Translations under genes and position numbers: made by a program | Shown: positions 1 through 38,798 of the stretch, in pieces | How the letters are laid out: every line of letters starts with the position of its first letter | How positions within the stretch are numbered: position 1 is the stretch's first letter | Virus record (IMG/VR): IMGVR_UViG_2703718804_000009 | Direction: 5' to 3' (one strand) | DNA: 38,798 bases | DNA from: a virus | Lineage: Duplodnaviria; Heunggongvirae; Uroviricota; Caudoviricetes | The notes under the pieces: model-generated | Seen by the model: only the letters and a program-made list of their open reading frames with translations | Databases searched by the model: none | What the model was told of the DNA's origin: nothing

Positions 1-2373
1 GTCATCAAGTGCATTATGGCGCTCACCTTCGAATGGAATAGCCGTTCTGGCATCGAAGTCTATGGCTTTCCCCAGCTCAACGATTGTGCGTACATCGCGA
101 TCGTTGTAGTAACGCCACGGGCAGGGGATCCCCTGCCGTTCGTATGAACGGCGCAAAATCGTGTTGTCGAAGTTGGCTCCATTTCCCCAGACCTGAACAA
201 AAAATTCACCGGAGTTTTCGTCGATAAATTCCCGCAATTGTAACAGTGCATCATCTAACGGGATTTCATCGGTCATAATGGCAGATTGCGCTTCGCGTGA
301 TTGCTTAAGCCACCATTTAATGGTGTCCCGATCAATGACTCCGCCAGCAGTTTCCAGATCGATAGTCTTACTAAATTCCGGTCCCATATCTCCGGTTTGC
401 GGATCGAAAAATATTGCACCTATTGAGATGATCGGGGCATCAGGATTTTTTCCCATGGTTTCAAGGTCGATCATTAGATGGTCACACGTCCTGCTGGTGG
501 ATGTGATTTCGTGATGACCGTTCACCTTAATTGAGTGATCTGCCGTCTCGCCAGTTTTATTATCGCTGGCGTGATGCTGATTGCCGCCAGGGTTCTCCTT
601 GTGTGGATGTTCAGCGCCTTCCATTTCCTCCGGATCATTTTCCTGAACTTCAACCTGATTCTCTTCATCGAATGTTTCCTGGTATGTTGCGTCGCCCATC
701 ACCGCGCCACAATCAGGGCAGTTGCCGCCACCGCTCTGACCGCAGGCGGTGCAGACTTTTTCCGGTTCCTGTTGCGCTACTGGTTCGGATTGTTTCGTTT
801 CTGGCTCGTTTTGTAACGCATTTGGGCTGTTTTGTTCCGCTTTTTGGTCGTTCCGTTCCGATTCATGCTGGTTCTGGTTCACAGAATCGCGAGTCTGGAT
901 CCCCTTGACCCATTTCGGATCATTAGGGTCGCTAATCCCCTCAACAAATTCACCACGCGATACAGCAAGTAACTTATCGGCGTCAGGCTGGCTGATATTG
1001 GCTGCCTGCATAATTTTGTTTACTTCGTCAGCGGTGACTTTTACTTGGTTAGCGGAACTCACCTGCGACTGAGCATCCAGCGACTGCGCGTTCTGGCCAT
1101 GTTCAGTTGTATCCGGTTCCATTGTTTCAGTTGTTGCCTGTTCACCTGCCATTGCGTCAGATGGTTGTGGTTTTTCTTCTTCTGTTTCACGCTCAGTAAC
1201 CACCTCGCGGTTAATTTCTTCCAGGATATCTTTTTCCGGCGTATGCCGGGCAGCTGTGAGAGTTTCCTTGCTGGGGTTCTCGTGATCAGTTTCCGTCAAA
1301 TAGGCGTTGATATACCCCTGAAGGCGTCCCGGGTAGTGATAAAATTCAGGGTGTGCGCTTCGGATAAGTGCAAAAATAGCGGCGCGGGAATAGTCCAGAA
1401 TACCCGGGGTTGCACGAAGTGCTGCGGACCATTCTTTGAACGGACTTTCTTTGTTCAGGACTACTTCTTTTGCGCGACGATAAACGCTGCCCGGAATTTC
1501 ATAAATATTAAAATCCATCGGAAGTGTGGCTGCTGCAATCTCCACATCCAGTGTGTCGAGGGTGTGTACTAAATTCGGATTGCGATCGGTTTTGTTCCCA
1601 CCGCCAGCATTAGCACCGGAAGCCGTGCGGGTGATGCGTGAAACACGATTTCCTTTCATCCACTCTTTTGTCAGCAGACCCCGATCAGTGTAGTCAGCGT
1701 CCAGGTATGCTTCGAAAAAAGCAGTTATTAGTCCCAGGTCTGAATTACCAGGATTAGGGAAAACTTTGTCAGTGTCACGAACCAGTTTGTGGAGGTCGCG
1801 AATCTCCAGCGAGTCGAGCAGACTGGTTTTATGCGAAATAGCCAGGGCAGTAACAGCCGGTAGTTCTTCAGCCCGTGCAATGTGTAATGCCTGGAGTTCG
1901 TCGCGTGAAACGTGCGTTACTGGTTTTTCGCTGCCGTGTTGAGCAAGCCAACGAATGGGCAGTTCCTGACCGGAGACAGGCAGAAGCATGCTCTCCTCAA
2001 TCTCAGTCATGTCTTCGCCGTTGATGTTGGTATTGTCAGTGCTGGCTGGTTTGTCCTGAACAGAGGGGGAAGGGCCGATAAATGTCATTGTGATGCCATC
2101 TTTCCCGCCTTTTTCATAGCGGTTGCAGAATTCAGTATCAAACACGCCTTCTGGCGGAAGGTCGTCAACAACGGGCAAATTGACGCGGACGGGTTTTTTA
2201 AAGTCGTCTTCATCATAATCGTTGTCATCCATTGCGGTAATGCAGCGGGAGATTGCAACAGATAATTTTTTTGCTGTAGTCCAGTAAAAACCACCTTTAA
2301 TTCCCAGGCGTTTTCTTACTTTGTCATTTTTTGCTTCGCAATATAGTGCAAATTCTTCTTTATCAGTGCTCAT
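1..2373 (-). CDS. RecE-like exonuclease (exodeoxyribonuclease VIII family) with C-terminal DEDD-type 3'-5' exonuclease-like motifs; 3' end runs off the window
   Basis: Minus-strand frame open for about 791 codons from the ATG at 2373 to the window edge with no stop (so it is absent from the ORF track). Translation begins [11 protein letters not shown], contains [10 protein letters not shown] and DYSRA motifs recalled from Rac RecE, and ends with an IDLET...HNALDD exonuclease signature. Sits at the distal end of the leftward operon. Confidence 0.7.
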
Positions 2374-2466
2374 TATTGATAAACCTCATCACAGATTTAA
2401 GGGTGAACAAATCTCTGCCATTGCTGACATATAAGAATGAAACTGGATATTTATTACGGTGCTGTT

Positions 2467-2655
2467 TTAAAATCCTGCCGGGATTTCGTTATCCTGGTGA
2501 ATAACTTTATCGACCGGATAACAGTTGCCTGGAATTTTCTGTTCGGTTGCTGCTGCCATACATTCCTGCATTGTTCTGTGAACACTGACTGCAATATCAA
2601 CTGGCTCTCCGGAAACAAGAAAAACCGTCAGAATAAGTGCAAATACTGGATTCAT
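2467..2655 (-). CDS. ydfD: YdfD-like small protein (62 aa) with N-terminal hydrophobic/signal segment
   Basis: Internal Met of track ORF 2467..2709; MNPVFALILTVFLVSG N-terminus; start overlaps the dicB stop (ATGA); AT-rich; position directly after dicB as in the Qin dicB operon (from memory). Confidence 0.55.
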   Translation of the reverse strand: MNPVFALILTVFLVSGEPVDIAVSVHRTMQECMAAATEQKIPGNCYPVDKVIHQDNEIPAGF

Positions 2656-2840
2656 TGTGCACATCCTTTTGGCATCAGACGTAAACGGGCCAGCATTGAA
2701 ACAATGCATACTTTATTTAATAACTCCCGTTCGTGTTTTCTTTTGTTAATGGCCTCTTCAGTGAATACAGGATTACTGATAGTGACACCAATTTCAAAAC
2801 AACCTTCAGACGTATTAACGTTTGGTAATAACGTTTTCAT
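2652..2840 (-). CDS. dicB: DicB cell-division inhibitor (62 aa)
   Basis: Internal Met of track ORF 2652..2945; MKTLLPNVNTSEGCFEIGVTISNPVFTEEAINKRK...LARLRLMPKGCAQ matches recalled DicB; GAGG Shine-Dalgarno 9 nt upstream; lies immediately downstream of DicF. Confidence 0.75.
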   Translation of the reverse strand: MKTLLPNVNTSEGCFEIGVTISNPVFTEEAINKRKHERELLNKVCIVSMLARLRLMPKGCAQ

Positions 2841-3009
2841 TATCGCGCCCTCAACAATGAGTTTTGTGATGCGGTGCCTGGTGCCTCCAGGTGACGTTAA
2901 CCAGTTAACAATTAACGCCGGATACAGAGAATCCACCCATAACACTGTTTTTGGTTTTAACTGTTCCGCGTGCGCTTAGCCGCATTCACCGCATCACAAA
3001 ATTCACTTT

Positions 3010-3067
3010 AAAAATGGCGGCAGAGCAGTCACGGAGTAAAACTGATACCGCCAAACGTCACCAGAAA
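3010..3067 (-). ncRNA. dicF: DicF small RNA (ftsZ-targeting sRNA of the dicB operon)
   Basis: Reverse complement of 3010-3067 reads TTTCTGGTGACGTTTGGCGGTATCAGTTTTACTCCGTGACTGCTCTGCCGCC followed by a U-run, matching the DicF sequence as I recall it; located between the ydfC-like gene and dicB. Confidence 0.75.
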
Positions 3068-3401
3068 ATTGATAACAGAGGGCGTTGCAGCGGGGTTGTC
3101 ACTTAAGCGTATGGTCAACCTGACAACCCGGTGTCCTCAACGGGGAAGGAATAACCCCGCCATACTTACCGCCGCGCCATTTCGCGGAGTGCCACAACCG
3201 GAAGCGCACGGTCGACGAAAATTTAACGACAGGCTATCTATGAACCAGCTACCTCGCCGTGCGCTTTCGCGTTATGGTCTGACTTTTCAGGGAAATATCC
3301 TTTCAGTAAACTGTCAGTGCCGGATGCTCACCCGTGTCCGGCGCACGTACTCCACCTCACCCGTGGAGAACTCCTTAATCACCAACCCTCAGGAGGGTGA
3401 A

Positions 3402-3677
3402 ATGTCGACTGAAAATGATGAAATCATTAACTCCCTGATACGCCAAATTAATAATTTTGATAAAGCATTGCAGCATGCTGCGGCGCGTAGTGATATAACT
3501 CTTTTAGCAATTTCATTTCTTGCATCTGTTATGGATAAAAATGAAGTCGTACGACAGAGTCTTGTTGATTATATCGACTCGCTTCAACCCGGCACTTTCA
3601 ATCATGAGAGCTTCAATCATGAGAAAGAGCATGTTAAGTCTGTAATTAATTCTCTTATTTTGAATCAAAAGAATTAA
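3402..3677 (+). CDS. hypothetical protein (91 aa), rightward gene embedded in the leftward operon
   Basis: ATG at 3402 with strong SD (AGGAGGG) 5-7 nt upstream; AT-rich coding sequence; the upstream in-frame extension in track ORF 3069..3677 is GC-rich, Arg-rich and not protein-like. Confidence 0.45.
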   Translation: MSTENDEIINSLIRQINNFDKALQHAAARSDITLLAISFLASVMDKNEVVRQSLVDYIDSLQPGTFNHESFNHEKEHVKSVINSLILNQKN

Positions 3678-3975
3678 TGCTTTTTGTTGCAAAGTAATTT
3701 TCAAGGGGTTCTATTCGAATCCCTTTCTTTTTCATTAACAAGCCAAACCCCTTATCAATGATGTCCATTAGATCCAGGAAGTATTTTTCATGTAAATCCT
3801 GGTTATCAGAGAGCTGCTTCTCTTCGTACAGACCGATAAAGGCACGACGCACGTTACCGGATATAGTATCGATGGTTTCTTTTTCTACGGTACTCAGGTC
3901 AAGAGTCGCCAGTTGGGAACGAACTATATTCGCTGCCATTTCCTGGAATTGCATTGGTAAATCTTTAAATTCCAT
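3655..3975 (-). CDS. hypothetical protein (106 aa)
   Basis: Track ORF; GAGG SD about 8 nt upstream of the ATG at 3975; 22 bp downstream of the ydfC-like stop; 3' end overlaps the convergent 3402..3677 ORF by 23 bp. Confidence 0.55.
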   Translation of the reverse strand: MEFKDLPMQFQEMAANIVRSQLATLDLSTVEKETIDTISGNVRRAFIGLYEEKQLSDNQDLHEKYFLDLMDIIDKGFGLLMKKKGIRIEPLENYFATKSINSFDSK

Positions 3976-3997
3976 TATTAGCCTCGTTGGTTAGCTA

Positions 3998-4216
3998 TTA
4001 ACGCGGGTATGTAATCATTCTGGCAATGCTTAATGCCGCTGCTTTTTCCAGCCTGGTGATATCCTGCTCCAGAGCGGACAGATTTTCAGCCTGCTTAACC
4101 CTGGCTTCATTAGCCCATTTCAGATCCTGCGCTGCATTAATTTTCTGGCGCATCCACTCATAAAGTTCATCATCGGTATAGTCTGGCGCGATGATGACGG
4201 GTTCTCGTTTCTGCAT
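3998..4216 (-). CDS. YdfC-like small protein (72 aa)
   Basis: Track ORF; size and position match ydfC of the Qin dicB operon (from memory). Confidence 0.55.
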   Translation of the reverse strand: MQKREPVIIAPDYTDDELYEWMRQKINAAQDLKWANEARVKQAENLSALEQDITRLEKAAALSIARMITYPR

Positions 4217-4245
4217 ACTGATTCCTCGCGGTGCTGCTTCGCTTA

Positions 4246-4374
4246 TCAGCCGTTAGATTTTGCCGAGCTGGAAAGCGCCTGTTTAAACTCACTGAAGCTG
4301 AGAGCTTCTTCGCCTTCGGCAAGGCCTTCGAAGTATTCTTCGTAAGCCTTTTCCATGATTGTGTCGAAATCCAT
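4246..4374 (-). CDS. YdfB-like small acidic protein (42 aa)
   Basis: Hand-translated: MDFDTIMEKAYEEYFEGLAEGEEALSFSEFKQALSSSAKSNG; AGGTGA SD upstream; start overlaps the stop of the upstream ydfA-like gene; below the 60-aa cutoff of the ORF track. Confidence 0.5.
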   Translation of the reverse strand: MDFDTIMEKAYEEYFEGLAEGEEALSFSEFKQALSSSAKSNG

Positions 4375-4375
4375 A

Positions 4376-4531
4376 TCACTCACCTGAGTTTCTTTCCAGC
4401 CAGCGACGGGCACCATTTTCGGTTTTAAACGTTTTGCTTTTGGTATACGTCATCGCGGTGAATGTGCCGTCCTGGTTGGGAAACACGCCGTACACCAGAG
4501 ATTCGTTGTTGCCAAGATCGATAGTATCCAT
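4376..4531 (-). CDS. YdfA-like small protein (51 aa); alternative upstream start at 4612 would give 78 aa
   Basis: Internal Met of track ORF 4376..4612 (MDTIDLGNNESLVYGVF...); first gene of the leftward operon downstream of the candidate pL. Confidence 0.5.
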   Translation of the reverse strand: MDTIDLGNNESLVYGVFPNQDGTFTAMTYTKSKTFKTENGARRWLERNSGE

Positions 4532-4713
4532 GCTGACCTCATTTCCCCTTAACGCCGGGGTAGCGGAACAAAAACCTGCTGCATAGTTATTAAAGTTGAA
4601 CCCTGCCGTCATGTTCTTACGCCTCGGGCTGGCTACTTAACCCCTGACCACTGCCTGGTAACTCGAAGTATTGCCCTGCATTCTGTGGGGCGGGTGGGTT
4701 GGTATGCCGTTAA

Positions 4714-4729
4714 GGTAACAAGAGTTACC
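4714..4729. promoter_or_regulatory. candidate OL operator: perfect palindrome GGTAAC-N4-GTTACC, within a candidate pL (-35 TTGACT on the minus strand at 4735-4740)
   Basis: GGTAACAAGAGTTACC read directly; the same half-site arrangement recurs at 5526-5539 on the other side of cI. Confidence 0.45.
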
Positions 4730-4775
4730 TTTCGAGTCAATACGATGTTGCAAAAGGTACATTTGAGAGCGTGAA

Positions 4776-4800
4776 AAACCCGCAATGAATGCGGGTTCTG
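4776..4800 (-). terminator. candidate intrinsic terminator downstream of cI
   Basis: 7-bp GC-rich stem (ACCCGCA/TGCGGGT) with a 5-nt loop, followed on the minus strand by TTTTC; lies immediately 3' of the cI stop. Confidence 0.35.
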
Positions 4801-4802
4801 AC

Positions 4803-5519
4803 TCAGTCTAAGTATTGATGTATTTGTGAAACTTTACCTTTAATGGTGTAACCACCATTCAGTTCGATGGGTTTGTAAAGCGGATTCAGTGACAACAGAT
4901 AGATGTTTGGTCCGTCAATCGCAACTTTTTTTAGTGTTACGTTTGGCGTTCCTTCCAATTGGATTAAGATTATTTTTCCCACCAGTTCTCTAATGTTACT
5001 TGAGCATGGTGTGATCAGCACGGTAGATCCATCGGGGATGGTTGGGAGGCCGTTAGAGTTTGTCATCGCATCTCCCTCAACATGCAATAAAAAAGAGTTT
5101 TCAGCGGTTTTTGTCATGACATCAACCCAATTCTTAATGCCAGGAATCTCGGTTACTGGACAACTCATATCCCAATAACCAGCCTGTTCCCACGTTAAAA
5201 CGGGCAACCGGGCGATGTTGTCACTAATGTAAAGATACTGATTCAGACGCAGATCATCGGTTTTATCGTGACCGTCCTTTCCATAAAGAATCCATTCAGG
5301 AGATTTGGAAAGCAATTTTGACAGTAGATGCAAATTCTCACCGTCAGGTTTTGAAGAGCCATTTTCCCATTTTGTTACGGATACACGAGATATGCCGATT
5401 GCTTTCGCAACCTGCTGTTGGGTTAATCCAACGTCTTTTCGACGATTCCGAATACGTTCGCTGATAGTGTTTTTCATGTAACCAATGTTACTACCAAGTG
5501 ATGTTGCTATGGTTGACAT
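4803..5519 (-). CDS. cI: CI-type prophage repressor (HTH plus LexA/S24-like autocleavage domain)
   Basis: Track ORF 4803..5576; XRE-type HTH (LTQQQVAKAIGISRVSVTKWENG) and a C-terminal S24 peptidase-like region; divergent from the cro-like gene. Start is ambiguous (5519 MSTIATS or 5477 MKNTISER); the mRNA may be leaderless. Confidence 0.8.
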   Translation of the reverse strand: MSTIATSLGSNIGYMKNTISERIRNRRKDVGLTQQQVAKAIGISRVSVTKWENGSSKPDGENLHLLSKLLSKSPEWILYGKDGHDKTDDLRLNQYLYISDNIARLPVLTWEQAGYWDMSCPVTEIPGIKNWVDVMTKTAENSFLLHVEGDAMTNSNGLPTIPDGSTVLITPCSSNIRELVGKIILIQLEGTPNVTLKKVAIDGPNIYLLSLNPLYKPIELNGGYTIKGKVSQIHQYLD

Positions 5520-5541
5520 TGCTATGTAACTATTGTTACCC
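5513..5541 (+). promoter_or_regulatory. candidate pR/OR: consensus -35 TTGACA (5513-5518) followed by operator palindrome GTAAC-N4-GTTAC (5526-5539)
   Basis: Read directly from the sequence; the -10 element is weak or ambiguous; the region sits between divergent cI and cro-like genes. Confidence 0.4.
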
Positions 5542-5568
5542 TCCTGCTCGAAATAACAGGAGAGTTTT

Positions 5569-5784
5569 ATGTTCAAAGATGATGTTCTGCGCTATTTCAA
5601 AAAAAAGCGACTAGTAGCTGAGGCTCTTGGAATTTCACATGTGGCTGTTGTGCGGTGGAAAGCAGTTATTCCCAAACTTCGCGCAATGGAACTGGATGAA
5701 ATTACTAACGGTGAATTGAAATACAACCCAGAACTTTACAAGAAGCAGGATAGCACCTCGAACGAAGGAAAGAATGATTCATGA
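5569..5784 (+). CDS. Cro-like HTH regulator (DicC/YdaS family)
   Basis: Track ORF; 71 aa; divergent from cI; AGGAGAG SD; resembles DicC/YdaS-type Cro proteins (from memory). Confidence 0.65.
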   Translation: MFKDDVLRYFKKKRLVAEALGISHVAVVRWKAVIPKLRAMELDEITNGELKYNPELYKKQDSTSNEGKNDS

Positions 5785-6206
5785 AAATCAAGCATGAACA
5801 CATCCGCATGGCGATGAATGCCTGGGCGCATCCGGACGGCGAAAAAGTACCGGCTGCGAAAATTACCAAAGCGTATTTCGAGCTGGGAATGACGTTCCCG
5901 GAACTGTATGACGACAGCCATCCGGAAGCCCTGGCTCGCAATACCCAGAAAATTTTCCGCTGGGTAGAGAAAGACACCCCTGATGCAGTTGAAAAAATTC
6001 AGGCGTTGTTACCAGCGATCGAAAAGGCAATGCCACCTTTGCTGGTGGCCAGAATGCGCAGCCACAGTTCAGCTTATTTTCGGGAGTTGGTGGAGACGCG
6101 GGAGCGACTGGTGAGAGACGCTGATGATTTTGTCGCAGTGGCAATCGCCGGTTTCAATCAGATGAACCGTGGTGGCCCGGCAGGAAATGCTGTGGCAGTA
6201 CATTGA
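5781..6206 (+). CDS. YdaT-like protein (CII-analogue position)
   Basis: Track ORF; MKIKHEHI N-terminus typical of YdaT as recalled; ATGA overlap with the cro-like stop. Confidence 0.55.
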   Translation: MKIKHEHIRMAMNAWAHPDGEKVPAAKITKAYFELGMTFPELYDDSHPEALARNTQKIFRWVEKDTPDAVEKIQALLPAIEKAMPPLLVARMRSHSSAYFRELVETRERLVRDADDFVAVAIAGFNQMNRGGPAGNAVAVH

Positions 6207-6277
6207 CTGACAATAGCCATATCGAATCGCTTCCGGCAACTCGTGAGTAAAAAGATTCGGTATCAGAAGAGGTGAGT

Positions 6278-7348
6278 ATGGCTAACGCCTGGCTCAGATT
6301 ATGGCATGACATGCCAAATGACCCTAAGTGGCGAACAATTGCCAGGGTGTCAGGGCAGCCAATTGCAACAGTGATGGCAGTGTATATCCACCTCCTGGTG
6401 AGCGCGTCACGAAATGTCACGCGAGGTCACATTGATGTCACGACAGAAGATTTGGCAAGTGCGCTCGACGTGACAGAAGAGGTAATTGATTCAATTTTGC
6501 AGACGATGCAGGGGCGGGTACTTGATGGTGATTTAATCACTGGATGGGAAAAACGCCAGGTGCTTAAAGAGGACAACGGCAATATTTCGCAAACCGCAAA
6601 ATCTCCTGCAGAGCGCAAGAGGGCGCAGCGAGAGAGGGAAAGAAAGCGGGAACAAAATGGCGATTGTCACGGCGCGTCACGAAATGTCACGCACATGTCA
6701 CGACGAGTCACGACAGATAAAGATACAGATAAAGATACAGATCAAGAAGATCAAAACACTATGGTCCATGGCGTAAAAAACGCCACGAACCAGGCAGGGG
6801 ATGTTCAGACCGTCAATCTTGGTCAGCCAGCAGGCACGACACCGGAAGCCGATTCAGCGTATGCGCTGAAAGCCGATTCGGGCGCTGTGCAGCAGGTGAT
6901 GACCGCAAGGCCGGAGCAATCACACCAACTGCAGCAGCCTGAAGCCGATTCCGCCATTCAGCGGGAAGCCGATCGGGTAGTCCCGGAAAACACCGGGCAG
7001 CCTGTGGGACGAGTGGATTATCCGGATGTGTTCGAACAGGTCTGGCGGGAATACCCGTTGCGTGCTGGGGCAAACCCGAAGAAATCCGCTTTCAGTGCTT
7101 GGAAGGCCAGATTACGCGAGGGGGTGTCACCAGAGGCCATGCTGGATGGCGTGAGGCGTTACGCAAGATACCTTGCGGCTACCGGGAAAACGGGAACGGA
7201 ATTTGTTCAGCGAGCGACGACGTTTTTTGGACCGGACCGGAATTTTGAAAACCCCTGGCTGCTCCCGGTAAGCGGCACGAACAACCAGCGTTGTGTGAAT
7301 CATATTTCTGAACCGGATACCGAAATTCCACCGGGCTTCAGGGGGTAA
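6278..7348 (+). CDS. replication initiation protein (lambda O-like replisome organizer)
   Basis: Track ORF 6272..7348; N-terminus MANAWLRLWHDMPNDPKWR resembles phage replisome-organizer N-terminal domains; iteron arrays embedded in the coding sequence; GAGGTGA SD before the ATG at 6278. Confidence 0.65.
   Translation: MANAWLRLWHDMPNDPKWRTIARVSGQPIATVMAVYIHLLVSASRNVTRGHIDVTTEDLASALDVTEEVIDSILQTMQGRVLDGDLITGWEKRQVLKEDNGNISQTAKSPAERKRAQRERERKREQNGDCHGASRNVTHMSRRVTTDKDTDKDTDQEDQNTMVHGVKNATNQAGDVQTVNLGQPAGTTPEADSAYALKADSGAVQQVMTARPEQSHQLQQPEADSAIQREADRVVPENTGQPVGRVDYPDVFEQVWREYPLRAGANPKKSAFSAWKARLREGVSPEAMLDGVRRYARYLAATGKTGTEFVQRATTFFGPDRNFENPWLLPVSGTNNQRCVNHISEPDTEIPPGFRG
6406..6441. repeat. iteron array 1: four GTCAC(G) repeats at about 10-bp phasing
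   Basis: GTCAC at 6406, 6416, 6426 and 6437, read directly. Confidence 0.6.
6666..6735. repeat. iteron array 2 (five GTCAC(G) repeats at 10-11 bp phasing) followed by tandem ACAGATAAAGAT x2; candidate origin of replication
   Basis: GTCAC at 6666, 6676, 6686, 6697 and 6707; tandem 12-mers at 6712-6735; architecture resembles lambda ori inside the O gene. Confidence 0.55.
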
Positions 7349-7388
7349 GTGTTGATTTCTGGTCATGAGGTAATTTTCAGGAGGACTT

Positions 7389-7811
7389 GTGGCAAAAGTT
7401 TTTACACAAGAAGAGCGAGAAAAAATTAAAGGGCAGGTTGTTGAACTCGTACGCCAGAGTGGGCGTGAGACGTTACGGCAACTGGAAGTCAAAACAGGTG
7501 CGACAAGATATCTGATGAGCGTTCTCGCAAGAGAGCTGGTTGCCAGCGGCGATGTATACAACTCTGGTTACGGGTTATTCCCGTCTGAACAGGCGCGTAA
7601 GGACTGGCAAAATGCCCGTAAAAAGCTCTCAAGGGCAAAGCTGAAGAAACCATCTGCGGTTGATCCGGACCTTATCTGGTCATTACCAGACGGAGAAATA
7701 CGCCGCTACGACAGGCGTCAGAACATAATCTGTAGCGAGTGCCGGAAGAGCGCAGCTATGCAGCGTGTACTGGCTTTCTATCAGGGTAATTTTCAGGAGG
7801 CGGTACTGTGA
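7389..7811 (+). CDS. hypothetical protein (140 aa), possible winged-helix DNA-binding protein; GTG start
   Basis: Track ORF; GGAGGA SD upstream; lies after the replication gene. Confidence 0.45.
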   Translation: MAKVFTQEEREKIKGQVVELVRQSGRETLRQLEVKTGATRYLMSVLARELVASGDVYNSGYGLFPSEQARKDWQNARKKLSRAKLKKPSAVDPDLIWSLPDGEIRRYDRRQNIICSECRKSAAMQRVLAFYQGNFQEAVL

Positions 7812-7841
7812 GTGAAATTAGCTATCAGGCTTCAATTACCG

Positions 7842-7864
7842 CTGGCATTCGCATCAAAGGAGAG
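7842..7864 (+). repeat. gene-junction repeat copy 1 (CTGGCATTCGCATCAAAGGAGAG)
   Basis: Identical 23-mer to copy 3 at 9052-9074; ends 4 nt before the ATG at 7869. Confidence 0.8.
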
Positions 7865-7868
7865 GAGC

Positions 7869-8225
7869 ATGGAAATAAAACCAGAAGATGAGTTAAGCAA
7901 TATCGTTTTATTTCCGGTAAAAGAGGATGACCCTCGTAATCAGGTTAATTTTCTTTATGAGCCATCGGAAAGACCATATTGCCATCACGCTTCTGTCCGG
8001 GTTGACGAAAAAGAGCGTCAGGTCCGCTGTAAAATCTGCGGTGCAGTTGTGGAGCCATTTGACTGGATGCTCTCTGTGGCGAAAAGAGAAACCAGACTGG
8101 CAGATGATGTAAGGCTATTGCGCCAGGAGGAACAGGAAAGACGGAAAAATATAGAAAAGTTAATTCAGATTGAGCGTAACGCGAAAGCGCGGATACGCAG
8201 GGTGACAAAATCCAGAACTGAATAA
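7869..8225 (+). CDS. hypothetical zinc-ribbon protein (118 aa)
   Basis: Internal ATG of track ORF 7812..8225 preceded by the junction repeat containing AAGGAG; CxxC-type Cys/His pairs (CHH...CKIC). Confidence 0.5.
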   Translation: MEIKPEDELSNIVLFPVKEDDPRNQVNFLYEPSERPYCHHASVRVDEKERQVRCKICGAVVEPFDWMLSVAKRETRLADDVRLLRQEEQERRKNIEKLIQIERNAKARIRRVTKSRTE

Positions 8226-8320
8226 TTAAATTTAGCACTGTTAAAAATTCGATCCTTAACCGGAGGGATTTCTGCACCCTCAGAACATCAGGAGGCCGCC
8301 CGAAAGGGCGGTAACAAATA

Positions 8321-8797
8321 ATGCAAGAAATCAAAGAAAATATCAGGCAACAGCTTTACGGGTTTTATATTGCTTATGATTTGTGGCTGAAGAACGGGGC
8401 AAAACCCGGCGGAGTGTTTTCTCAAAATTATGGTTTATGCGCCAATCTTTTCGATTATCTCACATTAATTGGTACCCCCTGTGAGGCAGCGCTGGAGCAA
8501 TTACACGCTGATTTCAGAAGTGCCGGGCTGAATGAGGCGTTGCCGTTTAACGAGGGTAAAGAGCATTACCATGAAGAAAGAGGGCACAACATGTGCCATA
8601 TGAATCCGGCACGAGTGGCGTGGGTCAGGGCGCAGACAGGGCAGCCAGCGCCGGAAGGACTGGTTAAAGCGGTGCGCTTCTATGAACAGGTTAAGCGTGA
8701 AAATCCGCCAGTCGAAACCGGAGCATGGAAAGACGCTGTTGACTGGGTTCTCGAAGAGGCTTGTCAGGCTGTAAACATTCGCATCAAAGGAGAGTGA
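8321..8797 (+). CDS. hypothetical protein (158 aa)
   Basis: Track ORF; the SD is separated from the ATG by a GNRA-loop hairpin; C-terminus IRIKGE is encoded by the junction repeat. Confidence 0.5.
   Translation: MQEIKENIRQQLYGFYIAYDLWLKNGAKPGGVFSQNYGLCANLFDYLTLIGTPCEAALEQLHADFRSAGLNEALPFNEGKEHYHEERGHNMCHMNPARVAWVRAQTGQPAPEGLVKAVRFYEQVKRENPPVETGAWKDAVDWVLEEACQAVNIRIKGE
8776..8794 (+). repeat. gene-junction repeat copy 2 (CATTCGCATCAAAGGAGAG)
   Basis: 19-mer identical to the cores of copies 1 and 3; followed by TGA then an ATG at 8800. Confidence 0.8.
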
Positions 8798-8849
8798 GAA
8801 TGCAAATAACAGCGCGCTTTATGGTGCTGTCTGGCGAGCAGCAAAAGCT

Positions 8850-9077
8850 ATGGGTTATCAACGTTGTATTACGTACACCCAGGCAGATGAATCAGGAGCA
8901 TCTCTTCGCGCAGCTGGTTTTGTTCGTGTGAAAGAGCTTCCTCCAAGAAAAAGCTGGGCGGAATCAAGCGTCGCCTTGCGGAGTAAACGCGATCCGGTCG
9001 GAAACGGTGGTGTTCCTCGTGTGCTCTGGGAAATCAGGAGAATGAGTACCACTGGCATTCGCATCAAAGGAGAGTGA
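8850..9077 (+). CDS. hypothetical protein; possibly frameshifted, because the expected start at 8800 is in a different frame
   Basis: Track ORF; the ATG at 8800 has a perfect repeat-derived SD but that frame stops after 45 codons, while the 8850 frame has no SD and stays open upstream with protein-like sequence. Confidence 0.35.
   Translation: MGYQRCITYTQADESGASLRAAGFVRVKELPPRKSWAESSVALRSKRDPVGNGGVPRVLWEIRRMSTTGIRIKGE
9052..9074 (+). repeat. gene-junction repeat copy 3 (CTGGCATTCGCATCAAAGGAGAG)
   Basis: Identical to copy 1; followed by TGA then the ATG at 9079. Confidence 0.8.
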
Positions 9078-9078
9078 T

Positions 9079-9342
9079 ATGGCAACTTTGACAAAAAAGG
9101 AACAGGCATGGTTGAGCGAATTACAGAACGTTCTTGATCGCTGCCCGTCACCGAAAAAAATTGGTTTTTACACCATTGGCGATAAAAGCATTTACCTGTA
9201 TGACCTACGCCGCATGGATGAAATCATGGAGGCTCTTGATAATCGTTCGTCAATGGATTGGTGTGTTGCTGTCCATGATATGAATGCCGGATTTGATGAA
9301 AAGATTTTATTCCCCTCATCAGTTGAAAGCACAGCAGGATAA
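9079..9342 (+). CDS. hypothetical protein (87 aa)
   Basis: Track ORF with a repeat-derived SD. Confidence 0.5.
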   Translation: MATLTKKEQAWLSELQNVLDRCPSPKKIGFYTIGDKSIYLYDLRRMDEIMEALDNRSSMDWCVAVHDMNAGFDEKILFPSSVESTAG

Positions 9343-9352
9343 GGATTAACAC

Positions 9353-10177
9353 ATGACCACTATTACCAAAGAACGTATTGAATTGTTCATTAAAAATCCG
9401 CTTGAAAACGGGCTTGCCCGTGGCGAACAAATGGAACTGGCGCAGATTGCACTGGCCTCACTGGCAGCAGAGCCGGTGGCGTGGAAGGCAACCTTCACGC
9501 AAATTGACCATGAATATAATACGTTCACCGCTATGTATTCTGACAAAGCAGAAGTCGAACGGTGGGTGCGACTGCATAAAGTAGGTGATTTTCGGGCAAA
9601 AATAACACCACTTTATGCATCATCGCCAGCGCTGGTAGTGCCTGATAAGTTGCCGCGTGAATACATAAGAGGTTGGCCTCTTGCGTATAGTGATTATGCT
9701 GAAGGATGGAACGATTGCCGCGAAGCCATGCTTCAGTCAGGAAACTTTCGGGAAAACAAGGATTCGTCAACCAATAATTTTCGGGAAATTTCGGAAACGT
9801 CAACCAACTCTCCGCTAATTCCTGGTGAAGTGTTGTCCGCAATCCGGGAGGTTGCCAGGATTCGTGCCGATTTCGATGATTTTGACGGTGACAGGCGAGG
9901 TGTTGGTGATTGTCTGGATGAGGCCGAGCAAGAGCTTATCGTTACCATTAACAAATATGCCAGTCAGTTGGCAGTAGAGCCGGTAGTACCTGATGACGTT
10001 CTGGAACAGACAGTAGCGTCGCCAGTGCCAGGTAACCAGGTTAGCGAATTAACAATGTGGGTTAAGCGTCTGGCTCACTCCTTAAAGTACGCCAATAGTT
10101 TAAGCAGCTTGCCTGATAAGGCGATGGAATATCTGAAGCAGAACGGGTTGGTAGGTGTGGAGGATATTTTACGATGA
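9353..10177 (+). CDS. hypothetical protein (274 aa)
   Basis: Track ORF; contains an internal imperfect 29-bp direct repeat at 9745-9806. Confidence 0.5.
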   Translation: MTTITKERIELFIKNPLENGLARGEQMELAQIALASLAAEPVAWKATFTQIDHEYNTFTAMYSDKAEVERWVRLHKVGDFRAKITPLYASSPALVVPDKLPREYIRGWPLAYSDYAEGWNDCREAMLQSGNFRENKDSSTNNFREISETSTNSPLIPGEVLSAIREVARIRADFDDFDGDRRGVGDCLDEAEQELIVTINKYASQLAVEPVVPDDVLEQTVASPVPGNQVSELTMWVKRLAHSLKYANSLSSLPDKAMEYLKQNGLVGVEDILR

Positions 10178-10277
10178 CCTGGCCTGAAGCATTCGCAACG
10201 GTAGGAATGGTGATGGCGGTGGCGCTGGTGGTGTATTCGATTTGCCGTTGGGGTTAACAAACAAAAACCCCGGATTG

Positions 10278-10303
10278 ATGGTCCGGGGTTTTTGAAGGAA
10301 ACA
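10278..10303 (+). terminator. intrinsic terminator
   Basis: CCCCGG / CCGGGG stem followed by TTTTT. Confidence 0.6.
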
Positions 10304-10631
10304 AAACAGAAACAACAATTGCCGTTACCTGTTGTTACCATGGCAAGTAAACGTATCTCAGGCGAGCGCATTGCGCCGTTCTGACGCAGATAAATTAGCC
10401 TGGATAGAAGGTGCTGGCAATAAAAAATAGCGTTTTCTTATCGGTGTCGGTAAGATTGCTGCGGGTGCTTGAGGCTGTCTGCCTCAGGCATGCCACTGTA
10501 AGGCAGACAGAGAAAAGCCCCAGTTAACATTACGCGTCCGGCAAGACGCTTAACATTAATCTGAGGCTCAATCTATGAACGGCAAATCTAGGTTAGCCTC
10601 TTACGCGCCGAAAGGCAAGGAGAAGCAGGCT

Positions 10632-10787
10632 ATGAAGCAGCAAAAGGCGATGTTAGTCGCCCTGATCGTCATCTGTATTACCGTCATTGTGACGGCACTG
10701 GTAACGAGGAAAGACCTCTGCGAGGTACGAATCCGAACCGGCCAGACGGAGGTCACTGTCTTCACAGCTTACGAACCTGAGGAGTAA
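10632..10787 (+). CDS. hokD: Hok/Gef-family type I toxin (51 aa), near-identical to HokD/RelF as recalled
   Basis: MKQQKAMLVALIVICITVIVTALVTRKDLCEVRIRTGQTEVTVFTAYEPEE; AAGGAG SD 9 nt upstream; structured leader; an in-frame upstream ATG at 10575 gives the 70-aa track ORF. Confidence 0.85.
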   Translation: MKQQKAMLVALIVICITVIVTALVTRKDLCEVRIRTGQTEVTVFTAYEPEE

Positions 10788-10930
10788 GAGACCAGGCGGG
10801 GGAGAAATCCCTCGCCACCTCTGATGTGTCAGGCATCCTCAACGCACCCGCACTTAACCCGCTTCGGCGTTTTTTCCGTTGATTAACTCTAGTTATTAGA
10901 GAATCGAACTTTTATTGATGGGGCAGGGAG

Positions 10931-11323
10931 ATGAAGAAACTTGTTTTAGTCGCAGGTGTAATGATGGCAACAGTAATGTTGGGAGGGTGTGCAGCAAAGG
11001 TCGATCCAGCGTTGAAAGCAGAAGCAATGAAGCCACTAACATGTAATGATGAAAAGCAATGTGACTTTTATTGGAAACGAGCGCAATTCTGGTTGGCTAA
11101 TAATTCCTCATGGAAAATTCAAACGGCGACAGACACGCTAATTTCCACTTATAATCCCTCACCAAATAGTCCATTCCTCGCTTATCAAGTGAGTAAAATG
11201 CCAAATGAAGATGGATCCTCAAGAATTTTCATCAAGCCTTTTTGCGATAATATGTTTGGCTGTCAACCAAACCCCTATCAGGCAATTGTTTCCTTTAAAA
11301 ACTTCGTTAAAACTGGGCAGTAA
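10931..11323 (+). CDS. putative lipoprotein (130 aa), moron
   Basis: Signal peptide plus lipobox (VMLGGC); AT-rich coding sequence; flanked by terminator-like hairpins. Confidence 0.6.
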   Translation: MKKLVLVAGVMMATVMLGGCAAKVDPALKAEAMKPLTCNDEKQCDFYWKRAQFWLANNSSWKIQTATDTLISTYNPSPNSPFLAYQVSKMPNEDGSSRIFIKPFCDNMFGCQPNPYQAIVSFKNFVKTGQ

Positions 11324-11452
11324 TGTATAGCGGGACGGTAAATTATTAGTGAAAACGCTGTAAACCCTATGGATTGAGTCAGGATTTAATCCGATAATTA
11401 TTCTATCGTTCGTTTACAAGTTCGGCATATTACCTTCAGTTTGTTTTAGCAT

Positions 11453-11480
11453 ACCCGCTTCGGCGGGTTTTGTTTTTTTC
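11453..11480 (+). terminator. intrinsic terminator
   Basis: CCCGCTTCGGCGGG hairpin followed by a T-rich run. Confidence 0.65.
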
Positions 11481-11550
11481 TGGCATTCTGGTTTACAATA
11501 CGCATGCCAGCCTGAACAACTGGCACCTGCTGCGCCAGCAGAGACAACCG

Positions 11551-11823
11551 ATGGCGCACAATACCAAACATCACAATTCTGATACCGACCTTGCCAGCAG
11601 GCACGGGCTGCGTTCTCACGCATTCAAATATGACTGGTATCAGCACGATCCCTGCACTGAAGAACAGGCCGAATGGCTGATTCATAACTACCGCAGACGT
11701 GGGTATGAGTTTAAGAAAGCCCTTAGCCTCGACTACCGTCACTGGATAATCTACGTCAGGTTCCCTTACTCCGAACAGCCACCGCGTTCATCCCGCACAT
11801 ACCAGCAACGGATCTGGAGGTAA
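11551..11823 (+). CDS. hypothetical protein (about 90 aa)
   Basis: First ATG in track ORF 11470..11823 (the track start is TTG inside the terminator T-run); weak SD. Confidence 0.4.
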   Translation: MAHNTKHHNSDTDLASRHGLRSHAFKYDWYQHDPCTEEQAEWLIHNYRRRGYEFKKALSLDYRHWIIYVRFPYSEQPPRSSRTYQQRIWR

Positions 11824-11824
11824 C

Positions 11825-12883
11825 GTGCGGGTATTACTTAGACCTGTTCTGGTGCCGGAACTCGGGCTGGTGGTCCTTAAGCCAGGTCGTGAATCCATGC
11901 AGGTATTTCACAATCCTCGAGTGCTCGTGGAGCCGGAACCGAAAAGCATGTGCGGCCTGCCATCCGGAGTCGTCCCTGCCGTTCGCCAGCCGCTGGCGGA
12001 GGATAAATCATTACTGCCATTTTTCAGCGATGATCGGGTGATTCGTGCTGCTGGCGGCGCTGGGGCACTGTCTGACTGGCTGTTGCGTCATGTCAAATCC
12101 TGCCAGTGGCCTCATGGTGACTATCATCACAGTGAAACCGTCATTCACCGTTATGGTACCGGCGCGATGGTGTTGTGCTGGCACTGCGACAACCAGCTTC
12201 GTGACCAGACATCAGAATCGCTGGAGCTGCTTGCTCAACAAAATCTGACAGCCTGGATGATTGATGTCATCCGCCATGCAATAAGCGGTGCGCAGGAGCG
12301 CGAATTATCTCTGGCTGAATTATCCTGGTGGGCGGTCTGCAATCAGGTGGCTGATGCGCTTCCGGAGTCTGTATTGTGTCGTTCACTGGGATTACCGGTG
12401 GAAAAAATCCGCTCCGTATACCGTGAGAGTGACATCGTACCGGGAGAACAGACTGCCACCAGCATACTGAAGCAGCGCACAAAAAATATTGCGCTGCCAC
12501 TTCACGTCCACCAGCAACAGCCCCCACTCCAGGAAAAGACGTTAGTAAGCATCGCCGTTGATCCGGAGTCTCCGGCTCAGTATCTCCAGCGCCAGAAACC
12601 ACAACGGGAAGAGATGCCTGTATACACGCGCTGGGTAAAAACACAGAAGTGCATGACGTGCGGCAATCAGGCAGATGATCCGCATCACATCATTGGTCAT
12701 GGACTGGGAGGGATGGGAACAAAGGCTGACGATTTGTTTGTTATTCCGCTGTGCCGTAAATGCCATAACGAACTGCATGCCGGGGTAAAAGAATTTGAAG
12801 CGAAACACGGCAGTCAGTTGGTGCTACTGATTCGTTTTTTAATACACGCGAGAAATTCGGGTGTCCTGAAGTGGAAAGCATGA
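11825..12883 (+). CDS. DUF968/YdfU-like protein with C-terminal HNH-like Zn-binding motif
   Basis: Track ORF (GTG start, GGAGG SD); C-terminus CMTCGN...HHIIGHG...CRKCHNELH; sits upstream of rusA as in Qin-type prophages (from memory). Confidence 0.6.
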   Translation: MRVLLRPVLVPELGLVVLKPGRESMQVFHNPRVLVEPEPKSMCGLPSGVVPAVRQPLAEDKSLLPFFSDDRVIRAAGGAGALSDWLLRHVKSCQWPHGDYHHSETVIHRYGTGAMVLCWHCDNQLRDQTSESLELLAQQNLTAWMIDVIRHAISGAQERELSLAELSWWAVCNQVADALPESVLCRSLGLPVEKIRSVYRESDIVPGEQTATSILKQRTKNIALPLHVHQQQPPLQEKTLVSIAVDPESPAQYLQRQKPQREEMPVYTRWVKTQKCMTCGNQADDPHHIIGHGLGGMGTKADDLFVIPLCRKCHNELHAGVKEFEAKHGSQLVLLIRFLIHARNSGVLKWKA

Positions 12884-13249
12884 ATGACTGAACGCATAGA
12901 ATTTGTTTTGCCTTACCCGCCGACGGTGAATACCTACTGGCGACGTCATGGCAATACGTATTTCATCTCGGAAGCCGGAAAGCGTTATCGCCGTGATGTG
13001 GCGCTAATTGTTCGCCAGCAGCGGTTGAAATTAAACCTGTCCGGAAGGCTGGCGATAAAGATTATTGCAGAGCCACCGGATAAGCGCCGTCGTGACCTGG
13101 ACAATATCCTGAAAGCACCACTGGATGCGCTGACGCATGCCGGACTACTCATAGACGACGAGCAGTTTGATGAAATCAATATTGTGCGCGGTCAGCTCGT
13201 TCCTGGTGGGCGGCTGGGGATAAAAATCACAGAACTGGAGTGCGCATGA
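12884..13249 (+). CDS. rusA: RusA Holliday-junction resolvase
   Basis: 121 aa; MTERIEFVLPYPPTVNTYWRR N-terminus typical of RusA; position before Q. Confidence 0.85.
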   Translation: MTERIEFVLPYPPTVNTYWRRHGNTYFISEAGKRYRRDVALIVRQQRLKLNLSGRLAIKIIAEPPDKRRRDLDNILKAPLDALTHAGLLIDDEQFDEINIVRGQLVPGGRLGIKITELECA

Positions 13250-13935
13250 ATAACCAGTATTTACAGTTTGTGCGTGAGCAGCTCATTATCGCCACCGCTG
13301 ATTTGAGTGGGGCAACAAAAGGTCAGCTTGAAGCCTGGCAGGAGAATGCCATGTTCGATACAGGGCGTTACAGGCGAAAAAAAATCCGGTACCGCGATGA
13401 AGTGACTGGAAAAATGATAACGCGGGATAATCCACCAATCCCGGGAAAACAATCACTGGCGAATGGCTCATCAATTGCCCTGGTCAGCCCGGTTGAGTTT
13501 TCGACATCATCATGGCGGCGGGCTTTGCTGTCTCTTGAAGAGCATCATAAAGCCTGGTTGTTGTGGTGTTACGGCGAGAGTATTTGTTGGGAATATCAGA
13601 TCGCGATAACACAGTGGGCGTGGAATGAATTTAATACTCAATCAGGTACCAGAAAAATTGCAGGGAAAACGCAGGAACGCCTGAAAAAATTAATCTGGCT
13701 GGCGGCGCAGGCAGTAAAAGCAGAACTTTTTGGTGGGGAAGGTTATGAATACCAGGAGCTGGCATTACTGGCGGGAGTGACAACTAAAAACTGGTCCAAA
13801 ACATTTACTCGTCACTGGGTTGCAATGAAACACATTTTTCAACGACTGGATAGTGAGGCTTTATTGTTTGTAATGAGAACACGTTCAAAACAAAAGGCGG
13901 CATTTTCAAAGCAAAGTGTTGCAAAAGTAGATTGA
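13246..13935 (+). CDS. late-gene antiterminator Q-like protein
   Basis: ATGA overlap with the rusA stop; immediately upstream of a candidate late promoter/terminator, the tRNAs and the lysis cassette. Confidence 0.6.
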   Translation: MNNQYLQFVREQLIIATADLSGATKGQLEAWQENAMFDTGRYRRKKIRYRDEVTGKMITRDNPPIPGKQSLANGSSIALVSPVEFSTSSWRRALLSLEEHHKAWLLWCYGESICWEYQIAITQWAWNEFNTQSGTRKIAGKTQERLKKLIWLAAQAVKAELFGGEGYEYQELALLAGVTTKNWSKTFTRHWVAMKHIFQRLDSEALLFVMRTRSKQKAAFSKQSVAKVD

Positions 13936-13947
13936 AAGGCATATATT
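13919..13947 (+). promoter_or_regulatory. candidate late promoter pR' (TTGCAA-17-TATATT)
   Basis: Hexamers read directly; overlaps the end of the Q-like gene; a terminator follows about 55 nt downstream. Confidence 0.4.
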
Positions 13948-14001
13948 TCATGCAAATCTGATATTTTGCCGATTTTGTACGTGATGGCAAAAGCAAACAA
14001 A

Positions 14002-14025
14002 ACCCGCCCACAAGCGGGTTTTTTT
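14002..14025 (+). terminator. candidate tR' intrinsic terminator
   Basis: ACCCGC...GCGGGT hairpin followed by T7. Confidence 0.6.
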
Positions 14026-14106
14026 GTGCCACTTATCTCGGATAGAAATGGTGAATGCGCTGGTGGAGGAGCTAAGGGTGATTTTTAACCAGGTGATTTT
14101 TGAATG

Positions 14107-14135
14107 CTTGCAACATTGATTTCGTAACGTTATTA
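14107..14135 (+). promoter_or_regulatory. candidate sigma70 promoter for the tRNA cluster (TTGCAA-17-TATTAT)
   Basis: Near-consensus hexamers with 17-bp spacing; predicted start site about 1-2 nt before tRNA 1. Confidence 0.5.
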
Positions 14136-14143
14136 TCCTGCGC

Positions 14144-14219
14144 CGGCCCTTTAGCTCAGTGGTGAGAGCGAGCGACTCATAATCGCCAGGTCGCTGGTTC
14201 AAATCCAGCAAGGGCCACC
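14144..14219 (+). tRNA. tRNA with CAT anticodon, most similar to tRNA-Ile2 (lysidine, AUA-decoding; ileX/ileZ-like); tRNA-Met not excluded
   Basis: Hand-folded cloverleaf: 7-bp acceptor stem, GCTC/GAGC D-stem, CTCATAA anticodon loop, perfect T-arm (GCTGG TTCAAAT CCAGC), CCA end. Confidence 0.7.
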
Positions 14220-14220
14220 A

Positions 14221-14297
14221 ACCGCCACTAGCTCATCAGGAAAGAGCGTCAACCCTTTAAGTTGAGTGTGCGAGGTTCGAGTCCCCGGTGGCGGTCC
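14221..14297 (+). tRNA. tRNA-like gene, atypical; predicted anticodon UUU (Lys) with C at position 33 and one T-stem mismatch; possible pseudo-tRNA
   Basis: Hand-folded: 7-bp acceptor stem (CCGCCAC/GTGGCGG), D-stem GCTC/GAGC, anticodon stem TCAAC/GTTGA with loop CCTTTAA, TTCGAGT T-loop, CCA end. Confidence 0.4.
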
Positions 14298-14299
14298 AG

Positions 14300-14375
<76 letters not shown>

Positions 14376-14378
14376 ATA

Positions 14379-14454
<76 letters not shown>

Positions 14455-14661
14455 GTTAGAGTCTTTCAGTCTGCGATGATGGGAAATCCCGGAGTGACTG
14501 AAAGACGTTTAAGTTATGAATGATCGCCTTTTTTTGCAAAATTGCTGTGCAGAAATACTAACCTTCGGGCAGGCGATCATTCATAAGCACTCTGCTTTTA
14601 TTCCGATTAACTGTGGGTGGTTTGTTGGATAGAGTGCTTTCCTTTCTGTATATATCGTTTC

Positions 14662-14685
14662 GCCCGCTTTTGCGGGTTTTTCTTT
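14662..14685 (+). terminator. intrinsic terminator upstream of the holin gene
   Basis: CCCGC-TTTT-GCGGG hairpin followed by TTTTT. Confidence 0.6.
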
Positions 14686-14746
14686 TCAAATCCCTTTCAT
14701 TTCTCAGTGTAAAACTACGCCATCCGTTATTTGCGGAGGTGAGGCT

Positions 14747-14962
14747 ATGAAATCCATGGACAAAATTTCAACGGGCATTGCCTATGGCACCTCCGCAGGC
14801 AGTGCTGGCTACTGGTTTTTACAGTGGCTTGATCAGGTCAGTCCGTCACAGTGGGCTGCGATTGGTGTGCTGGGGAGTCTGGTTCTGGGCTTCCTGACTT
14901 ATCTGACAAATCTGTACTTCAAAATCAGAGAAGACAAGCGTAAGGCTGCACGGGGAGAGTAA
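14747..14962 (+). CDS. class II holin / pinholin (phage 21 S21-like, 71 aa) with dual-start motif MKSM
   Basis: [30 protein letters not shown]... matches S21 as recalled; GGAGGTGAGG SD. Confidence 0.85.
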
Positions 14963-14966
14963 TTCA

Positions 14967-15318
14967 ATGACTCAAAACTATGAACTGATTGTGAAAGGGA
15001 TCCGCAATTTTGAGAATAAAGTTACGGTAACTTTAGCGTTACGGGACAAAAAAACGCTTTGACGGTGAAATTTTTGACCTGGACATCTCGCTGGACCGTG
15101 TTGAAGGTGCCGCGCTGGAGTTTTATGAGGCAGCAGCCAGAAGGAGCATCAGACAGGTCTTCCTGGATGTTGCTGCCGGGTTATGTGAAGGGGATGAGCA
15201 GTCGCCGGAAAAGCGCCCCGTAATTTTAGATGCGCAGAATGTGTGGATAACCTACAAAGGAAAGCTACCAGGAAGAATTACTGGTTCTCTGAAGACTCCT
15301 CCGGAATCACAACCTTAA
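14967..15318 (+). pseudogene. YdfR-like (DUF1327) gene interrupted by a +1 frameshift in an A7 tract (15048-15054)
   Basis: ATG at 14967 reads MTQNYELIVKGIRNFENKVTVTLALRDKKTL then stops at 15060-15062; the +1 frame continues DGEIFDLDISLDRVEGAALEFYEAAARR... to a TAA at 15316-15318. Removing one A restores a single ORF of about 116 aa. The holin / ydfR / lysozyme order matches Qin (from memory). Confidence 0.55.
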
Positions 15319-15381
15319 GTCACTGACCGGAACAGATAAACCTGTCCGTGGGCAGAAACCGATAAATCCTGATAAATATCC

Positions 15382-15915
15382 ATGAACGCAAAAATCAGAT
15401 ACGGCCTGTCGGCTGCCGTTCTGACACTGATTGCCGTCGGTGCGCCCGCGCCTGATATTCTCGACCAGTTTCTGGATGAAAAAGAGGGTAACCACACAAC
15501 GGCATACCGCGATGGGTCCGGCATCTGGACCATCTGTCGGGGTGCCACGATGGTGGATGGAAAACCCGTTTTTCCCGGTATGAAACTGTCGAAGGAAAAA
15601 TGCGACCAGGTCAACGCCATTGAGCGTGATAAGGCGCTGGCATGGGTGGAGCGCAATATTAAAGTACCACTGACCGAACCACAAAAAGCGGGTATCGCGT
15701 CATTTTGTCCCTATAACATTGGCCCCGGTAAGTGTTTTCCGTCGACGTTTTATAAGCGGCTGAATGCCGGTGATCGTAAGGGCGCATGCGAGGCGATTCG
15801 CTGGTGGATAAAAGATGGTGGGCGCGATTGCCGCATACGTTCAAATAACTGCTATGGACAGGTTATTCGTCGTGACCAGGAAAGCGCATTAGCCTGTTGG
15901 GGGATAGATCAGTGA
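15382..15915 (+). CDS. SAR endolysin (phage 21 R21-like lysozyme)
   Basis: 177 aa; weakly hydrophobic Gly/Ala-rich N-terminal signal-anchor-release segment; position after the pinholin. Confidence 0.8.
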
Positions 15916-16379
15916 GCAGAGTCGCCGCGATTATTTATGCTCTGGTTATCTGCATCATCGTCTGCCTGTCGTGGGCGGTCAATCATTACCGTGATAACGC
16001 CATCGCCTACAAAGAACAGCGTGATAAAAAAGTCAGTGAGCTGAAGCTGGCGATCGCCACCATCGCTGACATGCAGCAGCGTCAGCGTGATGTTGCTGCG
16101 CTCGATGCAAAGTACTCGAGAGAATTAGCCAATGCGCAAGCTGAAAATGAAACTCTGCGCGCTGATGTTGCCGCTGGCCGTAAGCGCCTGCGGGTCAATG
16201 CCAGTTGCTCCGCAGCCGTGCGTGAAGCCACCGGACCCACCAGCGTGGATAATGCAACCATCCCCCGACTGGCAGACACCGCTGAACGGGATTATTTCAC
16301 CCTCAGAGACCGATTGATGACGATGCAGATGCAACTGGAAGGGGCGCAGGAATATATCCGCACTCAGTGCATTAAGTAG
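15897..16379 (+). CDS. Rz i-spanin
   Basis: N-terminal TM segment followed by a coiled-coil-like region; overlaps the endolysin stop; start is TTG at 15897 or GTG at 15912. Confidence 0.75.
16132..16317 (+). CDS. Rz1 o-spanin lipoprotein, embedded in the +1 frame of Rz
   Basis: 61 aa; lipobox LAVSAC; proline-rich mature region; entirely inside Rz. Confidence 0.8.
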
Positions 16380-16421
16380 CCTTTTTATCGTGGTAAACAT
16401 TTCGCAGGGTATGAGGTATTT

Positions 16422-16772
16422 ATGCCATCACGAATCCCACGCGCCTGCCGTAAGCGTGGATGTGCAGGTACAACCACAGACAGTTCTGGTTACTGCGATA
16501 AACATCGTGGCGAAGGATGGGTACAGCATCAACGCGGACTGAGCCGCCACCAGCGTGGCTATGGCTCGAAATGGGATGCCATACGTGCGCGCATACTGAA
16601 GCGTGATAATCATCTGTGTCAGAACTGCCTGCGCAATGGGAGAGCCGTTGAAGCCAGAACTGTGGACCACATCATTCCGAAAGCTCATGGTGGCACGGAT
16701 GCAGACAGTAACCTGCAGAGTCTGTGCTGGCCCTGTCATAAAGCAAAAACAGCGCGCGAACGCATCAATTGA
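16422..16772 (+). CDS. HNH endonuclease (packaging-associated)
   Basis: Cys-rich N-terminus plus an HNH motif (DHIIPKAHGGTDADSNLQSLCWPCH); directly upstream of terS. Confidence 0.8.
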   Translation: MPSRIPRACRKRGCAGTTTDSSGYCDKHRGEGWVQHQRGLSRHQRGYGSKWDAIRARILKRDNHLCQNCLRNGRAVEARTVDHIIPKAHGGTDADSNLQSLCWPCHKAKTARERIN

Positions 16773-16919
16773 TAACAGTTCCCATCTGTAGGGGAGGGGC
16801 GGGTCAAATCTCTGCAACCCTGGCTGCTCAGTACCGCCGCCTGACCCTTCCTCACATCGCCGCAGGTTCGAAAACTTTTTTTGGGAATGTTAACAAACTA
16901 TTGATAGGTAAAATCGATT

Positions 16920-17402
16920 ATGTCAGGACCTCCGAAAACCCCGCCACGCCTGCATTTGATACGAGGTAACCCCTCAAAGCGGCCAGTTAAAGACCCCAAA
17001 AAAACTGCTAAAAAGGATGAAAAAGGTCTCCCTAAAATTCCGCAACATTTAGGGGCGCAGGGGAAGTACTGGTTCAGGCGAATGGCGGAAGAACTGAATG
17101 CGGAAGGGATCATTTCCCAGCTTGATGCGCGTGCACTTGAGTTACTGGTGGAAGCCTACACCGAATACCGGCATCACTGCGAAACCCTCGATGTTGAGGG
17201 ATATACCTACCGCACGGAAACGCAGAACGGTGATGTGCTGATTAAGGCACACCCCGCGGCGGCAATGAAAGCGGATGCCTGGAAGAGGATCCGGGCGATG
17301 CTTGCAGAGTTTGGCATGTCACCGGCAAGCCGGGCTAAAGTAAATATCGCCGGACCGGATGATGTCGATCCGCTGGCGGAGCTTTTAAAAGCGAGAGACT
17401 GA
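16920..17402 (+). CDS. terminase small subunit
   Basis: 160 aa; basic N-terminus; immediately precedes and abuts the large terminase subunit. Confidence 0.75.
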   Translation: MSGPPKTPPRLHLIRGNPSKRPVKDPKKTAKKDEKGLPKIPQHLGAQGKYWFRRMAEELNAEGIISQLDARALELLVEAYTEYRHHCETLDVEGYTYRTETQNGDVLIKAHPAAAMKADAWKRIRAMLAEFGMSPASRAKVNIAGPDDVDPLAELLKARD

Positions 17403-19159
17403 TGGCAAAAGTGGCTGACGGGATCCGCTACGCCGAACGTGTTGTTGCAGGAGAAATTGTTGCTGGCGAATTTGTCCGTCTGGCCTGCCAGCGTTTTCTT
17501 GATGATCTGAAGTACGGCGAGAAGCGGGGGATTTATTTCAGTGAACCCCGTGCGCAGCACATCCTGAATTTCTACAAATTTGTGCCCCATGTGAAAGGGG
17601 CGCTGGCAGGCCAGCCCATTGAGTTGATGGACTGGCATGTATTTATCCTCATTAATATTTTTGGTTTTGTCATTCCGCTGGTGAATGAAGAGACCGGGGA
17701 AGTTGTCATGCGCAGCGATGGTAGCGGACGCCCGGTGATGGTGCGCCGGTTCCGGACGGCGTACAACGAAGTCGCCCGTAAAAACGCAAAATCAACCCTG
17801 TCATCGGGTATCGGCCTGTATATGACGGGGGCAGATGGTGAAGGCGGTGCTGAGGTGTATTCAGCCGCAACCACGCGTGACCAGGCCAGAATTGTGTTTG
17901 AAGACGCCAAAAATATGGTCAGAAAAGCCCGCTCGACACTCGGGCGGTTGTTTGATTTCAACAAGCTGGCGATTTACCAGGAGCAGAGCGCATCAAAATT
18001 TGAACCGCTTTCCTCGGATGCAAACAACCTGGACGGTCTGAACATCCACTGCGCCATTATTGATGAGTTGCATGCACATAAAACCCGCGACGTGTGGGAT
18101 GTTCTGGAAACGGCAACCGGTGCCCGTCTGCAGTCCCTGTTATTTGGTATCACCACGGCAGGGTTTAACAAGGAAGGGATTTGTTACGAGCAACGCGATT
18201 ACGCCATCAAGGTATTGCGAGGCTATAACAGCGACGTGGAGGGCGCGGTAAAAGACGACTCTTACTTTGCGATCATTTACACCCTCGATGAGGGAGATGA
18301 TCCGTTTGATGAAACGGTCTGGCAGAAAGCGAATCCCGGCCTGGGCATCTGTAAACGCTGGGATGATCTGCGTCGTCTGGCGAAAAAAGCGAAAGAACAG
18401 GTCTCTGCGCGGGTGAATTTTTTTACCAAACACATGAATGTGTGGGTAACAGCAGAGTCTGCCTGGATGGACATGATTAAGTGGGAGAAGTGCGAATACA
18501 TTGCCCCACGACATGAGCTGAAAACGTATCCCATGTGGGTCGGCGTTGACCTTGCTCATAAGATTGATATCTGTGCGGCGGCAAAACTCTGGCGAACGGA
18601 TAACGGGCATGTTCATGCCGATTTTAAATTCTGGCTTCCGGAAGGACGGCTGGAACGATGCTCGCGGCAGCAGGCAGAACTTTACCGGAAGTGGTCGGAG
18701 ATGGATAAGCTGATTCTGACGGATGGTGATGTTATCGATCATGCTCAGATAAAAAGTGACTTACTGGAATGGATTGGTGGTGAAAACCTCAGGGAACTGG
18801 GATTTGACCCGTGGAGTGCGATGCAGTTCAGCCTGGCACTGGCTGAAGAAGGGATACCGCTGGTGGAGGTTCCGCAGACGGTTCGCAATCTGTCAGAGGC
18901 CATGAAGGAAACGGAATCACTGGTCTATGCCGGGCGTTTCCATCACAGCAATCATCCGGTCATGAACTGGATGATGTCTAACGTTACGGTAAAACCGGAC
19001 AAAAACGACAATATCTTCCCGAATAAATCCACGCCGGAAGCCAAAATCGACGGCCCTGTTGCGCTTTTTACAGCCATGAGCCGCTTTCTGGTAAATGGCG
19101 GGGGCGTGAATGACTTTCTGTCCACGCTTGATCCTGATGAGGACCTGTTAATTCTGTGA
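17402..19159 (+). CDS. terminase large subunit
   Basis: 585 aa; ATPase and nuclease domain pattern; position between terS and portal. Confidence 0.85.
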   Translation: MAKVADGIRYAERVVAGEIVAGEFVRLACQRFLDDLKYGEKRGIYFSEPRAQHILNFYKFVPHVKGALAGQPIELMDWHVFILINIFGFVIPLVNEETGEVVMRSDGSGRPVMVRRFRTAYNEVARKNAKSTLSSGIGLYMTGADGEGGAEVYSAATTRDQARIVFEDAKNMVRKARSTLGRLFDFNKLAIYQEQSASKFEPLSSDANNLDGLNIHCAIIDELHAHKTRDVWDVLETATGARLQSLLFGITTAGFNKEGICYEQRDYAIKVLRGYNSDVEGAVKDDSYFAIIYTLDEGDDPFDETVWQKANPGLGICKRWDDLRRLAKKAKEQVSARVNFFTKHMNVWVTAESAWMDMIKWEKCEYIAPRHELKTYPMWVGVDLAHKIDICAAAKLWRTDNGHVHADFKFWLPEGRLERCSRQQAELYRKWSEMDKLILTDGDVIDHAQIKSDLLEWIGGENLRELGFDPWSAMQFSLALAEEGIPLVEVPQTVRNLSEAMKETESLVYAGRFHHSNHPVMNWMMSNVTVKPDKNDNIFPNKSTPEAKIDGPVALFTAMSRFLVNGGGVNDFLSTLDPDEDLLIL

Positions 19160-19317
19160 AACAGCTTATTACTGATATGACCGGGCTGATCGGTTTCGGT
19201 TTGCTCACTGCTGGCGTTTATCTGTATGCAGGTCTGCCAGCGTCCCTGATGCTGTCTGGCTGTTTGTTGCTGCTTTATGCACTGGTGGTGTCCATGAGGA
19301 GAAAGCATGCTTCTTGA
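19156..19317 (+). CDS. putative small membrane protein (53 aa, GTG start)
   Basis: Hand-translated MKQLITDMTGLIGFGLLTAGVYLYAGLPASLMLSGCLLLLYALVVSMRRKHAS; overlaps the terL stop and the portal start. Confidence 0.3.
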   Translation: MKQLITDMTGLIGFGLLTAGVYLYAGLPASLMLSGCLLLLYALVVSMRRKHAS

Positions 19318-20533
19318 TGCTCTGTTTCGCAGTGAGCCTCTGGAAAATCCCTCGGTTCCGGTAACCGGAGAGGCCGCTGAGACGGATAATATTTTTGCCC
19401 GGGATGTGTATGTCAGTCCGGAAACATCCATGAAGCTGGCTGCTGTCTATGCCTGTATTTATGTTATTTCATCCAGTGTGGCTCAGATGCCCCTGCATGT
19501 GATGCGAAAAACGAATGAGCATGTTCAGCCGGCACGCGATCATCCGTTGTTCTGGCTCGTTCATGATGAACCTAATGCCTGGCAGACCAGCTATAAGTGG
19601 CGGGAACTGAAGCAGCGTCATGTGCTGGGGTGGGGCAATGGTTATACGTGGGTAAAACGTAATCGTCGTGGAGAGGTTACCAGCCTTGAATGCTGTATGC
19701 CATGGGAAACCACGTTACTTAACACCGGTGGGCGTCATACTTACGGGGTGTATAACGAAGAGGGTGCATTTGCGGTAAGTCCGGACGACATGATCCATAT
19801 CAGGGCGCTGGGAAACAATCAGAAAATGGGACTGAGCCCGATCATGCAGCATGCTGAAACCATTGGTATGGGAATGAGTGGCCAGCAGTATACCAGCGCC
19901 TTTTTTAACGGTAATGCCCGTCCTGCCGGTATTATTTCTGTGAAAAATGAACTGAACGAACAAAGCTGGGGCAGGCTTAAAAATATGTGGCAGCGGGCGG
20001 TGACAGCGCTTCGCAGCCAGGAAAATAAAACCATGTTGCTGCCTGCGCAACTGGATTACCGCGCTCTGACAGTTTCTCCGGTGGATGCTCAGATCATTGA
20101 TATGACCAAGCTGAACCGGTCGATGATTGCCGGGATTTTTAATGTCCCGGCGCACATGATTAATGACCTGGAAAAAGCCACATTTTCGAATATTACGCAG
20201 CAGGCGATTCAGTTTGTTCGCTACACGATGATGCCCTGGGTTGCGAACTGGGAGCAGGAGCTTAACCGTCGCCTGTTTACCCGTACAGAACGGGCTGCCG
20301 GGTATTACGTTCGTTTCAACCTCACGGGGTTGCTCCGTGGGACCCCACAGGAGCGTGCGCAGTTCTATCACTTTGCCATTACAGATGGCTGGATGAGTCG
20401 GAATGAAGCCAGGGCATTTGAGGATATGAACCCGGTTGACGGTCTGGATGAAATGCTGGTCAGCGTAAATGCAGCAAATCCGTTGAATAACTTTAAAGAT
20501 ACGAAAGGCAAAGAGGAAAAGAACGATGAATGA
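19307..20533 (+). CDS. portal protein (HK97 family)
   Basis: 408 aa; position after terminase; followed by prohead protease and capsid genes. Confidence 0.85.
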   Translation: MLLDALFRSEPLENPSVPVTGEAAETDNIFARDVYVSPETSMKLAAVYACIYVISSSVAQMPLHVMRKTNEHVQPARDHPLFWLVHDEPNAWQTSYKWRELKQRHVLGWGNGYTWVKRNRRGEVTSLECCMPWETTLLNTGGRHTYGVYNEEGAFAVSPDDMIHIRALGNNQKMGLSPIMQHAETIGMGMSGQQYTSAFFNGNARPAGIISVKNELNEQSWGRLKNMWQRAVTALRSQENKTMLLPAQLDYRALTVSPVDAQIIDMTKLNRSMIAGIFNVPAHMINDLEKATFSNITQQAIQFVRYTMMPWVANWEQELNRRLFTRTERAAGYYVRFNLTGLLRGTPQERAQFYHFAITDGWMSRNEARAFEDMNPVDGLDEMLVSVNAANPLNNFKDTKGKEEKNDE

Positions 20534-21125
20534 CCGTGAAACGCGCTGTTACAGCGGGGAGGTGCGGGCGGAACAATATGATAATGCCCCGACCCACATT
20601 CTGGGGTATGGCTCGGTATTTAACAGTCGTTCAGAACCTCTGTGGGGATTTCGTGAAATCATCAAGCCGGGGGCTTTTGATGATGTACTGAACGATGATG
20701 TACGTGGCTTGTTTAATCATGATCCTAATTTCATTCTCGGACGAAGTTCTGCCGGCACGTTGTCATTGTCGGTGGATGAACGCGGTTTACGTTATGACAT
20801 TGTTGCACCGGATACTCCGACTATTTGTGACCTGGTGCTGTCTCCAATGTTGCGTGGTGACATTAATCAGTCCTCGTTCGCGTTTCGCGTCGCCCGTGAC
20901 GGAGAGAGCTGGTATGAAGACGACGAGGGGATTGTTATCCGGGAAATCACGCGCATTTCTCGTCTGTATGACGTCAGCCCGGTGACATATCCGGCCTATC
21001 AGGACGCAGATTCTGGTGTCCGCTCAATGAAAGCCTGGCAGGAAGCGCGGGCGAGTGGTGCGCTGAAGAAAGCTGTTAACGAACGAATGGCGCGTGAGCG
21101 TCTTTTGACCCTTCTTAATGCATAA
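20526..21125 (+). CDS. prohead maturation protease (HK97 family)
   Basis: 199 aa; synteny portal-protease-capsid. Confidence 0.8.
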   Translation: MNDRETRCYSGEVRAEQYDNAPTHILGYGSVFNSRSEPLWGFREIIKPGAFDDVLNDDVRGLFNHDPNFILGRSSAGTLSLSVDERGLRYDIVAPDTPTICDLVLSPMLRGDINQSSFAFRVARDGESWYEDDEGIVIREITRISRLYDVSPVTYPAYQDADSGVRSMKAWQEARASGALKKAVNERMARERLLTLLNA

Positions 21126-21139
21126 GGATACTACTGACG

Positions 21140-22357
21140 ATGAAACTTCATGAGATGAAGCAAAAACGAAACACCATTGCAAAGGATATGCGTGCACTGC
21201 ATGAAAAAATTGGTGATAACGCATGGACTGATGAGCAACGGGCAGAGTGGAACAGGGCGAAAGCTGAGCTGGATGCGCTGGATGAGCAAATCGCCCGTGA
21301 AGAAGAGTTGCGCCGTCAGGATCAGGCATATGTGGATGAGTCCGGGCCGGAAGAGCGCCAGAATAATGAGGCGGAGAACGGGAAAAAGGCGGTGGAAGAG
21401 AAGCGCGCTGCGGCATTTAACCGTTTTCTGCGTGCCGGATTTGCAGAACTGAATGCTGAAGAGCGTAATCTGATGCGTGAACTGCGGGCTCAGAGTGTAA
21501 CAACGGATTCTCAGGGCGGATATACGGTGCCCACGCAGATGCGTAACAAAATCATTGACACCATGAAGGCTTATGGCGGGATTGCCAGTGTGGCGCAACT
21601 TCTGACCACATCAACCGGGCAGGATATCACCTGGTCAACGTCTGATGGCACGACTGAAGAGGGCGAACTGCTGGCGGAAAATACAGCCGCAACGGAACAG
21701 GATGTGACGTTCGGGACCGCTATTCTGGGGGCTAAAAAGCTGTCATCAAAAATAATTCGTGTGTCCAATGAGCTGCTCCAGGACAGTGGGGTGGATATTG
21801 AATCTTATCTGGCAAACCGTATTGCCCAGCGTATTGGTCGTGGAGAGGCAAAATATCTGGTTCAGGGGACCGGAACGGGATCACCGTTACAGCCAAAAGG
21901 GCTGGCAGCGTCGGTGACGGGAACCATCCAGACTGCAGCCTCTGCCGCTTTCACCTGGAAAGAAATGAATGCCCTGAAACATGCCATTGATCCGGCATAT
22001 CGTGGTGGGCCGAAATACCGCTGGGCATTCAATGATGCCACATTGCAGACTATTGAAGAGATGGAGGATGGACAGAAACGCCCGTTATGGCTGCCGGATA
22101 TTGCAGGCGGTACGCCGGCTACTGTGCTGGGGATCCCTTATGTTATTGATCAGGCTATTGACGGGATTGGTACCGGGAAAAAATTCATTTTCCTGGGGGA
22201 TTTCAACCGATTTATCATTCGCCGCGTTACTTATATGGAACTGAAACGTCTGGTTGAGCGTTATGCTGAGTTTGATCAGGTGGCATTTCTGGCTTTCCAT
22301 CGTTTTGACTGTGTGCTGGAAGATGTGGCAGCCATCAAGGCGCTCACTGGCAAATAA
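21140..22357 (+). CDS. major capsid protein (HK97 fold, with N-terminal delta/scaffold-like coiled-coil domain)
   Basis: 405 aa; charged helical N-terminus; followed by a strong terminator. Confidence 0.85.
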   Translation: MKLHEMKQKRNTIAKDMRALHEKIGDNAWTDEQRAEWNRAKAELDALDEQIAREEELRRQDQAYVDESGPEERQNNEAENGKKAVEEKRAAAFNRFLRAGFAELNAEERNLMRELRAQSVTTDSQGGYTVPTQMRNKIIDTMKAYGGIASVAQLLTTSTGQDITWSTSDGTTEEGELLAENTAATEQDVTFGTAILGAKKLSSKIIRVSNELLQDSGVDIESYLANRIAQRIGRGEAKYLVQGTGTGSPLQPKGLAASVTGTIQTAASAAFTWKEMNALKHAIDPAYRGGPKYRWAFNDATLQTIEEMEDGQKRPLWLPDIAGGTPATVLGIPYVIDQAIDGIGTGKKFIFLGDFNRFIIRRVTYMELKRLVERYAEFDQVAFLAFHRFDCVLEDVAAIKALTGK

Positions 22358-22378
22358 CCACACGTTGTTCAGTTACAG

Positions 22379-22400
22379 ACCGCGCCGACGCGGTTTTTTT
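22379..22400 (+). terminator. intrinsic terminator after the capsid gene
   Basis: CCGCG-CCGA-CGCGG hairpin followed by T7. Confidence 0.7.
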
Positions 22401-22433
22401 ATGCCCGCACAGTGTTGCGGGCAGGAGTTTCTG

Positions 22434-22751
22434 ATGGCAGCAATAGTGGAAAAACTCAGGGCGCAGTGCCGTATTGATACAGATGATGCAACTGATGATG
22501 AGTTACTGATGTTGTATTTCCGGGCTGCCTGCCGCAAGGCAGAAAATTTTATCAACCGTAAGCTTTATGAGGAGATGGTGCCGGAAGGTGATCCTGAAGG
22601 GGTGCTTATAGCTGATGATGTTTTGTTGGCGCTCATGTTGCTGGTCGGACACTGGTACGAAAACCGGGAAAATTCCTCAGATGTCAGCAAGGCACCAGTC
22701 CCGTTTGGTTTTTCTTCTCTGCTGGAGCCTTATCGTTTTATTCCTTTGTAG
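22434..22751 (+). CDS. head-tail connector (gp6-like) protein
   Basis: Internal ATG of track ORF 22254..22751 with AGGAG SD; position after capsid. Confidence 0.65.
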   Translation: MAAIVEKLRAQCRIDTDDATDDELLMLYFRAACRKAENFINRKLYEEMVPEGDPEGVLIADDVLLALMLLVGHWYENRENSSDVSKAPVPFGFSSLLEPYRFIPL

Positions 22752-22759
22752 GAGGAACC

Positions 22760-23098
22760 ATGCAGGCGGGCAGATTACGTGATCGCGTAACTATTCTGAA
22801 TGTCACCACCGCCCGCTCTCCGTCAGGGCATCCGGTGGAGACGGTGACGGAGGGAGCTACCGTATGGGCAGAAGTTAAGGGTATCAGCGGGAGGGAGAGA
22901 ATATCAGGAGGTGCAGAAACCGCTCAGGCTACGGTCAGAGTCTGGATGAGATTCCGACGCGATGTGACGGCAGCTTCACGTCTGAAAGTGCTGACCGGTG
23001 CATTCAAAGGAGCCATTCTTGGTATAGAAGGGCCACCAATACCGGATGCACGCGCCACCCGGCTTGAAATACTCTGCAGCCTGAAGGGGAATGTGTGA
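22760..23098 (+). CDS. head closure / head-tail adaptor protein
   Basis: 112 aa; synteny. Confidence 0.65.
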   Translation: MQAGRLRDRVTILNVTTARSPSGHPVETVTEGATVWAEVKGISGRERISGGAETAQATVRVWMRFRRDVTAASRLKVLTGAFKGAILGIEGPPIPDARATRLEILCSLKGNV

Positions 23099-23544
23099 TG
23101 GATTTCAGTCTTGATTTTTCCGGCCTGGCGGATATTGCACGGGATCTGGAGACGCTCAGCAGGGCAGAAAACAATAAGGTTCTGCGCGATGCCACCCGTG
23201 CCGGTGCTGAAGTTATGCGGGATGCAGTTGTTGAACGTGCGCCGGAGCGAACCGGGAAACTGAAGAAAAATGTGGTTGTTCTCACGCAGCGTTCAAAGCG
23301 TCGGGGGGAAATTATCTCGGGTGTCCACATTCGCGGACGGAACCTGCGAACCGGAAACAGTGATAACAGCATGAAAGCCAGCGATCCCCGAAATGCGTTT
23401 TACTGGCGCTTTGTGGAGCTGGGAACGATAAACATGCCCGCGCATCCATTCATTCGCCCGGCTTTCGATACGACAGAGGAGCTGGCGGCGCAGGTTGCCA
23501 TACAGCGAATGAATCAGGCTATTGATGAGGTCTTAAGTAAATGA
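23095..23544 (+). CDS. tail component protein (HK97 gp10-like)
   Basis: 149 aa; synteny; start overlaps the preceding stop. Confidence 0.6.
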   Translation: MMDFSLDFSGLADIARDLETLSRAENNKVLRDATRAGAEVMRDAVVERAPERTGKLKKNVVVLTQRSKRRGEIISGVHIRGRNLRTGNSDNSMKASDPRNAFYWRFVELGTINMPAHPFIRPAFDTTEELAAQVAIQRMNQAIDEVLSK

Positions 23545-23885
23545 GGGAAGCCACACTGTATTCCCTGCTGTCTCAGTTGGCCGGAGGACAGGTTTATCCT
23601 TATGTGGTCCCGCTGACGGAGGGAAAGCCTGCGGTATCTCCGCCGTGGCTGGTGTTTTCTGTGGTGTCTGACACGGCGTCTGATGTGCTTGATGGTCAGG
23701 CTGAATCCAGAATTACCGTGCAGATCGATGTCTGGGCAACGGTGCCTGATGACGCAGATGATATCCGAGAACAGGCGCTTGATGCGGTAAGGCAACTTGT
23801 ACCCTCCGTTATTTCTAAAACTCAGGGTTATGATCCTGATTCCCGTCTGAGCAGAGCCACGCTTGAATTTCAGGTAATAGCCTGA
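23541..23885 (+). CDS. tail completion / tail terminator-like protein
   Basis: 114 aa; synteny before the major tail gene. Confidence 0.55.
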   Translation: MREATLYSLLSQLAGGQVYPYVVPLTEGKPAVSPPWLVFSVVSDTASDVLDGQAESRITVQIDVWATVPDDADDIREQALDAVRQLVPSVISKTQGYDPDSRLSRATLEFQVIA

Positions 23886-23906
23886 GGTCGTTAATGATTT
23901 TACCCA

Positions 23907-23930
23907 CCCGCCGCTGGCGGGTTTTTTTAT
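23907..23930 (+). terminator. intrinsic terminator
   Basis: CCCGCCGCTGGCGGG hairpin followed by T8. Confidence 0.65.
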
Positions 23931-23945
23931 TTTCAGGAGACGAGT

Positions 23946-24650
23946 ATGTCCTCTAATTTTGAGCGTTCGCAACTGACGAAAATTATGATTTCGTCTGCAC
24001 CGGTAACAGCAGAAACCCTGGATTCTGCCAGCTATCTTGGCCTGAGCTGTACAATCAAAGAGGTGCAGTTTACCGCAGGACAAAAGCAGGATATTGATGT
24101 CACCACGCTGTGTTCTGTTGAGCAGGAAAATATTAACGGTCTTGGTGCCGCGTCAGAGATTTCCATGTCAGGCAACTTTTACCTCAATGCTGCCCAGAAC
24201 GCGTTGCGCAGTGCCTATGACAATGACACCACGTATGGCTTTAAAGTTATTTTTCCGTCAGGAAACGGATTTACCTTTATGGCAGAGGTGCGTCAGCATA
24301 CCTGGTCTGCAGGAACCAATGGTGTTGTGGCTGCAACGTTTTCCCTGCGCCTGAAAGGTAAACCTGTGCTGGCGACAGAGCCGCTGAAAGTGAAGGTCGA
24401 TTTAAACAGCACGCTGCAGGTTTCTGCCGGAGCGAAACTCGAAATGGTGGTTGAGGCTGCCGGTGGTGTGCCGCCTTATTCTTATGTCTGGAAGAAAGGT
24501 AGTTCTCCTGTTTCCGGACAGACGGCGGCAACGTTCAGTAAGGCATTGGCAGTATCCGGTGATGCGGGCGCATATACCTGCGAGATTTCTGATTCAGCAA
24601 GCCCGGTTAACAAAGTGACCTCCACTTCCTGCACTGTAACCGTCAGTTAA
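23946..24650 (+). CDS. major tail protein with C-terminal Ig-like domain
   Basis: 234 aa; position before the G/GT chaperone pair; C-terminus is Ser/Thr/Val-rich and Ig-like. Confidence 0.8.
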   Translation: MSSNFERSQLTKIMISSAPVTAETLDSASYLGLSCTIKEVQFTAGQKQDIDVTTLCSVEQENINGLGAASEISMSGNFYLNAAQNALRSAYDNDTTYGFKVIFPSGNGFTFMAEVRQHTWSAGTNGVVAATFSLRLKGKPVLATEPLKVKVDLNSTLQVSAGAKLEMVVEAAGGVPPYSYVWKKGSSPVSGQTAATFSKALAVSGDAGAYTCEISDSASPVNKVTSTSCTVTVS

Positions 24651-24664
24651 TGAGGATGGGTGTG

Positions 24665-25036
24665 ATGACTAAAAATATCCGTAATCTGGCACTGGCAACG
24701 ATGTCGGGGTTTCGCCATAAAACTGTTGATGTGCCTGAATGGGAAGGGGCAACGGTTGTATTACGGGAACCTTCTGCAGAAGCCTGGTTGCGCTGGCAGG
24801 AGATCGTTAAAGCAAAAGATGATGAGACACCGTTATCCGTTGCGGAGCGCGCCCGCCGAAATCTGGAGGCAGATGTTGAACTGTTCATTGATGTTCTGTG
24901 TGATACCGGACTGCAACCTGTATTTTCAGAGGATGATCGTGAACAGGTGATTGCCGTGTATGGCCCGGTGCATGCGCGGCTTCTTCGGCAGTCTCTGGAA
25001 CTGATCAGTGATGCCGGCGAGGTTAAAAAAAAGTAG
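24665..25036 (+). CDS. tail assembly chaperone G
   Basis: Track ORF 24650..25036; the ATG at 24665 has a GAGGA SD; ends at the slippery heptamer. Confidence 0.7.
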   Translation: MTKNIRNLALATMSGFRHKTVDVPEWEGATVVLREPSAEAWLRWQEIVKAKDDETPLSVAERARRNLEADVELFIDVLCDTGLQPVFSEDDREQVIAVYGPVHARLLRQSLELISDAGEVKKK

Positions 25037-25338
25037 CGCTTCCGGGGATGCGTTTTCTGATGATGCTGGCACTCAGGATGGGGCGCACATTGTCAGAGTT
25101 ACGCCGGGAAATGTCCGCATCAGAAATTATGATGTGGGCAGAATTTGACAGGTTCAGCCCGCTGGGGGACGAACGGGCTGATATCCGGGCTGCCCAGATT
25201 GTTTCAGCTGTTTACGGCGCGCAGGGGGTCAAAGTGCCACTGAATGATGCGCTTCTTCAGTGGGAGAAGGAGCAGACAGAAGGCACCTCAGATCCATTTG
25301 CTGAGATTGAGAAGGCATTATTTGTTGCAGCTCGATGA
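24665..25338 (+). CDS. tail assembly chaperone GT, predicted -1 programmed frameshift product (slip at A_AAA_AAG, 25027-25033)
   Basis: The -1 frame is open from 25027 to the stop at 25336-25338 (track ORF 25048..25338 covers it); conserved G/GT arrangement upstream of the tape measure gene. Confidence 0.55.
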
Positions 25339-25395
25339 TCTTTTCACTTGACTGGATTATTATTCCCATTTTATTGAGAAAGTAAGGAAACATTG

Positions 25396-25737
25396 ATGGA
25401 ATTTTTACTTATTTCAATAGTTTTGGGACTAATTCCAGCTATTATTGCGAAAAGCAAAGGTCGCTCATTTTTAGGATGGTGGGTATATGGTGCGATGATC
25501 TTTATTGTTGCTCTGGTTCATTCGCTAGTAATCCAAAGAGATGAGAAGGCACATGAACAACAAATGGTAAGCAATGGCATGAAGAAATGCCCTTACTGTG
25601 CGGAGTTGATCAAAGAAGAGGCTATTAAATGTAAGCATTGCGGTAGTGCTTTAATTTGCAATGCAGATAGTTCCGTTTCACAAAAAACGGATGATGAATA
25701 TCTTCAGGAAGCAAGGCGTAAGGCCGGACTTCTTTAA
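25396..25737 (+). CDS. moron: small membrane protein with C-terminal zinc-ribbon (113 aa)
   Basis: Two predicted TM helices then CPYC-x11-CKHC; AT-rich; AAGGA SD; TTGACT -35-like element upstream and a terminator downstream. Confidence 0.6.
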   Translation: MEFLLISIVLGLIPAIIAKSKGRSFLGWWVYGAMIFIVALVHSLVIQRDEKAHEQQMVSNGMKKCPYCAELIKEEAIKCKHCGSALICNADSSVSQKTDDEYLQEARRKAGLL

Positions 25738-25748
25738 AGAATACAAAA

Positions 25749-25769
25749 ACCGCTTCGGCGGTTTTTTTT
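25749..25769 (+). terminator. intrinsic terminator after the moron
   Basis: CCGC-TTCG-GCGG hairpin followed by T8. Confidence 0.65.
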
Positions 25770-25779
25770 CGTCCGGAGA

Positions 25780-28700
25780 ATGAGTGTGGCGACATTACGT
25801 GAACTGATTATTAAAATCTCGGCAAACTCCCGGTCATTCCAGTCAGAGATCTCCCGGGCTTCGCGTATGGGGCAGGATTACTACCGCACCATGCAGAACG
25901 GAGGCCGACAGTCTGCTGCTGCATCCCGTGAAATGCGGCGTGCACTGGCAGAAGTGACGGATCAGATAAATACAGCTAAATCTTCGGCACTGAATATGGC
26001 GGGGGCATTTGCCGGGGCTTTTGCTACCGGTCATCTTATTTCTCTCGCCGATGAGTGGAATTCAGTAAATGCCCGTCTGAAGCAGGCATCACAGTCCAGT
26101 GATGATTTTCAGGCATCACAGCGTGAATTAATGGCGATCAGCCAGAGAACGGGGACGGCGTTTTCTGATAACGCCAGCCTTTTTGCCCGTTCTGCAGCTT
26201 CCATGCGGGAGTATGGCTACAGTTCTGAGGAGGTACTGAAAGTCACCGAGGCGATCTCCACTGGCCTGAAATTATCCGGTGCCAGTACAGCAGAAGCCAG
26301 TTCGGTGATCACGCAGTTCAGTCAGGCTCTGGCGCAGGGAGTGCTGCGTGGTGAAGAGTTTAACTCGGTGAATGAGAACGGCGATCGTGTTATTCGTGCT
26401 CTGGCTGCGGGAATGGGAGTTGCCCGTAAGGATCTGAAGGCCATGGCGGATAACGGAAAGTTGACCGCCGATAAGGTTGTTCCTGCACTGATTAGTCAGC
26501 TTGGGGCATTACGTGATGAATATGCGGCAATGCCTGATACGGTTTCATCCTCTGCAACCAAAGTTGAAAACGCCTTTATGGCCTGGGTTGGTGGTGCGAA
26601 CGAGGCAAGCGGAGTGACGAAGACGCTCTCCGGTGTGCTGAATGGTATTGCAGGCAATATTGACACCGTGGCAACCGCTGCCGGTGCTCTGGTTGCCGTC
26701 GGGGTAGCCCGATATTTTGGCAATATGGCGTCGTCTGCTGGATCTGCAACTGCCGGATTAATTACTGCAGCCAGAAACGAAGTGGCTCTTGCTGAAGCGC
26801 AACTTCGGGGGACACAGATAGCAACCGCCAGGGCGCGTGCGGCGGTTTATCGTGCGCAACAGGCGGTTGTTGCTGCTCGCGGTACCGAAAGGCAGGCCGC
26901 AGCAGAAGCGAAGCTGACAGCTGCCCAGGCGTCACTTACCCGTAATATTGCGGCCAGAACAGCGGCACAGACAACGCTGAATACTGTCACGTCAGTGGGG
27001 AGTCGTCTGTTAAGTGGTGCGCTGGGGTTGGTTGGTGGTGTGCCGGGACTCGTCATGCTGGGGGCGACGGCCTGGTACACGATGTATCAGAATCAGGAGC
27101 AGGCCAGAGAATCTGCACGCCAGTATGCCGCAACAATCGACGAAATTCGCCAGAAAACGTCGGCAATGTCGCTTCCTGAAGCGTCAGATAATGAGGAAAA
27201 GACGCGGCAGGCACTTGATGAGCAAAACAGGTTAATTGACGAGCAGAAAAGTAAGATTAAATCCTTACAGGAAAAAATTGCTGGCTATCAGTATGTGCTG
27301 GCAAACCCGGGCTGGACAACCGATAACGGTTTTATGATTAACCACATGACGTCGGTAAAAACTGTCACAGAAGGGCTTGCAGAAGCAACAAATCAACTGG
27401 CAGTTGAACAGTCCCGTCTCACACAAATGCAGGGCAAAGCGCAATCCATTCAGGATGTGCTTGCCGGGCTGGAGGAGCGACGGGTGGCGTTGATCCGTCA
27501 ACAGGCCGCGGAACAAAACAAAGCGTATCAGTCCCTGTTGATCATGAATGGGCAGCATACCGAGTTTAATCGCCTTCTCGGGCTCGGTAATGAATTACTT
27601 CAGCAGCGACAGGGGCTGGTGAATGTACCGTTACGTCTGCCACAGGCAACCCTGGATGATAAACAGCAGGACGCACTGAAAAAAAGCCAGCAGGCGCTGG
27701 AGTTGTCCCGTCTCAAAGGCGAGGCCAGAGAACGCGTGCGTCTCGGATATGCTGCTGATGATCTTGGCTTTGTCGGCGACAAATATCAGACTGCACGCCA
27801 GGAATTCATCAGTACAGGGATGGAGACCTGGCGCAATAATGAGGCGAATAAGCCGAAGAGAAAAGGGCCAAAATCGGAAGCTGAAAAAGCAGAAGATGTT
27901 TACAACAGGCTGATTAAACAGCAGAAAGAACAGCTTGCACTGGCAGGACAGAATACCGAACTGGCGAAAATGAAATACCAGGTCAGCCAGGGTGAGCTGA
28001 CCACCCTTTCGTCTGCACAGAAGCAACTTTTGCTACAGAATGCGGCGCTGATTGACCAGAAAAATATCCGGCAACAGCTTGCTGCGTATGAGAGCAGTCT
28101 GGCGGACAGTAATGCCAGTGCCCGGGCATCTGACGAAGCGCAGTTGTTGGGATATGGTGAAGGCTCACGGATGCGTGAACGACTCCAGGAAATGTGGAGT
28201 ATCCGGCAGGCGTTTGAGCAGAAAAATAACGAGCTGCTGAGACAGTATCAGGCCGGAGAAATTGAAGAAGCCCTGTGGAAACAGGAGAAAGAACTGAATA
28301 AAAAATATCTGGAAGAGCGTCTCAGCGATCAGCAGAATTATTATGCAAAGGCCGATGCTTTACGTAATAACTGGAATGCCGGACTCCAGGAGGGACTGAC
28401 CAACTGGGCAGACAGTGCCACCGATTATGCTTCACAGGCGGCAGATGCTGTCGTTTCCACGATGGACGGGCTGGTATCAAATATTTCCGATGCACTGGCC
28501 GGGAATGTTGTGGACTGGAGGAACTGGGGGAGTTCAGTTCTCCGGGAAGTTTCAAAAATTCTGATGAATGCAGCCATTGTTAACGGACTGAAATCACTCT
28601 CCGGTGCCGGAGGGTGGCTTGGTACGGTCGGCGGATGGATTTCGGGGGCAGTGGCAAACGCAAAAGGTGGTGTTTACACATCGGCAAATCTGAGTGCTTA

Positions 28701-29016
28701 CAGTAACACTATTGTGGATACACCGACGTATTTTGCTTTTGCGAAAGGTGCCGGGTTGATGGGCGAGGCCGGGCCTGAAGCAATCATGCCACTGACACGG
28801 GCAGCGGACGGCTCTCTTGGGGTCAGGGCCATTGGAAATGTGAATGGTGGCGGTGGATTTGTTTATTCTCCCGTGTATCACATCAGCATTCAGAATCAAG
28901 GGAGCAATGGCGAGATAGATGCGCGCTCAGCCAGGGGACTGGTGGATCTGATCGACAGCAGGGTTGTGTCAATTATGCAGTCATCGCGTCGGGATGGAGG
29001 ATTGTACAGTGCCTGA
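25780..29016 (+). CDS. tail tape measure protein
   Basis: 1078 aa; Ala/Gln-rich coiled-coil central region; position between GT and M. Confidence 0.9.
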   Translation: MSVATLRELIIKISANSRSFQSEISRASRMGQDYYRTMQNGGRQSAAASREMRRALAEVTDQINTAKSSALNMAGAFAGAFATGHLISLADEWNSVNARLKQASQSSDDFQASQRELMAISQRTGTAFSDNASLFARSAASMREYGYSSEEVLKVTEAISTGLKLSGASTAEASSVITQFSQALAQGVLRGEEFNSVNENGDRVIRALAAGMGVARKDLKAMADNGKLTADKVVPALISQLGALRDEYAAMPDTVSSSATKVENAFMAWVGGANEASGVTKTLSGVLNGIAGNIDTVATAAGALVAVGVARYFGNMASSAGSATAGLITAARNEVALAEAQLRGTQIATARARAAVYRAQQAVVAARGTERQAAAEAKLTAAQASLTRNIAARTAAQTTLNTVTSVGSRLLSGALGLVGGVPGLVMLGATAWYTMYQNQEQARESARQYAATIDEIRQKTSAMSLPEASDNEEKTRQALDEQNRLIDEQKSKIKSLQEKIAGYQYVLANPGWTTDNGFMINHMTSVKTVTEGLAEATNQLAVEQSRLTQMQGKAQSIQDVLAGLEERRVALIRQQAAEQNKAYQSLLIMNGQHTEFNRLLGLGNELLQQRQGLVNVPLRLPQATLDDKQQDALKKSQQALELSRLKGEARERVRLGYAADDLGFVGDKYQTARQEFISTGMETWRNNEANKPKRKGPKSEAEKAEDVYNRLIKQQKEQLALAGQNTELAKMKYQVSQGELTTLSSAQKQLLLQNAALIDQKNIRQQLAAYESSLADSNASARASDEAQLLGYGEGSRMRERLQEMWSIRQAFEQKNNELLRQYQAGEIEEALWKQEKELNKKYLEERLSDQQNYYAKADALRNNWNAGLQEGLTNWADSATDYASQAADAVVSTMDGLVSNISDALAGNVVDWRNWGSSVLREVSKILMNAAIVNGLKSLSGAGGWLGTVGGWISGAVANAKGGVYTSANLSAYSNTIVDTPTYFAFAKGAGLMGEAGPEAIMPLTRAADGSLGVRAIGNVNGGGGFVYSPVYHISIQNQGSNGEIDARSARGLVDLIDSRVVSIMQSSRRDGGLYSA

Positions 29017-29350
29017 GCCTGAAGTTTTTAACTGGATCCCCCGTGAGGGGATGGAGACGACACGAAAGCCATCAGTTATTACGGTAAAGTTTGGTGACGG
29101 ATATGAACAGCGACGGGCTGGTGGTCTGAATGCGGATCTGAAAACGTTTAAACCGGTATTTCGTGTCACAGATGAATATTCCCGTGCCGCGCTGGACAGT
29201 TTTTTATCCCGTCATGCCGGGATTCGTGCTTTTTTGTGGCGTCCGCCAAAACACAACAGGACTGTCCGGGTTGTCTGCAGGGAGTGGAGCATTTCGGATA
29301 ATGCCATGTATACCGATTTTAACTGTACCTTTGAAGAGGTCACTCACTGA
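28994..29350 (+). CDS. M: minor tail protein M (lambda gpM-like)
   Basis: VKFGDGYEQRRAGGLNADLKTFKPVF resembles lambda M as recalled; start is 28994 or GTG at 29011. Confidence 0.75.
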   Translation: MEDCTVPEPEVFNWIPREGMETTRKPSVITVKFGDGYEQRRAGGLNADLKTFKPVFRVTDEYSRAALDSFLSRHAGIRAFLWRPPKHNRTVRVVCREWSISDNAMYTDFNCTFEEVTH

Positions 29351-30048
29351 TGCAGGATATACAGCAGGAAACACTCAATGAGTGCACTAAAACGGAGCAA
29401 TCCGCGCTGGTCGTGCTCTGGGAAATCGACCTGACAGAGGTCGGTGGAGAACGTTATTTTTTCTGTAATGAGCAGAACGAAAAAGGTGAACCGGTCACCT
29501 GGCAGGGGCGGCAGTATCAGGCATACCCCATTCAGGGGAGCGGTTTTGAACTGAATGGCAAAGGGGCCAGCGCCAGACCAGTGCTGAGCGTGTCCAATCT
29601 GTATGGTCTGGTCACCGGGATGGTGGAGGATTTGCAGAGTCTGGTTGGCGGAACGGTGGTCCGACGTAAGGTTTACGCCCGTTTTCTGGATGCGGTGAAC
29701 TTCGTCAACGGAAACAGTGACGCCGACCCGGAGCAGGAGGTGGTCAGCCGCTGGCGCATCGAGCAGTGTAGCGAACTGACGGCGGTTGGTGCCTCCTTTG
29801 TGCTGGCCACACCGACGGAAACGGATGGTGCTGTTTTTCCGGGGCGCATCATGCTGGCCAACACCTGCACCTGGACCTATCGCGGTGATGAGTGCGGTTA
29901 TCATGGTCCGGCTGTCGCGGATGAATATGACCAGCCGACGTCCGATATCACGAAGGATAAATGCAGCAAATGCCTGAGCGGCTGTAAGTTCCGCAATAAC
30001 GTCGGCAACTTTGGCGGCTTCCTTTCCATTAACAAACTTTCGCAGTGA
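29350..30048 (+). CDS. L: minor tail protein L (lambda gpL-like)
   Basis: 232 aa; C-terminal Cys cluster; synteny M-L-K-I. Confidence 0.8.
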   Translation: MQDIQQETLNECTKTEQSALVVLWEIDLTEVGGERYFFCNEQNEKGEPVTWQGRQYQAYPIQGSGFELNGKGASARPVLSVSNLYGLVTGMVEDLQSLVGGTVVRRKVYARFLDAVNFVNGNSDADPEQEVVSRWRIEQCSELTAVGASFVLATPTETDGAVFPGRIMLANTCTWTYRGDECGYHGPAVADEYDQPTSDITKDKCSKCLSGCKFRNNVGNFGGFLSINKLSQ

Positions 30049-30797
30049 ATCCCATGACAGAGACAGAATCAGCGATTCTGGCGCACGCCCGGCGATGTGC
30101 GCCAGCGGAGTCGTGCGGCTTCGTGGTGAGAACGCCGGAGGGGGAAAGATATTTTCCCTGCGTGAATATCTCCGGTGAGCCGGAGGATTATTTCCGGATG
30201 GCTCCGGAGGACTGGCTGCAGGCAGAAATGCAGGGTGAGATTGTGGCGCTGGTCCACAGCCACCCCGGTGCTCTGCCCTGGCTGAGTGAGGCCGACCGGC
30301 GGCTGCAGGTGCAGAGTGGTCTGCCGTGGTGGCTTGTCTGCCGGGGGGCGATTCACAAGTTCCGCTGTGTGCCGCATCTTACCGGGCGGCGCTTTGAGCA
30401 CGGGGTGACGGACTGTTATGCGCTGTTCCGGGATGCGTACCATCTGGCGGGGATTGCGCTGCCTGATTTTCATCGTGAGGATGACTGGTGGTGTCACGGT
30501 CAGAATCTCTATCTGGATAACCTTGAAACACAGGGTTTTTACCGGGTCTCACCGCATGAGGCACAGGCAGGCGACGTGCTGCTGTGTTGTTTTGGCTCGC
30601 CTGTTGCCAATCATGCCGCCATTTACTGTGGTGACGGCGAGCTGCTGCACCATATTCCTGAACAACTGAGCAAACGAGAGAGGTACACCGACAAATGGCA
30701 GCGACGCACACACTCCGTCTGGCGTCACCGGGCATGGCACGCATCTGCCTTTACGGGGATTTGCAACGATTTGGCCGCCGCATCGACCTGCGTGTGA
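30045..30797 (+). CDS. K: tail assembly protein K (lambda gpK-like; JAB/MPN plus NlpC/P60 motifs)
   Basis: HSHP JAB-type motif and Cys/His hydrolase motifs; synteny. Confidence 0.8.
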   Translation: MNPMTETESAILAHARRCAPAESCGFVVRTPEGERYFPCVNISGEPEDYFRMAPEDWLQAEMQGEIVALVHSHPGALPWLSEADRRLQVQSGLPWWLVCRGAIHKFRCVPHLTGRRFEHGVTDCYALFRDAYHLAGIALPDFHREDDWWCHGQNLYLDNLETQGFYRVSPHEAQAGDVLLCCFGSPVANHAAIYCGDGELLHHIPEQLSKRERYTDKWQRRTHSVWRHRAWHASAFTGICNDLAAASTCV

Positions 30798-31372
30798 AAA
30801 CGGGGGCAGAAGCCATCCGGGCGCTGGCCACACAGCTCCCTGCGTTTCGCCAGAAACTGAGCGGCGGCTGGTATCAGGTGCGGATAGCAGGGAAAGATAC
30901 AGGAGAGAGAGAGCTGTCTGCCCGTCTGCATGAGCCGCTTCCTGACGGCGCAGTGATACACCTGGTTCCTCGGACAGCCGGTGCTAAAAACGGCGGTGTT
31001 TTCCAGATTGTTCTGGGGGCTGTCGCCATTGCGGCTTCGTTTTTTACTGCAGGAGCCTCTCTGGCTATGTGGGGCGCCGCATTGAGTGCAACAACACTGA
31101 GCGCCACTACAGTCCTGTTTTCTCTCGGTGCCAGTATGATTCTGGGGGGGGTGGCGCAGATGCTGGCCCCGAAACCGAAAACGCCCCGCATGCAGACAAC
31201 GGATAACGGTAAGCAGAATACCTATTTTTCCTCACTGGATAACATGGTTGCCCAGGGCAATGTTCTGCCGGTTCTGTACGGTGAAATGCGCGTGGGGTCG
31301 CGGGTGATTTCACAGGAAATCAGCACGGCTGATGAGGGTGGCGGCGGTCAGGTAGTGGTGATTGGTCGCTGA
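30695..31372 (+). CDS. I: tail assembly protein I (lambda gpI-like)
   Basis: MAATHTLRLASPGMARICLYGDLQRFGRRIDLRV matches lambda I as recalled; overlaps the K 3' end. Confidence 0.8.
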   Translation: MAATHTLRLASPGMARICLYGDLQRFGRRIDLRVKTGAEAIRALATQLPAFRQKLSGGWYQVRIAGKDTGERELSARLHEPLPDGAVIHLVPRTAGAKNGGVFQIVLGAVAIAASFFTAGASLAMWGAALSATTLSATTVLFSLGASMILGGVAQMLAPKPKTPRMQTTDNGKQNTYFSSLDNMVAQGNVLPVLYGEMRVGSRVISQEISTADEGGGGQVVVIGR

Positions 31373-31387
31373 TGCAAATGTTTTATG

Positions 31388-31412
31388 TGAAACCGCCTCC
31401 GGGCGGTTTTTT
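31388..31412 (+). terminator. intrinsic terminator
   Basis: CCGCCTCCGGGCGG hairpin followed by T8. Confidence 0.6.
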
Positions 31413-31428
31413 TTATGGAGAGTAAGTG

Positions 31429-34400
31429 ATGGGTAAAGGTGGCGGTAAGGCGCATACGCCCCGTGAAGCCAGAGATAACCTGAAATCCTCCCAGTTGCTG
31501 AGTGTGATTGACGCTATCAGTGAAGGACCGGTTTATGGTCCGGTTGACGGGCTGAAAAGTGTCCGCCTGAATGGTACGCCGGTACTGGACAGCGGGGGGA
31601 ATACCAACTTTTCCGGTGTCACGGTGGTGTTCCGTTCCGGTGAACAGGAGCAGACACCGCCGGAGGGGTTTGAATCCTCCGGCTCCGAGACGGTGCTGGG
31701 TACGGAAGTGAAATACGACACGCCGATAACCCGGACCATCACGTCGGCAAACATCGACCGTCTGCGCCTGACCTTCGGGGTGCAGGCACTGGTGAAAACC
31801 ACCTCAAAGGGGGACAGGGAGCCGTCGGAAGTCCGCCTGCTGGTTCAGATACAGCGTAATGGTGGCTGGGTGACGGAAAAAGACATCACCATTAAGGGCA
31901 AAACAACCTCGCAGTATCTGGCCTCGGTGGTGGTGGATAATCTGCCGCCGCGCCCGTTCAGTATCCGGATGCGCAGGATGACGCCGGACAGCACCACAGA
32001 CCAGTTGCAGAACAGGACAATCTGGGCATCATACACCGAAATCATCGATGTGAAACAGTGCTACCCGAACACGGCACTGGTCGGTGTGCAGGTGGATTCT
32101 GAGCAGTTCGGCAGCCAGCAGGTGAGCCGTAATTATCATCTGCGCGGGCGTATTCTGCAGGTGCCGTCGAACTATAACCCGCAGACGCGGCAATACAGCG
32201 GTATCTGGGACGGAACGTTAAAACCGGCATACAGCAACAACCCGGCCTGGTGTCTGTGGGATATGCTGACCCACCCGCGCTACGGCATGGGGAAACGTCT
32301 TGGTGCGGCAGATGTGGATAAATGGGCGCTGTATGTCATCGGCCAGTACTGCGACCAGTCAGTGCCGGACGGTTTTGGCGGCACGGAGCCGCGCATCACC
32401 TGTAATGCCTGGCTGACCACACAACGTAAGGCATGGGATGTGCTCAGCGATTTCTGCTCGGCGATGCGCTGTATGCCGGTATGGAACGGGCAAACGCTGA
32501 CGTTCGTGCAGGACCGGCCATCGGATAAGGTGTGGACCTATAACCGCAGTAATGTGGCGATGCCGGGTGATGGCGCGCCGTTCCGCTACAGCTTCAGCGC
32601 CCTGAAGGACCGCCATAATGCCGTTGAGGTGAACTGGATTGACCCTGACAACGGCCAGGAGACGGCGACAGAGCTTGTGGAGGACACGCAGGCCATTGCC
32701 CGTTACGGTCGTAACGTCACGAAGATGGATGCCTTTGGCTGTACCAGTCGTGGGCAGGCGCACCGCGCCGGGCTGTGGCTGATTAAAACGGAACTGCTGG
32801 AAACGCAGACCGTGGACTTCAGCGTGGGCGCAGAAGGGCTTCGCCATGTGCCGGGCGATGTCATTGAAATCTGTGATGATGACTATGCCGGTATCAGCAC
32901 CGGCGGGCGCGTGCTGGCGGTAAACAGCCAGACCCGGACGCTGACGCTCGACCGTGAAATCACGCTGCCATCCTCCGGTACCACGCTGATAAGCCTGGTT
33001 GACGGAAGTGGCAATCCGGTCAGCGTGGAGGTTCAGTCCGTCACCAACGGCGTGAAGGTGAAAGTGAGCCGGGTTCCTGACGGCGTGGCAGAATACAGCG
33101 TGTGGGGGCTGAAGTTGCCGACGTTGCGTCAGCGCCTGTTCCGCTGCGTGAGTATCCGTGAGAACGATGACGGCACGTATGCCATCACCGCCGTGCAGCA
33201 TGTACCGGAAAAAGAGGCCATCGTGGATAACGGGGCGCACTTTGACGGCGACCAGAGCGGCACGGTGAATGGTGTCACGCCGCCAGCGGTGCAGCACCTG
33301 ACTGCCGAAGTCACCGCAGACAGCGGGGAGTATCAGGTACTGGCCCGCTGGGACACGCCGAAGGTGGTGAAGGGCGTGAGCTTTATGCTTCGCCTGACCG
33401 TGGCAGCGGATGACGGCAGTGAGCGGCTGGTCAGCACGGCCCGGACGACGGAAACCACATACCGCTTCACGCAACTGGCGCTGGGGAACTACAGGCTGAC
33501 TGTCCGGGCGGTAAATGCGTGGGGACAGCAGGGCGATCCGGCATCGGTATCGTTCCGGATTGCCGCACCGGCAGCGCCGTCGCGGATTGAGCTGACGCCG
33601 GGCTATTTTCAGATCACCGCCACGCCGCATCTTGCGGTTTATGATCCGACGGTACAGTTTGAGTTCTGGTTCTCGGAAAAGCGGATTGCGGATATCAGGC
33701 AGGTTGAAACCACAGCCCGCTATCTTGGTACGGCGCTGTACTGGATAGCCGCCAGTATCAGTATCAAACCGGGCCATGATTATTATTTTTACATTCGCAG
33801 TGTGAACACCGTTGGCAAATCGGCATTCGTGGAGGCCGTCGGTCGGGCGAGCGATGATGCGGAAGGTTATCTGGATTTTTTCAAAGGTCAGATAACCGAA
33901 TCCCATCTTGGCAAGGAGCTGCTGGAAAAAGTCGAGCTGACGGAGGATAACGCCAGCAAACTGGAGCAGTTTTCGAAAGAGTGGAAAGACGCCAGTGATA
34001 AATGGAATGCCATGTGGGGCGTCAAAATTGAGCAGACCAAAGACGGTAAGCATTATGTCGCGGGGCTTGGCCTCAGCATGGAAGATACAGAGGAAGGCAA
34101 ACTGAGCCAGTTTCTGGTTGCCGCCAATCGTATCGCGTTTATTGACCCGGCAAACGGGAATGAAACGCCGATGTTTGTGGCGCAGGGCAACCAGATATTC
34201 ATGAACGACGTGTTCCTGAAGCGCCTGACAGCCCCCACCATTACCAGCGGTGGCAGTCCTCCGGTATTTTCCCTGACATCAGACGGAAAGCTGACCGCTA
34301 AAAATGCGGATATCAGTGGTAGTGTGAATGCGAACTCCGGGACGCTCAACAACGTCACGATTAACGAGAACTGTCGGGTTCTGGGAAAACTGTCCGCGAA

Positions 34401-34824
34401 CCAGATTGAAGGCGATCTCGTTAAAACAGTGGGCAAAGCTTTCCCCCGGGACTCCCGTGCACCGGAGCGGTGGCCATCAGGAACCATTACCGTCAGGGTT
34501 TATGACGATCAGCCGTTTGACCGGCAGATTGTTATTCCGGCGGTGGCATTCAGTGGCGCTAAACATGAGAAAGAGCATACTGATATTTACTCCTCATGCC
34601 GTCTGATCGTACGGAAAAACGGCGCTGAAATTTATAACCGTACCGCGCTGGATAATACGCTGATTTACAGTGGTGTTATTGATATGCCGGCTGGTCACGG
34701 TCACATGACGCTGGAGTTTTCGGTGTCAGCATGGCTGGTAAATAACTGGTATCCCACAGCAAGTATCAGCGATTTGCTGGTTGTGGTGATGAAGAAAGCC
34801 ACTGCAGGCATCACGATTAGCTGA
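31429..34824 (+). CDS. J: central tail fiber / host specificity protein J (lambda gpJ-like)
   Basis: [34 protein letters not shown] matches the lambda J N-terminus as recalled; about 1131 aa. Confidence 0.9.
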
Positions 34825-34842
34825 ATTTTATAATCCAGATAC

Positions 34843-34867
34843 GGGCGCCAGAAATGGCGCCTTTTTT
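34843..34867 (+). terminator. intrinsic terminator after J
   Basis: GGGCGCC-AGAAAT-GGCGCC hairpin followed by T6. Confidence 0.65.
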
Positions 34868-34891
34868 ATTGCAGAAAAGCGAGAGGTAATT

Positions 34892-35491
34892 ATGCGTAAA
34901 TTATGTGCTGTTATTTTGTCCGCAGTAGTCTGGCAGGTCGCCGCTGCTACGCCAGCGAGTGCAGCAGAACATCAGTCCACGCTGAGCGCGGGGTATCTTC
35001 ATGCCTTGACGAACGTTCCCGGCAGCGATGCTCTGAACGGGATTAACGTGAAATACCGTTATGAGTTTACGGACATACTGGGGATGGTGACGTCATTCAG
35101 CTATGCAGGAGACAAGAATCGCCAGCTTACCCGTTACAGCCATACCCGCTGGCATGAGGATTCTGTGCGTAACCGCTGGTTCAGCGTGATGGCGGGGCCG
35201 TCTGTGCGCGTGAATGAATGGTTCAGCGCGTATGTGATGGCGGGGGGGGCTTACAGCCGTGTATCGACTTTTTCCGGGGATTATCTCCGCGTAACTGACA
35301 ACAAGGGGAAAACGCACGATGTGCTGACCGGAAGTGATGACGGTCGCCACAGCAACATGTCTCTGGCGTGGGGGGCTGGCGTGCAGTTTAACCCGACCGA
35401 ATCCGTGGCCATTGATGTCGCTTATGAAGGTTCCGGCAGTGGCGACTGGCGCACTGACGGTTTCATCGTGGGTGTCGGTTATAAATTCTGA
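34892..35491 (+). CDS. lom: Lom outer-membrane protein (Ail/Lom family beta-barrel), moron
   Basis: Signal peptide; alternating beta-strand pattern; C-terminal GVGYKF; position between J and stf as in lambda. Confidence 0.85.
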
Positions 35492-35518
35492 TTAGCCAGG
35501 TAACACAGTGTTATGACA

Positions 35519-35544
35519 GCCCGCCGGTTCAGGCGGGCTTTTTT
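35519..35544 (+). terminator. intrinsic terminator after lom
   Basis: GCCCGCC-GGTTCA-GGCGGGC hairpin followed by T6. Confidence 0.65.
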
Positions 35545-35555
35545 GTGGGGTGAAT

Positions 35556-37844
35556 ATGGCAGTAAAGATTTCAGGTGTACTGAAAGACGGCACAGGAAAA
35601 CCGGTACAGAACTGCACAATCCAGCTGAAAGCAAAACGTAACAGCACCACGGTGGTGGTGAACACGCTGGCCTCAGAAAATCCGGATGAAGCCGGGCGTT
35701 ACAGTATGGACGTTGAGTACGGTCAGTACAGCGTTATTCTGTTGGTGGAAGGGTTCCCGCCGTCACATGCCGGGACCATCACCGTGTATGAAGATTCTCA
35801 ACCCGGTACGCTGAATGATTTTCTCGGTGCCATGACGGAGGATGATGCCCGTCCGGAGGCTCTGCGCCGTTTTGAACTGATGGTGGAAGAGGTGGCGCGT
35901 AACGCGTCCGCAGTGGCACAGAACACGGCAGCCGCGAAGAAGTCAGCCAGCGATGCCAGCACATCAGCCCGTGAGGCGGCAACCCATGCGACTGATGCTG
36001 CAGACTCAGCACGCGCAGCCAGAACGTCAGCCGGACAGGCCGCGACGTCGGCTCAGGAGGCTTTTTCCAGCGCAGGAACGGCATCAGCAAAAGCCTCTGA
36101 GGCATCAAAAAGTGCTGCCGCTGCAGAGTCCTCAAAAAGCGCGGCGGCCACGAGTGCCGGTGCGGCGAAAATGTCAGAAACGAATGCCGCAGCGTCAGAA
36201 CAATCAGCCGCCACTTCTGCATCCACCGCGACCACGAAAGCGTCAGAAGCAGCCACTTCAGCACGGGATGCGGCGGCTTCAAAAGAGGCGGCAAAATCAT
36301 CAGAAACGAGCGCAGCCTCGAGCGCCAGTAGTGCAGCCTCCTCGGCAACGGCGGCAGGAAATTCCGCGAAGGCGGCAAAAACGTCCGAGACGAACGCAAG
36401 GTCTTCTGAAACAGCGGCAGCACAGAACGCCTCAGCTGCAGCAGATTCAGAAACTGCTGCAGAGACGTCCGCCAACGCTGCGGCTACGAAGGCGACAGAG
36501 GCGGCAGACAGTGCGGCGGAGGCTGAGCGGAGCAAAAGTACAGCAGAGTCCGCGGCAACCCGAGCCGAGACAGCGGCAAAGCGGGCAGAGGATATCGCAT
36601 CCGCCGTGGGGCTTGAGGATGCGAGTACAACGAAAAAGGGAATAGTACAGCTCAGCAGTGCTGCCAACAGCACATCTGAAGCATTTGCTGCAACCCCAAA
36701 AGCCGTCAAAATCGTCATGGACGAGACGAAAACCAAAGCGCCTCTGGACAGCCCGGCGTTCACCGGTACGCCAACCACACCAACCCCACCGGATGATGCG
36801 GTCGGGCTGGAGATGGCGAACGCGGCGTTTGTCCGCAAACTGCTCGCTGCACTGGTTGGCTCATCTCCGGAAGCCCTTGACACACTGAATGAGCTGGCAG
36901 CGGCGCTGGGCAATGACCCGAATTTTGCAACGACGGTCACTAACGCGCTTGCAGGCAAACAGCCACTTAGTGATGTTTTAACCGCCATCAGCAGGTTAAA
37001 CGCTCAGGCAGATAATCTTCTGTACTTTAATTCGGACGGGAACGCATCGCTGACACGGTTGACGCCAGAAGCCCGTTCACTGCTGGCACAGGCCACACCG
37101 GAAGATATGCGCAGAGTGCTTGAGCTGGAAAGGTCAGACACTGTGGTGCCACAGAATAATATTTATGACCGCAGCGAAGGCGTGGTGGCCATTCCGGGGA
37201 CGCTGGGATATGGAGGATATTACCGACATGAAGACAAAGTCATTTTCAGGGGAGAAAACGGCCCTGCTGATTTTATTTCCTGGGTATCCACTACACCACC
37301 GGGCCGGTATGCGGTAGGAGACGGTACTTCATATAGCGCGCCTCAGATTATTGACAAGGAAAATCGTCTGGAAGGGATTGTTGAAATTATTATTCCGGAT
37401 ACAGCCTCCTCGTCTTCGCAATCGCGTGCAGACAAGCTCATTATTTTCATGAGTAAGAAGGGAGAAATGTTTATCAACTGGCTGAAATGGACCAGTGCCG
37501 GAGCCGGTCTGGCTGGCTGGGGAAATCTCAGCGCGAAGGGATTACGCTCTGCTGACTTCTGGGGAAACCCGGGGATTGACGGAGTCACACTGGCAGCAAT
37601 ATCTGTCGCTGACCTTGCCTCACATAAGCGTGGGGACAGGATATCAGGCGAAAAGTTACGGCATGTATCGCTTATGTTTGAGAACAATGGTAATCCGTGC
37701 GCAGCGGTATCGGTTTACAACGTATCGATGATGTACGGGTTATTGCCGGGGTCCTATTTTATTCTGAATGGCTCCAGTCAGAGTCTGAACTGTGGGAATA
37801 AAGCCAATGCCTGGTGGATTTGCCTGGTGATGAGGGCAGAATAA
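35556..37844 (+). CDS. stf: side tail fiber protein (lambda Stf-like N-terminus, Ala/Ser-rich central repeats, divergent C-terminal domain)
   Basis: MAVKISGVLKDGTGKPVQNCTIQLKA matches the lambda Stf N-terminus as recalled. Confidence 0.85.
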   Translation: MAVKISGVLKDGTGKPVQNCTIQLKAKRNSTTVVVNTLASENPDEAGRYSMDVEYGQYSVILLVEGFPPSHAGTITVYEDSQPGTLNDFLGAMTEDDARPEALRRFELMVEEVARNASAVAQNTAAAKKSASDASTSAREAATHATDAADSARAARTSAGQAATSAQEAFSSAGTASAKASEASKSAAAAESSKSAAATSAGAAKMSETNAAASEQSAATSASTATTKASEAATSARDAAASKEAAKSSETSAASSASSAASSATAAGNSAKAAKTSETNARSSETAAAQNASAAADSETAAETSANAAATKATEAADSAAEAERSKSTAESAATRAETAAKRAEDIASAVGLEDASTTKKGIVQLSSAANSTSEAFAATPKAVKIVMDETKTKAPLDSPAFTGTPTTPTPPDDAVGLEMANAAFVRKLLAALVGSSPEALDTLNELAAALGNDPNFATTVTNALAGKQPLSDVLTAISRLNAQADNLLYFNSDGNASLTRLTPEARSLLAQATPEDMRRVLELERSDTVVPQNNIYDRSEGVVAIPGTLGYGGYYRHEDKVIFRGENGPADFISWVSTTPPGRYAVGDGTSYSAPQIIDKENRLEGIVEIIIPDTASSSSQSRADKLIIFMSKKGEMFINWLKWTSAGAGLAGWGNLSAKGLRSADFWGNPGIDGVTLAAISVADLASHKRGDRISGEKLRHVSLMFENNGNPCAAVSVYNVSMMYGLLPGSYFILNGSSQSLNCGNKANAWWICLVMRAE

Positions 37845-38428
37845 TGAAAATAATCGACATAAAGGCGATGAAATACCTGGAAGACGGGTCTGTTTCCTGT
37901 GAAGTGTTGTTTGAAGGGCGGGCTGATTATATTCCTTATCGTGCAGTGGAAAATGATTCTGCTGCATCAGGCCAGCGGGTATGGGGAACACTGATGAGCG
38001 GTGAGTTTGGTGAAATCATCCCCTTCACTGTAACAGCAGAGATGCTGGACAAAGAAAAAGAACTGAAAAAAGAGGAAATCAGTCGCTGGCGTGACAGCCA
38101 GGAGAACAGCAGTTTTGTTTTTGAATTCAGTGGTCATCGCTGGGATGCCGGAAAGGCGTCACAGTCCAGACTGACACCTGTTGTTGCGGTGGCAGGAAAC
38201 GGGCTGTTGCCGGAGCATTTTTTCTGGACGGATGCGGATAATCAGGATGTCACTCTGACGCCGGAAGAGCTGATACAACTGGATACTGCGATGAATGCGG
38301 CGATGGTGATGCAGGGGTTTAAAATCCACGAGCGCCAGCGCCGGATGAAAGAAGAAGTGGCAGGGCTGACCGCACTGCCGGATATTCGTGCGTATCCTGT
38401 TGGCTGGCCGGAGGGTGATGATGAGTAA
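37844..38428 (+). CDS. putative tail fiber assembly/chaperone protein (Tfa-like)
   Basis: Start overlaps the stf stop (TAATG); position after stf; C-terminal PDIRAYPVGWP resembles Tfa C-terminal motifs. Confidence 0.5.
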   Translation: MKIIDIKAMKYLEDGSVSCEVLFEGRADYIPYRAVENDSAASGQRVWGTLMSGEFGEIIPFTVTAEMLDKEKELKKEEISRWRDSQENSSFVFEFSGHRWDAGKASQSRLTPVVAVAGNGLLPEHFFWTDADNQDVTLTPEELIQLDTAMNAAMVMQGFKIHERQRRMKEEVAGLTALPDIRAYPVGWPEGDDE

Positions 38429-38798
38429 GTTCACCACACCGGCCATTCTGGAGATGCTGGATGATTACCGCTGGCGGCTGGTTGAGCCGTTTGAATTCTG
38501 GCTGACGGATAACCCGGATGATGTGATTTATGTTCCGGAGGGATATGTGACGGACCTTGCCAGTGTGCCCCGGCTTCTGTGGGCACTGTTCCCGCCGCAT
38601 GGTCGTTATGCGAAAGCCGCGATTATTCATGACTGGCTGTATGACAATGCCCTGCGCACGAAGGCGGAAGCGGACAGGATATTTCTGGATGCGATGACGG
38701 TGCTGGGAGTTCCACGCTGGCGACGTCTGATCATGTATTACGCTGTATGTTTCTTCGGGAGGGGTAACTACGGACAGACACATCAAAAGATAATGTGA
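38418..38798 (+). CDS. DUF1353-like phage protein
   Basis: Track ORF 38388..38798; motifs TDLASVPR and HDWLYD; overlaps the Tfa-like stop. Confidence 0.5.
   Translation: MMSKFTTPAILEMLDDYRWRLVEPFEFWLTDNPDDVIYVPEGYVTDLASVPRLLWALFPPHGRYAKAAIIHDWLYDNALRTKAEADRIFLDAMTVLGVPRWRRLIMYYAVCFFGRGNYGQTHQKIM

Follow-up and report, generated by a model that had tools for sequence, protein, structure and literature searches.

The DNA examined here, a 38,798-nt stretch of IMG/VR record IMGVR_UViG_2703718804_000009 (Caudoviricetes; hereafter the window), raises the question of whether its minus strand at 3010-3067 encodes DicF, the small RNA that targets ftsZ, and whether the genes around it keep an ancestral form of a division-inhibition module, as a preliminary description of the locus proposed. 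The first part can be addressed directly. In a whole-window scan, the Rfam family for DicF (RF00039) matches 3066..3015 on the minus strand at 73.4 bits (gathering score 48, E 1.6e-14), a score far beyond chance, and the match spans the full model (positions 1-52 of 52). Alignment to dicF of K-12 MG1655 (b1574) places the 53-nt RNA at 3067..3015 on the minus strand with 52 of 53 bases the same. Thus, the interval first described consists of DicF plus the five-T tail of its terminator (3014-3010), and its assignment to DicF holds, the covariance score being well above threshold and the comparison with K-12 revealing no substantial mismatch. The sole difference is the base just before the U-run, which is C in K-12, A here, and G in phage Tritos, and which is unpaired in the Rfam structure. 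The elements in and around the RNA are the following:

3015..3067, minus strand: DicF small RNA (Rfam RF00039 and K-12 alignment).
3010..3053, minus strand: intrinsic terminator of DicF with its U-run at 3014-3010 (RNAfold and Rfam consensus structure).
3077..3204, minus strand: LE, a conserved structured leader RNA of about 128 nt that forms the 5' part of the 190-nt DicF precursor (covariation, RNAalifold, and covariance model).
3192..3277, minus strand: long hairpin, the presumed RNase III substrate for the 5' end of the 190-nt precursor (RNAfold and sequence conservation with K-12).
2862..3001, minus strand: structured spacer between dicF and dicB (RNAfold, -59.2 kcal/mol).

The 3' end of DicF folds into an interrupted 13-bp stem (3053-3046 with 3022-3015, and 3044-3040 with 3030-3026) followed by U5, at -17.5 kcal/mol in an RNAfold prediction of 3008-3070, and the Rfam consensus structure concurs. 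In K-12, the single-stranded 5' part of DicF pairs with xylR and pykA, and the hairpin and 3' part pair with the ribosome-binding site of ftsZ (Balasubramanian et al., 2016, PMC5069750). The residues reported to pair with ftsZ, xylR, and pykA are all as in K-12 (Balasubramanian et al., 2016). Pairing of DicF with the ftsZ leader was predicted by RNAduplex at -39 kcal/mol, a modest result in that 19 of 500 mononucleotide shuffles scored better and the query was one base off (3066..3014).

In K-12, DicF derives from the polycistronic dicBp transcript, in which RNase III sets the 5' end of a 190-nt species by cutting 137 nt 5' of the DicF start, and RNase E sets the 5' end of the 53-nt species; terminated and read-through transcripts both occur (Ragunathan et al., 2023, PMC10448788). 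Transferred to the window, the RNase III cut falls at position 3204, within a predicted 10-bp helix of the long hairpin (3266-3257 with 3211-3202, by RNAfold). The second helix of this hairpin (3277-3271 with 3198-3192) competes with P0, the closing helix of LE. What is conserved with K-12 near the processing cuts is sequences and hairpins only. The spacer between dicF and dicB has its ends joined by a long-range helix of 15 bp (3001-2987 with 2876-2862) and gives a sub-threshold match to Rfam STnc100 (2863-3003; 38.8 bits, threshold 47); by analogy with the K-12 literature, it is likely an RNase III processing site for read-through transcripts.

The second step is the operon in which this RNA is embedded. 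The early-left genes of the window are the following:

4531..4376, minus strand: ydfA (Pfam DUF1391, phrog match, and PGAP name in a relative).
4374..4246, minus strand: ydfB (phrog match and PGAP name in a relative).
4216..3998, minus strand: ydfC (phrog match and PGAP name in a relative).
3655..3975, minus strand: ORF106, an extra gene of 106 aa from a phage family without known function (phrog_6937, E 2.9e-69).
3402..3677, plus strand: ORF91, an opposite-strand open reading frame of 91 aa (open reading frame list, Shine-Dalgarno sequence, and hairpin).
2652..2840, minus strand: dicB, a division inhibitor of 62 aa (Pfam PF05358 over its full length, E 5.7e-39).
2467..2655, minus strand: ydfD-like gene of 62 aa (DUF1482, Pfam PF07358, E 1.2e-24).
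1..2373, minus strand: exonuclease gene (Pfam Exonuc_VIII and Rv2179c-like domains).

On the minus strand, the order is thus cI-type repressor, terminator, promoter-like region, ydfA, ydfB, ydfC, ORF106, the DicF region, dicB, ydfD, and the exonuclease gene. The Pfam matches confirm the 62-aa DicB and the 62-aa YdfD-like product that had been placed after DicF; the ATG of the ydfD-like gene overlaps the stop codon of dicB, and E. coli genomes with a 100% identical locus (an identical stretch of 1,051 bp) carry the PGAP label dicB. The ydfA, ydfB, and ydfC genes (spanning 3998..4531 on the minus strand) match phrog_751, phrog_2061, and phrog_1744. DicF therefore lies between ydfC and dicB of a lambdoid operon of the dicB type, with two extra open reading frames on the ydfC side. 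These two form an insert of about 600 bp without counterpart in K-12 Qin and phage Tritos. A strong Shine-Dalgarno sequence (AGGAGG) and a terminator-like hairpin of its own (3703-3725) accompany ORF91, which looks like an insert of the moron type. Searches of Pfam, PHROGs, PADLOC, and NCBIfam returned no match informative on the function of ORF106, and none at all for ORF91.

Upstream of these genes lies the immunity region, with the following elements:

4803..5519, minus strand: cI-type repressor (HTH_3, E 2.5e-16, and Peptidase_S24, E 1.3e-16).
4712..4740, minus strand: putative pL-type promoter region (sequence and shared operator).
5476..5540: two operators in the cI/cro interval, at 5476-5491 and 5526-5540, that fit GTAAC-N4/5-GTTAC (repeat search).
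5569..5784, plus strand: cro-type gene (P22_Cro, Pfam PF14549, E 2.9e-16).
5781-6206, plus strand: YdaT/CII-like gene (phrog_163).

The last two genes are divergent from cI. Next to the operon, the operator GGTAACTCTTGTTACC, a palindrome at 4729-4714, adjoins a candidate pL -35 hexamer (TTGACT, 4740-4735). This palindrome matches both of the palindromes between cI and cro, and the stretch 4714-4728 forms an inverted repeat, at 93% complementarity, with 5526-5540 there. The candidate -10 hexamer is weak (TACCTT), and a promoter consensus scan did not report it. These elements make up a putative promoter of the pL type near 4735. The pL-type context claimed in the preliminary description is supported by the -35 hexamer and by the operator common to the pL and cI/cro regions, and is a reasonable reading of the operon given that the element is a near-complete lambdoid prophage.

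The same description took the gene upstream of the operon to be a full cI repressor. The protein (238 aa according to PGAP in relatives, or 224 aa with the ATG at 5477 as start; its gene has a terminator at 4800-4775) aligns with lambda cI (3bdn) across aa 11-217 and has both the HTH_3 and the S24 domain, so the claim stands for the domains. The Ala-Gly cleavage site is kept (EQAGYW, against VQAGMF in lambda), and so is the catalytic Lys (TLKKV, against TFKKL in lambda). However, the catalytic Ser (lambda Ser149, in the motif G-x-S-M) is replaced by Ala: lambda cI has EGNSM and the protein here EGDAM, with the codon GCG. EGDAM is also found in an ST131 strain, and the O55:H7 DEC5A allele of the repressor (95% nucleotide identity) has EGDSM. 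A Ser-to-Ala change at the nucleophile position abolishes self-cleavage in LexA and lambda cI; with this nucleophile lost, the repressor is probably not RecA-inducible. Judged by its sequence, it has a full-length fold but is probably not a self-cleaving repressor. This immunity type is present in 722 of 5,426 complete E. coli genomes. A search of phage databases gave no close relative, the best match to the repressor in a sequenced phage being 43.5%.

At the other end of the operon, the first 791 of the 813 codons of the exonuclease gene lie in the window, and the gene passes the window edge (its full length is taken from a near-identical prophage). It had been described as RecE-like, which is correct for the non-catalytic N-terminal region only. 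That region matches Pfam Exonuc_VIII (PF06630, aa 57-189, E 1.7e-35), and the protein is 58.6% identical to Rac RecE by blastp, over RecE aa 50-591 only. The catalytic domain of RecE (about the last 260 aa of the 866-aa Rac protein) is absent, the alignment ending at RecE aa 591; the C-terminus is instead a Rv2179c-like DEDD 3'-5' exonuclease domain (PF16473, aa 632-791, E 1.1e-60). The protein also falls below the NCBIfam RecE equivalog NF007259 (942.8 against 1269 bits, covering profile positions 1-602 of 877 only), and since the 22 missing codons are too few, the gap in score is not due to the end of the window. In Rac, recT directly follows recE, whereas the 99.9% identical prophage has no recT after the exonuclease gene; a DUF4224 gene and an integrase gene come next, so the operon does not end in the exonuclease as had been proposed. 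The possibility that K-12 ydfE is a truncated remnant of this exonuclease was considered and rejected, there being no protein or DNA similarity.

The window as a whole is nearly a complete lambdoid prophage. Outside the immunity region (about 4707-7380), it shares 99.6-99.9% identity with a prophage that sits between tRNA-Ser and yccA in E. coli QA-1986 630; that prophage has a different immunity region. It carries genes for terminase, portal, capsid, tail, lysis, Q, and replication, with the DUF4224 gene and the integrase gene past the left end of the window. We are therefore highly confident that 3067..3015 on the minus strand is a functional copy of DicF in an early-left operon of the dicBF type, in an E. 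coli lambdoid prophage at tRNA-Ser/yccA, and that derepression would lead to division arrest by DicF and DicB. Sequence identity, RNA family, gene order, terminator, and the processing hairpins conserved from K-12 are direct observations, and confidence that DicF would be produced on derepression comes from the presence of all elements of its biogenesis in K-12.

For the processing steps, the repression of targets, and the activity of the promoter, we infer from K-12 experiments the following course of events. Once the cI-type repressor leaves its operator, transcription would start from the pL-type promoter near 4735 and cross ydfA, ydfB, ydfC, and ORF106 into the structured non-coding stretch. 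RNase III would then cut the long hairpin at about 3204, giving the precursor of about 190 nt, RNase E would cut at 3068/3067 to form the 5' end of the 53-nt DicF, and the intrinsic terminator (3053-3010) would set its 3' end. Some polymerases would pass the terminator into dicB, ydfD, the exonuclease gene, and then the integration genes beyond the window. DicF with Hfq would pair with the ftsZ ribosome-binding site and block FtsZ synthesis, its 5' part would repress xylR and pykA, and DicB would inhibit division via MinC, so that the RNA and the protein would jointly arrest host division on derepression. The insert of about 600 bp with its opposite-strand gene might reduce the transcription that reaches DicF, and it is doubtful what would trigger derepression, as the Ser-to-Ala change in the repressor leaves no evident inducing signal.

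Several distinct prophages contain dicF along with parts of its operon, and O157:H7 has more than one copy (Balasubramanian et al., 2016, PMC5069750). DicF is also annotated in the isolated phage Tritos, and it scores above the Rfam threshold both there and in vB_EcoS-689R5, an isolated phage with no DicF annotation in its record. Among complete E. coli genomes, 4,739 of 5,426 have dicBF-related sequence; the median genome has it at two places and the richest at ten. The presence of DicF in several lambdoid phages, functional and inducible ones included, is thus already published and annotated, and both the element correctly identified here and its type of setting were known before. Taken as stated, the finding adds little, since DicF has been published together with its processing, its targets, and the several prophage contexts, inducible phages among them, in which it occurs. 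Its value is one of annotation: PGAP leaves dicF unmarked in the record of a near-identical genome, and the labels "exodeoxyribonuclease VIII" and "LexA family" mask a domain swap and a lost catalytic serine.

The region with DicF is long, structured, and non-coding, and its leader, LE, is a separate observation that could outweigh the main DicF finding in importance. LE is made up of helix P0 (3198-3192 with 3090-3084), stem A (3187-3183 with 3176-3172), stem B (about 3159-3141), and stem C (3130-3121 with 3101-3091), with a candidate pseudoknot of 6 bp (3165-3160 with 3114-3109). Stem B is variable in sequence, and a hairpin with a C/U-rich loop is kept at this place across many sequences. 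An alignment of 19 diverse homologues (A2) supports P0, A, C, and possibly the pseudoknot: pairing holds in 96.6% of cells, whereas sliding the partners leaves no more than 55.6%, and nine pairs show compensatory changes, against 1.7 in shuffles. For the pseudoknot, one position only covaries, the sampling pattern having fixed most of both strands. RNAalifold independently finds P0, A, and C. A covariance model of LE (R1) scores 143.6 bits in the window, where LE is single-copy, and the next best score in an unfiltered search of the whole window is 10.7 bits. No Rfam family corresponds to LE: a search to E 5 gave DicF, the sub-threshold STnc100 match, and noise. Short ATG-initiated frames were rejected as an explanation for its conservation as coding sequence because single-base indels in stem B break the frames among close relatives.

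LE is not confined to DicF loci. In a distant blastn search, the region upstream of DicF matched many phages that have no DicF (P1, P7, cdtI, Stx2c phages, 2H10, Ayreon, and a Salmonella phage), and pattern scans added 120 more viral contigs as well as genomes of Citrobacter, Serratia symbiotica, Trabulsiella, Erwinia tracheiphila, and Izhakiella. The covariance model also placed LE ahead of kil in another phage and ahead of dicB in DEC5A, neither locus having DicF, and found none in K-12 Rac (next to kilS) or HK022. At all 134 of the 134 loci examined, a short spacer separates LE from a candidate terminator, which is recognized by its T-run; most representatives of the 17 sequence clusters fold as a GC-rich hairpin ahead of the T-run. 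At least 12 sequence types follow LE, and DicF is the commonest of them (82 of 134 loci).

What LE does can be read in more than one way. It is possible, if short of probable, that LE is a scaffold for processing and stability only, positioning the RNase III and RNase E cuts and protecting the precursor with no effect on transcription. In the 190-nt precursor, LE falls exactly in the interval from the mapped RNase III site to the RNase E site, the 5' strand of P0 can instead lengthen the RNase III hairpin, and the variable 3' cassettes resemble small RNA modules in which a single-stranded seed is followed by a terminator. However, a pseudoknotted fold of four helices with near-invariant loops, kept from P1 to Erwinia, is more than the positioning of RNases usually requires, and the LE copies of P1 and cdtI lack the upstream RNase III hairpin found here.

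More tentatively, and rather against the balance of probability, LE may represent a class of phage cis-regulatory RNA not described before, with DicF as one exchangeable cassette of a modular system of leader plus small RNA. The element, with four helices and possibly a pseudoknot, is conserved in early repressor-controlled operons of lambdoid phages, P1, and prophages of at least six Enterobacterales genera, where it may decide between a stop, yielding a small RNA such as DicF, and continuation into genes for division inhibition, recombination, and integration. If LE does control termination, this would explain early-left expression past a strong terminator in phages without a recognized N protein, and it would also explain the high variability of DicF-like hairpins.

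In another reading, which we consider unlikely, the DicF hairpin would be chiefly a regulated stop and LE a cis-acting antiterminator or attenuator, with ftsZ targeting as a secondary function gained by one variant. In its favor are the covariation behind the LE structure, the occurrence of LE without DicF (in the P1 ban leader, the pL leaders of cdtI and Stx2c phages, the kil phage, and Citrobacter, Serratia, Trabulsiella, Erwinia, and Izhakiella), and the candidate terminators of at least 12 sequence types after LE in all 134 loci. In P1, LE and a strong terminator lie between the C1-controlled promoter Pban and every gene of the ban operon; the tRNA genes, tciABC, and ban have a single annotated promoter, upstream of both, so read-through must occur there. 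K-12 displays both terminated and read-through transcripts, and Pfam and PHROGs recognized no N-like gene in the early-left operon. Conversely, the window has one copy of LE and none after pR, unlike nut and put sites, LE has no sequence similarity to HK022 put, and the spacing between promoter and LE is not constant, ranging between about 25 nt (P1) and about 1.5 kb (the window). An alternative pairing that LE might form with the 3' arm of the terminator is not conserved in P1. A related model, in which the LE segment GGCGGUA of the minimum-free-energy fold mimics an antiterminator by competing with the 5' arm of the terminator, was dropped because this pairing is conserved neither in P1 nor in a cassette of the GGUGG type.

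Weakest of all is the reading of the preliminary description that the locus keeps the ancestral division-inhibition module and that K-12 Qin is its decayed remnant: the core order ydfABC-dicF-dicB-ydfD in a near-complete prophage with a two-domain repressor and an integrase past the window fits it, as do the IS2 insertion and downstream pseudogenes of K-12 Qin, but we regard it as quite unlikely, because K-12 ydfE is unrelated to the exonuclease (homology between window and K-12 stops at about 2382, at the exonuclease start codon), the insert of about 600 bp is in the window and not in K-12, immunity regions have been exchanged between near-identical prophages, the repressor here has lost its catalytic serine, and other dicB operons have cassettes other than DicF. 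Given this mosaic exchange among the regions, no single arrangement can be called ancestral on present evidence.

Returning to LE as a possible cis-regulatory leader, its closest functional analogy is HK022 put, likewise a structured RNA in an early phage operon, before terminators, and with no recognized N protein. The put RNA is about 70 nt long, has two stem-loops, and is present as putL and putR (PMC9378689), whereas LE is about 128 nt long, has four helices, and occurs once in the window. Homology between the two was considered and rejected: a blastn search (word size 7) of the entire HK022 genome gave a best E of 0.11, elsewhere in the genome. The second LE copy on the pR side that nut or put sites would lead one to expect did not appear in an unfiltered covariance search of the whole window. 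LE thus lacks two of the three defining features of put, namely likeness in sequence or structure and one copy per early promoter. For the third, suppression of later terminators by an RNA bound to RNA polymerase, the observations are of context: a terminator follows LE throughout, and the genes beyond it depend on the promoter upstream. Nothing relevant was found in the literature on dicF together with put or antitermination.

A second comparison concerns phage P1. Its so-called dicF-like region (AF234173, 68472-68573) overlaps the P1 copy of LE (R1, 95.4 bits) and contains no DicF sequence, as it has no Rfam DicF match. The P1 LE lies about 25 nt downstream of Pban, carries compensatory changes in the pseudoknot as well as in stems B and C, and is followed by a terminator unrelated to that of DicF. 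Work by Faubladier and Bouche in 1994 may already describe sequences related to dicF.

The Rac prophage and phage lambda likewise encode an inhibitor of host division in the early-left operon (kilS-kilR and Kil), although the sequences are unrelated; KilR acts directly on FtsZ. In Rac, a small RNA gene lies just upstream of the inhibitor, and opposite-strand sieB interrupts the operon as ORF91 does here, yet the covariance model finds no LE.

The closest likenesses are with Qin and with other dicBF prophages. K-12 Qin (Kim) has the same DicF (52 of 53 bases), terminator, 190-nt precursor region, and RNase III hairpin, and the same neighbors, with ydfA, ydfB, and ydfC lying upstream of dicF and both dicB and ydfD lying downstream. 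However, Qin is cryptic and the prophage here is near-complete with an S24 repressor (HTH plus S24, where K-12 DicA corresponds to the HTH part only), and ydfD is followed here by the large exonuclease gene and in K-12 by ydfE and IS2. Some dicBF phages lack the insert of ORF106 and ORF91. Tritos, vB_EcoS-689R5, PPompW, and others are 97-99% identical to the window in the shared parts and differ from it in the immunity region; together with the O157:H7 prophages (PMC5069750), these three phages also have DicF, dicB, ydfD, and the same type of exonuclease in an early-left operon controlled by cI and cro.

The DicF position of the window (3010-3076, minus strand) is, judged by sequence comparison across loci, a variable cassette that follows a conserved leader RNA. 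The leader, a structured and conserved RNA of ~128 nt (window 3077-3204, minus strand), abuts the 5' side of DicF and is present in a single copy in the window. It is predicted to fold into four helices with a candidate pseudoknot, a structure supported by covariation, and no Rfam family was found for it. Among phages, homologues are found within the P1 ban leader and within the pL leaders of cdtI and Stx2c phages, and in another phage the homologue sits upstream of kil. Bacterial genomes carrying a homologue belong to Citrobacter, Serratia, Trabulsiella, Erwinia and Izhakiella.

The cassette of the window was compared with those of other loci (L005 2623-2675, L004 1610-1660, L130, L134, L142, L144 and L145, among others). 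In all 134 loci examined the layout 3' of the leader RNA is the same: a short single-stranded stretch and then a candidate terminator, consisting of a T-run with, in most cassette types, a GC-rich hairpin predicted just before it. The sequences at this position are of at least 12 kinds, DicF being the one found in 82 of the 134 loci; some cassettes retain the DicF 5' seed alone and others the DicF 3' half alone, and the Rfam DicF model has no match to the non-DicF cassettes. Distant versions from Serratia (L134), Trabulsiella (L142), Erwinia (L144) and Izhakiella (L145), together with locus L050, have a long terminator hairpin 3' of the leader RNA. Within this hairpin lie AGGAG and an ATG (ATGTTCTACCG...), and the reading frame that starts at the ATG spans the 3' arm of the hairpin and the U-run; such a frame might couple translation to termination.

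In the near-identical prophage of E. coli QA-1986 630 (L001, from NZ_CP101920.1), the Rfam DicF model scores 73.4 bits at L001 9385-9436, and the RefSeq annotation of that prophage has no dicF ncRNA. The spacer between dicF and dicB contains a predicted domain with a 15-bp closing helix, and gives a sub-threshold match (38.8 bits; threshold 47) to the Salmonella sRNA family STnc100 (window 2863-3003, minus strand). Upstream of dicF and next to ydfC, comparison with K-12 Qin and with phage Tritos reveals an insert of ~600 bp (window 3391-3997), with the following features:

ORF106, operon strand: 106 aa, phrog_6937
ORF91, 3402-3677, strand opposite to the operon: 91 aa, strong Shine-Dalgarno sequence
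3703-3725: terminator-like hairpin, ORF91's own

ORF91 has no family match in Pfam, PHROGs, PADLOC or NCBIfam.

The window and the QA-1986 630 prophage are 99.6-99.9% identical except in their immunity and early-replication regions (window 4707-7380). This segment, the sole part that differs, is a clear-cut case of module exchange. The immunity type of the window is found in 722 of 5,426 complete E. coli genomes. In its cI-type repressor (4803-5519, minus strand), the S24 peptidase motif reads EGDAM, with Ala (codon at ~5077-5075) at the position of the catalytic Ser, an allele shared with an ST131 strain, whereas O55:H7 DEC5A has EGDSM; the EGDAM repressor is probably naturally non-self-cleaving. 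Two further features lie on the plus strand:

10463-10637, plus strand: sok antitoxin RNA (110.7 bits)
14145-14451, plus strand: a tandem array of four tRNA genes, preceding the lysis genes

The related genome has an annotated hokD.

The gene at window 1-2373 (minus strand), usually labelled 'exodeoxyribonuclease VIII', is by its domain composition a chimera: the N-terminal ~600 aa, those of RecE (58.6% identity), are joined to an Rv2179c-like domain (Pfam), a 3'-5' exonuclease domain of the DEDD type, which replaces the RecE catalytic domain. No recT lies downstream of this gene in the near-identical prophage. In K-12 Rac, the position of sieB resembles that of ORF91. Rac also has an annotated small RNA, kilS (L146 7406-7503), directly 5' of kilR, the gene of an FtsZ inhibitor. 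This is the same relative placement as that of DicF before dicB, although kilS is unrelated to DicF in sequence and Rac lacks the leader element.

Follow-up and report, generated by a model that had tools for sequence, protein, structure and literature searches.

What are two small convergent genes, one of them read against the direction of the operon, doing between ydfC and the small RNA DicF of a Qin-type prophage? The window analysed here, i.e., the whole stretch of 38,798 nt from a virus of the Caudoviricetes (IMG/VR record IMGVR_UViG_2703718804_000009), has a leftward early operon downstream of an HTH/S24 repressor (4803-5576). The genes flanking the interval are ydfA (DUF1391), ydfB, ydfC (3998-4216, minus strand; phrog_1744; identified by K-12 alignment and annotation), dicB, a ydfD-like gene (DUF1482) and an exonuclease gene, together with the DicF sRNA (3015-3066, minus strand; Rfam RF00039, 73.4 bits). 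The original prediction that the Qin dicB-operon gene order is followed is thus confirmed by Rfam, annotation and K-12 alignment. The operon shares with the K-12 Qin dicBF operon the order ydfABC-dicF-dicB-ydfD, flanks that are about 97% identical, and a 335-nt untranslated spacer ahead of DicF (PMC5069750). In K-12 Qin, unlike the window, the slot is empty and the ydfC stop joins the spacer directly. Papers on DicF have treated the interval as untranslated, or have drawn its non-conserved genes white.

Alignment with K-12 Qin leaves one clean gap of 590 bp (window 3388-3977), located between ydfC and the untranslated spacer that runs to DicF. The AT-rich insertion that had been proposed at this place is therefore real. 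Its GC content is 37.8%, falling to 34.8% across the rightward ORF and, in the leftward ORF's 3' half, to 31.4%, against 50.5% and 48.0% in the flanks. No convincing direct repeats or target-site duplications were found at the cassette ends, where just a 6-bp inverted match (ACCAAC/GTTGGT) is present. When the 590 bp were shuffled 2000 times, an ATG-initiated ORF of at least 91 aa appeared in just 35 shuffles (1.75%).

The cassette encodes a leftward protein of 106 aa (L106; 3655-3975, minus strand) and a rightward protein of 91 aa (R91; 3402-3677, plus strand), and the 3' ends of the two ORFs overlap by 23 bp (3655-3677). The Shine-Dalgarno sequence of L106 is GAGG (3982-3985, minus strand), six bases upstream of the gene, and that of R91 is AGGAGGG (3391-3397, plus strand), four bases before the ATG. 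The ORF coordinates agree with those first proposed, and both ORFs are real protein genes with the starts given them at that time. They behave as genes because they have strong ribosome-binding sites, diverged alleles that remain intact, and dN/dS values of 0.19-0.32. For R91, dN/dS is 0.31 against an allele diverged by 16% at the DNA level (L007-L010), the frame being intact and the value the lowest of the six frames, and for L106 it is 0.32 against the 124-aa allele. The corresponding values are 0.245 at dS 0.74 for the R92 family (E. coli vs Salmonella) and 0.187 at dS 1.6 for the C-domain of the related leftward protein L133.

Two 13-nt tandem copies lie 15 bp apart within R91 (3597-3624, plus strand) and code for ESFNH. 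Their copy number is variable, and one, two or three units of the 15-bp repeat give R91 alleles of 86, 91 and 96 aa, all in frame. In RefSeq the two products bear the name hypothetical protein (WP_000102678.1 and WP_000394534.1), and the identical R91 protein is found on at least 1000 public contigs, where the copies that were read are all 'hypothetical' or 'uncharacterised'.

A longer R protein was also considered, as the rightward frame starts at 3069 in the program-made ORF list (202 aa) and PGAP in some cases annotates a protein of 145 aa. The extension (3069-3401) was ruled out as coding, because its variable sites have no codon-position bias (42/45/43), a stop stands 14 codons upstream at many loci, and in the R77 variant the frame is a different one.

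R91 is acidic (pI 5.4) and soluble, with a GRAVY of -0.31, a maximal 19-residue Kyte-Doolittle mean of 1.43 and no transmembrane segment; its AlphaFold2 (AF2) model has four helices (pLDDT 62). Distant homology links it to the R92 family (phrog_18692; 28% identity over 86 aa, E 1e-5), and the R91/R92 family comprises 38 clusters, every one in Escherichia or Salmonella. No homology was found between R91 and R73, a rightward protein of 73 aa.

L106, which like R91 is acidic, soluble and helical (three helices, pLDDT 69), consists of a conserved N-domain of about 55 aa (MEFKDLP...NVRRAFIGLY) and a variable C-terminal part. The whole protein matches phrog_6937 (2.9e-69), and the N-domain alone matches phrog_1363, 2151, 9419 and 33007. 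A full scan of 1.84 billion proteins recovered just 37 representatives of its relatives, all of which share residues 1 to about 60 (MEFKDLP...NVRxAFxGLY) and then continue into unrelated C-termini, for total lengths of up to 208 aa, or 212 aa in one contig. Between the C-terminal parts of L106 and L133, homology is not detectable.

Neither protein resembles a nameable family, as had been noted from the sequence at the outset. Pfam, NCBIfam and PADLOC gave nothing significant for R91 or L106, and when at least eight slot variants were searched together with both proteins, PHROGs included, just function-unknown PHROGs and one GhoS hit at threshold were returned. Profile search of the PDB gave no match below E 0.2, and Foldseek none at E <= 0.001 against PDB and BFVD, the AF2 queries being helical bundles of a generic kind, with a confidence that is low to medium. 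No paper naming the R91 or L106 proteins by accession was found in the literature. The 77-aa protein R77 has once been labelled 'dGTP triphosphohydrolase', taken here as a mis-annotation; other public names are 'hypothetical' or 'uncharacterised'.

The cassette had been described as a two-gene insertion, and as an indel relative to K-12 this stands; it is not a one-off event, for the slot is polymorphic and widespread and the cassette is one of its alleles. Of 5426 complete E. coli genomes, 1447 contain DNA that matches the leftward ORF at least in part, and 198 contain the full pair. Strains NCTC86 (98.8%) and CU568-3 (O25:H4) have this allele, with an identity of 98.5-98.8%. Among 99 viral contigs anchored on DicF, the slot is empty and K-12-like in 59, holds the leftward protein L124 alone in 12, and holds a leftward gene with a convergent rightward one in about 24. 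The leftward gene is often alone (12/36 occupied loci, and also O157 strain Z1723), and at least nine kinds of rightward ORF use the slot. Four of the 99 loci have a rightward gene without a recognisable L N-domain; in one of these a transposase-like ORF stands in place of L, and in two a standalone L mid-domain is found.

Different leftward proteins have different partners. The core common to L106 and L124 is accompanied by R91, by R73 or by nothing (L124 having a 73-aa R or none), L133 is always with R92 (46+ loci), and L135 is with the 77-aa R77. The mid-domain denoted by 'LLEDAKRLQQLEP' or 'LLEDAKRLQQLEPNAGTEARIW' is found with R92/93 or with GhoS-like R94, an ORF of 94 aa (PF11080, 21.2 bits; cut-off 21). 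Further R types from the DicF-anchored sample have 66, 64, 69, 65, 94 and 143 aa. The overlap between R and L is 11-41 bp in the variants tallied first and 4 and 0 bp in two found later, and it is absent at two frameshifted or disrupted loci. In Salmonella prophages without DicF, R93 faces a 71-aa protein that is homologous to the L133 C-domain and stands alone; the two genes converge and overlap by 41 bp, as in E. coli, and a homologous leader precedes R93.

The two ORFs are modules that can be separated, as one and the same L core may have R91, R73 or no partner beside it. Alleles of R91 differ by 16%, while the adjacent leftward ORF differs by 2.7%, which shows recombination inside the cassette. 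Modules of R and L recombine independently of each other, and this argues against a strict cognate pair. The pairings are strong but not strict.

Four kinds of rightward ORF, compared base by base, are joined to a common upstream sequence. The sequence before the ATG (...CCAACCCTCAGGAGGGTGAAATG) is the same in R91, R92 and R73 (about 120 IMG/VR contigs) and has a one-base deletion in R77; R73, R92 and R77, although unrelated ORFs, have the same Shine-Dalgarno sequence and ATG, and right after the ATG the sequences of all four, R91 included, part. Two further R types diverge directly after the first hairpin of the leader (3317-3400, plus strand), which contains three hairpins (3317-3344, 3347-3371 and 3379-3400), the third pairing with the Shine-Dalgarno sequence. 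Nowhere is the spacer better conserved than in the 100 nt ahead of the R91 start codon, and on the plus strand the leader folds at -38.8 kcal/mol (z -4.2), the minus strand giving a z of -0.03. Hairpins 1 and 2 are kept beside every R type, at empty sites, and downstream of R143; because of the last two placements they may serve the leftward DicF precursor and not the R mRNA. Rare hairpin variants, as read by eye, point both ways on the acting strand, and the plus strand is thermodynamically favoured. With respect to slot structure the conclusion is robust: the segment is one allele of a multi-allelic accessory slot in which a mosaic early-left gene is opposed by a small gene, with a shared leader.

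A gene placed against its operon would call for its own transcription signals. A promoter scan upstream of R91 gave nothing at a threshold of 9/12. By eye, a candidate sigma-70 promoter on the plus strand (3284-3312) consists of TTTTCA (3284-3289), 17 nt, and TAAACT (3307-3312), an 8/12 match of a strength often expected by chance. Both hexamers are kept in Salmonella (TTTTCA / TAAGCT), where most of the spacer between them differs, and this conservation is no more than suggestive of a rightward promoter.

At the other end, an AT-rich inverted repeat (3645-3685, plus strand) contains both stop codons and is followed by TTTTT on the plus strand only; its fold by itself is not significant (z -0.38). 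A terminator-like hairpin with a T-run (3703-3735, plus strand) lies 26 nt past the R91 stop, inside the L106 coding sequence; it recurs in L003 and is absent from the R92 and R77 variants. As both T-runs are on the plus strand only, leftward transcripts could read through to DicF.

The arrangement had been likened from the sequence to that of exclusion genes, and sieB of lambda and Rac provides the precedent. Rac of K-12 has racR, ydaG and ydaF (DUF1391) leftward, next sieB rightward, and after it the kilS sRNA and kilR leftward. Rac and the window have homologous DNA on both sides of the interval, and on this basis R91 sits at the position of sieB, in the same orientation and ahead of an sRNA and a division inhibitor, DicF and dicB taking the places of kilS and kilR.

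In lambda, Rac and P22, sieB is likewise read rightward within an early operon that is read leftward, and it converges with the early gene ahead of it. The lambda SieB ORF (34482-35036) abuts the stop of N with an overlap of 0 bp and Rac sieB (plus strand) overlaps ydaF by 4 bp, as compared to 23 bp for R91. The proteins differ, as SieB has about 160-190 aa and hydrophobic N-terminal membrane segments, whereas R91 is half that size and soluble. The Pfam family SieB (PF14163) recognises lambda SieB at 1e-29 and Rac SieB at 1.5e-31, and R91 has no hit to any Pfam family at E <= 0.1. No homology was found between the DNA upstream of Rac sieB and the R91 leader. In P22, sieB is expressed from the prophage (PMC10883804).

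R91 may also be compared with morons, of which its arrangement had been called typical. As described by Hendrix and colleagues, morons are said to be extra genes of lambdoid phages that have their own promoter and terminator and lie between conserved genes. R91 resembles them in that close relatives either have it or lack it at an exact junction (the 590-bp indel, with 59 of 99 loci empty), that its base composition is unlike that of the neighbours, that its orientation would permit expression while the prophage is repressed, and that a terminator-like element follows the gene. It differs in that its promoter is a candidate only, and in that several alleles can fill the slot behind a leader and ATG that they share. 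Furthermore, morons lie between intact neighbours, whereas R91 runs into the 3' end of a leftward gene that is itself polymorphic. A moron-like gene at the sieB position is a familiar kind of feature; the protein families are uncharacterised.

The reading preferred here, at slightly less than even confidence, is that the segment is a slot allele in which L106 is an early mosaic protein and R91 a lysogen-expressed gene placed like sieB, with a role in exclusion or defence the most likely one. The segment is, on this view, an allele of a swap-in slot that acts as a recombination hot-spot of Qin/Rac-type lambdoid prophages; within their early-left operon the slot lies just upstream, in the sense of the operon, of the module of sRNA and cell-division inhibitor. 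L106 would belong to the repressor-controlled early transcript, with a helical N-domain and an exchangeable C-part, and would be an early protein for host takeover or anti-defence, or an antidote. R91, on this view the gene of a separate small cytoplasmic protein, is joined to the shared leader and Shine-Dalgarno sequence exactly at the ATG, as are at least three other unrelated rightward ORFs.

While the prophage is repressed, R91 would be transcribed on its own from the weak leader promoter, and its transcript would end at the plus strand-only terminators inside the 3' end of L106; upon induction, converging early-left transcription would shut it off. The model for R91 is sieB of lambda, Rac and P22, which has an equivalent place, arrangement and expression. 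The function of R91 would then most likely be an accessory one expressed in the lysogen, e.g., superinfection exclusion or defence. This mechanism (independent transcription in the lysogen, silencing by early-left transcription and possible exclusion) draws on analogy and on sequence signals. Both genes are probably ordinary accessory cargo of the prophage, with a putative role.

The alternative that survives best, unlikely as it is judged to be, is that L106 and R91 are unrelated accessory genes brought next to each other by lambdoid mosaic shuffling, and that R91 is not an exclusion gene. L106 may in that case serve early host takeover or anti-defence, and R91 may, for example, modulate host physiology or regulate the prophage. 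The modules do reassort, the L core being found with R91, with R73 or alone and the mid-domain with R92/93 or with GhoS-like R94. The recombination inside the cassette, evident from the unequal divergence of R91 and the leftward ORF, agrees with it too, as does the lack of any defence-family signal in PADLOC. Mere adjacency is at odds with the small R genes tallied first, which are convergent with a leftward partner and overlap it, and with the pair of R92/93 and L C-domain, which has been kept between E. coli and Salmonella with a 41-bp overlap despite a dS of 0.7-1.6.

A stronger version of the preferred reading, that of exclusion, has a small chance of being right. The slot would in this case hold diversifying two-component exclusion modules, in which R blocks or aborts incoming phages, the variable C-part of L acts as the matching antidote, and antisense transcription is the off-switch. 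R would be made by the repressed prophage, and the antidote would let the prophage's own lytic cycle proceed. Such a module, were this improbable scheme correct, would be a minimal soluble analogue of SieB, Esc and sas, evolving as cassettes are exchanged behind a common plug-in leader. The rightward RNA or protein might, as another possibility, set the output of DicF and DicB from the operon.

Polymorphic toxin loci have a conserved N-part, a hypervariable C-part and a small variable 3' gene, and in the case of pore-forming colicins the immunity gene is convergent. By analogy, the C-terminus of L might be an effector and R its constitutive cognate inhibitor, in a toxin-immunity or toxin-antitoxin-like pair; this is regarded as distinctly improbable. 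The L family does fuse a conserved N-terminal region to variable C-termini, with a variable small gene immediately 3', and the constant association of L133 with R92 and of L135 with R77 is what such a pair would display. One slot variant, the 94-aa alternative occupant at locus L209, resembles GhoS, the endoribonuclease antitoxin of a type V system, its 21.2 bits being right at the Pfam threshold. R91 itself is all-helical and has no GhoS similarity, and no GhoT-like membrane toxin is adjacent.

Against a toxic L stands its occurrence without R in a third of the occupied loci and in the O157 strain, which would be lethal or costly. The same L core tolerates the unrelated partners R91 or R73, and strict co-variation of the small gene with the C-domain is not observed, given the 12 loci with L124 without R and the switching of partners. 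No toxin, antitoxin, delivery or immunity domain was detectable in the L/R locus, and none of the L C-termini tested, the 212-aa form included, matched a Pfam family. The genes are convergent and not co-transcribed, which, together with the empty family searches, sets them apart from type II toxin-antitoxin systems as well.

It is very improbable that the rightward unit matters mainly as transcription and not through its protein, with convergent transcription from the leader insulating the toxic dicF, dicB and ydfD from leaky early-left transcription in the lysogen. In favour of this, the unit is directed against the early promoter and placed directly ahead of DicF, the slot accepts many unrelated ORFs, and dicBF expression is toxic (PMC5069750). 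Against it, dN/dS lies far under 1, the R frame having the lowest value, a strong conserved Shine-Dalgarno sequence stands at ideal spacing, repeat-number variants stay in frame, and 59 of 99 loci, K-12 Qin included, do without a rightward unit.

The exchange of cassettes precisely at the ATG behind a shared leader, with a polymorphic leftward partner, is noteworthy but would not surprise a phage genomicist. About a quarter of complete E. coli genomes contain DNA that matches L106 at least in part, and its neighbours there are DicF and DicB, with effects on cell division, on metabolism and on resistance to phages. Seen as a multi-allelic slot whose alleles share a leader, situated where lambda and Rac have sieB, the region offers a cheap and concrete experimental handle, and knowledge of the slot could help gene callers to mend wrong starts, the 145-aa calls among them. 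Should the pairs not be exclusion/antidote pairs, the slot is a case of ordinary lambdoid mosaicism; if they are, very small soluble proteins would be added to the defence repertoire of prophages.

Different proteins occupy the slot, a polymorphic cassette site of the leftward early operon between ydfC and the spacer leading to DicF (3015-3066, minus strand), in related prophages. For example, L209, an IMG/VR contig, carries upstream of DicF an alternative rightward ORF for a 94-aa GhoS-like protein, a call that stands at threshold (21.2 bits against a Pfam cut-off of 21), and the leftward partner of this ORF is a standalone 48-aa "LLEDAKRLQQLEPNAGTEARIW" gene. GhoS is the antitoxin endoribonuclease of a type V system. 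In a second IMG/VR contig, L216, the rightward protein has 143 aa, with a coiled coil and a CxxC zinc-ribbon (phrog_1244); its gene has no leftward partner and is placed between the DicF spacer and two conserved hairpins. The K-12 Rac prophage (2406-3312 of its locus) has the same layout as the window: the exclusion gene sieB, on the plus strand, overlaps ydaF, on the minus strand, by 4 bp, and the kilS sRNA and kilR come next. On this layout, kilS of Rac would stand in the place that DicF takes in the window.

The frame of the rightward gene in the window (3402-3677, plus strand, 91 aa) continues without a stop for 111 codons ahead of the true start (3069-3677 or 3240-3677, plus strand), and versions of the protein of 117-145 aa are frequently called by PGAP and other pipelines, the representative of cluster P0122 (481 members) being the 145-aa version. 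The upstream extension was rejected as protein, being non-coding.

Two GC-rich hairpins precede the gene at 3317-3371, each with the motif CTCACCCGTG, the copies lying 29 nt apart. They are kept in K-12 Qin, where the slot is empty, in all slot variants and in Salmonella, and the fold has a z-score of -4.2 when read as the plus strand and -0.03 as the minus strand. One possibility is that these hairpins act in the DicF precursor, as an element for its processing or for antitermination.

The repressor of the window prophage (4803-5576, minus strand) is a LexA/CI-like protein of 257 aa with HTH and S24-peptidase domains, whereas DicA of K-12 Qin is annotated with 408 bp (about 135 aa); therefore, the two prophages differ in immunity module and share the same early-left operon. 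Other RNA genes of the prophage include a sok antitoxin RNA of the hok/sok type I toxin-antitoxin system (10463-10637, plus strand; Rfam RF01794, 110.7 bits) and a cluster of four tRNA genes (14145-14451, plus strand; Rfam tRNA matches).

The DicF-dicB intergenic region has a sub-threshold match to STnc100, a gammaproteobacterial sRNA (2863-3003, minus strand; 38.8 bits with E 1e-6, where the gathering score is 47). A promoter-like site facing rightward, TTAACA-16 nt-GAGAAT (2905-2932, plus strand), lies upstream of DicF and is also carried by L005, another locus, and by K-12; its score of 9/12 is no better than expected by chance. If active, this site would give RNA antisense to DicF, and the rightward gene could be fed from it.

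Follow-up and report, generated by a model that had tools for sequence, protein, structure and literature searches.

The operator sites of phage lambda are 17 bp long, and those of P22 consist of two ATTTAAG-type half-sites on either side of a 4-bp centre. In a gfp fusion, the leftward promoter of the cryptic prophage CP-933P, PL933P, showed activity that PaaR2 or YdaS lowered about 100-fold (PMC8630535). PL933P and the PR of the same prophage have identical −35 and −10 elements, and the PaaR2/YdaS operator consensus in CP-933P is GTTTAGTAA (PMC8630535). In the Qin prophage, dicBp is the accepted PL analogue of the dicBF operon (PMC10448788).

We analysed a stretch of 38,798 bp (the window) that apparently has a complete set of replication, Q, head- and tail-sized genes. 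An earlier note on this DNA had proposed that a palindrome beside cI, together with a −35 hexamer and a −10-like element, constitutes OL/pL. The location of the palindrome, the core sequence that it shares with OR, a twin promoter on the right-hand side, conservation and positional homology all lend computational support to that reading. In this lambda-like E. coli prophage, the repressor very probably has its main left-hand binding site at the palindrome, on top of the leftward early promoter.

The probable operators flanking cI and their candidate promoters

The earlier note described a 6-4-6 palindrome at 4714–4729 (GGTAACAAGAGTTACC), which can be read directly in the sequence. A repeat finder showed that its real length is greater: the proposed OL1 is a perfect 8-4-8 inverted repeat at 4712–4731 (AAGGTAAC-AAGA-GTTACCTT), with arms at 4712–4719 and 4724–4731 that are 100% complementary and 4 nt apart. 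The 14-bp core GTAAC-N4-GTTAC (4715–4728) is the part that is kept across relatives. The recurrence of this core at OR, also proposed previously, was borne out by a motif search of the entire window, which returned three exact copies starting at 4715, 5478 and 5526. Only 0.02 copies were expected from dinucleotide-preserving shuffles, and none of 100 shuffles reached three. One copy is located just past the 3′ end of cI and two are within the cI-cro gap, such that all of them flank cI. As in lambdoid OL/pL regions, the operator sequence is common to OL1 and OR, and the left-hand element comes after the repressor gene, off its 3′ end, and faces away from it into the early-left operon.

The promoter elements described in the note were found where it had placed them. 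A minus-strand TTGACT (AGTCAA at plus-strand positions 4735–4740) precedes TACCTT by exactly 17 nt, and TACCTT (plus-strand positions 4712–4717) lies inside the arms of the palindrome. The note did not include a TG at −15/−14 (plus-strand positions 4719–4720; TGT-TACCTT on the minus strand), with which the −10 region of pL reads as an extended −10 spanning 4712–4720 on the minus strand: TG (4720–4719), T and TACCTT (4717–4712). The −10 hexamer begins in the last TAC of the operator. Transcription is predicted to start 7 nt past the −10, at a minus-strand A at about 4705 (range 4703–4706).

A strict σ70 consensus scan of positions 4300–5900 returned no promoters and missed both pL and pR. It missed pL because TACCTT matches TATAAT at only three of six positions; the pR hexamer TACCCT also agrees with it at three of six. 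Since this promoter/terminator scan was blind to the cI terminator in the same interval as well as to the promoters, we used our own rough weight matrix, which was built from general consensus frequencies and gives approximate scores. With this matrix, pR ranked first and pL second within 4300–5900. When both strands of the whole window were scored, pR was the top σ70-like site, with one site scoring at or above the pR value and no more than three at or above that of pL. No minus-strand alternative between the ydfA start (4531) and position 4711 was among the 15 best sites. The two promoters share a design in which TTGACw is followed by 6 or 7 nt, GTAAC-N4-GTTAC and a −10 hexamer (TACCyT) that starts from the last TAC of the operator, and both contain TG at −15/−14.

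On the right-hand side, pR (TTGACA-N18-TACCCT with TG at −15/−14, 5513–5542, plus strand) is in the same operator register as pL, and its −10 is TACCTT in four relatives. The motif search placed OR1 (GTAACTATTGTTAC, 5526–5539) over the pR −10 and OR3 (GTAACCAATGTTAC, 5478–5491) directly next to the cI start codon; the position of OR3 relative to the cI ATG was unchanged in all 12 loci compared. Between them, a sequence overlapping the pR −35 (GTTGC-TATG-GTTGA, 5503–5516) is 23 bp from OR1 and 25 bp from OR3. This sequence is degenerate and its position is conserved; on the strength of that position it is probably OR2, a weak middle right operator. A comparable site is present on the left. The minus-strand sequence GTACC-TTTT-GCAAC (4747–4760, three mismatches) is upstream of the pL −35 and 32 bp from OL1. 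The window copy alone is statistically undistinctive, and it was identified by positional conservation: its equivalents, 31–35 bp from OL1, are perfect in one relative (L010) and contain one mismatch in Yersinia and two each in Hamiltonella and Arsenophonus. We refer to it as OL2, probably a second and weaker left operator.

The gene between the two operator regions (4803–5477, minus strand) encodes a cI-type repressor of 224 aa (HTH_3, E = 2e-16; Peptidase_S24, E = 9e-17) that is alignable with lambda CI along its whole length and with P22 C2 in the HTH domain. The recognition helix, SRVSVTKWE, was identical in all nine aligned repressors. The RefSeq annotation starts cI at 5519 (238 aa). We rejected this start and took 5477 because the 14-codon upstream extension is unconserved, whereas the Met at 5477 is invariant among nine aligned homologues. 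This ATG adjoins OR3 and has no Shine-Dalgarno sequence upstream, an arrangement that suggests, by analogy with lambda, a leaderless cI mRNA. A candidate pRM −10, TAACAT, is inside OR3, 7 nt before the cI ATG, and no convincing −35 element was identified for pRM. Tentatively, TAACAT as the pRM −10 would suit a cI transcript without a leader, like those of lambda and of paaR2 in CP-933P (PMC8630535). Downstream of cI, the repeat finder identified an intrinsic terminator at 4774–4797 on the minus strand, with a stem (AACCCGCA / TGCGGGTT) formed by 100% complementary arms (4777–4784 and 4790–4797), a 5-nt loop and a U-run; most relatives show a comparable hairpin and T-run after cI.

Rightward from pR, cro (5569–5784, plus strand) was assigned to the P22_Cro family by a Pfam-type domain match. 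It is followed by a gene (5781–6206, plus strand) for YdaT, a CII-like protein that is near-identical to PDB 3c4r and matches 8bt1 with E = 1e-81. A YdaT-type site with one mismatch to the consensus is present at the cro/ydaT junction and has no bearing on OL; in CP-933P, PRE933P has been described between ydaS and ydaT (PMC8630535).

Conservation among relatives and the shared leader

The immunity region is carried by 702 of 5,426 complete E. coli genomes (about 13%). In the phage collection, the best repressor identity was 43.5%, and a search of that collection for near-identical DNA matched the flanks only, with no sequenced phage carrying this repressor. A CI protein scan of one genome per species yielded two HTH matches from Firmicutes/Mollicutes, which we set aside as irrelevant. 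Relatives were taken from a protein search and contig look-ups, and five divergent E. coli copies were added. The resulting ungapped alignment of pL contained 12 loci, the window and eleven others, with CI identities of 47–99% and with E. coli, Hamiltonella, Arsenophonus and Yersinia among them. CI identity was 89% for L006 (E. coli), 88% for L011, 70% for two Salmonella loci, 66% for L010, 52% for both Hamiltonella defensa and an Arsenophonus MAG, and 47% for a member of the Yersinia pseudotuberculosis complex.

At all loci except those of Salmonella, cI is followed by the same layout: OL2, 5–9 nt, the −35, exactly 6 nt and the 14-bp operator, with the −10 beginning in the last TAC of the operator. 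The 6-nt gap between the −35 and the operator is thus fixed from E. coli to Yersinia, Hamiltonella and Arsenophonus. The two Salmonella loci have a gene for 204 aa after cI, and a search of the contig gave no OL. Ten of the 12 aligned loci contain TTGACw. In an E. coli O111 prophage (L017) the −35 is degraded to TTAACC, so some prophage copies may be inactive. As for the −10, the E. coli group and L010 have TACCTT, Hamiltonella and Arsenophonus share TACATT, and Yersinia has TACACT.

Information content across the 12 loci followed the proposed elements. The left and right half-sites (1.79 and 1.83 bits per position), the −35 hexamer (1.63) and the three −10 bases beyond the operator (1.59) were kept, whereas the central 4 bp (1.10), the 6-nt spacer (0.70) and the flanks, including the next 16 nt downstream (0.89), were variable. 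The three −10 bases, CTT, are retained at OL1 and OR1 solely on the side that faces the promoter; OR1 has ACAT on its other side. This one-sided conservation reflects a −10 element rather than a longer operator. Exact copies of the core were also confined to OR or OL in the relatives searched, with three each in L006 and L011 (4–5 kb each) and four in L010.

The genes to the left of the palindrome form a predicted early operon on the minus strand (2652–4531) consisting of ydfA (DUF1391, 4376–4531, Pfam), ORFs for ydfB-like, ydfC-like and 106-aa products between ydfA and DicF, the DicF sRNA (3015–3066; Rfam, 73 bits) and DicB (2652–2840; Pfam, E = 6e-39); ydfB and ydfC were identified via the annotation of relatives only. 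A DUF1482 gene is located at 2470–2709 on the same strand. This gene order is repeated in L006 and in Qin. From their sequence, the leftward genes appear to be a Qin-type dicBF operon, which the candidate pL is predicted to drive.

Between pL and ydfA, the leftward transcript would begin with a leader (4532–4702, minus strand) that is common to phages of other immunity types. The minus strand of 4520–4810 was aligned with three phages that have different repressors (Evi, 666R9 and 640R1), and the sequences became near-identical from the predicted +1 onward (ATACCAACCC, window position 4705 downward). Just upstream of this point, Evi and 640R1 contain TTGACy, a spacer of 16–17 nt that holds a palindrome of their own, and TAAACT; no promoter was identified for 666R9 in the alignment. 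The candidate pL can be aligned to its Evi counterpart column by column. The Evi palindrome recurs at Evi OR and fits the CP-933P repeat consensus (PMC8630535). The primers used to clone PL933P matched Evi at 22 of 22 and 20 of 21 bases, and the cloned fragment stops just before the shared leader, at a point equivalent to the predicted start. From the alignment with Evi and the primer mapping, we conclude that the candidate pL occupies the same slot as the active, repressor-controlled PL933P. On these alignments, the immunity-specific part, comprising operators, −35 and −10, has been swapped as a module.

The leader itself gave little indication of RNA structure. Searches of the leader and the OL1 site against Rfam returned nothing credible at gathering or permissive thresholds, and the leader folded less stably than shuffled sequences (z = +1.86), from which we reject a strongly structured RNA. 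A fold of the leader alignment was unconvincing, as its few compensatory pairs came from two divergent sequences only. The 5′ end of the leader is C-rich, and within the leader there is a mini-ORF (at 4612) whose Shine-Dalgarno sequence and ATG are conserved and whose length varies. The Arsenophonus locus has this leader block ahead of a boxA/boxB-like element and a gene for an N peptide. We also discounted a lone GGTAAC half-site in the leader (4657–4662) as an operator, since phages that carry other repressors have kept it too.

Proposed repression of pL and the catalytic position of the repressor

Three other readings of the palindrome were weighed. The site could be a genuine repressor or Cro site that serves as a looping partner or roadblock, with the leftward promoter located elsewhere, for example nearer ydfA like dicBp in Qin. 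The weak −10, which left the strict scan without a hit, is compatible with such an arrangement, as is K-12 Qin, in which a TTGACC-N17-TAATCT sequence that we read as dicBp is about 100 bp from ydfA, within a shorter intergenic region. Yet the weight matrix placed no minus-strand site from 4531–4711 among its 15 best, and the −35, the fixed 6-nt gap and CTT are conserved beyond the needs of an operator. Moreover, similarity to the other phages breaks off exactly at the predicted +1, and the aligned PL933P fragment is an active promoter (PMC8630535). A promoter elsewhere is thus improbable, although it is the least improbable of the three.

A role in RNA, as a small hairpin or terminator in transcripts that read through from cI, is hardly credible. 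RNA from this region could form an 8-bp stem with a 4-nt loop, but neither strand has a U-run after the palindrome, a proper terminator with its U-run (4774–4797) is already present between cI and the palindrome, and relatives keep GTAAC and GTTAC as sequence without compensatory changes. In addition, L006, L010 and L011 lack complementarity in the flanks by which the stem is lengthened in the window, and the same half-site sequence occurs at OR in DNA that is untranscribed or divergently transcribed. A chance palindrome, or a dead relic in a decaying prophage, is very improbable too, if slightly less so than the hairpin. Short palindromes are frequent, E. coli has many cryptic prophages, and L017 has lost its −35; against this stand the three copies where 0.02 were expected, all in the immunity region, the persistence of the site, with conserved place and sequence, in several genera and at CI identities as low as 47%, and the apparently complete replication, Q, head- and tail-sized genes of the window. 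We consider it highly likely that 4712–4731 is OL1, a high-affinity left operator embedded in the σ70 promoter pL of the leftward early operon.

In the regulatory scheme that we propose for OL1, a dimer of the CI-type repressor would bind the two GTAAC half-sites, and Cro would occupy the same half-sites later, in lytic growth. Because OL1 takes up the pL spacer and shares its final three bases with the start of the −10, bound repressor would be expected to exclude RNA polymerase. In a lysogen, ydfA, ydfB, ydfC, DicF and DicB would then be silenced. OL2, 32 bp or about three helical turns upstream, would probably add cooperative binding, and OR1 and OR3, which carry the same core as OL1, would be recognised in common with it. 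CI binding, repression, cooperativity and a start at about 4705 are put forward here as predictions from the DNA.

The repressor differs from self-cleaving CI proteins at one critical position. Proteins of the LexA/CI type that cleave themselves have a Ser-Lys dyad and an Ala-Gly site. The repressor of the window has Ala137 (GCG, 5067–5069) where lambda CI carries the catalytic Ser149, with GDAM aligned to lambda GNSM, so that the nucleophile is replaced by Ala; by reading, the Ala-Gly (WEQAGYW) and Lys (TLKKV) positions are apparently retained. The exact 32-mer around the Ala codon was found in at least 682 of the 702 carrier genomes. Ala is also present at this position in the relatives with 89% and 70% identity, and Ser is present in most of the other homologues returned; a natural allele with Ser also exists (L019/P0003). 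The absence of the catalytic Ser makes SOS-driven self-cleavage doubtful, and derepression of this prophage may not follow the usual SOS path. A LexA-box scan gave nothing above chance, and no antirepressor was recognised in a PHROG scan of ten early-right genes.

A literature search of limited coverage returned no account of GTAAC-N4-GTTAC as a phage operator; its sole match to the motif was an unrelated comparative-genomics paper on nitrogen-oxide regulators, which was discarded. A search of the same coverage on the RefSeq protein accessions found no paper citing these proteins. It is possible, and we offer it only tentatively, that GTAAC-N4-GTTAC is the operator code of an undescribed and very common immunity group (702 of 5,426 genomes) whose repressor family extends into Yersinia and the prophages of two insect symbionts, Hamiltonella and Arsenophonus, and whose dominant E. 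coli allele is without the catalytic Ser. If this is true, the DicB/DicF switch would not be opened by RecA-stimulated self-cleavage, and another trigger would be needed, for which an antirepressor and bistability driven by Cro, as in Qin, are two of the possibilities. The absent Ser is the aspect most likely to be worth an experiment. The analysis also provides a testable operator and promoter map (OL1, OL2, OR1–3, pL and pR) for an immunity type found in about 13% of complete E. coli genomes. Knowledge of the operators helps to predict when the products of a host-affecting operon are made and which prophages are mutually immune, and it can guide reporter design.

Comparison with described systems

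The arrangement is of the textbook lambda type and leaves the understanding of phage switches unchanged. As in lambda, the operator overlaps a sequence just past the repressor gene, here the candidate early leftward promoter, and its sequence is reused at OR, which here is also apparently tripartite with 23–25 bp spacing; the repressor likewise combines an N-terminal HTH with a LexA-like C-terminal domain. The differences from lambda are in the details. The core is 14 bp with 5-4-5 geometry and a new sequence, and there are two apparent OL sites only, which are 32 bp apart and straddle the −35. Between cI and pL lies a terminator, rexAB is absent, the first genes that pL would serve are ydfA through DicF-DicB and not N, and the repressor has Ala in place of the catalytic Ser. 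Among solved HTH domains, that of P22 C2 is the closest (E = 2.6e-12), the cro of the window is in the P22_Cro family, and the order of half-site, 4-bp centre and half-site in OL1 resembles that of P22 operators. The half-site sequence is different, however, and full-length identity to the P22 and phage 21 repressors is 36%.

In position, the element resembles PL933P, which is placed in the same way relative to the shared transcribed leader. CP-933P also has the same right-hand neighbours, a P22_Cro/YdaS-type cro and YdaT (PDB 8bt1, E = 1e-81), and the close similarity of pL and pR in the window (TTGACT/TACCTT versus TTGACA/TACCCT) parallels the identity of the corresponding elements in PL933P and its PR. 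In contrast, the CP-933P repressor is PaaR2, another protein, and is followed by the paaA2-parE2 toxin-antitoxin genes. The window carries GTAAC-N4-GTTAC in place of the CP-933P operator consensus and shares only the leader past +1.

The Qin dicBp, for its part, serves the same type of operon (ydfA, ydfB, ydfC, DicF, DicB) and sits likewise between the repressor gene and ydfA. DicA differs from the 224-aa CI/LexA-type repressor of the window in being a 135-aa repressor without a LexA-like domain, and the intergenic region of Qin is shorter, with only the last ~45 nt before ydfA in common. The DicA/DicC operators of Qin also differ, the promoter-proximal DNA of the window is unrelated, and the hallmark of dicBp, repression by DicA, does not extend to this locus. 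The element of the window would act in the manner of lambda OL/pL, PL933P and dicBp. It falls outside the PL933P and dicBp operator sets, since its repressor is another protein and its operators have other sequences.

Repressor catalytic position

When the CI-type repressor encoded in the window (cI, 4803-5477, minus strand) was aligned with lambda CI, we found Ala (GDAM) at the column occupied by the catalytic Ser149 (GNSM), with the codon at 5067-5069 on the minus strand. The Ala-Gly site and the Lys are apparently kept. An exact 32-mer spanning the Ala codon was found in 682 of the 702 E. coli genomes of this immunity type. Ala was likewise present in the relatives with 89% and 70% CI identity; among the remaining homologues retrieved, the majority carry Ser. 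These sequence data suggest that this protein is a natural repressor incapable of self-cleavage.

The cro and ydaT region

Inspection of the junction between the cro stop codon and the ydaT start codon revealed ATGATTCATGAAAATCAA (5774-5791), which has one mismatch relative to the published YdaT site TTGATT-N6-AATCAA; PRE933P was placed between ydaS and ydaT in the cryptic prophage CP-933P (PMC9986795, PMC8630535). The count of this YdaT-type site, taken alone, was no greater than chance. We also identified an inverted repeat with 9-nt arms that are 89% complementary, ACCCTCCTG (5538-5546) and CAGGAGAGT (5557-5565), within which the cro Shine-Dalgarno sequence falls. Because the left arm is at or before the predicted start site of the candidate rightward promoter pR, it is probably absent from the pR mRNA.

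Leftward operon and candidate promoter

The leftward operon contains the DicF sRNA (3015-3066, minus strand; Rfam, 73.4 bits) and full-length DicB (2652-2840, minus strand; Pfam, E = 6e-39), and therefore Qin-type cell-division inhibitors are, as judged from these matches, present in this apparently complete lambdoid prophage. Elsewhere in the window, the plus strand carries a match to the sok family of hok/sok antitoxin RNAs (10463-10637; Rfam, 110.7 bits). Directly downstream of the Q-like antiterminator gene (13240-13935), four tRNA genes are clustered on the plus strand (14145-14451).

In E. coli O111:H- strain 110512, the homologous pL, the candidate leftward promoter, has TTAACC rather than TTGACT as its -35 element and the candidate operator OL1 is intact; the leftward promoter of this prophage copy is possibly inactivated. 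In the Salmonella relatives with 70% CI identity, cI is followed on the same strand by a 204-aa gene of unknown family that is preceded by a TTGACA of its own. A leftward search for GTAAC-N4-GTTAC found no copy within these contigs, and their OL may be farther off or missing.

Shared leader sequence

The leftward transcript has a leader (4532-4705, minus strand) that is 95-100% conserved in phages Evi, 666R9 and 640R1, which have other repressors, and blocks of this leader are kept in the relative with 66% CI identity and in the Arsenophonus prophage. The leader is rich in C at its 5′ end, had no match in Rfam, and in predicted folding was less structured than shuffled sequences (z = +1.86). 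A conserved GAGG...ATG, with the ATG at 4612, opens a mini-ORF whose length differs between phages (5-27 codons). A Rho-loading site and a regulatory upstream ORF are both possibilities for this leader.

In the Arsenophonus locus (a MAG), two elements lie 3′ of the conserved leader block, at ~3440-3480 of that contig: CGCTCTTTAAC, which resembles boxA, and TTCGC-TGAAAAA-GCGAA, a hairpin that resembles boxB. They are followed by a gene of the N_peptide Pfam family (3627-3968 of the contig). Together these elements look like a nutL/N arrangement, a feature that distinguishes the Arsenophonus locus from the window, which is without one.

Follow-up and report, generated by a model that had tools for sequence, protein, structure and literature searches.

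A candidate two-part iteron origin inside the replication initiator gene of a lambdoid prophage

Origins embedded in initiator genes and the locus studied

Replication origins that lie within the genes of their own initiators are familiar from the RepA_N plasmid initiators of Gram-positive bacteria, such as the RepA proteins of pSK41 and pTZ2162, and from DnaD-like replisome organizers, such as G38P of phage SPP1, where oriL is situated in gene 38. Two-cluster systems are also known, with ori and crr in P4 and, in the P1 (incC/incA) or F plasmids, origin iterons together with control iterons that flank rep. Among lambdoid phages, the origin of lambda is located inside O, in the part of the gene coding for a linker between the DNA-binding N-terminal domain and the helicase-recruiting C-terminal domain of the protein, with its iterons abutting an A+T-rich tract; the origins of Stx phages, with six iterons, are likewise placed, and mosaic phages swap the specificity module, made up of the N-terminal domain and the iterons, as one piece (PMC7466680). 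For Salmonella phage L, the proposed origin consists of six imprecise 11-bp repeats (TGTCCAACGGA) inside gene 18 (PMC8022706). A further group of lambdoid modules, termed ‘O-only’, has been described as replicating in a manner ‘not yet understood’, none of them having been studied experimentally (PMC12315714).

The stretch of DNA analysed here, referred to as the window (38,798 nucleotides), is a lambdoid prophage carrying a replication initiator gene at 6278–7348 on the plus strand, in which two arrays of short phased iterons and an A+T-rich tract are embedded. Comparison with homologous loci makes it highly probable that this segment is a phage replication origin of the iteron type, situated in the gene of its own initiator. 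The kind of element is familiar, and its two-part layout is unusual. The original prediction, made from the letters of the window, had likened the segment to lambda ori, and the likeness stands for the annotation of the gene and for its layout, as the iterons again adjoin an A+T-rich tract in the linker-coding part, between a presumed DNA-binding and a presumed helicase-recruiting domain. It does not extend to homology with O, which is undetectable (no Phage_rep_O match), nor to the iterons themselves, which are 6–7-bp direct-repeat cores recurring every 10–11 bp where lambda has dyad-symmetric sites of about 19 bp. The window also differs from lambda in having two arrays, about 260 bp apart, and in having no P-like loader gene. 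Phage L resembles the window in that short repeats spaced at one helical turn lie inside a lambdoid initiator gene, both having been called origins from sequence alone, but its motif is another one, a single array has been reported, and a DnaB-type helicase gene adjoins it.

The RepA_N initiators and DnaD-like organizers are similar to the protein of the window in fold; nonetheless, there is no significant sequence match (Phage_rep_org_N, E=0.12), the hosts of the window are proteobacteria, and its C-terminal domain bears a DnaT-like tail. P4, P1 and F offer what appears to be an analogous arrangement, as each has one initiator-binding repeat in two clusters set apart, only one of which adjoins an unwinding element. 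The window likewise has a second iteron cluster remote from the presumed unwinding element, namely array 1, which belongs to the same motif class as its partner in every class examined. In contrast to those systems, both clusters of the window lie inside the coding sequence of the initiator at their distance of some 260 bp, one of them within the region coding for the DNA-binding domain. No paper describing the origin of this module was found in the literature and, as far as could be found, the conserved bipartite arrangement is seemingly undescribed for it.

The gene product, a protein of 356 amino acids named ‘phage replisome organizer’ by NCBI, shows 100% identity to TRITO_36 (OV696610.1) from Escherichia phage Tritos and matches phrog_3729 at E 1e-257, a family annotated as replication initiation protein. 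Strain LF82 carries Tritos as a prophage, and the phage has been isolated as a plaque-former (PMC9928086), which indicates that the replication module works. Upstream of the gene are those of an S24 repressor (4803–5576, minus strand), a P22-Cro-like protein (5569–5784) and a YdaT/CII-like protein (5781–6206), while a DUF977/Ren-like gene (7389–7811), a gene for a zinc-ribbon protein and genes for proteins of unknown function follow downstream. Neither a helicase gene nor a helicase-loader gene (P-like or DnaC-like) was found in this early-right operon, and the missing loader gene fits the ‘O-only’ lambdoid modules (PMC12315714). Elsewhere in the window, Rfam matches were obtained for DicF antisense RNA (3015–3066, minus strand), for sok antitoxin RNA at 10463–10637 (plus strand), beside a hok-like ORF (10575–10787), and for a cluster of four tRNA genes (14145–14451, plus strand).

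A three-part organization has been predicted for the initiator with AlphaFold2. The N-terminal domain (approximately aa 1–128, encoded by 6278–6661) is modelled confidently, with helices at residues 29–45, 56–63 and 67–77 and a hairpin at 78–87; it is followed by an inter-domain linker (aa 128–247, encoded by 6659–7018) predicted as disordered, with a mean pLDDT of about 44–52 across aa 131–240, and by a helical C-terminal domain (approximately aa 248–356, encoded by 7019–7348) whose helical part spans 249–317. A repeat of the structure prediction used an alignment of database proteins only. The fold of the N-terminal domain is a winged helix, like that of the DnaD N-domain and of RepA_N initiators, and this domain is presumed to be the iteron-binding module. 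To our knowledge, the N-domains of DnaD proteins do not by themselves recognise specific DNA sequences, a point which has been counted against the origin reading. No Pfam family, that of lambda O included, was matched at E<=0.01, and at E<=1 only HTH_Crp_2, PhyR_sigma2 and Phage_rep_org_N appeared, all of them under their cut-offs. For the last of these (PF09681), the score was 12.8 bits against a gathering cut-off of 23.3, the sub-threshold alignment covering aa 5–122 and 121 profile positions, which is the full profile length.

The C-terminal domain, presumed to be the helicase-recruiting module, has PHROG matches to phrog_1701 (DnaD-like helicase loader) and phrog_9327 (primosomal protein). 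Its last 23 residues (aa 334–356, encoded by 7277–7345; VNHISEPDTEIPPGFRG) align to the C-terminus of DnaT (E 0.015), and the tail is a close match to the very C-terminal end of the E. coli protein in PDB 6aep, 2ru8 and 9zbt (E ~0.02). Several of the mosaic C-terminal domain variants seen in homologues end in ...IPxGFRG too. For a phage without a loader, a tail resembling DnaT may be a route to the host helicase machinery, and it constitutes a lead on how the host helicase is recruited.

The phased arrays and the adjoining tract

Four and five copies of GTCAC(G) at about 10-bp spacing had been predicted, and all of them were located on the plus strand, 10–11 bp apart. In array 1 (6403–6444) the iterons start at 6406, 6416, 6426 and 6437 (spacings of 10/10/11 bp), the copy at 6426 being a GTCACA variant. 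In array 2 (6666–6712) they start at 6666, 6676, 6686, 6697 and 6707 (10/10/11/10 bp), and a 10-bp array at 6665–6715 is called by Tandem Repeats Finder. Arrays 1 and 2 share an exact 21-nt stretch, GCGCGTCACGAAATGTCACGC. A further iteron, absent from the earlier prediction, is a single inverted copy on the minus strand at 6469–6474 (CGTGAC on the plus strand), which coincides with codons D64-V65-T66 and occurs at gene position 193 in most homologues. From the domain limits given by AlphaFold2, array 1 corresponds to the end of helix 1 and the loop leading to helix 2 (A43–T55), the inverted copy to the turn that connects helices 2 and 3, and array 2, which covers aa 130–146, encodes together with the tract a part of the disordered linker between the N- and C-terminal domains.

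The clustering of these motifs is far beyond chance. The longest chain of any 5-mer spaced at 9–12 bp in the 38.8-kb window consists of five copies of GTCAC, while in 200 first-order Markov simulations the chain maximum over all 5-mers was 2–3 and never exceeded 3. The total number of GTCACG occurrences in the window is not unusual (25, with 18.6 expected), so that the exceptional features are the clustering and the phasing. No enrichment of DnaA boxes was seen around the candidate origin, nor across the window, where 66 matches compare with 69 expected, and a promoter scan returned one weak match on the minus strand, made by the iterons themselves and below the number expected by chance.

The presence of two separate arrays, as predicted, is conserved in homologues and is not peculiar to this copy. 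Array 1 is situated 240–350 bp upstream of array 2 among them (mode 258–260), and array 2 comprises 3–5 copies at 10/11-bp spacing. The conserved core is 6–7 bp long, (T)GTCACG(C/A), and is arranged as a direct repeat with variable spacers of 3–4 bp. Changes in iteron number occur by steps of 21 nt, corresponding to two iterons or 7 codons, and the frame is kept. Array 2 of the window contains a 7-aa insertion, NVTHMSR (6673–6693), in comparison to most homologues, and in an E. albertii locus a 7-aa insertion has resulted in six iterons in array 1 (gene positions 129–181).

Directly after array 2 is an A+T-rich tract with a purine-rich top strand (6713–6760, plus strand). It begins with ACAGATAAAGAT x2.9 at 6713–6747, as called by Tandem Repeats Finder, in accordance with the tandem repeat that had been predicted at this place, continues with GATCAAGAAGATCAAAACACT and contains two GATC. 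Its GC content of 0.37 is the lowest within the gene and its AT skew is 0.63; the tract is presumed to be the DNA-unwinding element. Among 31 loci, AGATAAAGATAAAGA or a close variant is found directly 3' of the last iteron, with AGATA beginning at +8 from that iteron in 20 of them. The mean A+T content of the tract in these loci is 69%, against 45% for the genes, loci of 66–69% G+C included, and purines make up 74% of its top strand, these values having been measured from the last iteron as an anchor that is wrong for loci L002 and L032. Purine richness is also seen in a coding stretch upstream, KRAQRERERKRE. The two GATC (Dam) sites of the window, at 6740–6743 and 6749–6752, have equivalents in the tract of several enterobacterial homologues and are absent from the Pseudomonas phage; as GAT is frequent in the tract, they may be due to chance.

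Just 3' of the tract, at 6762–6792, lies TGGTCCATGGCGT-AAAAA-ACGCCACGAACCA, an imperfect inverted repeat of 13 bp whose loop consists of five A residues and which scores as terminator-like on the minus strand. Phage PhiR5_2 retains it with both arms changed (GCGT/ACGC to GCGA/TCGC). Inspection by eye had suggested hairpins in several homologues, but a hairpin as a family-wide third origin element was rejected after a scan of 33 loci, in which windows from the same loci served as controls and a median p of 0.42 was obtained, with p<=0.1 in only 4. The inverted repeat of the window is an uncertain part of the origin.

Constraint on the DNA and on the encoded peptides

Within the protein, the repeats had been predicted to appear as SRNVT and DKDTDKDTD segments, and the peptides encoded by the arrays and the tract, SASRNVTRGHIDVTT and CHGASRNVTHMSRRVTTDKDTDKDTD, match this description. 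The repeats might be viewed as low complexity of the protein (SRNVT, DKDT), with no role for the DNA. Such an explanation agrees with the DKDT/DKDK tract, whose period of 6 or 12 bp keeps the frame and whose length varies by 6 or 12 bp, as for a slippage-prone coding repeat. The GTCAC arrays, however, recur with a period of 10 bp in 103 cases and of 11 bp in 30 (24 loci), so that every reading frame is used for the core, which is translated as Cys-His (tGTCAC), Ser-Arg (gTCACGn), Val-Thr (GTCACg) or Gly-His (gGTCAC). In array 2 of the window the frames read CH, SR, VT, SR and VT in order. The tract, for its part, has been kept in three frame contexts in which the peptides differ (VTTDKDKD, SHDRLDKRR and VTPQIREE), and this conservation speaks for a DNA-level constraint. 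When 19 and 70 homologues with mosaic C-termini are aligned, conservation within the otherwise variable linker is confined to residues encoded by the cores and by the start of the tract (H131, S134, R135, V144, T145 and D147).

The synonymous sites of the cores, which are frozen, also speak against an explanation based on the protein. Homologous loci were gathered by protein patterns, one of the two falling in the array-1 peptide, by which amino acids are selected and codons are left unconstrained. In 22 gaplessly aligned loci of the GTCAC class, with a mean nucleotide identity of 70% and a locus G+C of 34–69%, V47 is encoded by GTC, T48 by ACG, G50 by GGT and V54 by GTC in every case (22/22 each), H51 by CAC in 21/21 and S44 by TCA in 21/22, and V65 of the inverted copy is encoded by GTG in 18/18. 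Invariant valines outside the cores (V32, V41 and V81) make use of all four codons, and at R49, which lies between cores, the third position varies freely. Core codons have a normalised synonymous entropy of 0.06, and the other conserved codons, 46 in number, one of 0.83 (Mann-Whitney p=1.3e-6). Among 80 near-identical E. coli copies, substitutions are found in the spacers while the cores are intact save for one exception, and length changes are confined to the ACAGATAAAGAT tract. Judged from these alignments, the motifs are under purifying selection at the DNA level. For the GTCAC arrays, the comparison of loci already contradicts an explanation of the repeats by protein low complexity, which as a whole is scarcely credible. 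The arrays offer an unusually clean case of overlapping protein-coding and DNA-site constraints, with codon freezing and three-frame reading.

The same loci bear on the question of whether both arrays matter. It could be argued that the origin consists only of array 2 and the tract, and that array 1 is functionless, being kept by gene conversion from array 2 or persisting as a relic of duplication. The two extra iterons of array 2 in the window (the 21-nt insertion) suggest exchange between the arrays, the identical 21 nt common to both may be read in the same way, and some homologues (L031, L033 and L038) are without array 1. Nonetheless, in 22 lineages whose nucleotide identity averages 70%, the four iterons of array 1 have kept their positions, frames and codons, and conversion by itself would not preserve register and codon choice over such divergence. 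Both arrays are also intact in Pseudomonas phage phita81A, where they have no long identical stretch in common. A functionless array 1 is considered unlikely.

Co-inheritance with the N-terminal domain and proposed function

GTCAC makes up both arrays in 24 of 38 genome loci, at constant gene positions (approximately 129–160 and 387–430), whereas clear arrays are absent from the distant homologues L031, L033, L038, L040 and L041 and from a Microcystis phage. Their absence from these distant members counts against the origin reading. Homologues at a greater distance from the window have different cores, GTAACG in L025, L028, L035 and L037 and CGAACGC in L032, L034, L036 and L039, always with the same core in both arrays. 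Three more cases came from a search among isolated phages in which the motif played no part: Ralstonia phage Firinga (38% identity), with GCAACG x5 at gene positions 130–182 and x4 at 401–431, a spring-water phage with CGAACGC x3 and x5, and Aeromonas phage pAEv1818 with GTCAC x4 and x3. There are four iteron classes in all, namely GTCACG (the 24 genome loci and the Pseudomonas and Aeromonas phages), GTAACG, CGAACGC and GCAACG, which have an ACG core in common and differ in the bases 5' of it. Close relatives may differ as well, with GTCAC in L027, GTAAC in L028 and a mixture in L025; the two arrays switch together, and in L028 the inverted copy has switched too, to GTTAC. As far as these loci reveal, both arrays change together with the N-domain variant, in a co-variation comprising few independent switches, since the classes largely follow clades.

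The same N-terminal domain and arrays have been found joined to unrelated C-terminal domains, with the mosaic junction located within the linker. In phita81A, the N-domain has about 70% identity and both arrays are present, while an unrelated C-domain follows the tract and is succeeded by a gene for a Toprim-DnaB primase-helicase. A DnaB-like helicase gene also adjoins in Firinga, whereas the window has none. The converse is provided by phage PhiR5_2 (L003), in which the C-domain of the window (65% identity from aa 160) is combined with a different N-domain and GTCAC arrays are lacking. As the N-domain follows the arrays across C-domains and PhiR5_2 shows the converse, the travelling unit comprises the N-domain, both arrays and the tract, the same logic as in lambda, where the N-domain of O and the iterons of ori are exchanged as a unit. 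PhiR5_2 possesses two 11-bp repeat clusters of its own (2187–2209 and 2439–2461), about 250 bp apart, each made of two 11-bp units (AAGGGGCTTCN); the two clusters are inverted with respect to one another, as a 23-nt inverted repeat, and a GAACAG x4 purine tract follows the second of them. A bipartite layout may be common among initiator genes of this sort.

These observations also allow a different explanation to be weighed, by which the arrays would be sites for another protein, such as a regulator from the immunity region, the DUF977/Ren-like protein or a host factor, and would serve regulation or exclusion. It draws on the location of the gene in the early-right operon, beside the Cro-, YdaT/CII-like and DUF977 genes. 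The arrays, however, follow the N-domain into Pseudomonas, Aeromonas and Ralstonia phages, in which these neighbours are without evident counterparts, the annotations there comprising different repressor and Cro types and various hypothetical proteins. The motif class, moreover, changes with the N-domain variant, and a single host factor is unlikely when the hosts range from Entomomonas to Bordetella and four motif classes exist. This explanation is regarded as quite improbable, and all three rivals fit the data less well than an origin does. The candidate origin that had been predicted, with iterons and an adjacent A+T-rich tract inside an initiator gene, finds comparative backing for each of its elements, and the DNA-level selection, the joint change with the N-domain and the location in the linker lend support to this reading.

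Were the segment to act as an origin, the winged-helix N-domain of the initiator would bind the GTCACG cores, with one core per helical turn placing the protomers on one face of the DNA. An oligomeric complex assembled on array 2 (6666–6712) could then distort the DNA and open the adjoining tract (6713–6760), and the C-terminal domain, with its DnaT-like tail, would bring host DnaB (with DnaC). Array 2 and the tract are the best-supported candidate for the origin core. Array 1 and the inverted copy would be second sites for the same protein, some 260 bp upstream, and array 1 may be an auxiliary or control element operating by DNA looping or pairing between protein-bound arrays. We infer the binding protein, the unwinding, the recruitment of the helicase and the role of array 1 in this scheme, the initiator being assigned as the putative partner of the iterons by its co-inheritance with them.

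A more far-reaching reading is that of a partly self-referential origin, in which residues that help to set iteron specificity in the DNA-binding domain of the initiator would themselves be encoded by array-1 iterons and, in some relatives, by one more iteron where helix 3 begins. This is rather doubtful. If it were true, the same stretch of DNA would be both a binding site and the code for its reader, one event of recombination or conversion could alter both of them, and the existence of four specificity classes in a domain that is otherwise near constant would be explained. The extra iteron occurs in L027 and L028 (relatives from Erwinia, Enterobacter and Pantoea) at gene positions of about 214–235, over the codons with which the putative recognition helix begins, and the peptide there is ERHV with GTCAC and VSNV with GTAAC.

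For the ‘O-only’ modules, the present finding supplies a concrete starting point for the study of replication, consisting of a precise candidate origin, whose core measures about 100 bp, and a predicted binding motif, and four natural specificity variants are available for swaps. The segment comprising the N-domain and the arrays is present in 2078 of 5426 complete E. coli genomes (38%), and relatives are distributed across gamma- and beta-proteobacteria. In many E. coli genomes the gene is found in several copies, at up to 5 places per genome. Many database entries for the protein are marked as ‘partial’ and are located on very short contigs, which suggests that this multi-copy gene often breaks short-read assemblies.

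Follow-up and report, generated by a model that had tools for sequence, protein, structure and literature searches.

The short repeat found at three gene junctions of this virus probably serves as a boundary (linker) sequence in the arrays of accessory genes that temperate phages of enterobacteria carry. Genes of the Ead/Ea22 family end in it, and this conserved 3' end is combined with the ribosome-binding site for the gene that follows. The flanking genes reassort, and crossovers have occurred within the element itself. This makes it a well-supported boundary sequence of a known kind, a clear example of a concept that is not new.

In the window (the whole stretch of DNA that was analysed, 38,798 nt), the 19-mer CATTCGCATCAAAGGAGAG occurs exactly at 7846–7864, 8776–8794 and 9056–9074, always on the + strand, and the 23-mer CTGGCATTCGCATCAAAGGAGAG is exact at two of these sites, 7842–7864 and 9052–9074; copies 2 and 3 are identical over 22 nt. 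The positions given in the original prediction for the 23-mer and for its 19-bp core are thus exact matches, where about 0.01 is expected by chance: over 100 shuffles of the window the mean count of the repeats was 0.00–0.01, and none reached the observed count. Scanning the window with up to 3–4 mismatches tolerated gave no copy beyond these three. Each copy had been said to end 4–5 nt before an ATG and to supply its Shine–Dalgarno (SD) sequence, and this is so: the gaps to the ATGs at 7869, 8800 and 9079 are 4, 5 and 4 nt, with AAGGAG 7–8 nt upstream of the ATG in all three cases. The features of the region are the following.

7389..7811, + strand: DUF977 (LygF/Ren-like) gene (Pfam PF06163, E = 1.8e-30)
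7808..7891, + strand: 27-codon mini-ORF MSEISYQASITAGIRIKGEEHGNKTRR, from GTG at 7808 to TGA at 7891
7842..7864, + strand: linker copy 1 (23-mer), encoding AGIRIKGE of the mini-ORF and providing AAGGAG for the ATG at 7869, with GAG in place of the usual TGA
7869..8225, + strand: 118-aa gene (D0), 3' of copy 1, with a weak zinc-ribbon match
8321..8797, + strand: 158-aa chimeric gene, which ends in copy 2
8776..8797, + strand: linker copy 2 (19-mer core and TGA), encoding NIRIKGE and the stop of the 158-aa gene, and SD for the ATG at 8800
8800..9077, + strand: XF1762-family pseudogene, in which an internal deletion of 214 bp immediately follows ATGCAAAT (about 8807) and shifts the frame
9052..9077, + strand: linker copy 3 (23-mer and TGA), encoding TGIRIKGE and the stop of the XF1762 reading frame, and SD for the ATG at 9079
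9079..9342, + strand: 87-aa gene (module D3), 3' of copy 3
9353..10177, + strand: 274-aa gene (MTTITKERIELFIKNPLENGL…; module D4), which follows the 87-aa gene without a linker in the window

The DUF977 gene is the conserved left anchor of the array. Two other kinds of element were considered for the repeat and discarded. Folding of the three copies with 35-nt flanks gives z = 0.9, 0.56 and -1.03, and no Rfam family matches at the three copies even with a permissive threshold; as for a promoter/terminator cassette, neither signal was matched at any copy. Elsewhere in the window, away from the copies, there is an Rfam match to sok at 10463–10637.

The identity of the repeat is seen in phage lambda. 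The 3' end of lambda ea22, TCTGACGCTGGCATTCGCATCAAAGGAGAGTGA (…SDAGIRIKGE and stop), is identical to the full 23-mer, and lambda Ea22 matches PF13935 (Ead_Ea22) with E = 1e-28. When the upstream ORFs are clustered after stripping the shared tail, which otherwise merges all of them into one cluster, 106 of 159 group with MSEINYQ… proteins (PF13935, Ead/Ea22-like). Most Ead/Ea22-like mosaic genes close with the repeat. The anatomy of the element is …GCTGGC ATT CGC ATC AAA GGA GAG TGA tATG: about 26–34 nt hold the last codons of the upstream gene, (A)GIRIKGE, a strong SD sequence (AAGGAG) with the stop, and the start codon 1–2 nt further on. In every copy examined, one gene terminates and its neighbour begins within the element; lambda has an intact 23-mer, yet ATC follows it instead of a start codon. 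In lambda and HK620 the element lies in the early-left (exo–xis/ea) region, not in nin.

Two remnants of this family are the only Ea22-derived parts of the window. The first is the mini-ORF, whose start overlaps the stop of the DUF977 gene (GTGA). Comparison with full-length MSEINYQALRE…GIRIKGE proteins and with lambda Ea22 shows an Ead/Ea22-type N-terminus (MSEI-YQA) fused straight to an Ead/Ea22-type C-terminus, and because the two ends are directly joined, the mini-ORF reads as a vestigial, "empty" ea22-like gene. Its derivation from one particular full-length ea22 variant was rejected: the C-terminal codons (SITAG versus SIATG) differ in nucleotides, so that the ancestor is not identifiable. 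The second remnant is the end of the 158-aa protein, which over its last 49 residues matches the C-terminal end of an Ea22-like mosaic protein (MSEINYQ…) at 90% identity; its N-terminal 109 aa match no family, and a hot spot of homology breakpoints lies within the gene at 8640–8654. This gene carries the linker because its Ea22-like C-terminal piece brought the linker along.

The XF1762 gene carries the same tail on an unrelated protein. It is intact in E. coli 33F4 (163 aa), and intact relatives of this length end in …VLWEIRRMSTTGIRIKGE. Most homologues stop at …VLWEIRR plus 2 aa, just past the conserved core, and MSTTGIRIKGE is found only on the versions from E. coli phages. In the window, the ATG at 8800 and the IRIKGE-encoding frame that ends at 9077 are not in phase with each other, as the 214-bp internal deletion has disrupted the gene. 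That deletion was considered and dismissed as a linker-mediated event, since it is intragenic and has only about 1 nt of microhomology. Two copies had been reported to encode IRIKGE and a stop, which holds (TGA closes both the ORF 8321–8797 and the frame ending at 9077), but copy 1 also encodes GIRIKGE. Likewise, the claim that unrelated proteins have this hexapeptide in common is correct for XF1762 and the 158-aa protein, which share the hexapeptide only; the latter is however partly Ea22-like. The tails were probably acquired by two routes: a foreign gene was spliced onto the last few codons (XF1762), or a larger C-terminal piece of Ea22 was inherited (158-aa gene).

That the (A)GIRIKGE peptide has a function of its own, for instance as a tag for interaction or stability, and is under selection as a peptide in Ea22-like proteins and other early ones, is very unlikely. 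According to the available text of Dydecka et al. 2020 (PMC7093339), K/R-G-E closes every Ea22 protein, however much the C-terminal domains differ; the portion of PMC10834534 consulted describes the architecture of Ea22 as mosaic, and both papers call the significance of the "K/RGE motif" unknown. This is the same feature as ours at the protein level, and a related tail, AGIKVE…, is present on Klebsiella phage proteins. However, we find it also on proteins that are not Ea22, most XF1762 homologues do without it, and the conservation is at the nucleotide level, synonymous sites included, while variants are non-synonymous (G to D or N, R to G) as often as synonymous. The KGE codons are the SD sequence of the next gene, and the sister variant described below has VEAE for KGE but retains a GGAGG SD, which points to a constraint on the ribosome-binding site rather than on the peptide. 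We explain the K/RGE ending as the in-frame SD of the next gene.

The repeat is not confined to the genome of the window, a point on which the original prediction depended. The 19-mer is present in at least 120 IMG/VR stretches, in 390 phage records (lambda, HK620, Stx phages, Salmonella P22-like and P1/P7-like phages) and in 3080 of 5426 complete E. coli genomes (57%), at 6888 places; genomes that have any copy contain a median of 2 and a maximum of 11. The HK620 copy is the hkaG/hkaF junction. A broad host range suggested by a scan of genome contigs was discarded, since 33 of the 46 matches stem from lambda DNA that contaminates unrelated assemblies, and 4 are due to chance; the exact 19-mer is genuinely found in Escherichia, Shigella and Shimwellia. 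Klebsiella phages have a sister variant, GCCGCTGGCATCAAGGTGGAGGCTGAGTGATG (…AAGIKVEAE and stop), which borders XF1762 on both sides and joins 38 upstream and 39 downstream clusters in 99 combinations; it has the same role in these phages.

The genes that flank the linker are exchanged on both sides. The 132 unique IMG/VR contexts fall into 16 upstream and 25 downstream sequence clusters, which occur in 59 combinations (14, 21 and 48, respectively, in a first sample), so that the repeat coincides with module boundaries with variable cargo. The context of copy 1 (U1/D0) is the most frequent one in IMG/VR, and D0, the 118-aa gene, is the most common downstream module. About 62% of 130 IMG/VR loci of the 87-aa gene are preceded by the linker or a variant close to it, with no fewer than 8 different sequences further upstream; about 38% of the 87-aa genes have an unrelated upstream junction without the linker. 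Homologues of the 274-aa gene begin immediately 3' of the linker in other phages. In 1460 pairs of contexts that are unrelated on both sides, identity is about 1.0 over the core (a value which is biased by ascertainment, because the loci were retrieved with the core itself), 0.8–0.86 through TGAtATG, and 0.24–0.45 just past the ATG. Where neither flank is related, the exact run common to two contexts is 25 bp long at the median, and it reaches at least 23 bp in 67% of cases.

Crossovers can be located inside this run. Two loci (L240 and L244) with flanks that are 99–100% identical differ by a 494-bp indel consisting of XF1762 and one linker, and the single linker left at the indel keeps both the left variant (CATTGGC) and the right variant (TGATATG). 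A second, independent class of indel (1161 bp) has a chimeric linker of the same kind, and in both classes two copies border the indel. The crossovers therefore took place within the linker, at points that vary between events and all lie inside the shared run. Comparison with relatives gives 799 internal HSP endpoints, 18.3% of which lie in the three linker zones; these zones make up 2.9% of the query, so the enrichment is about 6-fold. The boundary-sequence reading of the original prediction is thereby supported by variable cargo, joints within the linker and enriched breakpoints. Most homology breakpoints of the region lie outside the linkers, in some cases within genes; exchange thus uses the linker as one route among others.

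It is unlikely that the linker is a passive passenger, that is, conserved only as a good junction for translational coupling (SD, stop and start), with its neighbours reshuffled through illegitimate joining at random places, from which selection keeps the products with intact gene ends (the Hendrix model). The abundance of breakpoints elsewhere speaks for this idea, as do the optimal spacing of AAGGAG and a stop placed 1–2 nt before the ATG at nearly all copies, the partial variants retaining just AAAGGAGAGTGAT that precede some 87-aa genes, and the statement, in the accessible text of PMC3029335, that conserved linkers cannot be found at most mosaic joints. But an SD sequence requires about 6 nt, whereas 19–31 nt are identical, including 13 nt 5' of the SD and synonymous positions, and in lambda the 23-mer has been kept without a start codon to serve. 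Random joints would not be expected to hit the same nucleotide in 59 combinations, and the chimeric linkers of the two indel classes put the crossovers inside the element.

A dedicated site-specific system, whose target would be an integron-like site, a homing-endonuclease site or a small mobile element, is highly improbable. The flanking genes are cassette-like, a single gene may be bordered by identical copies, and such prophages do encode HNH-type nucleases. On the other hand, the element has no inverted repeat or hairpin as integron attC sites do, no target-site duplications and no terminal repeats of its own; the arrays have no associated tyrosine recombinase, nor is any adjacent recombinase gene consistently present, and the crossover points, though always within the shared run, differ from one event to the next.

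The linker is best compared with the boundary sequences of lambdoid phages, which come from the modular theory (Susskind & Botstein 1978; Botstein 1980) and were described for HK620 by Clark et al. 2001, as related in the available parts of PMC3029335 and PMC2839356. Like them, it is a short sequence conserved amid unrelated flanks at a junction of the early region; modules reassort on both sides, the joints lie within it, and HK620 itself has it. Such sequences were proposed to be the focus of homologous recombination that assorts modules. What differs is the tie to the 3' end of the ea22 family, the counts at the scale of populations, the chimeric crossover products and the genus-specific sister variant. 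In the phage papers searched, which did not include the text of Clark et al. 2001, neither the DNA string nor the IRIKGE peptide was found; searches for hkaG, hkaF and boundary sequence gave nothing, and the epsilon34 paper had no relevant text.

The PeSL cassettes of T4-type phages (Arbiol et al. 2010, from the accessible text of PMC2839356) are similar in that repeated junction elements flank non-essential ORFs in hyperplastic regions and carry the expression signals of the next gene. Recombination between neighbouring copies deletes or inserts an ORF and leaves one chimeric copy, which is what we see for the XF1762 cassette, a single flanked ORF. However, PeSLs are intergenic, about 100 bp long, and contain a sigma-70 promoter and a terminator hairpin, whereas the linker (about 26–34 bp) is mostly inside the upstream coding sequence and has neither (no match, no stable fold). 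Its only signals are SD, stop and start, and for this reason its action stays within one operon.

Two roles may be proposed for the element. It would first be a ready-made junction for translation initiation and coupling: as the linker brings SD, stop and start, any gene put 3' of it would be expressed within the early operon. Second, with about 25 bp present at many junctions and several prophages per cell, it would offer short homology for recombination that inserts, deletes or swaps the flanking genes and leaves them undamaged. Phage single-strand annealing recombinases of the Red-beta/RecT type are the most plausible actors; short-repeat deletion is the alternative. According to the sections of the literature at hand, Rad52-like phage recombinases perform relaxed, short-homology recombination, and mosaics form between a phage and a resident prophage (Martinsohn 2008, PMC2327257; De Paepe 2014, PMC3945230); the minimal segment for efficient pairing is 23–27 bp for Red-beta and 31–34 bp for RecA (PMC3945230). 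This enzymology fits, the 23–27 bp of perfect identity that Red-beta needs being comparable to the median of 25 bp of the linker, but those studies deal with diverged homologous genes hundreds of bp long rather than with a junction of about 25 bp common to unrelated genes. With 19–23 bp in the window and a median of 25 bp elsewhere, the available homology lies at the low end of what efficient homologous recombination requires. The near-identical prophage of E. coli 33F4 has no annotated recombinase of the Red-beta, RecT or Erf type, only a 3'–5' exonuclease. A single chimeric linker would also result from slippage in replication or from RecA-independent deletion between short direct repeats, so that the product by itself fixes neither the enzyme nor the direction (insertion versus deletion). 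The element may be kept because it promotes exchange, but its conservation could come from selection on translation instead.

A broader reading, which we consider possible but rather doubtful, is that each phage lineage maintains its own "plug-and-play" linkers of about 25 bp for translational coupling, of the AGIRIKGE type in phages of Escherichia and Shigella and of the AAGIKVEAE type in those of Klebsiella. Such linkers would stay uniform within a phage gene pool, and their length would suit the minimal segment paired by phage annealing recombinases. They would be a recombinase-independent analogue of integron cassette sites for accessory and defence/counter-defence genes across lambdoid, P22-like and P1-like phages, possibly acting through excised cassette circles like those of T4 PeSLs.

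The boundary sequence described here accounts in a simple way for the K/RGE ending of Ea22 proteins, for which the literature reports no explanation. It does the same for the identical C-terminal tails of unrelated proteins; in annotation or domain analysis, such tails could be taken in error for a functional motif. Prophage annotation can use the linker to delimit accessory-gene cassettes, and experiments on linker-mediated exchange gain defined sites. It has been debated since 1978 whether mosaicism arises through conserved linkers or through random illegitimate joining and selection. In this debate, the linker stands out as a positive case that is both clean and abundant: lambda itself has it, as do more than half of complete E. 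coli genomes, and it joins dozens of unrelated genes; natural genomes preserve the crossover products, and its length matches the pairing minimum of Red-beta.

The linker is present in three copies, all on the + strand, as established by direct reading and by a mismatch search of the window, which confirm the identical repeat noticed in the original prediction: the 23-mer CTGGCATTCGCATCAAAGGAGAG is exact at two sites and its 19-nt core, CATTCGCATCAAAGGAGAG, at a third. No degenerate additional copy was detected in the window when mismatches were allowed, and shuffles of the window give a chance expectation of about 0.01 matches, so that the repetition is not fortuitous.

7842-7864, + strand: linker copy 1, complete 23-mer
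8776-8794, + strand: linker copy 2, 19-nt core
9052-9074, + strand: linker copy 3, complete 23-mer
7808-7891: mini-ORF, from GTG 7808 to TGA 7891 (27 codons, MSEISYQASITAGIRIKGEEHGNKTRR), which contains copy 1

As predicted, each copy supplies an AAGGAG at Shine-Dalgarno distance from an ATG (7869, 8800 and 9079) which lies 4-5 nt past the linker. None of the copies in the window is associated with an RNA structure, an Rfam family, a promoter or a terminator, and the linker contains no inverted repeat.

The window is a lambdoid prophage. It is 99.9% identical over the linker region to a prophage of E. coli 33F4, located between yccA and the tRNA-Ser gene adjoining hyaA, whose gene order is integrase, 3'-5' exonuclease, dicB, cI/cro/YdaT-like genes, replisome organizer, DUF977, a run of small genes, hokD, DUF968, RusA, Q, tRNAs, lysis genes, HK97-type head and lambda-type tail. 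The linker copies sit in the small-gene run, from DUF977 (7389-7811) to hok/sok. Elsewhere in the window, the O-like replisome-organizer gene contains iteron-like repeats (6665-6745; TGTCACG…, then CAGATAAAGATA tandem units), which are probably the replication origin of the prophage. The hok/sok type I toxin-antitoxin locus occupies 10463-10787 (Rfam sok, 110.7 bits, 10463-10637; mok/hok frame of 70 aa, 10575-10787), a strong terminator hairpin that looks bidirectional occupies 10262-10294, and four tRNA genes (14145-14454) follow the Q antiterminator gene, with anticodons CAT (tRNA-Ile according to the annotation of the relative), Lys-TTT, Thr-TGT and Gly-TCC.

The linker was also said to encode, in two cases, the last six codons and stop of the upstream gene. 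ORF 8321-8797 and the frame closing at 9077 do both finish with IRIKGE and TGA, but the latter is out of register with ATG 8800. The corresponding XF1762-family gene is intact (163 aa) in the 33F4 relative (L121:3001-3492, matching window 8800-9077), relative to which the window lacks the 214 bp immediately past ATGCAAAT (deletion point about 8807); this deletion separates ATG 8800 from the …TGIRIKGE* frame, and the gene is therefore a pseudogene. The deletion did not arise through the linker; it is internal to the gene and has about 1 nt of microhomology. The claim that unrelated proteins share the hexapeptide holds for XF1762 and the 158-aa protein, which have no other sequence in common, but the last 49 residues of the 158-aa protein are 90% identical to a protein starting MSEINYQ…. 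The NCBIfam model spans residues 3-136 of the 163 of XF1762. In Pfam, the intact protein matches the Mom family weakly (E = 5e-5), without reaching the curated cut-off. Among the best 120 of 5657 homologues, most have 153-154 aa and end two residues past the conserved …GNGGVPRVLWEIRR, the MSTTGIRIKGE extension is confined to the E. coli phage versions, and one homologue is extended by …GIRIKGEEHGNKTRG, the variant of the linker found before the 118-aa gene.

Most upstream ORFs terminating in the linker, gathered from related loci, are mosaic proteins starting MSEINYQALRE… that match Pfam Ead_Ea22. Lambda ea22 starts VSEINSQALRE and finishes …MMSDAGIRIKGE*; its terminal residues are encoded by TCTGACGCTGGCATTCGCATCAAAGGAGAGTGAGATCGG, so that the 23-mer of the window is the exact 3' end of lambda ea22. 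The start of the mini-ORF (7808) overlaps the stop codon of DUF977. With an Ea22 N-terminus fused straight to an Ea22 C-terminus, this ORF is an ea22-like gene that has collapsed. The mosaic architecture of Ea22 is set out in its NMR-structure paper (Sci Rep 2024, PMC10834534), and Dydecka et al. reported that every Ea22 ends K/R-G-E despite unrelated C-terminal domains, a feature whose significance they called unknown (PMC7093339). The explanation lies in the DNA: AAA GGA GAG TGA is the Shine-Dalgarno of the next gene plus the stop.

The exact-match search finds the linker well beyond one genome: the 19-mer in at least 120 IMG/VR stretches, and the linker in 390 phage records and 3080 of 5426 complete E. 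coli genomes (34-nt query; 6888 places, 420 of them plasmid-borne; median 2 and maximum 11 per genome having any). Carriers include lambda, HK633, many Stx phages, Salmonella P22-like phages, the P1-like P7, SJ46, RCS47 and D6, and HK620, at the junction between hkaG, which is Ead-like, and hkaF. A broad host range was rejected: in a one-genome-per-species collection (596 Gb, about 4 chance 19-mer matches expected), 33 of the 46 matches are lambda contamination of unrelated assemblies and 4 are chance, and the others belong to Escherichia, Shigella, Shimwellia or misbinned MAG contigs. The 33 assemblies show a lambda-identical context, often on contigs of ~1 kb or ~48.5 kb; public assemblies contaminated in this way include Streptomyces, Streptococcus, Shewanella, Pseudomonas and Bacillus.

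The linker marks module boundaries with variable cargo, as anticipated. In 132 unique contexts, the 50 nt upstream form 16 clusters and the 50 nt downstream 25, in 59 combinations (14 x 21 clusters and 48 combinations in an earlier sample). In pairs unrelated on both sides, identity over the 12 nt preceding the core is 0.36-0.77 (consensus CGCGCCGCTGG). It reaches about 1.0 in the core, itself the search criterion, stays at 0.8-0.86 through TGA(t/g)ATG and falls to 0.24-0.45 from the base right after the start codon. Among 130 loci retrieved through the 87-aa gene, independently of the linker, about 62% carry upstream either the linker or a variant with one mismatch, preceded by at least 8 different sequences, and 49 have an unrelated junction with TGATATG alone in common. 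In 79 DUF977-anchored loci, an unbiased k-mer scan recovered the linker (53 occurrences) and other boundary-like strings, one of them at window 8251-8296. Within 8251-8320, a second conserved boundary-like string, GATCCTTAACCGGAGGGATTTCTGCACCCTCAGAACATCAGGAGGC, occurs in 6 x 6 contexts among related loci; a stable GNRA hairpin, GCCGCCCGAAAGGGCGGU (z = -3.5), follows it, between AGGAGG and ATG 8321, and might draw the distant Shine-Dalgarno near that start codon. In DUF977-anchored loci, the short strings AGCCGCATTCACCGCATCACAAAATTC and TGTCACTTAAGCGTATGGTCAACCTG (2978-3004 and 3097-3122) are conserved across up to 8 x 8 contexts and may be further sequences of the immunity region with a boundary or regulatory role.

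Comparison of relatives demonstrates both the reassortment of flanking genes and the positions of the crossovers. One locus (L240) reads 158-aa-like gene, linker, XF1762, linker, 87-aa gene, and another (L244) reads 158-aa-like gene, linker, 87-aa gene; the flanks of the two are 99-100% identical, and XF1762 together with one linker makes up the 494-bp difference. In L244, the only linker combines the left-copy variant CATTGGC with the right-copy tail TGATATG, which places the joint within the 17 nt common to both L240 copies. Five loci show this indel class in a systematic search, which also uncovered an independent second class: a block of 1161 bp, comprising the 118-aa gene and the 158-aa-like gene, with a linker that is again chimeric. 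When window 6200-10900 was compared by BLAST with 156 loci chosen without regard to the linker, the linker zones (2.9% of the query) held 18.3% of the 799 internal HSP endpoints; other hot spots are gene starts, an internal module border (8640-8654) and hok/sok. Separately, in two IMG/VR loci (L170 and L019), the DUF977 3' end and the mini-ORF are duplicated, with inserted genes (~900 bp) separating the two copies, and a MTTITKERIELFIK… N-terminus is fused in frame to the mini-ORF; the end of DUF977 and the 5' end of the ea22-like ORF are thus recombination joints as well.

On the best-supported reading, the linker is a junction for translational coupling and at the same time a short recombination homology, which would serve annealing-type recombination between co-resident phages and prophages, or short-repeat deletion. 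Contexts with no relation on either side have an exact run in common whose median length is 25 bp; 67% of the pairs reach at least 23 bp, 43% at least 27 bp and 17% at least 31 bp. The window's own copies have 19, 23 and 22 bp in common pairwise. According to De Paepe et al. (PMC3945230), efficient pairing requires a minimal segment of 23-27 bp with Red-beta and of 31-34 bp with RecA. The enzyme, the direction of the events and any selection of the linker for promoting exchange are matters of inference.

Related tails, AAGIKVEVK among them, are borne by XF1762 homologues of Klebsiella, Salmonella and Enterobacter. In a Klebsiella prophage whose array is laid out in the same way, XF1762 has on both sides CGCCGCTGGCATCAAGGTGGAGG, which is the E. 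coli linker minus TCGCAT. This 19-mer (usual form …GGAGGCTGAGTGATG) recurs across at least 120 stretches of IMG/VR, where 38 clusters upstream and 39 downstream give 99 combinations; most of its records (104 of 157) are Klebsiella phages. The linker thus forms a family, with versions specific to each genus and homogeneous in each gene pool, as expected if exchange repeatedly passes through it. In the corresponding array of a Klebsiella prophage (L329:3796-5381), the Kiwa defence pair KwaA/KwaB lies on the opposite strand just downstream of the linker-flanked XF1762, so that such arrays host defence cargo.

The concept is that of the modular-theory linker, or the boundary sequence of Clark et al. 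2001, as summarized in PMC3029335 and PMC2839356. In mechanism, the T4-type PeSL cassette comes closest; unlike the linker, it is about 100 bp long, intergenic, and equipped with a promoter and a terminator (PMC2839356). The accessible literature yielded no description of the exact linker sequence; since the linker is present in HK620, the phage of the boundary sequences of Clark et al. 2001, a prior description is possible. We rate the linker as a well-documented further case of a known concept, to which the explanation of the K/RGE motif makes one small new addition.

Follow-up and report, generated by a model that had tools for sequence, protein, structure and literature searches.

Sequence, homology, and predicted RNA structure point to a complete hok/mok/sok type I toxin-antitoxin cassette in a lambdoid prophage of Escherichia coli

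Introduction

Among the closest described relatives of the locus analyzed here is hokW-sokW of phage Sp5, a functional type I toxin-antitoxin (TA) system with a 71-nt Sok RNA that aids the release of Sp5 (Takada et al., 2021; PMC8621323). In Sp5, Hok is toxic and is neutralized by SokW, partly in dependence on RNase III and Hfq, and upon RecA-dependent induction SokW is lost and HokW is made (PMC8621323). Deletion of hokW-sokW decreases Sp5 phage release about two-fold, and hokW shows no growth phenotype in the uninduced lysogen (PMC8621323). HokW is 44% identical to the Hok toxin of plasmid R1 (PMC8621323), where the hok/mok/sok (parB) locus is plasmid-borne and serves in plasmid stabilization. 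The R1 system relies on tac/fbi closure of the hok mRNA, the ucb/anti-SD element, 3' processing, mok-coupled translation of hok, and a Sok antisense RNA with RNase III cleavage (PMC9841398). Chromosomal relatives in E. coli K-12 include hokC (gef)/mokC/sokC and hokD (relF), the latter lying behind relB-relE in the Qin prophage. The cassette type described in this study is already known, as it is annotated as mokW/hokW/sokW in phage 933W (GenBank AF125520) and was experimentally shown to be a TA system in Sp5 in 2021.

In this study, we analyzed a hok locus in a stretch of viral DNA of 38,798 nucleotides (referred to as the window), for which an earlier note, made from the sequence alone, had proposed a Hok/Gef toxin gene with a structured leader and had left the antitoxin RNA unlocated. 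Our analysis is based on sequence, homology, predicted structures, and covariation, and we infer transcription, processing, toxicity, and role from the R1 and hokW paradigms. On this basis, positions 10451-10876 very probably hold an intact hok/mok/sok type I TA cassette of the hokW/hokC/hokD subfamily, which forms a self-contained unit in a lambdoid prophage. The features of the locus are listed in Table 1.

Table 1. Features of the hok locus and of the genes downstream of it in the window.
Feature	Position	Strand	Remarks
Bidirectional terminator-like hairpin	10262-10294	.	13-bp stem between A and T runs; hit of the terminator scan
hok promoter, -10 TAAGAT	10451-10456	+	Candidate; 6 nt before the mRNA start G10463
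Full-length hok mRNA (predicted)	10463-10876	+	~414 nt; from the 5' end GGGUGCUUGAGG to the T run past the 3' hairpin
tac	10463-10474	+	Predicted to pair with fbi (full length), ucb (3'-trimmed), or 10482-10494 (metastable alternative)
5' hairpin	10475-10510	+	Retained in the closed and open conformations
ucb/anti-SD box AAGCCCC	10515-10521	+	Predicted to pair with the mok SD (full length) or tac (3'-trimmed)
sokT hairpin of the trimmed mRNA	10563-10600	+	mok SD GAGG (10563-10566) pairs with GCCUC (10596-10600; dcb-like box)
mok frame	10575-10787	+	70 aa, in frame with hok; own SD GAGG at 10563-10566
hok toxin gene	10632-10787	+	51 aa; SD GGAG at 10619-10622
3'-UTR hairpin	10795-10816	+	9 bp, GAAA loop
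fbi	10837-10849	+	CCUCAACGCACCC; complementary to tac
hok terminator	10860-10875	+	CGC-UUCG-GCG followed by T6
Sok promoter (predicted)	10590-10618	-	-35 TTGCCT (10618-10613), 17-nt spacer, -10 TAACCT (10595-10590), start G10583
Predicted Sok antitoxin RNA	10513-10583	-	~71 nt; annotated sokW and sokC align here
Sok 5' tail, single-stranded, 14 nt	10583-10570	-	GCCGUUCAUAGAUU; covers the mok AUG
Sok terminator hairpin, 24 bp	10569-10515	-	5' arm with anti-SD CCUC; UUUU tail after it
TTAACATTA twice, with GCGTC/GACGC palindrome	10524-10558	-	Middle arms and apical stem of the Sok terminator hairpin
DUF968	11825-12883		Downstream of hok
RusA	12884-13249		Downstream of hok
Antiterminator Q	13240-13935		Downstream of hok

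Results

The window is an E. coli lambdoid prophage, and a prophage in strain 33F4 is 99.8% identical to it over 10 kb. The 33F4 prophage begins with integrase, exonuclease, dicB, repressor, cro, replisome organizer, and small genes, and continues with hokD, a gene for a 130-aa protein, DUF968, RusA, Q, four tRNAs, and the lysis, terminase, and head genes. In the window, the hok locus is therefore preceded by the replication genes and followed by DUF968, RusA, and Q; this is the early-right, nin-like part of the prophage, and the late-region placement given in the earlier note is incorrect. The same slot is filled by hok in phage mEp460, in a Rac-type element, and in K-12 Qin. We found no relBE-like genes ahead of hok or anywhere else in the window; their absence, which had been remarked on before, is not an anomaly, K-12 hokD being the truncated form (see below). 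Of the 5426 complete E. coli genomes, 4717 have a match to the 451-bp locus, and the number of places per genome has a median of 2 and reaches 9. Four genomes carry a copy 100% identical to the locus, and identity of at least 99% was reached in only five records.

The earlier note had assigned the 51-aa ORF to the Hok/Gef family and called it near-identical to HokD/RelF, and this is borne out. The peptide (MKQQKAMLVALIVICITVIVTALVTRKDLCEVRIRTGQTEVTVFTAYEPEE) matches Pfam HOK_GEF (PF01848) with E=1.2e-22 (79.7 bits, cutoff 22) and PHROG 251 'MokW-like host killing' with E=1.5e-31. Compared to K-12 HokD, 47 of 50 aligned residues are identical, the number of aligned residues being 50 because the K-12 slice used in this comparison lacks the initiator Met. 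At the loci 100% identical to the window locus (n = 4 E. coli genomes), RefSeq labels the gene hokD (WP_052977210.1).

The ATG at 10575, also pointed out before as the start of a mok-like extended product, opens a 70-aa frame that shares its stop with hok and has 58 of its 70 residues in common with MokW. The same arrangement is found in hokW and hokC, where according to the annotations one stop codon is common to mokW and hokW, and likewise one to mokC and hokC. We compared 33 loci from Escherichia, Shigella, Kluyvera, Pseudocitrobacter, Photorhabdus, Erwinia, Pantoea, and Kalamiella, and an ATG stands at the aligned mok position in 32 of these 33 relatives. The mok frame coincides with that of hok in 24 loci, is shifted by +1 in 6, and is a 19-codon ORF in the third frame in 3. 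An in-frame mok was considered as a possible anomaly of the window, and these counts rule that out; judged by sequence, it is the norm for the hokW/hokC subfamily. Because the frame varies among the 33 loci, the comparison suggests that the translation of mok matters more than the sequence of the mok peptide. Translation of mok is presumed to be coupled to that of hok.

The leader of the hok mRNA is matched by the full model of the Rfam family RF01794 (10463-10637 on the + strand, model positions 1-157), with 110.7 bits against a gathering threshold of 59 and E=1.6e-24, and the Rfam consensus structure contains the tac-ucb stem. The predicted fold of 10463-10876 has a minimum free energy (MFE) of -161.9 kcal/mol and a z-score of -5.4 relative to shuffled sequences. 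In this MFE structure, tac is paired with fbi, and ucb is paired with the mok SD region. When the 3' end was set in silico at 10836 or 10822, tac moved to ucb and the mok SD moved into the hairpin with GCCUC, and with the 3' end at 10830 a metastable tac hairpin was formed. The three conformations of R1 hok mRNA match those predicted for the window RNA (PMC9841398). The 10-bp-stem hairpin at the 5' end that the earlier note had described is recovered by folding (-19.7 kcal/mol), with the outer 10 bp formed by CTGTCTGCCT and AGGCAGACAG and three inner pairs past a 2-nt bulge; helix 2 of this hairpin covaries, and its loop is a hot spot of variation with an entropy of 0.90. All 33 loci retain the sokT hairpin, with folding energies between -11.7 and -16.3 kcal/mol. 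Its loop holds the first mok codons, and the tail/loop region is hypervariable. The sokT loop of the window (ACGGCAAA) contains no YUNR U-turn motif, and 23 of the 33 relatives have one; this motif reportedly speeds the binding of Sok. The 3'-UTR hairpin (helix 15) is paired in 97.4% of the cells and has four covarying pairs, and by analogy with the R1 model (PMC9841398) it probably forms the 3' end of the processed mRNA and protects it.

The predicted structure was also evaluated by covariation in the 33-sequence alignment. The results show that 87.3% of the cells are paired compared to 38-44% when the 3' partners were slid by 1-3 columns, although the structure used is the MFE of the window, which is one member of the alignment, and this makes the percentage paired too high, whereas the compensatory changes are unaffected. 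Pairs changed on both sides number 36, compared to 8-20 in the slid controls. One pair between tac and fbi (alignment columns 4 and 402) occurs as U-A in 18 loci and as C-G in 12 others.

For the antitoxin RNA, a generic promoter scan of both strands of 10250-11000 returned no sigma-70 site, and the earlier note had not located Sok. However, alignment places Sok on the minus strand: the 5' ends of annotated sokW (933W) and sokC (K-12) both align to G10583, and the 3' end of the 71-nt sokW aligns to 10513. Reading of the sequence ahead of G10583 gives a candidate promoter whose -10 hexamer is separated from G10583 by 6 nt and whose two hexamers are identical to those of 933W sokW. The -35 sequence TTGCCT is found in 25 of the 33 loci, and the first, second, and sixth bases of the -10 hexamer (TAnnnT) are kept in all 33. 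The generic scan misses this promoter because TAACCT matches the consensus at only three of six positions. We considered the blank scan as proof that Sok is absent and ruled this out, since a sub-threshold -10 hexamer and a bulged hairpin are just what the functional sokW has in identical form.

The Sok RNA is predicted to fold with -29.9 kcal/mol and a z-score of -4.9. At every one of the 33 loci, folding favors the antisense strand over the sense strand, the means being -21.8 and -13.2 kcal/mol, respectively. The direct repeat and palindrome described in the earlier note are present as stated and belong to this structure: the only two copies of TTAACATTA in the 38.8-kb window lie at 10524 and 10550, with GCGTC (10534) and GACGC (10545) between them. 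On the Sok strand, the pairing of the two UAAUGUUAA arms includes two G-U wobbles, and the hok strand has A-C mismatches at these positions. We also considered the two copies of TTAACATTA as a target-site duplication around a mini-insertion, a reading that would fit the apical extension of the Sok hairpin, of about 20 nt, which is missing from the aligned loci of K-12 hokC, Photorhabdus, Erwinia, and Pantoea. We set this reading aside, as the repeats serve as hairpin arms by virtue of the G-U pairs on the Sok strand. Taken from alignment and folding, these features describe a putative cis-encoded Sok that would be transcribed from a promoter of its own, begin with an unpaired tail complementary to the mok start, and end in a terminator hairpin.

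It could be argued that there is no Sok at this locus and that hok is controlled just by mRNA folding or by read-through from the early operon, as with K-12 relBE-hokD, in keeping with the blank sigma-70 scan and with RefSeq, which gives 'hokD' alone and no ncRNA at the identical loci. We regard this as very improbable. The alignment of annotated sokW and sokC and the sokW-type promoter hexamers argue against it, as does the conservation of the antisense hairpin with its U tail, which is favored over the sense strand at every locus and has its G-U pairs on the Sok strand only. In addition, the truncation of K-12 hokD, counted from 10618, removes exactly the region that the window keeps. A Sok encoded on the + strand was rejected as well: it would follow from the name of RF01794, 'sok', but this family models the hok-sense strand, and in the controls (K-12 hokC and 933W) it hits the strand of hokC and hokW, opposite the annotated sokC and sokW.

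The proposed hok promoter has a counterpart in other loci, as TAnnnT hexamers (TAGAAT, TATAAT, TACAAT, TATATT, and others) are found at the same spacing in the full-length relatives with an aligned 5' end. No good hok -35 sequence was found upstream of TAAGAT, where there is an A-rich tract. The stem of the hok terminator has just 3 bp, its right arm being GCG compared to GCGGG in relatives, a lineage-specific deletion of 2 nt. The terminator scan of 10250-11000 gave the upstream hairpin as its sole hit, and this hairpin terminates the preceding genes and shields the hok cassette. For most relatives, homology sets in at 10455, within the hok -10 hexamer, and runs to about 10875-10890, indicating that the cassette is essentially the transcription unit.

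These observations bear on whether the cassette could be structurally intact but silent, a decaying or neutral passenger like K-12 chromosomal hok, with too little transcription of hok or Sok. The weak or absent hok -35, the poor match of the Sok -10, the deletion in the terminator stem, the sokT loop without YUNR, and the rarity of the exact allele are all compatible with such a state. Intact hok loci of the E. coli chromosome (hokA, hokB, and hokC) are, moreover, stated to give no post-segregational killing in work by Pedersen and Gerdes as cited in bioRxiv 10.1101/2025.08.07.668861. Against this, every regulatory element is intact, as are the two ORFs, and structural constraint on them is visible, the Sok promoter is the same as that of the functional sokW, and hokW, which also has no CCCGC terminator, works nonetheless. 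The marks of inactivation seen in K-12, namely IS insertion and leader truncation, are absent from the window. On balance, we consider a silent cassette unlikely.

We then compared the window cassette with the described systems. The mokW/hokW/sokW locus of 933W and Sp5 (VT2-Sakai) shows 90.9% nucleotide identity to it over about 405 nt; the Sok terminator hairpin, tac, ucb, and fbi are identical, and both loci encode a 70-aa in-frame Mok and a 51-aa Hok. The differences lie in the Sok 5' tail with mok codons 2-5 (GCCGUUCAUAGAUU in the window and GUUCAGCAUGGAUU in the hokW locus), in the C-terminus of Hok (TVFTAYEPEE against AVFVDYESEK), and in the sequence 3' of fbi, the terminator included. 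The two loci also differ in setting. In 933W, hokW lies at 58.4-58.7 kb of 61.7 kb, at the right end past the late genes and on the strand opposite the adjacent large gene L0134, whereas the same cassette in the window precedes Q and points in the same direction as the early-right operon. The experimental evidence on hokW thus comes from a copy in another genomic position and orientation than the window cassette.

K-12 hokD shows 96.5% DNA identity to the window from the hok SD through the CDS, the 3' UTR, fbi, and the terminator, and its neighborhood in Qin is as in the window, with hok followed by rem or small genes, DUF968/ydfU, and Q. In K-12, however, relB-relE replaces everything upstream of window position 10618, so that the hok promoter, tac, ucb, the mok start, and the Sok gene are all missing from K-12 hokD, which keeps an orphan fbi. 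The window has no relBE and an intact leader. Because homology begins at the hok SD and the Rfam scan found no RF01794 leader at the K-12 hokD locus, K-12 hokD is, as judged by sequence comparison, a truncated derivative of which the window copy is the intact form.

K-12 hokC/mokC/sokC has the same architecture as the window cassette, including an in-frame mokC, with about 74% DNA identity and an Rfam leader match of 118.3 bits. It differs in that the sokC hairpin lacks the GC-rich apical extension present in the window, and IS186 lies about 20 bp past the shared hokC/mokC stop. No fbi-like box was found downstream of K-12 hokC. The R1 system shares the regulatory logic, its structural elements being predictable in the window, but its toxin is distant. 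Unlike in R1, mok of the window is in frame with hok and would give an N-terminally extended Hok if translated.

Discussion

Based on the R1 and hokW systems, the window cassette would work as follows. Transcription from a weak promoter (-10 TAAGAT) would begin at G10463 and give a stable hok mRNA of about 414 nt. In the full-length RNA, tac would be paired with fbi and ucb would mask the mok RBS, so that the RNA would be neither translated nor bound by Sok. Slow trimming from the 3' end would take off fbi, whereupon tac would pair with ucb and the mok SD would enter the sokT hairpin. The convergent promoter would produce a Sok RNA of about 71 nt (10583 to 10513) that is unstable and whose 14-nt 5' tail and stem are predicted to be perfectly complementary to the mok SD and AUG. 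Once Sok is bound, the translation of mok, and hence that of the coupled hok, would be blocked, and RNase III would cut the duplex. Should Sok no longer be made, either because the element is lost or because the prophage is induced, the hok mRNA kept in store would be translated, and the 51-aa Hok would enter the inner membrane and cause depolarization.

By analogy with hokW, the role of the cassette is most likely to help lysis or phage release on induction, possibly together with prophage stabilization. A working cassette could also act mainly in abortive-infection defense or in classic addiction. For such a role speak the lowered plating of T4 by R1 hok/sok, as cited in PMC8621323, the approximately four-fold enrichment of hok in prophages (bioRxiv 10.1101/2025.08.07.668861), and the PHROGs class 'moron / host takeover'. 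However, in the sole direct test of a prophage hok, that of hokW in Sp5, the effect on phage release was positive and the lysogen had no growth phenotype without induction, and hok is not enriched beside defense systems (bioRxiv 10.1101/2025.08.07.668861). No sequence feature discriminates between these roles. A main role in defense or addiction is a possibility to be kept in mind, although we find it somewhat doubtful, and help on induction is the reading that we prefer.

How Hok could be released on induction may be related to the position of the cassette. It follows closely on a terminator and has the orientation of the early-right operon, so N-antiterminated transcripts made during prophage induction would cross it in the sense direction. 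Such transcription might occlude the convergent Sok promoter, or yield 5'-extended hok RNAs without the tac-fbi lock, or both, and either effect would tie the release of Hok directly to induction. We regard this proposal as speculative and rather improbable. If it is true, it would be one way to account for the so far unexplained disappearance of Sok that was reported for hokW upon induction, and the hypervariable Sok 5' tail would insulate co-resident cassettes, which occur at up to nine places per genome.

The significance of the locus beyond its correct annotation is small. Since RefSeq gives 'hokD' without mok or Sok and the Rfam model that bears the name 'sok' describes the hok-sense strand, annotation pipelines may suggest that the antitoxin is missing or on the wrong strand. 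The window copy also shows K-12 hokD as it was before relBE replaced its leader.

Variation in the leader and the Sok target loop

The leader of the hok cassette is otherwise conserved among its relatives, and its variation is concentrated in two hypervariable patches, at 10570-10589 and 10488-10502. The first patch comprises the Sok 5' tail and the loop of the Sok-target hairpin of the trimmed hok mRNA, including mok codons 2-5, while the second corresponds to the 5' hairpin loop. One Shigella flexneri genome has three co-resident loci (L006, L009, and L012) that differ in the Sok tail and are near-identical in the Sok hairpin, consistent with a diversification of specificity. The YUNR U-turn motif is absent from the predicted Sok-target loop of the cassette (ACGGCAAA, 10579-10586); it is present in 23 of the 33 aligned relatives, for example as CUGA in hokW of phage 933W/Sp5.

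The frame of mok relative to hok is not fixed in the family. In the alignment of the relatives (A2), mok is in frame with hok in 24/33 loci and in the +1 frame in 6/33, and in the other frame it is a 19-codon ORF (3/33). The record of a Rac-type element (L057, 2622-2835) annotates mok as out of frame with hok.

Strand of the Rfam sok model

The Rfam model RF01794 ('sok antitoxin') matches the window at 10463-10637 and also the 933W and K-12 hokC control loci (L001, 2509-2683, and L003, 502-654). This model describes the leader on the hok-sense strand, beginning at the 5' end of the mRNA and extending to the hok AUG, and the annotated sokC and sokW lie on the strand opposite to the match. Annotation based on RF01794 therefore assigns 'sok' to the wrong strand, with a length approximately twofold too great.

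The Tyr47 codon of Hok

The UAC codon of Hok Tyr47 (10770-10772) lies within CUUACGAA (10767-10774), and TACGAA at this site is invariant or almost so across all 33 aligned loci. We take the surrounding sequence to fit the context for A-to-I editing by TadA, which would recode Tyr to Cys. Analogous editing has been reported for hokC, hokD, and hokE in a Hok survey preprint (bioRxiv 10.1101/2025.08.07.668861).

The hok terminator and neighboring genes

The right arm of the hok terminator has a 2-nt deletion compared with Escherichia/Shigella-type loci and two MAG contigs carrying the same terminator, leaving a 3-bp stem with a UUCG loop, followed by a T run. Read-through from the shortened terminator into the downstream 130-aa ORF is possible. 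The N-terminus of this ORF is lipoprotein-like (MKKLVLVAGVMMATVMLGGC), no Pfam family was found for it, and it could be a second moron.

Features of the prophage outside the hok coding sequence
Feature	Window position	Strand	Remarks
DicF antisense sRNA	3015-3066	-	Rfam RF00039, full-length match, 73.4 bits
274-aa ORF, intact	9353-10177		composite matches to several PHROGs of unknown function
hok terminator, shortened stem	10860-10875		right arm GCG versus GCGGG in relatives with the same terminator
130-aa ORF	10931-11323	+	directly 3' of hok; match to phrog_16082 (a PHROG of unknown function)
Four tandem tRNA genes	14145-14451	+	immediately 3' of antiterminator Q

Hok cassettes with ~90% DNA identity to the E. 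coli one were also observed on six genome contigs (L007, L014, L033, L045, L048, and L054), several of them very short, which are labeled as Veillonella parvula MAG, Xanthomonas pisi, Acinetobacter idrijaensis, Candidatus Scatousia, Haemophilus MAG, and Collinsella MAG. These cassettes most likely represent contamination or enterobacterial DNA assigned to the wrong bin.

In the 99.8% identical prophage of E. coli strain 33F4, the DicF region adjoins dicB and ydfABC, and the same four tRNAs are annotated as Ile, Lys, Thr, and Gly. The 274-aa ORF, for which no Pfam family was found, is intact in the window, whereas the 33F4 annotation shows two pseudogene fragments in the corresponding region, of which one is DUF551-like. 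The 10,001-bp query aligned to a stretch of 10,227 bp in that prophage.

Follow-up and report, generated by a model that had tools for sequence, protein, structure and literature searches.

A gene that is broken at a homopolymer raises the question of whether the break belongs to the organism or to the sequence record. This question is posed by the ydfR locus of the IMG/VR virus record IMGVR_UViG_2703718804_000009, in which a run of seven adenines interrupts the reading frame. The extra base could be an error of sequencing or assembly, a mutation that has inactivated the gene, or a device by which its expression is switched or recoded. The window, that is, the whole stretch of 38,798 nucleotides that was analyzed, is a lambdoid prophage with HK97-like head genes and lambda-like tail genes. 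Its closest isolated or induced phages, e.g., vB_EcoS-689R5, are ~96% identical over 20 kb. The evidence assembled below makes it highly probable that the seventh adenine is genuine and that it has abolished the function of ydfR, a small moron-like accessory gene that an HK97-like lambdoid Escherichia coli prophage carries in the lysis cassette of its late operon.

Anatomy of the interrupted gene

The gene order of the region is Q, four tRNAs, holin, ydfR, lysozyme, Rz (with an embedded ORF), HNH endonuclease, and terminase, and the succession of holin, ydfR, and endolysin is common to all 13 of the RefSeq loci that were fetched. In the preliminary description of this DNA, the gene flanked by holin and endolysin had been assigned as YdfR-like (DUF1327), and profile searches confirm this assignment for the gene (PF07041, E 1.4e-42) and for both of its neighbors. 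Directly 5′ of ydfR lies a class II holin of the phage-21 type (14747–14962, plus strand; PF04971, E 1.4e-35), and directly 3′ of it lies an endolysin, a lysozyme with a hydrophobic N-terminal segment (15382–15915, plus strand; PF00959, E 1.4e-24).

The 5′ fragment of ydfR (14967–15062, plus strand) begins with an ATG five bases past the holin stop, with the Shine–Dalgarno sequence GGGGAGAG just 5′ of it, and extends over 31 codons to a TGA at 15060–15062. Its frame-0 translation is MTQNYELIVKGIRNFENKVTVTLALRDKKTL, followed by the stop. The seven adenines occupy positions 15048–15054 (plus strand) in the sequence of the window. Intact alleles have six adenines at this site of +1 insertion, encoding Lys29–Lys30, and A6 is the longest homopolymer of the gene, in which the only runs of five or more are A6 and T5. 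From 15055, the +1 frame reads RFDGEIFDLDISLDRVEG...KTPPESQP and remains open for 87 codons up to a TAA at 15316–15318 (3′ part, 15055–15318, plus strand). A separate gene with its own start was considered for the 3′ part and ruled out, because inspection of the +1 frame reveals no ATG, GTG, or TTG before 15241. The translation of the two frames thus agrees with the frameshift at A7 described earlier, with the stop at the end of the first frame and the +1 frame open to 15318.

Removal of one A joins the two parts into a continuous ORF of 116 aa, the length that had been estimated before. The repaired protein matches PF07041 (DUF1327) with 144.3 bits over profile positions 1–92 of 93, the gathering cut-off of this Pfam family being 25 bits, and also matches PHROG 406 and 2091 with E about 1e-67. 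Such a score lies well outside what chance would give. The 31-aa fragment alone matches the same Pfam profile above the gathering cut-off (E 1.9e-11, 44.5 bits). A functional DUF1327 member would be encoded in an uninterrupted frame; in the window, the frame breaks at A7 and stops at 15060–15062. Comparison with intact homologues identifies a twin in strain 190693 (WP_001545374.1, locus L003), an A6 gene that is the same as that of the window except for one A in the run.

The neighboring genes display several features of their own. The N-terminus of the holin, MKSMDK (14747–14758), contains two Met codons three codons apart, presumably the dual-start (antiholin/holin) arrangement of phage-21 S. 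Public databases contain holin–YdfR fusions of 173–187 aa (PF04971 plus PF07041; P0016, P0032, P0040, and others), in which the holin stop is lost. Such fusions either are true alleles with read-through or result from indel errors in draft assemblies. The Rz-type spanin gene (15912–16379, plus strand; PF03245, E 1.3e-46) is annotated by PGAP as “lysis protein” and harbors an ORF in another frame (16132–16317, plus strand). The start of its product can be read as a lipoprotein signal, making this ORF a possible candidate for Rz1.

The four tRNA genes (CAT, Lys-TTT, Thr-TGT, and Gly-TCC; 14145–14454, plus strand) follow the Q antiterminator gene and precede the lysis cassette. The late operon to which ydfR belongs starts here. 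The first of them is called tRNA-Met (CAT) by ARAGORN, while PGAP annotates the identical gene as tRNA-Ile (CAU read as Ile after lysidine modification). Just 3′ of Q, sub-threshold Rfam matches to isrK, isrJ, and leader-peptide-like models (13944–14028; 22–25 bits) may correspond to a short pR′-tR′ late leader transcript.

Distribution and origin of the A7 allele

Homopolymers are classic sites of indel errors, and the preliminary description had listed a sequencing error among the possible causes of the frameshift, in which case the true phage would carry A6 and an intact ydfR. The frequency of the run lengths was determined with a 71-nt query centered on the run, a segment carried by 3294 complete E. 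coli records. The exact A7 71-mer occurs in 22 of these, and 10 further, clonal OkiPb records have A7 together with one SNP, so that A7 is present in 32 records from many studies, about 1% of the E. coli copies. Between identical 32-nt flanks, the run is A6 in 1381 records, A7 in 22, and A5 in two; no A8 was found with these flanks among the complete E. coli records. IMG/VR contigs comprise at least 120 with A6 and three with A7, and neither A5 nor A8 was found there. A6 thus accounts for ~98% of the exact-flank alleles, and it is the only form in the 21 records of isolated or induced phages that have the segment, a sample too small to infer anything on plaque formation. The reciprocal A5 (−1) allele is present in two chicken isolates (NZ_AP038817.1, 1782889–1782957; NZ_AP038823.1, 1765208–1765276), and a 91-aa database protein, P0166 (...LRDKNALTVKFLTW...), is the out-of-frame product expected from it.

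The rarity of A7 and the uniform A6 of the phage records are what a miscalled base would produce, but the manner in which A7 is distributed is not. The records that carry it were contributed by many laboratories and derive from human, pig, calf, and poultry hosts. The haplotype of the window, including A7, recurs without a difference over 401 queried nt in QA-1986 630 and in three calf/farm records (33F4, 32F4, and 33E), and with one mismatch in six records of other studies (AR_0089, S51, FDN-4, VTB96937v, GPEC172, and GPEC102). The allele tracks haplotype and clone, being found in six 042-type genomes, three 729_* poultry genomes, three calf/farm genomes, and ten OkiPb isolates. Miscalls of the homopolymer at random would not co-segregate with these haplotypes and clonal groups, as A7 does, but would be scattered among them. 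Furthermore, A7 is present in E. coli 042, the genome of which was sequenced with dye terminators (Sanger) at 8x and finished. With 22 + 10 E. coli records and three IMG/VR contigs, linkage to haplotype, and the presence of A7 in 042, a sequencing or assembly error in the window is very unlikely. The suggestion that the gene is a genuine pseudogene fares better, and PGAP already annotates the locus as “YdfR family protein, frameshifted” (pseudo) in 12 of the 12 A7 loci fetched.

The origin of the allele was addressed by comparing 481 nt that cover the holin together with the 5′ portion of ydfR, with the run removed. A7 is found on at least four prophage backgrounds with mutual differences of 47–79 of the 481 nt. 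These backgrounds differ in their upstream genes, which are tRNAs, a NanS-p-type esterase, or a tolA-like gene, and in the class of the ydfR tail (116 or 104 aa). Three of the four are matched perfectly across the 481 nt by an A6 locus (L046, L057, and L032/L049). The nearest A6 locus to the window is 1 SNP away over this distance, and ydfR itself has its exact A6 twin in L003, the locus of strain 190693. These sequences are most simply explained by repeated +1 slippage of replication at the longest homopolymer of the gene. Alternatively, A7 may have been spread between prophages by small-patch recombination. All A7 backgrounds share an identical segment of at least 167 nt, reaching from position −110 to position +57 relative to the run, and this shared core fits equally well with repeated mutation and with a single mutation that was later spread by recombination.

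One adenine was inserted into the A6 tract at Lys29–Lys30, most likely by slippage during replication. The occurrence of the +1 event on several backgrounds at ~1–2% is what would be expected of a somewhat mutable homopolymer whose gene is under weak selection.

A more elaborate proposal, also put forward in the preliminary description, is that the A tract serves as a contingency locus, in which reversible A6/A7 slippage phase-varies ydfR at high frequency. Such on/off switching would agree with the same site being affected on at least four backgrounds, and with the existence of both +1 (A7, 22 records) and −1 (A5, two records; protein P0166) alleles. However, the tract has only 6–7 nt, A6 dominates over A7 and A5 at 1381:22:2 with no A8 found, and, given the shared core of −110 to +57, A7 may have been spread by recombination instead of arising repeatedly. 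A contingency locus is expected to have a long tract of multiple lengths and to differ in length within clonal sets. Neither was observed, and A7 is uniform within all three clonal sets, of 3 (poultry), 3 (calf/farm), and 10 (OkiPb) genomes. Phase variation of ydfR by this tract is therefore hardly credible.

Probable loss of the YdfR protein and its consequences

YdfR proteins share a conserved core of ~75 residues, MTQ.YEL.VKG.RNFENKV.VT.AL.DK.RFDGEIF...LEFYEAAAR, which is followed by mosaic tails, such that the proteins range from 103 to >180 aa. Among loci L004–L136, at least five unrelated C-terminal tails were distinguished (103, 104, 114/116, about 176–183, and >240 aa), with a core–tail recombination junction near GLCEGDE. 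The family has 63 cluster representatives among 1.84 billion proteins and is nearly confined to prophages of Escherichia and Shigella. A search of the literature found nothing on ydfR together with holin, and a single passing mention of DUF1327.

The AF2 model of the protein has β-strands at residues 5–14, 18–27, and 36–43, a helix at 50–71, and a disordered tail. The 31-aa fragment consists of the first two predicted strands, followed by “TL” and the stop. Thus, the A7 allele is translated for 31 codons only, up to the loop that joins predicted strands 2 and 3, and, on the basis of the alignment and the model, the product would be devoid of the third strand and the conserved helix, i.e., most of the ~75-residue core. 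The 31-aa product is almost certainly inactive, because the break removes the invariant residues L50, Y53, E54, and A57, which reside, like the third strand and the helix, in the lost part. In the K-12 protein, residues 1–72 suffice for binding to RNase E's catalytic domain, and YdfR co-purifies with RNA (PMC13232886).

Further changes are found in the OkiPb A7 lineage (L136, NZ_AP042480.1), which differs from the window by D37A, D43G, and P101L, that is, by three nonsynonymous and no synonymous substitutions. D43G falls in a nearly invariant DR motif. These substitutions suggest relaxed constraint and decay after the frameshift, small as their number is.

The lysis cassette should work without ydfR because holin, endolysin, and Rz are intact, and ydfR would accordingly be dispensable for lysis. 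The classical lysis cassettes of lambda and phage 21 are not known to contain ydfR. A polar effect of the premature stop on the endolysin gene would, by analogy to lambda biology, be small because late transcription is Q-antiterminated.

The picture that emerges is of a dispensable prophage accessory gene that is repeatedly inactivated at its longest homopolymer, a finding of little biological weight. For annotation, it means that the locus is to be described as a frameshifted YdfR-family pseudogene and not as two small ORFs. It also means that the loss of ydfR is tolerated in lambdoid prophages that otherwise look complete. Given the link to RNase E binding, such natural ydfR nulls could provide ready-made controls for studies of late-transcript stability and lysis timing.

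Possible rescue of the frame and comparison with known systems

A frameshift in a homopolymer can also be a site of recoding. A7 would then be a leaky or programmed site, at which a +1 ribosomal slip or an RNA polymerase dropping one A yields an attenuated and possibly RF2-responsive YdfR. Two ribosomal routes can be envisaged: a slip on AAA-AAA-A, which would restore the wild-type sequence, and a slip on CUU-UGA-C, which would produce ...KKTL-DGE.... The second route is suggested by the end of the truncated frame, CTT TGA C (15057–15063, plus strand), from which the +1 frame continues as GAC GGT GAA into the 3′ frame of ydfR. In prfB, which encodes RF2, the critical element of +1 frameshifting is the shifty stop CUU UGA, followed by C as the fourth base (PMC13245932).

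The resemblance to prfB is confined to this element. The prfB site, AGG GGG UAU CUU UGA C, and that of the window share CUU UGA C in the exact register that restores the frame. In contrast to prfB, in which a Shine–Dalgarno-like stimulator is spaced 3 nt from the shifty stop, the window has no such sequence at this spacing. The sequence 5′ of CTT is GGGACAAAAAAACG, in which the end of the only G-rich element, GGGA, lies 10 nt away from CUU, and ACG takes the place of UAU or UCU as the spacer codon. Moreover, the motif is a by-product of the extra A, which turns the codons CGC TTT GAC into ACG CUU UGA C, and it arises in the ~1–2% of mutant alleles only and is not conserved. The CUU UGA C of the window is therefore regarded as a chance look-alike of prfB, at which, judging from the sequence, at most a trace of read-through and no programmed event would occur.

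A frameshift programmed by an RNA signal was likewise rejected. When positions 15040–15140 were folded and compared with shuffled sequences, the downstream structure was not significant (z −0.36), and an Rfam E-value scan of 13900–15500 found no family over ydfR, the only matches being the four tRNAs and the sub-threshold leader-like ones upstream.

On the A7 run, tRNA-Lys could re-pair perfectly after a +1 slip. The codons AAA AAA ACG at the frameshift site are decoded by the phage-borne tRNA-Lys(UUU) and tRNA-Thr(UGU), a match that is probably a coincidence. In 14 of the 14 A7 alleles that have their 3′ end on the contig, nothing interrupts the downstream +1 frame ahead of the normal stop. 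This is expected if the frame is used, and equally expected if the mutations are recent. As for slippage of RNA polymerase, A/T runs of about 9 or more are required for it to be efficient in E. coli. The ydfR run, with 7 nt, falls below the length associated with transcriptional slippage (e.g., Thermus dnaX, Shigella mxiE, and IS elements).

The allele frequencies also speak against recoding, as a conserved recoding site is absent from the ~98% of alleles with an in-frame A6, as well as from all 21 phage records, which are in frame. So does the OkiPb lineage, with nonsynonymous changes only. In view of these points, a recoding function of A7 is quite improbable. The same low probability applies to A7 as a low-output form of ydfR, in which a few per cent of ribosomes would pass via CUU UGA C or the tRNA-Lys slip and the level of YdfR, a candidate RNase E-binding protein, might respond to RF2 during late expression. 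Were it true, it would explain the persistence of A7 on several backgrounds with an intact downstream frame. For the preferred reading, a loss-of-function allele, any residual full-length protein would stem only from unprogrammed, low-level events, namely a polymerase dropping one A or a slip on AAA-AAA-A or CUU-UGA-C.

Programmed frameshifting on A_AAA_AAG, the canonical −1 slippery heptamer, is conserved in the G/GT genes of tailed phages. In the window, an ORF in the position of the tail-assembly chaperone G (24650–25036) ends in GTT AAA AAA AAG TAG (25022–25036), and the ORF at 25048–25338 is in the −1 frame. With G and T assigned by position, the genuine programmed G/GT frameshift of the phage seems to be located here. 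The ydfR site and that of lambdoid G/GT are both slippery sites of the homopolymer type. However, the former needs a shift of +1 and not −1, does not exist in the majority of alleles, and breaks up a conserved domain.

Among known YdfR proteins, that of the K-12 Qin prophage (P76160, PF07041) is a small cytosolic protein, and the copy of the window shares its N-terminal core. There are three differences between the two. The copy of the window is frameshifted after codon 30, it has another mosaic C-terminal tail (116-aa class, as opposed to 103 aa), and its allele encodes KK in the A6 tract, whereas K-12 has KE and no tract.

The closest likeness is to pseudogenes that are already flagged as frameshifted in RefSeq, NP447_RS14855 (NZ_CP101920.1) and EC042_RS07115 (E. 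coli 042), which have the same lesion in the same codons, with A7 in place of A6. The 042-type copies are unlike that of the window in their 104-aa tail and in having a NanS-p esterase, instead of tRNAs, upstream. In contrast, NP447_RS14855, from QA-1986 630, is 100% identical to the copy of the window over 401 nt, without any difference. The lesion of the window is thus an already known one, and the gene that carries it is an ordinary allele of ydfR.

What the first reader, a model, noticed from the sequence alone, without database searches (positions are those of the whole stretch)
25340..25770. Self-contained moron between GT and the tape measure gene: membrane protein with C-terminal zinc ribbon
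An AT-rich 113-aa ORF with two predicted TM helices and a CPYC-x11-CKHC zinc ribbon has a -35-like TTGACT upstream, a good SD and a strong terminator. That terminator lies only 11 nt before the tape measure start. Insertion into the normally tightly coupled G/GT-to-tape-measure junction is unusual; such a protein could act in superinfection exclusion or defence.
Basis: partly seen in the sequence, partly recalled or inferred. Interest (0 to 1): 0.65.

Follow-up and report, generated by a model that had tools for sequence, protein, structure and literature searches.

The report
Membrane zinc-ribbon moron before tape measure
This is a small add-on gene cassette with its own promoter and terminator, sitting in a lambdoid E. 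coli prophage at the classic HK97 "gene 15" site between the tail chaperone and tape-measure genes; it encodes a widespread but uncharacterised membrane protein that most likely blocks infection by other phages.

Summary
ORF 25396-25737 encodes 113 aa. It is AT-rich (39% GC against 52% in the flanks). It has a two-helix membrane hairpin and a C4 zinc ribbon above the Pfam cut-off. A good SD precedes it and a hairpin-U8 terminator follows it.

It is a genuine accessory cassette. Of 5,426 complete E. coli genomes, 44 carry it and 843 carry the same tail module without it.

The site is not unusual. It is the slot of HK97 gene 15, the element for which the word "moron" was coined, and gp15 is an inner-membrane superinfection-exclusion protein.

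All 45 distinct upstream regions from relatives keep a -35-like hexamer, over the stop codon of gene T, exactly 17 nt before a -10-like hexamer.

The terminator is not private to the cassette, because the "empty" alleles keep it as an orphan.

The protein belongs to phrog_8436, a very large family of unknown function, and is under purifying selection (dN/dS 0.09). Pseudomonas phage homologues in the same slot fuse a T4 Imm-type hairpin (PF14373) to the same ribbon.

Best reading: a prophage-expressed inner-membrane protein that blocks phage DNA entry. The cassette is shown; the function is inferred. It is a new member of a known kind and of moderate interest.

The parts
24650..25036 (+). Tail assembly chaperone G (RefSeq start is at 24665). 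The -1 slippery run A8-G lies at 25025-25033.
   Evidence: Pfam Phage_TAC_1, E 2.8e-58. Sequence read. RefSeq annotation.
25048..25338 (+). T part of the G-T frameshift product, in the -1 frame relative to G. Its last ~12 codons (from about 25302) belong to the variable segment that travels with the cassette.
   Evidence: Pfam Phage_tail_T, E 1.6e-20. Alignment with the empty allele diverges after 25301.
25335..25340 (+). -35-like hexamer ATGATC, overlapping the TGA stop of T (25336-25338).
   Evidence: It aligns with GTGACA, GTGACT, TTGATA or ATGACT in 45 of 45 distinct upstream regions, always 17 nt before the -10-like hexamer.
25348..25353 (+). It lies in the spacer of the conserved promoter-like element and is probably not the -35.
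   Evidence: It is not conserved (TTTACT and ATAACT in relatives). No -10 hexamer lies 16-18 nt downstream. The consensus scan found no promoter-like site upstream of the ORF.
25358..25363 (+). -10-like hexamer TATTAT (5 of 6 matches), 32 nt before the ATG.
   Evidence: It aligns with TAGGAT (41), TATTAT (3) or TATGAT (1) across 45 distinct upstream regions.
25384..25388 (+). Shine-Dalgarno sequence AAGGA, 7 nt before the ATG.
   Evidence: Sequence read. An AAGG or GGGG block is conserved in relatives.
25396..25737 (+). Cargo gene, 113 aa (WP_062878029.1). Membrane hairpin at aa 2-45, short helix at 50-59, C4 zinc ribbon at 62-84, disordered linker, C-terminal helix at 99-109.
25745..25769 (+). 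Intrinsic terminator: A5, CCGC-UUCG-GCGG, T8. It is also kept as an orphan in alleles that lack the gene.
   Evidence: Stems covary in 38 distinct relatives. Orphan copies are shown.
25786..29016 (+). Tail tape measure protein. The probable start is GTG 25786, preceded by GGAGA; the ORF also opens at ATG 25780.
   Evidence: Pfam TMP_3, Phage_HK97_TLTM and Tape_meas_lam_C. RefSeq start. HK97 gp16 begins MATLREL.

Best explanation
The element is a moron cassette made of a sigma-70-type promoter, an SD, a 113-aa ORF and an intrinsic terminator. It lies in the G/T | tape-measure slot of an HK97/lambda-type tail operon, the same slot as HK97 gene 15.

**How it is probably expressed**
- In the lysogen, the weak promoter that overlaps the stop codon of T would transcribe only this gene. 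The terminator would stop transcription from reaching the tape-measure gene.
- During lytic growth, Q-modified RNA polymerase reads through the terminator. The prophage encodes a Q antiterminator.

**What the product probably does**
- It inserts into the inner membrane as a helical hairpin carrying invariant P14, W28, W29, Y31 and H42, followed by a C4 zinc ribbon.
- It most likely acts as a superinfection-exclusion protein. It would stop incoming siphophages at the inner-membrane step of genome delivery, where the tape measure and ejection proteins form the channel. HK97 gp15 and T4 Imm work this way.

**Shown and inferred**
- Shown: cassette anatomy, accessory status, slot identity, family membership and purifying selection.
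- Inferred: promoter activity in the lysogen, inner-membrane location and topology, and the exclusion function.
For: **Slot**
- HK97 has gene 15 ('moron product') plus a terminator between gp13/14 and the tape-measure gene.
- PMC3594210 states that this was the first element called a moron. It also states that gp15 is expressed from the prophage, inserts into the inner membrane and blocks genome injection in a way that depends on the phage tail.
- HK022 has a tight 19-nt junction with no hairpin.

**Accessory status**
- 44 E. coli genomes carry the cassette and 843 have the empty junction.
- All 11 matching phage records lack it, with 97-98% identical flanks.
- Among the 80 closest IMG/VR relatives, 9 are filled and 71 are empty.
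- A decayed copy exists in strain 2014C-3075.

**Own transcription signals**
- All 45 distinct upstream regions have a -35-like and a -10-like hexamer at exactly 17 nt. Strength is traded between the two: ATGATC pairs with TATTAT or TATGAT, GTGACA with TAGGAT, and TTGATA with TGT-TAGGAT.
- All 38 distinct downstream regions show a hairpin followed by a T-run. Thirty-two pass an exact-stem rule, and six need one G-U pair on reading the sequence. The stems covary.
- The Q antiterminator is present in the window.

**A real, selected gene**
- dN/dS is 0.09.
- 18 columns are invariant across 95 family members.
- GC of 0.36-0.42 persists against flanks of 0.50-0.56.

**Link to exclusion proteins**
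- Pseudomonas phage YMC11/02/R656 gp065 sits in the same slot. It combines Imm_superinfect PF14373 (E 1.6e-18) with Zn_ribbon_3 and matches the window protein at BLASTP E 9e-14.
- T4 Imm is a PF14373 member.
- That fusion architecture is common.
- A hairpin-only profile comparison gives probability 51% and E 1.6e-4, against 0.5% for reversed controls.
- In phage D14C the slot holds a BamE-like lipoprotein plus a homologue of this protein.
Against: - No experiment or transcriptome was available. The exclusion function rests on position, architecture and distant similarity.
- The Pfam Imm_superinfect model does not hit the window protein at E <= 0.1. The profile-profile link is only about 50% probability.
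- There is no similarity to HK97 gp15 and no PADLOC hit.
- The promoter in this particular allele scores only 8 of 12 consensus positions and fell below the threshold of the consensus scan.
- Many family members lie outside prophages, often with a conserved partner gene that the window lacks. The ancestral role may therefore not be phage exclusion.
- Topology is unresolved. Charge counts favour a cytoplasmic loop, which would place a C4 ribbon in the oxidising periplasm. That would be unusual.
- Deep synteny with the tape-measure gene could instead mean a lytic-cycle role.
Confidence: 0.5

Rival explanations
1. An anti-phage defence that is not an entry block. In this reading the ribbon senses a phage component, the hairpin oligomerises and disturbs the membrane (abortive infection), or the protein interferes with the tail assembly of invaders.
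For: - The protein is small, with two transmembrane helices that carry invariant polar and aromatic residues.
- It is linked to the tape-measure gene in several phage lineages.
- The prophage morons Tab and Tai target tape-measure or tail assembly (PMC10884400; PMC11364771, listed).
- In distant genomes the neighbours include restriction-modification genes, an Ltp lipoprotein and mobile-element genes.
Against: - There is no PADLOC match.
- Tab is not encoded in this slot and was described as having no sequence similarity to other proteins. It was not compared with the window protein here.
- Nothing in the sequence points to a sensor or to an effector.
- The closest characterised analogues by position (gp15) and by architecture (Imm) act at entry.
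Confidence: 0.15
2. A host-fitness or envelope function unrelated to phages, such as a response to stress, metals or membrane homeostasis. The gene would be carried as lysogenic-conversion cargo, as lom and bor are.
For: - The family is spread across many bacterial phyla and is often outside prophages.
- It is frequently paired with a conserved gene for a ~105-aa protein with a predicted N-terminal membrane anchor.
- The same prophage also carries lom.
- HK97 gp15 itself derives from the host YebO family.
Against: - In the phage copies examined, Enterobacterales and Pseudomonas phage copies lie inside the tail gene cluster, except Klebsiella phage KP12, whose neighbours are unannotated.
- The phage-borne subgroup lacks the partner and has its own conserved C-terminal tail.
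- Imm-type fusions occupy the same slot.
Confidence: 0.13
3. A lytic-cycle accessory expressed with the late operon. Possible roles include protecting the infected cell from secondary injection, modulating membrane events around the tape measure or lysis, or tuning the expression of downstream tail genes.
For: - The gene is on the same strand as the late genes and is read through under Q.
- It has diverged along with G, T and the tape-measure gene over a long period.
- It lies directly upstream of the tape-measure gene in unrelated phage groups.
- T4 Imm acts during lytic infection.
Against: - The conserved promoter and terminator bracket only this gene. That design is expected for expression in the repressed prophage.
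- The gene is absent from 843 E. coli genomes and from all 11 deposited phage records that share this tail module.
Confidence: 0.12
4. An essential structural or assembly tail gene, or alternatively a chance ORF with no function.
For: For the structural reading: the gene is syntenically conserved within tail modules. For the chance-ORF reading there is no supporting evidence.
Against: - It is dispensable in near-identical phages.
- A membrane hairpin is not expected in a virion tail protein.
- Against a chance ORF: dN/dS is 0.09, there are at least 1,420 relatives, and it belongs to a full-length PHROG family.
Confidence: 0.03

Closest known systems
HK97 gene 15 moron (gp15), a superinfection-exclusion protein (Juhala et al. 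2000; Cumby et al. 2012; commentary PMC3594210)
   Same: - Same slot, G/T | tape measure, in a homologous HK97-type tail operon.
- Same cassette layout: SD, small ORF, then an intrinsic terminator 10-20 nt before the tape-measure start.
- A small hydrophobic membrane protein that is dispensable for phage growth.

   Different: - No sequence similarity.
- gp15 is 62 aa and YebO-like, and has no zinc ribbon. The window protein is 113 aa, with a two-helix hairpin and a C4 ribbon.
- The function of the window protein is untested.
T4 Imm / Pfam PF14373 (Imm_superinfect), in particular the Imm_superinfect + Zn_ribbon_3 fusions such as Pseudomonas phage YMC11/02/R656 gp065
   Same: - A two-helix membrane hairpin with a (L/I)P-A-x-I-A motif in helix 1 and G-W in helix 2, followed by a near-identical ribbon (CPYCAE..K..A.KC..CG).
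- gp065 lies in the same T | tape-measure slot, and a terminator follows it.

   Different: - The Pfam model does not detect the window protein.
- The inter-helix loop is about 10 residues shorter.
- Hairpin-only hhalign probability is 51%.
- T4 Imm has no ribbon.
- The fusions themselves are annotated by homology only.
phrog_8436 / RefSeq 'zinc ribbon domain-containing protein' (WP_062878029.1)
   Same: It is a full-length member (E 2.9e-49), and the exact protein is annotated in RefSeq.
   Different: No function is assigned to the family. The slot conservation, the promoter and terminator, and the link to Imm-type proteins are not recorded in the annotations seen here.
Other late-operon morons of lambdoid phages (lambda lom and bor, phi80 and N15 cor)
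   Same: Accessory genes embedded in or next to tail genes that alter the cell envelope of the lysogen. lom is present in this same prophage at 34892-35491.
   Different: The proteins and slots differ. Lom is an outer-membrane barrel and Cor acts on the FhuA receptor, whereas the window protein is predicted to lie in the inner membrane.

Membership tests
Moron (as defined by Juhala/Hendrix) | Extra DNA between two genes that are adjacent in related phages | tested here: met
   The T-to-tape-measure distance is ~445 nt here. It is 43-53 nt in 71 of the 80 closest relatives, 19 nt in HK022, and empty in 843 E. coli genomes.
Moron (as defined by Juhala/Hendrix) | Base composition different from the surrounding genes | tested here: met
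   Gene GC is 0.39 against flank GC of 0.52. It is the only such dip in the structural block.
Moron (as defined by Juhala/Hendrix) | Its own terminator | tested here: met
   A hairpin plus U8 at 25745-25769. Covarying stems appear in 38 distinct relatives. The caveat is that the hairpin also persists in empty alleles.
Moron (as defined by Juhala/Hendrix) | Its own promoter | tested here: inconclusive
   A conserved -35/-10 pair at fixed 17-nt spacing is present in 45 of 45 relatives. This allele matches only 8 of 12 consensus positions and missed the threshold of the consensus scan. Promoter activity was not measured.
Moron (as defined by Juhala/Hendrix) | Expression from the repressed prophage | not testable with these tools
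   This needs RNA-seq or 5' RACE on a lysogen.
Pfam Zn_ribbon_3 (PF13248) | HMM score above the gathering threshold, with four Cys in a CxxC-x(n)-CxxC arrangement | tested here: met
   32.9 bits against a 27-bit cut-off, at aa 62-84. All four Cys are invariant in 95 sequences.
phrog_8436 | Full-length HMM match | tested here: met
   E 2.9e-49, covering aa 1-111 of the protein and positions 1-108 of the 110-position profile.
Pfam Imm_superinfect (PF14373; the T4 Imm family) | HMM match to the two-helix domain | tested here: not met
   No hit at E <= 0.1. For comparison, T4 Imm scores 7.4e-16 and gp065 scores 1.6e-18.
Pfam Imm_superinfect (PF14373; the T4 Imm family) | Remote homology of the hairpin, tested by profile-profile comparison | tested here: inconclusive
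   hhalign probability 50.7% and E 1.6e-4 over 41 columns, with a 10-residue loop gap. Reversed controls give 0.5-0.6%. Against the single T4 Imm sequence the probability is 5.6%.
HK97 gp15 / YebO family | Sequence similarity to gp15 | tested here: not met
   Best BLASTP E is 0.30 over 11 residues.
Superinfection-exclusion proteins (a functional class) | Reduces infection or DNA entry by other phages when expressed | not testable with these tools
   This needs plating, adsorption and DNA-entry assays.
Known anti-phage defence systems (PADLOC-DB v2) | Match to a defence-protein model | tested here: not met
   Only two weak matches, driven by the ribbon, at E 0.0011 and 0.011.

The most novel reading that the evidence does not exclude
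The hairpin-plus-ribbon family (phrog_8436 and its relatives across bacterial phyla) could be a new and very widespread class of envelope-level phage-exclusion proteins, distantly related to T4 Imm. In phages it would be kept next to the tape-measure gene because it acts on the genome-delivery step that depends on the tape measure. In bacterial genomes it would work as a two-gene module with the conserved ~105-aa membrane-anchored partner.
Probability: 0.25. Interest if true: 0.65.

Novelty: new member of a known kind. Interest (0 to 1): 0.4.

Why it matters
**If the inferred function is right**
- The classic HK97 gene-15 slot would carry at least two unrelated inner-membrane exclusion proteins as alternative cargo.
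- This cargo belongs to a family with more than a thousand relatives across phyla and no assigned function.
- One cheap experiment, expressing a 113-aa protein and plating a phage panel, could give a function to a large set of "zinc ribbon domain-containing" and "superinfection immunity" annotations.
- It could also show how exclusion proteins target tape-measure-mediated DNA entry.

**If it is not an exclusion protein**
- The finding is a routine moron of unknown function.

**For genome annotation, regardless of function**
- The conserved promoter-like element overlapping the T stop codon is a reusable marker of this slot.
- So is the orphan terminator found in 843 E. coli genomes.

Tried and rejected
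- **Promoter and terminator consensus scan.** It found no promoter upstream of the ORF. It reported the terminator on the minus strand only, because its rules do not fit a stem of 4 G-C pairs extended by A-U pairs. Comparative alignment was used instead.
Rejected: it is not conserved and has no -10 partner.
- **Homology to HK97 gp15.** Rejected.
- **PADLOC and NCBIfam.** No meaningful hit.
- **PDB sequence search.** Only generic ribbons such as ribosomal protein L32, at E about 0.07.
- **Foldseek against viral models.** Only unnamed "zinc-ribbon containing" proteins with TM-scores below 0.3. The afdb50 library was not available.
- **Rfam.** Nothing above gathering scores; the weak matches are driven by the terminator.
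- **Structural tail gene.** Rejected on dispensability.
- **Recent insertion.** Rejected for the lineage as a whole. The gene has diverged in step with G, T and the tape-measure gene down to 40-70% identity.
- **Literature.** A search for "superinfection immunity protein" together with "zinc ribbon" and "prophage" returned nothing. Cumby et al. 2012 is not held in the library.
- **Slot survey by T-protein relatives in IMG/VR.** It returned only close E. coli relatives. It therefore gave occupancy counts but no diversity of cargo.

Full report
**1. The observation**

The window is a lambdoid prophage. Its landmarks are:
- a CI-like repressor at 4803-5576 on the minus strand
- a Q antiterminator at 13240-13935
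- a lysozyme at 15382-15915
- an HNH endonuclease at 16422-16772
- a lambda-like tail module
- Lom at 34892-35491 and a tail fibre at 35550-37844 (all)

Around the finding, the genes are:
- the tail tube gene at 23946-24650
- chaperone G at 24650-25036 (Phage_TAC_1, E 2.8e-58)
- T at 25048-25338 (Phage_tail_T, E 1.6e-20), in the -1 frame after an A8-G slippery run at 25025-25033
- the tape-measure gene to 29016

Between T and the tape-measure gene lies ORF 25396-25737 (113 aa).
- GC falls to 0.355-0.39 there, against 0.52-0.55 on both sides. No other part of the structural block dips this way.
- The protein has two hydrophobic helices (2-21 and 25-45 in an AlphaFold2 model with mean pLDDT 75).
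- It has a ribbon, C65-x2-C68-x10-C79-x2-C82, which scores above the Pfam Zn_ribbon_3 cut-off.
- AAGGA lies 7 nt before the ATG.
- A5-CCGC-UUCG-GCGG-T8 (25745-25769) follows the stop codon.
- The T-run ends 10 nt before ATG 25780. RefSeq and the HK97 homologue place the tape-measure start at GTG 25786.

So the description is accurate. The exceptions are small: the spacer is ten residues rather than eleven, and the distance to the next gene is 10 or 16 nt rather than 11.

**2. It is a real gene and a real accessory cassette**

The protein matches phrog_8436 over its full length (E 2.9e-49). It has at least 1,420 relatives at E <= 1e-3. Across 95 of them, 18 columns are invariant: G11, P14, A18, K21, G22, F25, W28, W29, Y31, F36, A39, H42, the four Cys, E70 and A76. 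Against an 84%-identical copy, dN is 0.076 and dS is 0.83, giving a ratio of 0.09.

Presence and absence were counted in three collections:
- **E. coli complete genomes.** Of 5,426 genomes, 902 hold the flanks and only 44 hold the gene. 843 hold a junction in which T is followed after 10 nt by the same hairpin and then the tape-measure gene.
- **Phage records.** All 11 matching phage records have the empty form, with 97-98% identical flanks.
- **IMG/VR.** Among the 80 closest relatives, 9 are filled and 71 are empty, and every empty allele keeps the hairpin.

A decayed copy with indels and a lost first CxxC exists in strain 2014C-3075.

The variable segment runs from about 25302, inside the last 12 codons of T, to about 25747, just before the hairpin stem. 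HK022 has a tight 19-nt junction with no hairpin. The orphan hairpin in empty alleles is therefore best read as the scar of a lost cassette. That reading is an inference.

**3. The slot is the classic one**

HK97 carries gene 15 ('moron product') and a putative terminator at exactly this place. It lies between gp13/14 and the tape-measure gene gp16, whose first residues, MATLRELIIKISAN, match those of the window gene.

PMC3594210 states three things:
- The word moron was first used for this element.
- gp15 is expressed from the prophage, inserts into the inner membrane, and blocks genome injection by HK97 and HK75 in a way that depends on the phage tail region.

The window protein shows no similarity to gp15. 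The finding is thus a different cargo in the same slot.

**4. Synteny**

Homologues occupy the T | tape-measure slot in several groups:
- Cronobacter
- Enterobacter, Leclercia and Superficieibacter
- all 80 best IMG/VR hits

This holds even where G, T and the tape-measure protein have diverged to 40-70% identity and the ribbon protein to 60-69%. The cassette is therefore an old resident that diverges along with the tail module. It stays AT-rich throughout, at 0.36-0.42 GC against 0.50-0.56 in the flanks.

More distant homologues are in the same slot in Pseudomonas phages YMC11/02/R656 and vB_PaeS-D14C. In Klebsiella phage ST846-OXA48phi9.2 one lies directly upstream of a long tail protein.

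Other copies sit in other tail-operon slots:
- between L and K in Edwardsiella
- after K in Xenorhabdus
- between K and I in Yersinia
- after the tape-measure gene in Serratia

Outside Enterobacterales the core (aa 1-84, 45-60% identity) occurs in many phyla. There the neighbours are not phage structural genes. They are transposases, HTH regulators, restriction-modification genes, Bro-N, an integrase and an Ltp lipoprotein.

**5. Transcription signals**

I aligned the 45 distinct sequences upstream of slot-resident copies. The intergenic DNA is otherwise free to vary, yet every one has three features:
- A -10-like hexamer: TAGGAT in 41, TATTAT in 3, TATGAT in 1.
- A -35-like hexamer exactly 17 nt upstream: GTGACA, GTGACT, TTGATA, ATGACT or ATGATC. 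It always contains the TGA stop of T.
- The end of the -10 hexamer lying 27-33 nt before the ATG.

Strength is traded between the two hexamers:
- ATGATC (3 of 6) goes with TATTAT or TATGAT (5 of 6).
- GTGACA (5 of 6) goes with TAGGAT (4 of 6).
- The TTGATA group has TGT before TAGGAT, which is an extended -10.

In the window the elements are at 25335-25340 and 25358-25363.

Downstream, all 38 distinct intergenic regions have a hairpin followed by a T-run shortly before the tape-measure start. Thirty-two pass an exact-stem rule and six need one G-U pair, which I judged by reading the sequences. The stems covary (CCGC/GCGG, CCCCGC/GCGGGG, GCCCCGC/GCGGGGC, with various loops). The Pseudomonas phage has the same arrangement.

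This is good comparative evidence for an independent transcription unit. Promoter activity itself was not measured.

**6. What the protein resembles**
- YMC11/02/R656 gp065, annotated 'immunity to superinfection', combines Pfam Imm_superinfect (E 1.6e-18) with Zn_ribbon_3. It aligns with the window protein over the hairpin and the ribbon (33% identity, E 9e-14).
- T4 Imm, the DNA-injection blocker (PMC11436027), is a member of that Pfam family.
- The Imm-plus-ribbon fusion is common.
- The Pfam model does not detect the window protein.
- A profile-profile comparison of the hairpins alone gives 50.7% probability (E 1.6e-4, 41 columns, a 10-residue loop gap). Reversed controls give 0.5-0.6%.

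I treat the relationship as suggestive rather than established.

Charge counts bear on topology:
- N-tail: 0.08 K+R and 1.0 D+E
- loop: 2.2 K+R and 0 D+E
- after helix 2: 2.9 K+R and 3.8 D+E

These favour a cytoplasmic loop with both ends outside. That would place the ribbon in the periplasm, and this needs an experimental test.

The PDB, viral-fold, PADLOC, NCBIfam and Rfam searches added nothing.

**7. Interpretation**

What is shown: a moron cassette in the HK97 gene-15 slot, dispensable, under purifying selection, with conserved promoter-like and terminator elements, encoding a hairpin-plus-ribbon protein of a large uncharacterised family.

What is inferred: the gene is expressed in the lysogen and the terminator insulates the tape-measure gene. 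Q-modified polymerase reads through in lytic growth, which follows from established lambda biology and the Q gene found. The product sits in the inner membrane and blocks DNA entry of incoming phages, as gp15 and Imm do.

I put about 0.5 on the exclusion mechanism. The rest is split among another type of defence, a host-fitness role and a lytic-cycle role. A structural role is excluded by dispensability.

**8. Novelty and score**

The kind of element is textbook, and the exact protein is already in RefSeq as a 'zinc ribbon domain-containing protein'. What is new:
- recognising this cargo as an alternative occupant of the gene-15 slot
- the conserved promoter overlapping the T stop codon
- the orphan terminator in empty alleles
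- the architectural link to Imm-type fusions

It is a new member of a known kind, with interest 0.4. The main value is that a very large uncharacterised family becomes testable by a simple experiment.

Noticed in passing
L026, L031, L033, L037, L039, L041-L043, L051, L055, L057, L059-L064, L069, L074, L080, L086, L089, L091, L092 and others (e.g. L039:4684-4998): In 29 of 80 genome loci, from alpha-, beta- and gamma-proteobacteria, Campylobacterales, Holophagales, Atribacteria and Pectinatus, the ribbon gene is directly adjacent to a conserved gene of ~105 aa. That gene encodes an N-terminal membrane anchor followed by the motif 'FVIQPIGALPEGKTLV..R.NKT.FIDSADAMCERE.GGVSLLCRG...RLPYSE.LY..ST.GK.Y'. 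It is usually upstream and abutting the ribbon gene, and is downstream in two loci. It has no Pfam or PADLOC match. It is absent from the window and from all T | tape-measure copies. This looks like a mobile two-gene membrane module of unknown function.
   Followed up: partly
L001:1837-1885, and 843 E. coli genomes (query L001:1790-1900): Alleles without the cargo gene keep the terminator hairpin AACCGCTTCGGCGG-T7-9, 10 nt after the T stop and just before the tape-measure SD. It may be a scar of cassette loss, or it may have a role of its own, such as attenuating expression of the tape-measure and distal tail genes. HK022 has no such hairpin.
   Followed up: partly
window 34892-35491: A second classic moron lies in the same prophage. 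It is an Ail/Lom outer-membrane protein (PF06316, E 1.5e-114) between J and the tail fibre gene.
   Followed up: partly
L176:2512-2928 and 2965-3276 (Pseudomonas phage vB_PaeS-D14C): Here the T | tape-measure slot holds two cargo genes: a BamE-like lipoprotein (lipobox ...LSGC) and a ribbon-protein homologue with a different membrane hairpin. The GenBank record annotates neither. It annotates a 58-aa ORF on the opposite strand instead.
   Followed up: partly
window 25678-25734 (aa 95-113): The C-terminal tail, T-D-D/E-E-Y-L-x-E-A-R-R/K-K-A-G-L-L, is predicted helical at residues 99-109. It is conserved only in the slot-resident enterobacterial subgroup (28 of 95 family members). On its own it matches the C-termini of two other PHROGs of unknown function (phrog_5031 at E 0.0016 and phrog_19323 at E 0.011). 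It may be a shared interaction motif.
   Followed up: no
window 25780-25790: The tape-measure ORF opens at ATG 25780. However, GGAGA spacing, the RefSeq annotation and the HK97 gp16 N-terminus (MATLREL) all point to GTG 25786 as the true start.
   Followed up: yes
L144:5694-6674; L005:5334-7289 (also L125): Some related prophages are defective at this locus. In L144 an IS5-like DDE transposase gene is inserted at the 5' end of the tape-measure gene. In L005 and L125 the tape-measure gene is truncated, and in L005 the called product also carries IMS/UmuC-like domains.
   Followed up: no
L002:1840-2280 (E. coli 2014C-3075): This is a decayed copy of the cargo gene, 91% identical, with 1-nt and 6-nt deletions and a lost first CxxC. 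RefSeq does not annotate it. It shows that the gene can be lost by erosion as well as by clean deletion.
   Followed up: partly
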